Source: Burkholderiaceae bacterium
GTDB lineage: Bacteria > Pseudomonadota > Gammaproteobacteria > Burkholderiales > Burkholderiaceae
Direction of reading: 5' to 3'
Length of the DNA stretch: 12,713 nucleotides
NCBI GenBank assembly: GCA_947472645.1
Contig: CANJBQ010000066.1
Coordinates: forward strand, 1-12,713
Made by a program: the position numbers and the translations under genes. The notes under the pieces were generated by a model. It did no database searches, was not told where the DNA came from, and was given only the letters and a program-made list of their open reading frames with translations. Shown in pieces: positions 1 to 12,713 of the stretch. Position 1 is the stretch's first letter. Each line of letters starts with the position of its first letter.

Positions 1-141
1 AAAGAAGCAAGAGTTGTCGTTGGCGAGTGGGTCAAGCATTACAACCATGTTCGGCCTCACAGTGCCTTAGGTTATCGACCACCAGCACCACAAACCCAAG
101 TGCCGAAAATCATCCACAATCAACCCATCATGATCCAATGA
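1..141 (+). CDS. IS3-family (rve / DDE integrase-core) transposase, C-terminal fragment; the 5' part lies outside the window
   Basis: Frame 1 is open from nt 1 to TGA at 139-141. It reads KEARVVVGEWVKHYNHVRPHSALGYRPPAPQTQVPKIIHNQPIMIQ*. The HYN-x-x-RPHS-x-LGY-x-PP tail is the conserved end of the DDE integrase-core domain of IS3/IS481-type transposases. It is absent from the ORF track only because it is under 60 aa. Confidence 0.8.
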   Translation, partial: KEARVVVGEWVKHYNHVRPHSALGYRPPAPQTQVPKIIHNQPIMIQ

Positions 142-191
142 TAAGATATGAATACTCTCTTTAATCGTGGTACTAAATTAACATCAGTTCA
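1..191 (+). mobile_element. Right end of an IS3-family insertion sequence (outer boundary tentative)
   Basis: The transposase tail ends at 141. The sequence up to ...CATCAGTTCA (ending at 191) reads TGAACTGATG... on the other strand, the TGAA-type terminus typical of IS3-family inverted repeats. G+C drops sharply after about 191. The left IR is not in the window, so the end cannot be confirmed. Confidence 0.45.
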
Positions 192-496
192 CTAGAAAAT
201 ATCTATTTCTTCTTTTTAATAGTGGTTAGTCTTGGATTCTCGATGAGTGTTATTAGTACGAAAAGAATAGCTGCAAAAGAGAGAAAAATTCGTGAGGAGC
301 TTAGAAGAGTACAAAATATTGACTTTGAAAGCTACCCTCAATAGTTTCAGAAGTGGCTCCTAGGAATGAGTCAGCTTAATTGGGATATTAAAAGATTAGA
401 TATGGATGTATTAAGACCAAGTTCAATATAAGAAGAGATTCTAGTAGAGACATCAGAAGAAATGAAATTAATTTTTAATAGGGTTTGTAGAGAAAA

Positions 497-1269
497 ATGA
501 ATCTACAGATTTACATGCCTGAGGTCTCGAAAAAAATTCCCGATGGTGCTAGGGTTGAGCCAAAGTACGTTTTTAGAATTCTAGATCGTGAATTTCAAAA
601 ACACCCAGCGGTGGCAATTTTTGGTCTAGAAAATTGGTTAACCCCATCCACTGCCCTTGCAATGCATATCGATCCTAATTTAGGGATATTTTTAAAGCCT
701 GAGCAAATTCCGCTGAGTACACTCGCGCAAATGATTGATACCCACAAAATTATCGTACTATGTTCGGAAAATGGGAAATATCAATTTACGGCTAAAGATA
801 TCAAAATTGATTCTAATGGGATTATCTGTTGCCCCATACCAACGGATTTAATGGCGATACAACGGCGAGATGGTTTTCGGGCGCCCCTCCGGTAGATGAG
901 TCATTTAAGCTTGTCGTTGGTCTAGGAGCCGGACAGGAGTTATTGTCCAATGTCGTGGATGTGAGTAGAAACGGTCTGCAGTTGGATATGCGTGCAGGGG
1001 CAACGGACGTTAGTGTGGGGAGTTACTGGCACACCTGTTATTTTGAAAGATTATCGTCAACCTCACCCAAATTTGATTTACAAATCATGCACTATTATCA
1101 GGGAAATGATATTGCTCGAGTGCGGGTTGGCTGCATACTTTATCAACCAAAACCTCAAACAATCAAAGATTTTGAAAATATGGTCGATACCATCGTAAAA
1201 GCTAGAGCTATGTCGAATATGAAAAAATGGTATTTAGATTTGACATGGTGGAAGGGGCAGCATTCCTAA
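497..1269 (+). pseudogene. PilZ-domain c-di-GMP receptor (YcgR-like, N-terminal domain plus PilZ), split by a frameshift at about 884-891
   Basis: ORF 497-895 ends ...IQRRDGFRAPLR*, with RRxxxR at 863-880. Overlapping ORF 829-1269, in the -1 frame, continues ...PPVDESFKLVVGLGAGQELLSNVVDVSRNGLQL, with DxSxxG at 958-975. Adding one C to the run GCGCCCCTCC (881-890) fuses them into a protein of about 258 aa with normal motif spacing of about 25 aa. Confidence 0.7.
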
Positions 1270-1431
1270 GGATTTTCTGGTAACTCATTGAGATAGCTGA
1301 AGAGTGAGAGGCCTCTTGTTATGGGTGTAGTTATATATTCGGAATATTTGCATCGAGTTATGGCAAGGGTTTTAATTTAATATTACTAACGTATCAGTAT
1401 ACTTTTTGGATTATTAAGAGATCGGATATGT

Positions 1432-1872
1432 ATGCACGAAGATAAAGTTCAATATAACTGTAGCCTTTTTTTAAAGAGGGATGGTAAGACCTTATATGCG
1501 ATGCATGAAAACTCACCAATAAAACTTGCTTGGCAATGTACGGGCTATTTTAAGGAGGGCGTACATCAAGATCCTGCGTGGAAAATATTGCTGAATTTTA
1601 ATGGGAAAAATAAAAGCATTGAGTTAGGTAAGCAGCATTTTAAAGACCATGGTCAGAGTGTCTCTAATCTCTTAATGAACGAAATGATGGCAATTGATTC
1701 TGAAATAATGCTTTCTCGGGGGGGAGAGCCAGTTTTTGAGGATGCGTTAACGAAGAAAAGACTGAAAGTAAATGAGGTTAATGAAATTGATATTCAAGAT
1801 TTAAAAGATCATTCAAGGCATCTAACCGAAGTTTCTTTTTTAAATATTATGGATAATATTTTTTCTATTTGA
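1432..1872 (+). CDS. hypothetical protein (146 aa)
   Basis: Long ORF in AT-rich DNA with an ATG start and only a weak SD. No motif recognised. Confidence 0.5.
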   Translation: MHEDKVQYNCSLFLKRDGKTLYAMHENSPIKLAWQCTGYFKEGVHQDPAWKILLNFNGKNKSIELGKQHFKDHGQSVSNLLMNEMMAIDSEIMLSRGGEPVFEDALTKKRLKVNEVNEIDIQDLKDHSRHLTEVSFLNIMDNIFSI

Positions 1873-1911
1873 CCAAAAGCCACATAAATACTAGTTATAT
1901 ATTTGTGGTTA

Positions 1912-1939
1912 TGAATTAAGTAAAGTTAAGTTCATCTGG
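1912..1939. repeat. 28-nt direct repeat, left copy (TGAATTAAGTAAAGTTAAGTTCATCTGG)
   Basis: Matches 10963-10990 at 26 of 28 positions in the same orientation. Intergenic, 40 nt after the stop of the 1432-1872 ORF. Confidence 0.9.
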
Positions 1940-1952
1940 GTGGGGCTGGTAA

Positions 1953-1973
1953 ATCCTGTGGAGGATCCTGTGG
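1953..1973. repeat. Tandem 9-mer ATCCTGTGG x2 (12-nt period)
   Basis: ATCCTGTGG occurs at 1953-1961 and 1965-1973, 14 nt to the right of the left 28-nt repeat. Confidence 0.7.
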
Positions 1974-2018
1974 GACTATGTTTGGTGTCCAAAGAATAAA
2001 ATGCCTAGTCAAATAAAC

Positions 2019-2447
2019 TTAAGATTTTGTGATCTGAAGACCTTTTCCATAAATCATGCTCGTATTACATGGGATAAAGCCTAACTTGATCAAATAATCA
2101 TCAACTAATAAAGAGTCCACTTGCTCCAGAATCGCTTCTACTCTTGTCCTTAATCGATAATCATGAATTAGGACATCAGTACTCGCATGCCAAACATCCC
2201 CGCATGAGGCTAGAGTAGGATCCTGAATGGCGTAGTAATTACCATCTTTCGCAGGTGTAGGTATTTTAAAACTAGAGTTGTAAATTAAGGTTGCATAGTG
2301 ATAAAGAAATACAAATCTTATGACATTCTCGCCTTTAAGATAGAAAGTTGTTTCTTCATAAGATTTAAAACAGTCAAACTTGATAAGAGATGCTGATACT
2401 GAATAGCACTTAGCCAAATTGTCATTGATACAAATACCTACGTCCAT
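2019..2447 (-). CDS. hypothetical protein (142 aa)
   Basis: ORF with an ATG start, convergent with 1432-1872. No motif recognised. Confidence 0.5.
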   Translation of the reverse strand: MDVGICINDNLAKCYSVSASLIKFDCFKSYEETTFYLKGENVIRFVFLYHYATLIYNSSFKIPTPAKDGNYYAIQDPTLASCGDVWHASTDVLIHDYRLRTRVEAILEQVDSLLVDDYLIKLGFIPCNTSMIYGKGLQITKS

Positions 2448-2645
2448 ACTGAATCCAATTCTCTATTACCTAAGAATAATTATCTTTGGCATTTAAATAA
2501 CTATTCTAACTTTGCTCTGTGTCGATTTAGTTACTGTAGAGTACTAAAAAAGAAACATGCTCTAATTTAGGGCAATACATTAACGAAGTTCGAACAAAAC
2601 TCACAGAGTTTTATTCATCATTGAATTATTTTTCAAGGACATTAA

Positions 2646-2990
2646 ATGACAACCTTATTAATTTCAATTATAAGTATTAGCTTCTCAGTTCTTGCTCAAT
2701 TTTTATTGAAATCGGGTCTTCAAGGAGTTTCATTTGAAGGAGTTTTAAGTCTTTATTCACTAATAAAGAGTTGGAAAATCTTGGCAGGTTTTGCATGTTA
2801 TTCTACTGCCGCAATTATTTGGTTAAGAGTTCTTGTAGACTGGGATGTGAGTAAGGCTTATCCAATTATGGGGTTAGGATTTGTCATTTCTTTAATTGTT
2901 GGATTCTTAAATGGAGAGTTAGTAACTATTAGCCGGATCATTGGTATTGCTACTATTTTTATCGGCGTCATCATTGTGGCTAGAAGTTAA
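2646..2990 (+). CDS. Small four-TM DMT/SMR-superfamily protein, ArnE/ArnF-like (lipid-linked substrate flippase type)
   Basis: 114 aa with four hydrophobic segments. TM1 has VLAQFLLK (Gln, not the conserved Glu of EmrE/SugE exporters). The segment ...WLRVLVDWDVSKAYP... resembles the ArnE/ArnF pattern. AAGGA lies 7 nt before the ATG. Confidence 0.65.
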   Translation: MTTLLISIISISFSVLAQFLLKSGLQGVSFEGVLSLYSLIKSWKILAGFACYSTAAIIWLRVLVDWDVSKAYPIMGLGFVISLIVGFLNGELVTISRIIGIATIFIGVIIVARS

Positions 2991-4034
2991 CTAAGCCCCT
3001 AAATTGATTAACGTTTGAGCATTAATTTTTTTAAGTTGATTAGCTACTAAATCAAGGATGCCTTGCCTAAAAATACTTTTAGTTTGAGGAGATTTTAGAT
3101 AAGTGTATTCAAGATGAGGTATTCCACCTCTTTTTCGTTTAAAGTCACCCGCACCCGAGCTGTAATTTAGCAAGACTTGATTATGTTTTGCGTAATTGTA
3201 TATAGATGCAAATAGCACTCTATAAGAACCTTCTATAGAATTGTCTGGATCGTATCCAAGAGCGGGAACGGTCAACGTTTCTCCTGAACGACATAACAAT
3301 CCAAACGACAGGATTTGGCCTTGAGCATCCTTAATCAAAAGACAAGACATTAATTTTTGATTAATGACATCATCAAAAAAATTGATTGTATATTGAGGAT
3401 TTAATAGAGAATGTTTCTCAAGATAAATTTTTTTGTAGAGATGGTGAATTTTCGTCAAACTCTCGATATCTAATTCGGTGCAAATATCAATCTGTACAGC
3501 TGATTTTTTTAAAAGACCAAGATCACGCTTTAAGTGTGATGGAGTGGATATTTTCCCATTGCGAAAATCAAATTCATAAATCACTCGAGATGGGATACCT
3601 TTAAACCCAAGTGTATCTAAGTGCTCAATAAGCGTTTTATGGCGATGAGGCAAGATATTTCTAATACCAGCAAAATAAGTGGGATAAGTATTCATCATTT
3701 TGCTTGCAATATTGGGGATTTCTTTTTCTTGCTCAGTGGACCAAATGGATGTGGAAATAGGGTAGTTCCCAATGAACACCGTTTTATCGATTCCTAAGAA
3801 ATAAGAAAGTCTTCCCAGAAAGCTAATAGATAAGGCACTAAGAGGCATATGCCTGCATTCATGGGCAAGGTAGTCAAACCAAGCGCTTCTGGGTGAGTTT
3901 ATATAGCTAGCATTCTTCTGACGCAAGGGAGAGGCAATGCTTATGGGTAATTGAGTCTCTCCCCGCCAAATAAGTGTGGCAGAGGCATTGCTAACCCAAT
4001 TATTAACTTCAACACTGGGCCACGCTGAGATCAT
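2991..4034 (-). CDS. GNAT-fold acyltransferase of the FemAB / CelD-BcsL-like (Acetyltransf_6) type
   Basis: 347 aa. The C-terminal block ALGYDPDNSIEGSYRVLFASIYNYAKHNQVLLNYSSGAGDFKRKRGG matches the GYDP...Y...L...I..A......(D)F..G...(Y/F)K...G signature I recall for CelD/BcsL-like acyltransferases. It starts 14 nt after the stop of the BtaA-like gene, so the two probably form an operon. Confidence 0.6.
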   Translation of the reverse strand: MISAWPSVEVNNWVSNASATLIWRGETQLPISIASPLRQKNASYINSPRSAWFDYLAHECRHMPLSALSISFLGRLSYFLGIDKTVFIGNYPISTSIWSTEQEKEIPNIASKMMNTYPTYFAGIRNILPHRHKTLIEHLDTLGFKGIPSRVIYEFDFRNGKISTPSHLKRDLGLLKKSAVQIDICTELDIESLTKIHHLYKKIYLEKHSLLNPQYTINFFDDVINQKLMSCLLIKDAQGQILSFGLLCRSGETLTVPALGYDPDNSIEGSYRVLFASIYNYAKHNQVLLNYSSGAGDFKRKRGGIPHLEYTYLKSPQTKSIFRQGILDLVANQLKKINAQTLINLGA

Positions 4035-4048
4035 ATGATTTTGTTTAA

Positions 4049-5299
4049 TTACGCTACAAGCTCATAGAGGTGAAAACCACCATAAATGGCAGAACGATCC
4101 TCATGAATGAGTAGGTCAGACTTTATATGATTTCGCTTCCAACGCCGATTTAATTGATCTCCTATTGCTATTTCAATTGGAGATTGGGAGCCCGCAGTTC
4201 TAAAAATAATCCTTGCAGCAGGGTTGGCTGTGCGAGTGATTTCCGTCCATAGAGTAGAAATCTCTTCAGCTGTCATCCAATCTTGGGCATCTAAAAGCAC
4301 TACCGCATCAACTGAATTTGCGGGCATTCTTTTGAGAGCATCTAGTACATTGTTTTGTTCTATCGATAAATTCCCAATATTATTACGAATCACCTCAAAA
4401 TACTGTTCTTGAAGGTAAAGAGGCTTATTACTTGCATTAGTATGGTCGTAGCGTCTGCCAAATGCCTGATAAGCAAAATAATTGTTATTGATGTTATCAA
4501 CAGTCGCCAACTTTCTTGCGCGCTCTTTGAGTACCTGCGCCATGTTTTCTGGGCGATTCTCACAAAGACTAGCATGTTGACTGGGTGGAATTCCGAGATT
4601 ATAAAGGGCGAGTGGGCTACTCATTATCGCTTTTAATAATCTTGAGTCAAAAATTTTGGCAACGTTCTCATCAAACCATGTGCCTTGAGCTTCTATAGAA
4701 GTCTGTTGCAAAATTTCGTCTAATTTGACACGATACAGTTTTGCGCCAAAGTGAATAACACCAATCAGGTTGCCTAGTAGTCCATATTTGTAAAAGCCTT
4801 TTTCAAACATTCGAATGCGCTCAAATCCTTTAATTCCACCTTCCCAATAATTTCGCGTCGCTTGGTCAAGATGAGGAGACAAAACTTGATGGTAGATTCG
4901 TGGATTATTGATTGATTTTGCTTCGCCAAAGAATTTATAAAAGTCTTTGTACTCTAAACGCTTAATAGCCTCGATTTTCAGATTTCCAAGGGCAACATGT
5001 GCATGGTTTAAGTCGACAGCAGTAATTTTTTTGGGGCTTACTGTTAAGTAAGATAGAGCATTACAACCACCAGAAGCGATAGTAATCAGATGATCAGTCG
5101 GTTGAAGGTTTAGTGCTTTTAGGTCAACGACTGGATCTTCCCAGATTTGGGGGTAAACCAGCCGCTCAAACCAATAAGCAAATATTCGATCATGAAGTGA
5201 AAACTTTTTCTTTTTTGCATATACAGCATCTTTTAGTAACTGTTTAGAACGCGTTAAATTTGATTCTGGAAGTGTAGAAGTTTTGTCCATAGATTTCAT
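4049..5299 (-). CDS. BtaA-family protein (DUF3419; S-adenosylmethionine:diacylglycerol 3-amino-3-carboxypropyl transferase-like)
   Basis: 416 aa. The N-terminal ERLVYPQIWEDPVVDLKAL followed by ITIASGGCNALSYL matches the hallmark YPQ(I/C)WEDP and SGGCN motifs of BtaA as I recall them from Rhodobacter sphaeroides. Confidence 0.8.
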   Translation of the reverse strand: MKSMDKTSTLPESNLTRSKQLLKDAVYAKKKKFSLHDRIFAYWFERLVYPQIWEDPVVDLKALNLQPTDHLITIASGGCNALSYLTVSPKKITAVDLNHAHVALGNLKIEAIKRLEYKDFYKFFGEAKSINNPRIYHQVLSPHLDQATRNYWEGGIKGFERIRMFEKGFYKYGLLGNLIGVIHFGAKLYRVKLDEILQQTSIEAQGTWFDENVAKIFDSRLLKAIMSSPLALYNLGIPPSQHASLCENRPENMAQVLKERARKLATVDNINNNYFAYQAFGRRYDHTNASNKPLYLQEQYFEVIRNNIGNLSIEQNNVLDALKRMPANSVDAVVLLDAQDWMTAEEISTLWTEITRTANPAARIIFRTAGSQSPIEIAIGDQLNRRWKRNHIKSDLLIHEDRSAIYGGFHLYELVA

Positions 5300-5468
5300 T
5301 TGTAATGATTTAAGAATATGACCATTTCAATACATAGAAAAGACAAAGTAGTGACAGATTAGTTAAAGTTTTATTAAAAAAATAGATAATCATCGTGATA
5401 TCTGGTAATCTAAATAAGTTTCTTGAGTATAAAAATATTTAAACGACATCAAGGAAGGAAAATTAATA

Positions 5469-5657
5469 ATGCCATTGTATAGAGATTTAATAGAGACATC
5501 ACGTCAAACTGGGTTAGTTGATCTCAGTTTATTGAATAAGTGCTCTCTTAATACTAGAGAGAAATTTTTATCTGAGATAAGTTTTTGGTGTACCTATTCA
5601 AAGGGTAATCTAGAGAATTTAGGTAAAAAAAATAGAGAAATTAAAGAGTCTAATTAG
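5469..5657 (+). CDS. small hypothetical protein (62 aa)
   Basis: A good SD (AAGGAAGGA) precedes the ATG, and a hairpin plus T-rich tract follows the ORF. No motif recognised. The very AT-rich context makes chance ORFs less likely but not excluded. Confidence 0.35.
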   Translation: MPLYRDLIETSRQTGLVDLSLLNKCSLNTREKFLSEISFWCTYSKGNLENLGKKNREIKESN

Positions 5658-5683
5658 TTTTTCATTAGAATCTTAGAAGATGC

Positions 5684-5710
5684 TACTCCACTCTTCGGAG
5701 TATTCTTTTC
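5684..5710 (+). terminator. Candidate intrinsic terminator
   Basis: TACTCC (5684-5689), a 7-nt loop, GGAGTA (5697-5702), then TTCTTTTC. The stem is short (6 bp). Confidence 0.4.
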
Positions 5711-5770
5711 GATCGCCCAAACCCCAAATAGAAATTAAACTACAAGCGTCCAGTAACAATACGCTTGTTG

Positions 5771-6988
5771 ATGAATAACTTAAAGTTTCTTTTTCAAACC
5801 AATAGCCCACAAATACCCAAACCCCTCACGATTCTCGACAATAGAATCACCTTGTTCAAGAGATCTAATAGCAATCAATGGCAATGCCGTTTCAAATTAG
5901 ACTCTGGATCGTGGCATACCGCCAGTACCCATACTGATCAAACTGCTGAAGCTACTACCAAAGCCATTGAAATCTATGAGCAGGTCAGATACCGTGTGGC
6001 CAATGACCTAGCCATCAAGAACAGGAACTTCAGATCCGTAGCAGTTGAGGAGTTGGAATCACTGAGAGGTGTCCATAGAGAACTTCGTTCTAAGCAAACC
6101 ATCAATGACTACATCTTTGTATTAGAAAAGTATCTAATCCCATTCTTCGGCAGATATCCAGTTCGCGAAATAAACCAACAGTTAATCGATGATTTTGATA
6201 GTTGGCGAATTTCGGAGATGGGGCGAGTAGCCAAGTTCTCCACACAGCGTCATCATGCAAGTGCTTTTAACCGTGTGCTAAAGCGAGCTAAAAGTTCGGG
6301 ATTACTCAACACCTTCGATGACGTCATATCGCTGAATGTTGACGGTGATAGAGGTGAAACTAGACCCGCTTTTAGCCGAGAGGAAATTGATCAGTTATTG
6401 GCTTTTATGCCTGAGTGGGAAATTAAGGTTAGACGTGATCGTACTGAAAGATTTCACGCGATGGCTAGGTTATGTAGGTGCTATGTAGAGTTTCTTTTAT
6501 ACACAGGAATTCGCACAGGTACAGAGAGCATGCCCATCCGTTGGAAGAATCTCCATTGGCACTGGATCGATCAAAAGCGATATTTGAGGGTATGGGTATC
6601 AGGCAAGACAGGACCTAGATACTTGATTGCTAGGAATGAATTGATCCCTAGTTTGGAGAGATTGGTTACTTGGCAGGCATCAGGTGAGAACTTGGACTCA
6701 GTGATCGAGAAACGAATAGACCGTAAGATCTTTGTATTCCCTAAGGGTGATCAGCCCTATAGCTTAAATGGTGTGTTTGAAAGGTTGATGGAGGAGTCTG
6801 GGTTACTGGAAGACCATACTGGCAAAAAAAGAACGCTCTATAGCCTACGGCATACCTATGCCACATTCGCCTTAGCTGATGGCATTGACATACATACATT
6901 AGCTAGGCAAATGGGTACCAGTGTGGGTATGATCGAAAAGCATTACAGTAAATTGACCCCCATGATGAGTGCGGAGAAGTTGGCTTGA
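5771..6988 (+). CDS. Tyrosine recombinase / phage-type integrase (about 405 aa)
   Basis: Catalytic signature is present: LLYTGIRTGTE (Arg I), VSGKTGPR (Lys), LYSLRHTYAT (Y-x-x-R box) and GTSVGMIEKHYSKL (nucleophile Tyr). The ORF track starts at TTG 5765; I prefer ATG 5771. There is no clear SD. Confidence 0.9.
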   Translation: MNNLKFLFQTNSPQIPKPLTILDNRITLFKRSNSNQWQCRFKLDSGSWHTASTHTDQTAEATTKAIEIYEQVRYRVANDLAIKNRNFRSVAVEELESLRGVHRELRSKQTINDYIFVLEKYLIPFFGRYPVREINQQLIDDFDSWRISEMGRVAKFSTQRHHASAFNRVLKRAKSSGLLNTFDDVISLNVDGDRGETRPAFSREEIDQLLAFMPEWEIKVRRDRTERFHAMARLCRCYVEFLLYTGIRTGTESMPIRWKNLHWHWIDQKRYLRVWVSGKTGPRYLIARNELIPSLERLVTWQASGENLDSVIEKRIDRKIFVFPKGDQPYSLNGVFERLMEESGLLEDHTGKKRTLYSLRHTYATFALADGIDIHTLARQMGTSVGMIEKHYSKLTPMMSAEKLA

Positions 6989-6994
6989 ACAGAT

Positions 6995-7024
6995 AAAAAT
7001 TGAACATTGTTCCATTCGGAACAA
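6995..7024. repeat. Core-site-like repeat, copy 1 (AAAAATTGAACATTGTTCC-ATT-CGGAACAA)
   Basis: 19/19 plus 8/8 nt are identical to 8358-8388 in the same orientation. It contains TTGTTC-N6-GAACAA inverted arms and starts 6 nt after the integrase stop codon. Confidence 0.9.
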
Positions 7025-7025
7025 C

Positions 7026-7050
7026 AAAACTACCCCGAAGGGCAGTTTTT
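7026..7050. terminator. Bidirectional intrinsic terminator between convergent genes
   Basis: AAAA-CTACCC-CGAA-GGGCAG-TTTTT. The stem has one mismatch and is flanked by an A-run and a T-run, so it reads as hairpin plus U-tract on both strands. It directly abuts the stop of the 306-aa gene (7052). Confidence 0.6.
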
Positions 7051-7051
7051 C

Positions 7052-7972
7052 TTACACATTCTCAGCAAATCGCTCTTCGCTAGCCTGTTTGACATCATCA
7101 GTGGTCTTGTAAACAGCATTTGCTTCAACACCAAGATCCCACATGTCAGGTCTTAACGCTCCTTTTGTGTAGAAACGTTTAGCATCCTCATAACGCTGTT
7201 CCTTACGACGATCCACAATCTTCATCATGGCATCCGATAACACAAACTTAATCGGAAGCCTTGCTGATACTTCGTTTAAAGCCTTTTGTATCGCTCGCAC
7301 ATCAGTGTCATCAGGAATCTGAGTAAACATCATCTTGCCGAACACATAACCCACATTCTTTTTGTCATACGACAGTGGCTCGACAATCCGCTTAATCTCT
7401 TTTGTAGAGTTCAGCAAGTAGTCCAAGCGTTTGCCCTTCAGTGTTGCTAGAGACTGCCCATTTTTGACCATTTCGTCAAAATGATCAGCAGGTATCTGCG
7501 TAATCAAGTAGATGTTGGTCCACGTTGAAGGAAGCTGATCTGCGTATTGAATAAATCGAGGATACAGCTTGCCGATTGTGCAGAACTTACGAATCGAGCT
7601 ACTGTAGTCAGTGAATCCAATCTCTTTGCAGAAATCTCTAAACTGAAAGCCATCGAGACTGCGACTAGCTTCATAGACAACACGACACATCTCTAACGTA
7701 GAACGAGCCGTTTTCTCTGCACTAGCCTTGAAAGCACTCACATACTCCTCCTGCGTCTTAGCAACGATGTTCTGATCATCTTCCGAAGACGCTTCAAGAC
7801 TGACCTCCACCTGATAACTAAGATTTGCTTCGTCTTGATTATCTTCAAGCTGATCCGTAGCTTCATCCTCAGTGATGAAGTTGACTGGTGCCTGAATTGC
7901 TTCAAGACGAATTGAAGCTAAGTTTTGGGTCTCTGTAGAAACAACATCTTTTGTTACATTTGCGTTTTGCAT
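7052..7972 (-). CDS. hypothetical protein (306 aa) with an acidic N-terminal third and a helix-rich central region
   Basis: Strong SD (AAAGGAG, 8 nt spacing) and ATG start. The N-terminus is rich in D/E/Q (EDEATDQLEDNQDEA...SSEDDQ). The centre, LEMCRVVYEASRSLDGFQFRDFCKEIGFTDYSSSIRKFCTIGKLYPRF, loosely recalls DUF3102-like plasmid/phage proteins. That recollection is from memory and unverified. Confidence 0.75.
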   Translation of the reverse strand: MQNANVTKDVVSTETQNLASIRLEAIQAPVNFITEDEATDQLEDNQDEANLSYQVEVSLEASSEDDQNIVAKTQEEYVSAFKASAEKTARSTLEMCRVVYEASRSLDGFQFRDFCKEIGFTDYSSSIRKFCTIGKLYPRFIQYADQLPSTWTNIYLITQIPADHFDEMVKNGQSLATLKGKRLDYLLNSTKEIKRIVEPLSYDKKNVGYVFGKMMFTQIPDDTDVRAIQKALNEVSARLPIKFVLSDAMMKIVDRRKEQRYEDAKRFYTKGALRPDMWDLGVEANAVYKTTDDVKQASEERFAENV

Positions 7973-8071
7973 CGTAATTCTCCTTTAGTAAGTCAGCCTA
8001 GATACCCTGGCAGGATTGCCTTGTTAGAAAAATATCTGTGCTGATGGAGTGAACTGTATCGCTGAGTGCAT

Positions 8072-8122
8072 TTATTGCGCAAATGTACTTTTTTTGTGTT
8101 GTGTAAATGATTTGCGCAATAA
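8072..8122. promoter_or_regulatory. 13-bp inverted repeat pair centred on the palindrome TTGCGCAA (candidate operator overlapping a candidate promoter of the 306-aa gene)
   Basis: TTATTGCGCAAAT (8072-8084) and ATTTGCGCAATAA (8110-8122) are perfect reverse complements, 25 nt apart. On the minus strand, TTGCGC (8082-8077), an 18-nt spacer and TACAGT (8058-8053) form a plausible -35/-10 pair about 80 nt upstream of the ATG at 7972. Confidence 0.4.
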
Positions 8123-8160
8123 TTCCTTGGTTGCCAGTAAAGGGTTTGCGGTCGATTTGG
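8112..8160. repeat. 49-nt iteron-like direct repeat, copy 1
   Basis: TTGCGCAATAATTC...TGCGGTCGATTTGG. 41/49 positions are identical to 8217-8265, and both 14-nt ends are perfect. The period is 105 nt. Confidence 0.85.
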
Positions 8161-8216
8161 AGTTTAAAAAGTGTGGTTTTTTGATAGGGTAAAAATAGCA
8201 GTGTGGTAAAAAAGAC

Positions 8217-8265
8217 TTGCGCAATAATTCGATGGTCTCCTATAAAGGCTCTGCGGTCGATTTGG
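8217..8265. repeat. 49-nt iteron-like direct repeat, copy 2
   Basis: See copy 1. AGTGTGGT also recurs between the two copies (8170-8177 and 8200-8207). Confidence 0.85.
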
Positions 8266-8357
8266 TCATTAGAAAATCAATCTAAAAAGGACTGATTTAA
8301 GCTCTTTGAAAAATATTTTATAAATATTTATTTTTGTGCTTTTTCTGTCAAAAAACG

Positions 8358-8388
8358 AAAAATTGAACATTGTTCCGATGCGGAACAA
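8358..8388. repeat. Core-site-like repeat, copy 2 (AAAAATTGAACATTGTTCC-GATG-CGGAACAA)
   Basis: Direct copy of 6995-7024. It contains TTGTTC-N7-GAACAA and ends 1 nt before the stop codon (8390-8392) of the 188-aa recombinase. On the minus strand it is followed by a T-rich tract, so it may also act as that gene's terminator. Confidence 0.9.
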
Positions 8389-8389
8389 G

Positions 8390-8956
8390 TTAAATGAGTT
8401 CTATGGCATTACGTTTCATATCATCGTTGGTGTCGATATATTTCTGTGTAACAGCAATTGATTTATGGCCGGCTAAACTGGCTAAGACTCTGACAGAGAT
8501 ACCTTTATTCGCCAAGGTCGTAATGAAGTTTCTTCTTCCTGAATGACTACTGGCTCCGCTGATACCTGCACCACGATACATGGTAAAGAACCATACACAT
8601 AGGCCATTCGCTGTAAATCCGCCTTTTCTATGTGTGTAAAAGAAGGGGAGTTGTGGGTAAAACGTATATCTTGTTTTGAAGTAATTGGCTAATTCGATAC
8701 GAAGTTTTGTTGGTAGAAAGACCGTTCTTGGCTGACCACCTTTGGTTTGTTCTGCACTCAAGCGTATTTCTGCTTTAATCGTGCCATCTTCATTCACAAC
8801 ATCACCCATTTTGAGTGCGGCTATTTCGCCTACACGTAGTCCTGACCAAAAACTGGTGAGAAAGATTGCACGATTTCGCTCTGGTAACTTTCTGGTTGAT
8901 ACATAGCGTAATACTTGATCGAGTTCTGCTTGAGTGAGTGTTTTTGCTTGAGCCAT
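8390..8956 (-). CDS. Small tyrosine recombinase (188 aa), catalytic domain only, FimB/FimE-sized
   Basis: Full catalytic set: WSGLRVGEI (Arg I), TKGGQPR (Lys), HSGRRNF (H-x-x-R) and GHKSIAVTQKY (His, Tyr). Only about 20 aa precede the catalytic domain, so there is no N-terminal core-binding domain. The SD is AAGGAAAAG. Confidence 0.9.
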   Translation of the reverse strand: MAQAKTLTQAELDQVLRYVSTRKLPERNRAIFLTSFWSGLRVGEIAALKMGDVVNEDGTIKAEIRLSAEQTKGGQPRTVFLPTKLRIELANYFKTRYTFYPQLPFFYTHRKGGFTANGLCVWFFTMYRGAGISGASSHSGRRNFITTLANKGISVRVLASLAGHKSIAVTQKYIDTNDDMKRNAIELI

Positions 8957-9014
8957 TTGTCTTTTCCTTTATTAAGATAAAACTACTATTAGTATGTTTC
9001 CTTTTGCTGTTTTG

Positions 9015-9169
9015 GACGACCTGTATTTAAAAAGTAAAGATCTTCCAAGAATCAACGACTTAATACACTTGGCTAAGAAAAGTACGATTTCCTTAGCCAA
9101 AAATATCTATATGTATTTATGTTCTCTTGTCGTCTTTTGACGACGAATCTTTAACTTAAGTAGTCGTTG
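9015..9169. promoter_or_regulatory. Cluster of (G/A)ACGAC motifs and inverted repeats upstream of the small recombinase gene
   Basis: Motif copies: GACGAC 9015-9020, AACGAC 9054-9059, GTCGTC-TTTT-GACGAC 9129-9144, GTCGTT 9163-9168. The 8-bp inverted repeat CAACGACT (9053-9060) / AGTCGTTG (9162-9169) encloses about 100 bp. That enclosed stretch also holds TTGGCTAAG-N14-CTTAGCCAA (9069-9100). Confidence 0.4.
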
Positions 9170-9177
9170 TTTAAAAC

Positions 9178-9256
9178 AAGCCCTACAAGCAATTTGACGA
9201 GCATCTAAGTATTCGACACTTAGCTTTATTGAGATCTTTGCTTATAGGGCTTTTTT
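9178..9256. terminator. Nested stem-loop with flanking T/A runs; probable terminator of the 9269-9724 gene, possibly bidirectional
   Basis: AAGCCCTACAAGC (9178-9190) pairs with GCTTATAGGGCTT (9240-9252), giving 13 bp with 1 mismatch. An inner hairpin is CTAAGT/ACTTAG (9205-9210 / 9218-9223). On the plus strand TTTTTT follows; on the minus strand GTTTTAAA follows. Confidence 0.45.
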
Positions 9257-9268
9257 GAGGTGGATTTA

Positions 9269-9724
9269 CTACTTGTGATTAAGGTCTACATTCGTCGCAA
9301 TAAACACTGGTTTATTGGCACCTCCGGATTTGCAGTGATGTGCTCGTAAATCCCATTGCTCATTGGTTCCATTTTGAACATCAATAACTTCGATATGTAG
9401 TTCACCTGTGGATTGCAGATAGATACAGTAGCCATCGACAGAAGTCTTGGTTTTGGTCAGTGGTTCGTAATGGATGATCCAAGATAAAACCAATCCCTCA
9501 ACAGAGCTGACATTACATTGATCGAGTTTCTTTAATACTTCGATTTGTGCATCCGATTTAGCAGTATGCTGAAACTGCTCATAATCATAAAAGTCTACGA
9601 GGTACTTCTGATTGGGATTGTGTAGTTCCACAGATCCGTTATAAATGGCTCGCCGAAATAATCCTTTGCCATAGGTGGTGTTGTACTTCTCATTGATAAA
9701 ACCTCTGATTGCTATTTCTCTCAT
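9269..9724 (-). CDS. hypothetical protein (151 aa from ATG 9724; the track's 157-aa version starts at TTG 9742)
   Basis: AAGGAG lies 6 nt upstream of the ATG at 9724-9722, so I prefer that start. No motif recognised. Confidence 0.6.
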   Translation of the reverse strand: MREIAIRGFINEKYNTTYGKGLFRRAIYNGSVELHNPNQKYLVDFYDYEQFQHTAKSDAQIEVLKKLDQCNVSSVEGLVLSWIIHYEPLTKTKTSVDGYCIYLQSTGELHIEVIDVQNGTNEQWDLRAHHCKSGGANKPVFIATNVDLNHK

Positions 9725-9785
9725 ATCTTTCTCCTTGTTCAATTTGATTGAGTTCTCGTTGCTAGTCGCTGGGTTGGTTACAGAG

Positions 9786-9924
9786 AGATCTCAAAAAGAT
9801 CAGTTGCAGTGAGTGGTGTTGCAGATCTCAAAAAAGGAGTTGCCGAGTAAGGTTGCTTGGTGAGTAACCAAGTCAGAGTTACTCATTTGCCACCCGAGTA
9901 ACTACTCAAACTATACTAAGTAAC
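9786..9924. promoter_or_regulatory. Array of short repeats in the divergent intergenic region
   Basis: AGATCTCAAAAA occurs twice (9786-9797 and 9823-9834). GAGTAAC-type motifs lie at 9845 (GAGTAAG), 9862-9868, 9878-9884 (inverted), 9896-9902 and 9918-9924 (AAGTAAC), spaced about 17-22 nt apart. One 7-bp inverted pair is separated by 9 nt. Confidence 0.5.
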
Positions 9925-10006
9925 AGCAACTTCTTTTTATCTTCTTGCGACCTACACTGTGTAACCAAGCAACTCGCAAAAGTATTTATGCCTCGTTAAC
10001 AAAATC

Positions 10007-10019
10007 CACGAATTTCGTG
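10007..10019. promoter_or_regulatory. Perfect palindrome CACGAA-T-TTCGTG, candidate operator upstream of the 146-aa gene
   Basis: 13-nt palindrome about 100 nt upstream of the ATG at 10120, just after a TTAACA -35-like hexamer. No convincing -10 element was found. Confidence 0.3.
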
Positions 10020-10119
10020 CTCAAAATGAACAGAAAAGCAGATATTGGCAAAAAGAGGTCGACCAAATCCGAAATCAGGTAATACATTAAGTGTGCCCAT
10101 CAACTAATAGGAGAATGAA

Positions 10120-10560
10120 ATGAGCACATTAAGTACATTGAAGTTAGTGGCAGTCAAAAAACCAACCCATATGCCGGTGATAGTGATACGCAGAAACAAG
10201 TTATCTAGCAAACTCTGGGAGCAGATCCAATTAGCCAAAAGCCAATTAACTGGCACCCCATTTGTGGTGACAAAATACAAAAGCATTGTTGATCGAGAAA
10301 CAGGACTTCGTAAACAGGTGGAACTGCCAAAACGCATCAAGCCATGGTGGTTTGTATCGGATTCAGGCAAAGTTTGTTTTTCGGTACGTTATGGGTCATG
10401 GACGATTGAACTAGCCAAGGGTAAGCCCAGCGTAGAAGTGGCAAGTGCTGACGACTTGGTCAAGGCATTAGAAACTGTGAAACACGCAGTCGAAGCAGGG
10501 GAGTTAGATACTGAGATTGAGAAAGCAAGTGCGAGCTTAAGGTCAGGCTTTAAGCGATAG
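10120..10560 (+). CDS. conserved hypothetical protein (146 aa), a type I recall seeing beside integrases in proteobacterial genomic islands
   Basis: AGGAGA lies 6 nt before the ATG. The pattern RRNKLSSKLWEQIQLA...KRIKPWWF...GKVCFSVRYG...ELAKGK...AVEAGELD matches a recurrent island-borne family from memory. The family name is uncertain and unverified. Confidence 0.7.
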   Translation: MSTLSTLKLVAVKKPTHMPVIVIRRNKLSSKLWEQIQLAKSQLTGTPFVVTKYKSIVDRETGLRKQVELPKRIKPWWFVSDSGKVCFSVRYGSWTIELAKGKPSVEVASADDLVKALETVKHAVEAGELDTEIEKASASLRSGFKR

Positions 10561-10569
10561 GGTCTATAT

Positions 10570-10592
10570 AAGCGTCCAGAAATTGGACGCTT
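10570..10592 (+). other. 9-bp perfect hairpin without a U-tract between the 146-aa and 101-aa genes
   Basis: AAGCGTCCA-GAAAT-TGGACGCTT, followed by AACTCTC. It is not a canonical terminator. It could be an attenuator, a processing site or a binding site. Confidence 0.4.
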
Positions 10593-10636
10593 AACTCTCA
10601 CAGGGGCGCCTAGACTAAGAATTCATAAATAATTAC

Positions 10637-10942
10637 ATGAACAAATATGTAGCCAGTATTCGTATTAAAGGATCCTCAGTTCAAACTATAGTGTTTGCTG
10701 ATAGTCAATTACATGCGCGACTTATCCTTCAGTATCAATTTGGCATGGATTCATTACAGTCTGTGCCTATTCAGGTTAATGAGGCCAGCACTATTAAACC
10801 TATGTCTCCAGAGCAGGCTAGGATTAATGCTTTAAAGCAATATAAAAAGAATGCCACTCAAGCTATCAAAACTGAACGTGATCGGCAAAAGATACATCAC
10901 GCACAACAGCAAATTACCCAAGCGATCAATCCAAAGAACTAA
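10637..10942 (+). CDS. hypothetical protein (101 aa)
   Basis: ORF with an ATG start and a weak SD, on the same strand as and 76 nt downstream of the 146-aa gene. The C-terminal half is Q/K-rich and looks helical. Confidence 0.5.
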   Translation: MNKYVASIRIKGSSVQTIVFADSQLHARLILQYQFGMDSLQSVPIQVNEASTIKPMSPEQARINALKQYKKNATQAIKTERDRQKIHHAQQQITQAINPKN

Positions 10943-10962
10943 GCTTCAAATACTTAGGCGCT

Positions 10963-10990
10963 TGAATTCAGTAAAGTTAAGCTCATCTGG
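10963..10990. repeat. 28-nt direct repeat, right copy (TGAATTCAGTAAAGTTAAGCTCATCTGG)
   Basis: 26/28 positions are identical to 1912-1939 in the same orientation. It lies 21 nt after the stop of the 101-aa ORF. Confidence 0.9.
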
Positions 10991-11006
10991 CTGTTCCCCA
11001 TAGTTA

Positions 11007-11039
11007 GTTGTAGTGTCGTGTTTAACACGATACTACAAC
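11007..11039. other. 14-bp stem hairpin with no U-tract on either strand
   Basis: GTTGTAGTGTCGTG-TTTAA-CACGATACTACAAC, with one G:T position. It sits 17 nt to the right of the 28-nt repeat. Confidence 0.6.
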
Positions 11040-11152
11040 ACACTTCACCAATATCCTCAAAGCTTTCAATCCCACCCTCAAACTAGGTGTCAAGGCTAGT
11101 CGGGATCGTGTTGAGGGTTTGAGAAAGGTGATAAGACAGAATAACGTAAAGA

Positions 11153-12277
11153 CTAGAATTTTTTGGAGAATTTAATTAAGAACAAATTACTTAATTGGGA
11201 ATATACGGCAGTTGATTTCCATGTATAGCTGAAGCTTATTATGGAATTTGTCTCTGGTAATGGGATTGCATAATAAGGTGTAAAAGATAAGTAACGCATT
11301 CTGTTACCATCTGAGTTGGGTGTGTTAACAGAATAGAGGTAGCCTGATATAGACGTTGGTGTTCCAAGATAGTCATCAGTTACTTGATTAACATGGATAG
11401 TATTGATGCCGAAAATACCCACTTCAGGAACTTTTGTTAAACCACTTAGTTCAGTAATAACAACATTACCACTACTATAGGTTGAATTGGAATTTGTTGA
11501 ATTGTGTTGATAAGAAATTCTCCCAGCCAATGCTAATTTGGAATCATTGTAGATTACAGCCGCAGTTGGTGTGTATGACCAATAGCCCAAACCGATATTG
11601 ACTGGTGTTGTTACGTTATAATTACCTGTTGGGGCTGTAACTCCAAAACCTAAAACAAATTTAGTACGATCGATGTTTTTTGACCAGGCACCTTCGGTAA
11701 CTAAATCTCCAACACCAGAATCTGAGGCGCTATTCGCAGAATTTAAATTAATAATATATTTTTGTGCTAAAGAGTTAGCGGCATTAGAGCAGTTACTCCC
11801 AGACAATGTACTACAAGTGACATTTGAAATTGAAGATAAACTAATATTTGGTGATCGCGTTAAATCTAAGATAGGAATTGAAGTAGATAAGTTAAATTCC
11901 CCTCCCAAAAATGGATCTTTAAATGAATACCCACTAACCAGATTAAATCCTGTAATTTTTTGTGAGAAATTTGCATTAATATTTAAAACACCAGAAACAG
12001 TTCCTGAAACAGGGGAGCCAATTGGAGTTTTTGAAACTATTGTTGGGTTTATGTTGGTTCCATCACCAAATGCCACCCCTGTTACTTCCCCCCTTAAAGC
12101 AGATATAGACCCAAAAAATCCATACGAAGCAGAATCTACAGAGGTAGCAATATCAGCACCGAGTTTGCCAATTTGTGAGTAATGAATTCTTTGATTTTCT
12201 AATGCAGAAACAGTGAAATTACATAATATTAGTGTGAAAAATATTAAAGACTTTATTCGACGAAAATTTATAAGCAT
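11153..12277 (-). CDS. Outer-membrane beta-barrel protein (374 aa)
   Basis: N-terminal signal peptide: basic RRIK, a hydrophobic core, and a likely cleavage site at VSA|LE. The body is rich in S/T/N/G with alternating hydrophobic residues. The terminal residue is Phe (...FSKKF), typical of OMP beta-barrels. The family is unconfirmed; it may be MetA/phenol-degradation-like. Confidence 0.7.
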   Translation of the reverse strand: MLINFRRIKSLIFFTLILCNFTVSALENQRIHYSQIGKLGADIATSVDSASYGFFGSISALRGEVTGVAFGDGTNINPTIVSKTPIGSPVSGTVSGVLNINANFSQKITGFNLVSGYSFKDPFLGGEFNLSTSIPILDLTRSPNISLSSISNVTCSTLSGSNCSNAANSLAQKYIINLNSANSASDSGVGDLVTEGAWSKNIDRTKFVLGFGVTAPTGNYNVTTPVNIGLGYWSYTPTAAVIYNDSKLALAGRISYQHNSTNSNSTYSSGNVVITELSGLTKVPEVGIFGINTIHVNQVTDDYLGTPTSISGYLYSVNTPNSDGNRMRYLSFTPYYAIPLPETNSIISFSYTWKSTAVYSQLSNLFLIKFSKKF

Positions 12278-12302
12278 GAAGACATCAAGAATTGCTTCTG
12301 AA

Positions 12303-12713
12303 TTAGTTAGGCTTACAAAACTTAGATTGATGATTTTTTATACCACTAAAAACTAGATATGATGTCATCAAGATACTTAATGTAAAAAATATGAATGTTA
12401 CTAATGTAAATGAATTATAAAGCAAGTAAATAGTCAAGGAGATATAAATCACACCTGTTGCAATTGAGCTATAAAGTGCCCATGATATGTCAAATAAAAG
12501 ACCGATTGATTCAGATAGGCGCAATAACCCAAGAGAGAAGAAAACTAGCGCAATTTGAAAAATTACTTCACTATTTTGTGACTGAAACAAAGATAATAAG
12601 AAAGTTAAAATGACATCTTGATTTTTAAAAATAAATTTGAAGGAATTATTGAAATCCATATCACCTGAGGTTTCAGAGATATAGTAAAAAACACTCGCTA
12701 AGCCAAAAGCCAT
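12303..12713 (-). CDS. Small integral membrane protein (at least 136 aa, about four TM segments); its ATG is the last 3 nt of the window, so the true start may lie outside
   Basis: Several long hydrophobic segments. It ends 25 nt upstream of the OMP gene on the same strand, so the two probably form an operon. Confidence 0.55.
   Translation of the reverse strand: MAFGLASVFYYISETSGDMDFNNSFKFIFKNQDVILTFLLSLFQSQNSEVIFQIALVFFSLGLLRLSESIGLLFDISWALYSSIATGVIYISLTIYLLYNSFTLVTFIFFTLSILMTSYLVFSGIKNHQSKFCKPN

What the first reader, a model, noticed from the sequence alone, without database searches (positions are those of the whole stretch)
6995..8388. One-gene 1.36 kb cassette bracketed by direct copies of a core-site-like repeat, each abutting the 3' end of a tyrosine recombinase gene
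AAAAATTGAACATTGTTCC (19/19), then 3-4 nt, then CGGAACAA (8/8) occurs at 6995-7024 and 8358-8388 in the same orientation.

Each copy contains TTGTTC-N6/7-GAACAA. That is the inverted-arm, 6-8 bp spacer geometry of tyrosine-recombinase core sites.

Copy 1 begins 6 nt after the stop of the 407-aa integrase (+). Copy 2 ends 1 nt before the stop of the 188-aa recombinase (-).

Conceptually deleting one copy and the intervening DNA leaves two convergent recombinase genes sharing a single site.

The intervening DNA is self-contained. It has its own bidirectional terminator, one strongly translated 306-aa gene, an operator/iteron region and an AT-rich tract. This is what site-specific insertion of a small circular cassette, or an integrated mini-replicon, would look like.

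I know of no described system with this layout.

Caveat: the two spacers differ (CATTCG vs CGATGCG). This argues against a recent simple attL/attR pair.
Basis: partly seen in the sequence, partly recalled or inferred. Interest (0 to 1): 0.72.

Follow-up and report, generated by a model that had tools for sequence, protein, structure and literature searches.

The report
Conserved palindrome flanking an island gene
The repeat is real, but it is two copies of a short conserved DNA palindrome that always travels with one unknown gene inside a widespread family of freshwater-bacterial genomic islands, not the scars of a gene cassette inserted between two recombinase genes.

Summary
AAAAATTGAACATTGTTCC, then 4-5 nt, then GGAACAA occurs at 6995-7024 and 8358-8388 in the same orientation (0.00 expected by chance). 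Each copy abuts a tyrosine-recombinase stop codon.

The "inserted cassette" reading does not hold. The order DUF6641 – 151-aa – 188-aa recombinase – slot gene – ~405-aa integrase is a conserved backbone of genomic islands in Polynucleobacter and other freshwater Burkholderiales. No empty arrangement (integrase, single site, recombinase) turned up in any search.

The invariant core TGTTC-N6-GAACA follows the terminator of every 306-aa-family gene examined (12 of 12 lineages). That includes contexts without either recombinase next to it.

The palindrome is absent from the slot in three lineages. There an unrelated ~330-aa gene sits between the same two recombinases. So the palindrome tracks the 306-aa gene, not the recombinases.

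The arms never covary and the spacers vary freely, which fits a double-stranded protein-binding site.

Window copy 2 is the only N7 variant among 31 sites and doubles as a terminator-like hairpin.

Best reading (about 0.45): the palindrome is the cognate binding site of the module's own DNA-binding protein, probably a replication or maintenance module.

Recombination at the sites is not excluded (about 0.15-0.2). Copies in two other lineages share identical spacers, and one mosaic breakpoint maps to copy 1.

The parts
5713..5770 (+). Integrase-proximal end of the conserved island backbone. It consists of TCGCCCAAAC followed by an AAGCGT...ACGCTT hairpin (5744-5766) just upstream of the integrase start.
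   Evidence: Homology to L002, L007/L008, L010, L014, L019, L020, L022, L030, L032 and L036 stops at this motif, and the DNA beyond it differs in each. Coordinates.
5771..6988 (+). 405-aa tyrosine integrase (int405), reading inward from the backbone end.
   Evidence: Pfam Phage_integrase 2.1e-06 and PHROG 1 integrase 6.6e-31. Called as 405 aa in public assemblies. R248, K279, R360 and Y392 are present.
6995..7024 (.). Palindrome copy 1: AAAAATTGAACA + TTGTTCC-ATTC-GGAACAA, with core TGTTC-N6-GAACA. This is the family-typical copy, lying directly beyond the terminator of the 306-aa gene.
   Evidence: A homologous palindrome lies 32-126 nt after the aligned end of every 306-aa-family gene whose 3' end is on the contig, in 12 non-redundant loci.
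7026..7049 (.). Bidirectional intrinsic terminator AAAACTACCCCGAAGGGCAGTTTT, between the convergent integrase and 306-aa genes.
   Evidence: RNA folds of -15.7 (+) and -23.4 (-) kcal/mol, z -4.0 and -5.6. A stem-improving A>G change at 7032 occurs in variants.
7052..7972 (-). 306-aa protein of an uncharacterised family (p306). It is the slot gene of the backbone. It is helical, with an HTH-like stretch around residues 108-135.
   Evidence: No Pfam, NCBIfam or PHROG hit. 140 homologues, all unnamed or 'hypothetical', and 758 representatives by profile search. AF2 pLDDT 70; no Foldseek match in PDB or BFVD.
7973..8095 (-). 5' UTR and promoter region of p306, with the RBS AAGGAG (7980-7985 on +) and the first TTGCGCAA palindrome (8075-8082).
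   Evidence: Only 4 variable positions in 123 nt across variants.
8096..8275 (.). Two copies of a ~105-nt spaced direct repeat (8096-8170 and 8201-8275, 77% identical). Each copy carries TTGCGCAATAA and the motif GCGGTCGATTT (8148-8158 and 8253-8263).
   Evidence: (D1, D8). The motif AAATCGNCNGC.AAGCC is single-copy upstream of the slot gene in L010, L014, L019, L020, L022 and L030.
8291..8357 (.). A+T-rich tract (79% A+T). It includes a promoter-like TTGACA-17-AATATT on the minus strand (8351-8323) and the motif TTTTTCTGTCAAAAAACG (8340-8357).
   Evidence: This is the fastest-diverging intergenic segment among variants, with 14 variable positions in 67 nt.
8358..8388 (.). Palindrome copy 2: AAAAATTGAACA + TTGTTCC-GATGC-GGAACAA, with core TGTTC-N7-GAACA. 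It lies 1 nt beyond the rec188 stop codon. It is an atypical N7 variant and a terminator-like hairpin for rec188.
   Evidence: It is the only site with a 5-nt inner spacer among 31. 8-bp stem, -9.1 kcal/mol, and flagged as terminator-like on the minus strand. 0 variable positions in 31 nt among variants.
8390..8956 (-). 188-aa tyrosine recombinase consisting of the catalytic domain only (rec188).
   Evidence: Pfam Phage_integrase 1.4e-21 over residues 6-178. All NCBIfam Xer, integron and invertase scores are far below their cut-offs. R41, K72, H138, R141, H164 and Y173 are present. More than 3400 homologues.
9269..9724 (-). 151-aa backbone protein of unknown function (p151), upstream of rec188 on the same strand.
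   Evidence: Syntenic in all relatives. No family hit.
10120..10560 (+). DUF6641 backbone protein, followed by the hairpin AAGCGTCC-N7-GGACGCTT (10570-10592).
   Evidence: Pfam DUF6641 8.7e-12 and PHROG 31551. Syntenic in all relatives. Hairpin coordinates.
10637..10942 (+). 101-aa protein (p101). Homology with the L002 variant fades near 10893, which is the approximate far limit of the shared block.

Best explanation
The two repeats are copies of a conserved 16-18-bp palindrome with invariant TGTTC-N6-GAACA. It is the cis-acting partner of the 306-aa-family gene.

That gene occupies a swappable slot between a catalytic-domain-only tyrosine recombinase and a ~405-aa integrase. The slot lies in a conserved five-gene backbone of integrative genomic islands of freshwater Burkholderiales.

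The palindrome is most likely bound as double-stranded DNA by a dimer of a module-encoded protein, probably the 306-aa protein itself. Gene and site are inherited as one unit, in the way an initiator travels with its origin or a ParB with its parS.

By its position next to the inward-facing integrase, the module is most likely the island's replication or maintenance module. Alternative families in the slot, one of them followed by an AAA+ loader-like gene, point the same way.

In the window lineage a second copy sits at the other edge of the module. It has drifted to an N7 spacer, and together with its T-rich tail it serves as the terminator hairpin of the recombinase gene.

What is shown and what is inferred:
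- Shown: conservation of the palindrome, its association with the gene, the lack of covariation, and the synteny.
- Inferred: which protein binds it, and that the module is for replication or maintenance.
For: Synteny:
- DUF6641 – p151 – rec188 – slot gene – int405 recurs in Polynucleobacter genomes and many metagenome contigs.

Association with the 306-aa family:
- A TGTTCC-N4-GGAACA palindrome lies 32-126 nt beyond the aligned end of the 306-aa-family gene in 12 of 12 non-redundant loci.
- In 196 kb there are 31 sites, against 0.86 in shuffles.
- It is also present in L040 and L042, where int405 is not adjacent. In L040 rec188 is 4-5 kb away.
- It is absent from the slot in L030/L031, L032-L035 and L036. 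There an unrelated gene family fills the slot (no tblastn hit; hhalign probability 0.2). Yet rec188 there is 69-77% identical to the window's and int405 is 50-56% identical.
- Rec188 of the palindrome-bearing L017 is only 49% identical to the window's.

DNA site rather than RNA hairpin:
- T2-C6 and G13-C16 are invariant in 18 sites, and 0 pairs change on both sides.
- Spacers vary freely.
- The neighbouring true terminators have unrelated stems in different lineages.

Constraint:
- 1 variable position in 61 nt of the two copies, against 12-21% in the neighbouring repeat and A+T-rich DNA.

Module character:
- In L036 the alternative slot gene is followed by an AAA+ protein hitting AAA, DNA_pol3_delta2 and IstB-type profiles.
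- The window has direct repeats plus an A+T-rich tract upstream of the gene.
- Tycheposon-type islands are defined with an inward-facing integrase and a small replication module beside it.
Against: - No binding has been shown.
- The 306-aa protein matches no known DNA-binding, initiator or partition family by sequence or fold. The HTH assignment rests on a medium-confidence model and the sequence pattern.
- The promoter region of the gene uses different palindromes (TTGCGCAA), so autoregulation through TGTTC sites is not evident in the window.
- Extra palindromes occur away from any 306-aa gene: L014 1900 and 12466, L019 13672, L020 16023, and L036 9383, which has no 306-aa gene on the locus.
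- Only three alternative-slot lineages were sampled.
- Identical spacers in the two copies of L017 (ATCT) and of L042 (AAAT) are what recombination partners would show.
Confidence: 0.45

Rival explanations
1. First reader's model, generalised. The palindromes are crossover sites (TGTTC arms, 6-bp overlap) for rec188 or int405. Two direct copies would allow the module to be excised as a circle or exchanged between islands.
For: - The geometry fits tyrosine-recombinase core sites.
- A copy sits 3-8 nt from the rec188 stop codon in three separate lineages: the window, L017/L018 and L042/L044.
- In two of these the two copies have the same spacer in the same orientation: ATCT/ATCT and AAAT/AAAT.
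- The same 306-aa allele (0-1 differences over about 1.1 kb) is joined to at least three integrase alleles. The switch from about 15% to about 0.1% divergence falls inside 6970-7031 (L002) and 6956-7031 (L006), an interval that contains copy 1.
- Small variable genes are found exactly between the palindrome and the integrase stop codon in L013, L014, L019 and L020.
- Rec188 has a complete catalytic set.
Against: - Presence of the palindrome follows the 306-aa family, not either recombinase.
- The window copies have N6 against N7 spacers with different sequence, and this is stable in variants up to 9% diverged.
- No empty, deleted or circular-junction form appeared in any look-up.
- Most lineages have a single copy.
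- There is no divergence breakpoint at copy 2 in the L002 comparison.
- The breakpoint near copy 1 is equally a gene boundary.
- Only 5 bp of each arm are conserved, which is short for a recombinase binding element.
Confidence: 0.17
2. The repeats are simply intrinsic terminators or RNA hairpins placed after the two minus-strand genes. They are duplicated because terminators of neighbouring genes are often alike.
For: - On the minus strand both copies are flagged as terminator-like: stems of 8-9 pairs, then TGTTCAATTTTT.
- Hairpin energies are -7.8 and -9.1 kcal/mol with z about -3.
- Copy 2 is the only hairpin after rec188.
- The 19-nt identical part equals the descending stem plus the T-rich tail.
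Against: - In relatives the palindrome is usually not followed by a T-tract, and it sits after an already strong terminator.
- The stem sequence is invariant across lineages with no compensatory change, whereas real terminators nearby differ completely in sequence.
- Palindromes also occur upstream of and inside ORFs (L040, L026).
Confidence: 0.1
3. The palindrome is bound by some other factor: a host regulator of Burkholderiales, or another backbone protein such as p151 or DUF6641. It would serve as an operator, silencer or insulator at module borders.
For: - Extra copies lie next to GCGTC...GACGC hairpins near island ends and upstream of other genes, including a locus without a 306-aa gene (L036 9383; L014, L019, L020).
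- Conserved in-frame copies occur inside p151 and int405 genes of some lineages.
Against: - p151 and DUF6641 are present in the alternative-slot lineages that lack the slot palindrome.
- The site follows 306-aa homologues into unrelated contexts.
Confidence: 0.15

Closest known systems
Tycheposons and PICI-like integrative islands (Hackl et al., bioRxiv 10.1101/2020.12.28.424599; reported in Methylophilaceae in PMC10872708)
   Same: - An inward-facing tyrosine integrase sits at one end.
- A small swappable module lies beside it.
- Variable cargo lies on either side.
- Relatives sit at tRNA genes with direct repeats of the tRNA 3' part, and in tandem arrays. L014 and L016 sit at tRNA-Arg(TCT) with a 45-nt repeat.
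   Different: - No recognised replication hallmark gene (primase, helicase, polymerase), no excisionase and no packaging gene.
- A second, catalytic-domain-only recombinase is part of the backbone.
- The integrase was not placed in the tycheposon clade.
- The window itself has no tRNA.
Initiator or partition protein with its cis site directly 3' of the gene (from my own knowledge: SaPI/PICI rep-ori, ColE2 rep-ori, P1 parB-parS)
   Same: A gene of about 300 aa is always followed within about 100 nt by a short conserved binding-type palindrome, and the two are inherited as a unit. In the window, repeats and an A+T-rich tract also lie nearby.
   Different: - The protein matches none of these families by sequence or fold.
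- There are usually only one or two sites, not iteron arrays.
- Function was not tested.
Xer/dif-type sites and pdif modules of Acinetobacter plasmids (from my own knowledge)
   Same: Short inverted arms lie around a 6-bp centre. In some lineages a pair of sites brackets a small gene module.
   Different: - Only 5 bp per arm are conserved, and the sequence is unrelated to dif.
- Rec188 scores 53-57 bits against XerC/XerD models whose cut-offs are 330-335.
- The site follows the cargo gene rather than the recombinase.
Integron cassettes with attC (from my own knowledge)
   Same: A gene is followed by an imperfect palindrome, next to a tyrosine recombinase gene.
   Different: - No GTTRRRY core sites, no attC bulges and no arrays.
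- The cassette has its own promoter.
- Integron-integrase model scores are 19-35 bits against a cut-off of 265.
- The integrase is convergent with the cassette genes, not divergent.

Membership tests
attL/attR pair left by tyrosine-recombinase insertion of a circular cassette | The two sites share an identical overlap (spacer) region | tested here: not met
   The spacers are CATTCG (N6) and CGATGCG (N7) in the window. The same difference is present in L002, L004, L005 and L029.
attL/attR pair left by tyrosine-recombinase insertion of a circular cassette | Unoccupied (single-site) loci exist in relatives | tested here: not met
   None was found among contigs anchored on p306, rec188, int405 or the site pattern, nor among 10 genome loci. 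Sampling is limited.
attL/attR pair left by tyrosine-recombinase insertion of a circular cassette | The site co-occurs with its recombinase | tested here: not met
   The slot palindrome is absent in L030, L032 and L036 despite rec188 and int405 being there. It is present in L040 and L042 without an adjacent int405.
Xer/dif-like site (including pdif modules) | 11-6-11 site bound by XerC/XerD-type recombinases | tested here: not met
   Only TGTTC and GAACA are invariant. Rec188 is far below the XerC, XerD, XerA and XerS cut-offs and lacks an N-terminal core-binding domain (Pfam match covers residues 6-178 of 188).
Integron cassette / attC | IntI-type integrase and attC with R''/L''/L'/R' core sites | tested here: not met
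   Integron-integrase models score 19 and 35 bits against a cut-off of 265. The site has no GTTRRRY cores.
Intrinsic (Rho-independent) terminator | Stable stem-loop followed by a T-tract; the stem is kept by pairing, not by sequence | tested here: inconclusive
   The window copies pass a simple scan on the minus strand. In relatives a T-tract is mostly absent, and there are 0 compensatory changes in 18 sites. This is a plausible secondary role for copy 2 only.
Iteron-type replicon (Rep, iterons, A+T-rich region) | Rep of a known initiator family and three or more 17-22-bp iterons next to an A+T-rich region | tested here: inconclusive
   No Rep family or winged-helix fold match. There are two ~105-nt repeats and three TTGCGCAA palindromes rather than an iteron array. 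An A+T-rich tract is present (79% A+T).
Tycheposon-like / tRNA-targeting integrative island | Inward-facing site-specific integrase at one end | tested here: met
   The backbone ends 58 nt upstream of the int405 start at a conserved motif, in more than 10 different contexts.
Tycheposon-like / tRNA-targeting integrative island | Integration at a tRNA gene with direct repeats of its 3' part | tested here: inconclusive
   This is seen for islands containing the backbone in L010, L014 and L016 (tRNA-Arg, 45-46-nt repeats). There the integrase end is 2-3 kb from the tRNA. The window holds no tRNA.
Tycheposon-like / tRNA-targeting integrative island | Shared hallmark replication genes and a lineage-specific integrase clade | not tested
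   No primase, helicase or polymerase domain was found in the backbone. Integrase phylogeny against the tycheposon clade was not done.

The most novel reading that the evidence does not exclude
The TGTTC-N6-GAACA palindromes are crossover sites for the catalytic-domain-only recombinase rec188, perhaps helped by p151 or by the 306-aa protein as a DNA-binding specificity subunit. If so, the central module of these islands could be excised as a small circle, or swapped between islands, by site-specific recombination. That would be a module-exchange system lodged between two tyrosine recombinase genes.
Probability: 0.13. Interest if true: 0.75.

Novelty: new variant of a known kind. Interest (0 to 1): 0.36.

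Why it matters
As first interpreted, the finding would have been a new kind of cassette system. The evidence instead points to something more ordinary: a cis-acting protein-binding palindrome that belongs to one module of an integrative island.

What remains useful:
- A compact, apparently undescribed five-gene island backbone is defined: DUF6641, a 151-aa protein, a 188-aa catalytic-only tyrosine recombinase, a swappable slot, and a 405-aa integrase.
- This backbone is very common in Polynucleobacter and other abundant freshwater Burkholderiales. The small recombinase alone has more than 3400 homologues.
- A sharply defined and easily testable gene-site pair (306-aa family with TGTTC-N6-GAACA) could give a function to a protein family that has no annotation.
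- These islands carry variable cargo, so knowing how their core works bears on gene flow in freshwater bacterioplankton.

Tried and rejected
- Megablast of 5700-9100 against PLSDB plasmids: no match.
- tRNA scan of the window: none.
- PADLOC: only a sub-threshold hit of p306 to PDC-S32 (E 3.6e-4). Not used.
- Function of p306:
  - Pfam, NCBIfam and PHROGs: nothing.
  - PDB profile search: nothing below E 0.35.
  - AF2 model plus Foldseek against PDB and BFVD: no hit below E 0.01, TM at most 0.28.
  - Profile search of 1.8 billion representatives found 758 relatives. These include about 200-aa proteins sharing only the central domain. Ten of them had no Pfam domain.
- Contexts of two such distant relatives: contigs too short, or no DNA available.
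- Site pattern and protein searches in IMG/VR: no site, no p306 relative, and only a 37% identical rec188 relative. So there is no evidence that the element is packaged.
- LexA, Cheo box, parS, dif, FRT and attC were compared from memory with the palindrome. None fits, and none was tested formally.
- I first read 5713-10893 as a self-contained 5.2-kb mobile element. Polynucleobacter loci show the backbone embedded in larger tRNA-bounded islands, with cargo on both sides, so I dropped that claim.
- The far end of the block, and short GATCG / TAGG identities at the two ends, were looked at. They are too weak to call.
- L007's 33-nt divergent contig end at window 8325 may be an assembly artefact and was given no weight.
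- The host organism of the window was not determined. Cluster look-up gave no names.
Full report
**1. The observation**

The 19-mer AAAAATTGAACATTGTTCC occurs exactly twice in the window, at 6995-7013 and 8358-8376 on the + strand (family D13). Allowing two mismatches gives no further match. 200 dinucleotide-preserving shuffles gave a mean of 0.00 matches. Each copy continues into GGAACAA, after ATTC in copy 1 and GATGC in copy 2. The cores are therefore TTGTTCC-N4-GGAACAA and TTGTTCC-N5-GGAACAA.

Copy 1 starts 6 nt after the integrase stop codon (6986-6988). Copy 2 ends 1 nt before the stop codon of the 188-aa recombinase (8390-8392, minus strand).

Each copy has three half-sites: GAACA, T, TGTTC, spacer, GAACA.

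- a bidirectional terminator at 7026-7049;
- the 306-aa ORF with AAGGAG before its ATG;
- two copies of a repeat spaced 105 nt apart at 8096-8275 (D1);
- three TTGCGCAA palindromes;
- a 79% A+T tract at 8291-8357.

**2. The genes**

- The upstream ORF is a tyrosine integrase. It most likely starts at the ATG at 5771 and is 405 aa (int405). Pfam Phage_integrase 2.1e-06; PHROG 1 6.6e-31.
- The 188-aa protein (rec188) is a tyrosine-recombinase catalytic domain with nothing in front of it. The Pfam match covers residues 6-178. R41, K72, H138, R141, H164 and Y173 are all present. Its scores against the XerC, XerD, XerA, integron-integrase and FimB-type invertase models are far below their cut-offs.
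- The 306-aa protein (p306) has no hit in Pfam, NCBIfam or PHROGs. It also has no hit in a PDB profile search. An AlphaFold2 model (pLDDT 70, helical core at residues 55-270) finds nothing in PDB or BFVD.
- p306 has 140 close homologues, all unnamed or 'hypothetical', several of them from Polynucleobacter genomes. A profile search finds 758 representatives.

**3. The genomic context is a conserved island backbone**

Contigs carrying the identical p306 (L001-L009) include L002. L002 is 93% identical to the window over 5713-10893 only, and has different DNA on both sides.

More distant p306 homologues were fetched from Polynucleobacter chromosomes and other Burkholiales assemblies. These are L010-L016 and L019-L023, with p306 50-62% identical. 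All show the same order:

DUF6641 – 151-aa protein – rec188 – p306-family gene – (small genes) – int405

The integrase end of this backbone is sharp. Homology stops at TCGCCCAAAYCC, 58 nt upstream of the integrase start in the window, in more than ten different contexts.

In Polynucleobacter the backbone lies inside larger islands bounded by 45-46-nt direct repeats of the 3' part of tRNA-Arg(TCT), with further elements in tandem.

So p306 is a core gene of an ancestral arrangement. It is not something inserted between two recombinase genes.

**4. The palindrome across the family**

In every locus where the 3' end of a p306-family gene is on the contig (12 non-redundant loci), a TGTTCC-N4-GGAACA palindrome lies 32-126 nt after the aligned end of the gene. 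It sits just beyond the gene's own terminator.

Across 16 non-redundant loci (196 kb) there are 31 such sites with at most one mismatch, against 0.86 in shuffles.

In an alignment of 18 sites, TGTTC and GAACA are invariant. The flanking and innermost positions vary on one side only. No pair shows a compensatory change. Spacers are free: ATTC, ATTT, ATAT, GAAT, ATCT, AAAT, TGGT, AGTC. The real terminators next to the palindrome have unrelated stems in different lineages.

This is the signature of a double-stranded DNA site read by a protein, not of an RNA hairpin.

A second copy a few nt after the rec188 stop codon is found in three lineages only:
- the window lineage (L001-L005, L029);
- L017/L018 (p306 67% identical, rec188 49-53%);
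- L042/L044 (p306 about 47%).

In the last two lineages the bracket also holds a divergent 245-270-aa gene. The Polynucleobacter lineages have none there.

L024 has two copies 43 bp apart after the gene. L040 has copies upstream of, inside and after the gene.

**5. Which gene does the palindrome go with?**

I anchored searches on rec188 rather than on p306. These gave L030/L031, L032-L035 and L036. All have the same backbone with both recombinases: rec188 is 69-77% identical to the window's and int405 is 50-56% identical.

In these loci the slot gene is a different family of 282-341 aa. The members are related to each other but not to p306. There is no tblastn hit and hhalign probability is 0.2. 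These loci have no TGTTC palindrome in the slot.

Conversely, L040 and L042 keep the palindrome after a p306 homologue although int405 is not adjacent. In L040 rec188 lies 4-5 kb away, in a different gene context.

Rec188 of L030, which has no slot palindrome, is closer to the window's (77%) than rec188 of L010 (72%) or L017 (49%), which do have palindromes.

The palindrome therefore tracks the p306 family and not either recombinase.

**6. Tests of the cassette model**

- Empty sites: none. All contigs carrying the window's int405 that extend far enough carry p306. All rec188-anchored contexts carry a slot gene.
- The exact extended site, TTGAACATTGTTCC-N3-6-GGAACAA, gave 0 hits in IMG/VR. It gave 3 hits in the metagenome collection:
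  - a 91% identical copy of the same element with both copies;
  - an L017-like contig;
  - one apparent chance hit in a marine contig.
- Spacers: the window copies differ in both length and sequence. The difference is kept in every variant, up to 9% diverged. Copy 2 is the only N7 site among the 31.
- Divergence profile against L002:
  - the integrase (5713-6969) is 13-18% diverged;
  - 6970-8271 is about 0.2% diverged;
  - a patch at 8272-8346 is 17% diverged;
  - 8347-9865 is about 1% diverged.
- There is thus a sharp breakpoint in 6970-7031, an interval that contains copy 1. L006 carries a different integrase allele and has its breakpoint in 6956-7031. There is no breakpoint at copy 2, and the recently shared block runs on through rec188 and p151.
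- This shows integrase alleles being reassorted at or near copy 1. That position is also a gene boundary, so it does not by itself prove site-specific exchange.

**7. The terminator alternative**

On the minus strand both window copies are flagged as terminator-like. They are hairpins of 8-9 pairs followed by TGTTCAATTTTT, with energies of -7.8 and -9.1 kcal/mol. Copy 2 is the only hairpin after rec188.

This is a plausible secondary role in this lineage. It would also explain why the identical 19-mer covers the descending stem plus the T-rich tail, and why the N7 change, which lengthens the stem to 8 pairs, is tolerated.

It cannot be the conserved role. Relatives mostly lack the T-tract, and the stem is conserved in sequence rather than in pairing.

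**8. The most likely mechanism**

I commit, at about 0.45, to the following. The palindrome is the cognate double-stranded binding site of a dimeric module-encoded protein, most likely p306 itself. Gene and site form one heritable unit, as in initiator-origin or ParB-parS pairs.

The module beside the inward-facing integrase is probably the island's replication or maintenance module. Three things fit this reading:
- non-homologous families alternate in the slot under a partly conserved upstream region (AAATCGNCNGC.AAGCC... and TTTTCG.ATTTTT motifs);
- in L036 the alternative slot gene is followed by an AAA+ protein hitting AAA, DNA_pol3_delta2 and IstB-type profiles;
- tycheposon-type islands are defined with a small replication module next to the integrase.

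Binding, and any replication role, are inferred and not shown.

Rival explanations:
- crossover site for rec188 or int405, about 0.17;
- terminator only, about 0.10;
- site for a host or other backbone protein, about 0.15.

**9. Comparison with known systems**

The closest known kind is the tRNA-targeting integrative island of the tycheposon/PICI type (10.1101/2020.12.28.424599; PMC10872708). It shares the inward-facing integrase, an adjacent small module, variable cargo and tandem accretion at tRNAs.

This backbone lacks any recognised replication, excision or packaging gene, and it has a second, catalytic-only recombinase. I did not test membership of the tycheposon integrase clade.

It fails the tested defining features of integron cassettes, Xer/dif modules and simple attL/attR pairs (see the membership table). 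A full-text search for DUF6641 found no paper. I found no description of this backbone.

**10. Verdict**

The repeat is real and functional-looking, but its meaning is more ordinary than proposed. It is a module-linked protein-binding palindrome present in two copies. It is not the footprint of a cassette insertion.

It is a new variant of a known kind of element. Interest is moderate, because the backbone is abundant in freshwater bacteria and the gene-site pair is directly testable.

Noticed in passing
L014 1729-1773 and 12642-12686; L010 2974-3019 and 11510-11555; L016 12642-12693: Islands containing the backbone in Polynucleobacter are bounded by 45-46-nt direct repeats of the 3' part of tRNA-Arg(TCT). 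In L016 a further element with a 345-aa integrase follows the truncated tRNA, giving a tandem array. Other loci (L019, L020, L022, L030, L036) have a tRNA-Phe(GAA) nearby.
   Followed up: partly
window 5713-5724 (and the equivalent ends in L002, L007, L010, L014, L019, L020, L022, L030, L032, L036): The integrase-side end of the backbone is the conserved motif (R)RTCGCCCAAAYCC. The DNA beyond it is unrelated in each context. The outer bases (TAGGTCGC in several loci) resemble the T-arm of tRNA-Arg, which may hint at the integrase's target core.
   Followed up: partly
window 5744-5766 and 10570-10592; L014 1927-1945 and about 12495-12515; L019 about 13640-13660; L020 about 16000; L036 about 9405-9425: Hairpins of the form (AA)GCGTC-N7-11-GACGC(TT) recur upstream of the integrase, after DUF6641, and next to extra TGTTCC-N4-GGAACA palindromes about 10 nt away near island ends. 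In L036 the hairpin and palindrome lie just outside the integrase end, on a locus without a p306 gene. This paired unit is unexplained.
   Followed up: partly
L030 5045-6070, L031 1007-2008, L032 6777-7772, L036 5543-6391: A second family of 282-341-aa proteins with no Pfam hit occupies the slot between rec188 and int405 in place of p306. In L036 it is followed by an AAA+ ATPase (6446-7159).
   Followed up: partly
L013 5930-6862, L036 4476-5408, L017 7040-7777, L042 3596-4408: An optional 245-310-aa gene of unknown function sits divergently upstream of the slot gene, on the opposite strand. The L013, L036 and L017 copies are distantly related to one another (22-27% identity). The L042 gene was not compared.
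   Followed up: no
L006 1-1399 against window 8152: A contig whose sequence is identical to the window from 6956 to 8152, apart from the change at 7032, carries only one of the 105-nt repeat units. It then continues into unrelated DNA with five small genes, some Cys-rich, instead of copy 2 and rec188. This could be a different element carrying the same module or an assembly chimera.
   Followed up: partly
window 8139-8160 and 8243-8264 (minus-strand reading AAATCGACCGCA.A.CCTTTA); L010, L014, L019, L020, L022, L030 upstream of the slot gene: A roughly 22-nt non-coding motif, AAATCG.C.GC.AAGCC(T)TTAT, is conserved upstream of the slot gene in lineages with either slot family. It is duplicated in the window. 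A second motif, TTTTCG.ATTTTT(G/C)TGTCAAG, also recurs. Its window version abuts copy 2 at 8340-8357.
   Followed up: no
L010 5775-5790, L020 6496-6511, L022 2936-2951 (inside p151); L020 9626-9641, L022 5803-5818, L036 8534-8549 (inside int405): Near-perfect TGTTC-N6-GAACA palindromes are conserved inside the coding sequences of p151 and int405 in some Polynucleobacter lineages. This could be coding conservation or extra binding sites.
   Followed up: no
window 8957-9271 and 9269-9724: Rec188 has no N-terminal core-binding domain. The 151-aa gene upstream on the same strand, separated by a 315-nt gap, is always present. It might supply DNA binding, but this was not tested.
   Followed up: no
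window 380-431 and 1406-1457: A 52-nt direct repeat (79% identical) lies upstream of, or overlapping the starts of, two ORFs (497-895 and 1432-1872) outside the backbone.
   Followed up: no
window 2991-5299 and 11153-12277: The flanking genes are a DUF3419 protein (E 1.3e-99) with an adjacent 347-aa unknown on one side, and a Phenol_MetA_deg outer-membrane-type protein on the other. L002 and L007 have different genes at these positions, so these may be island cargo rather than host core genes.
   Followed up: partly
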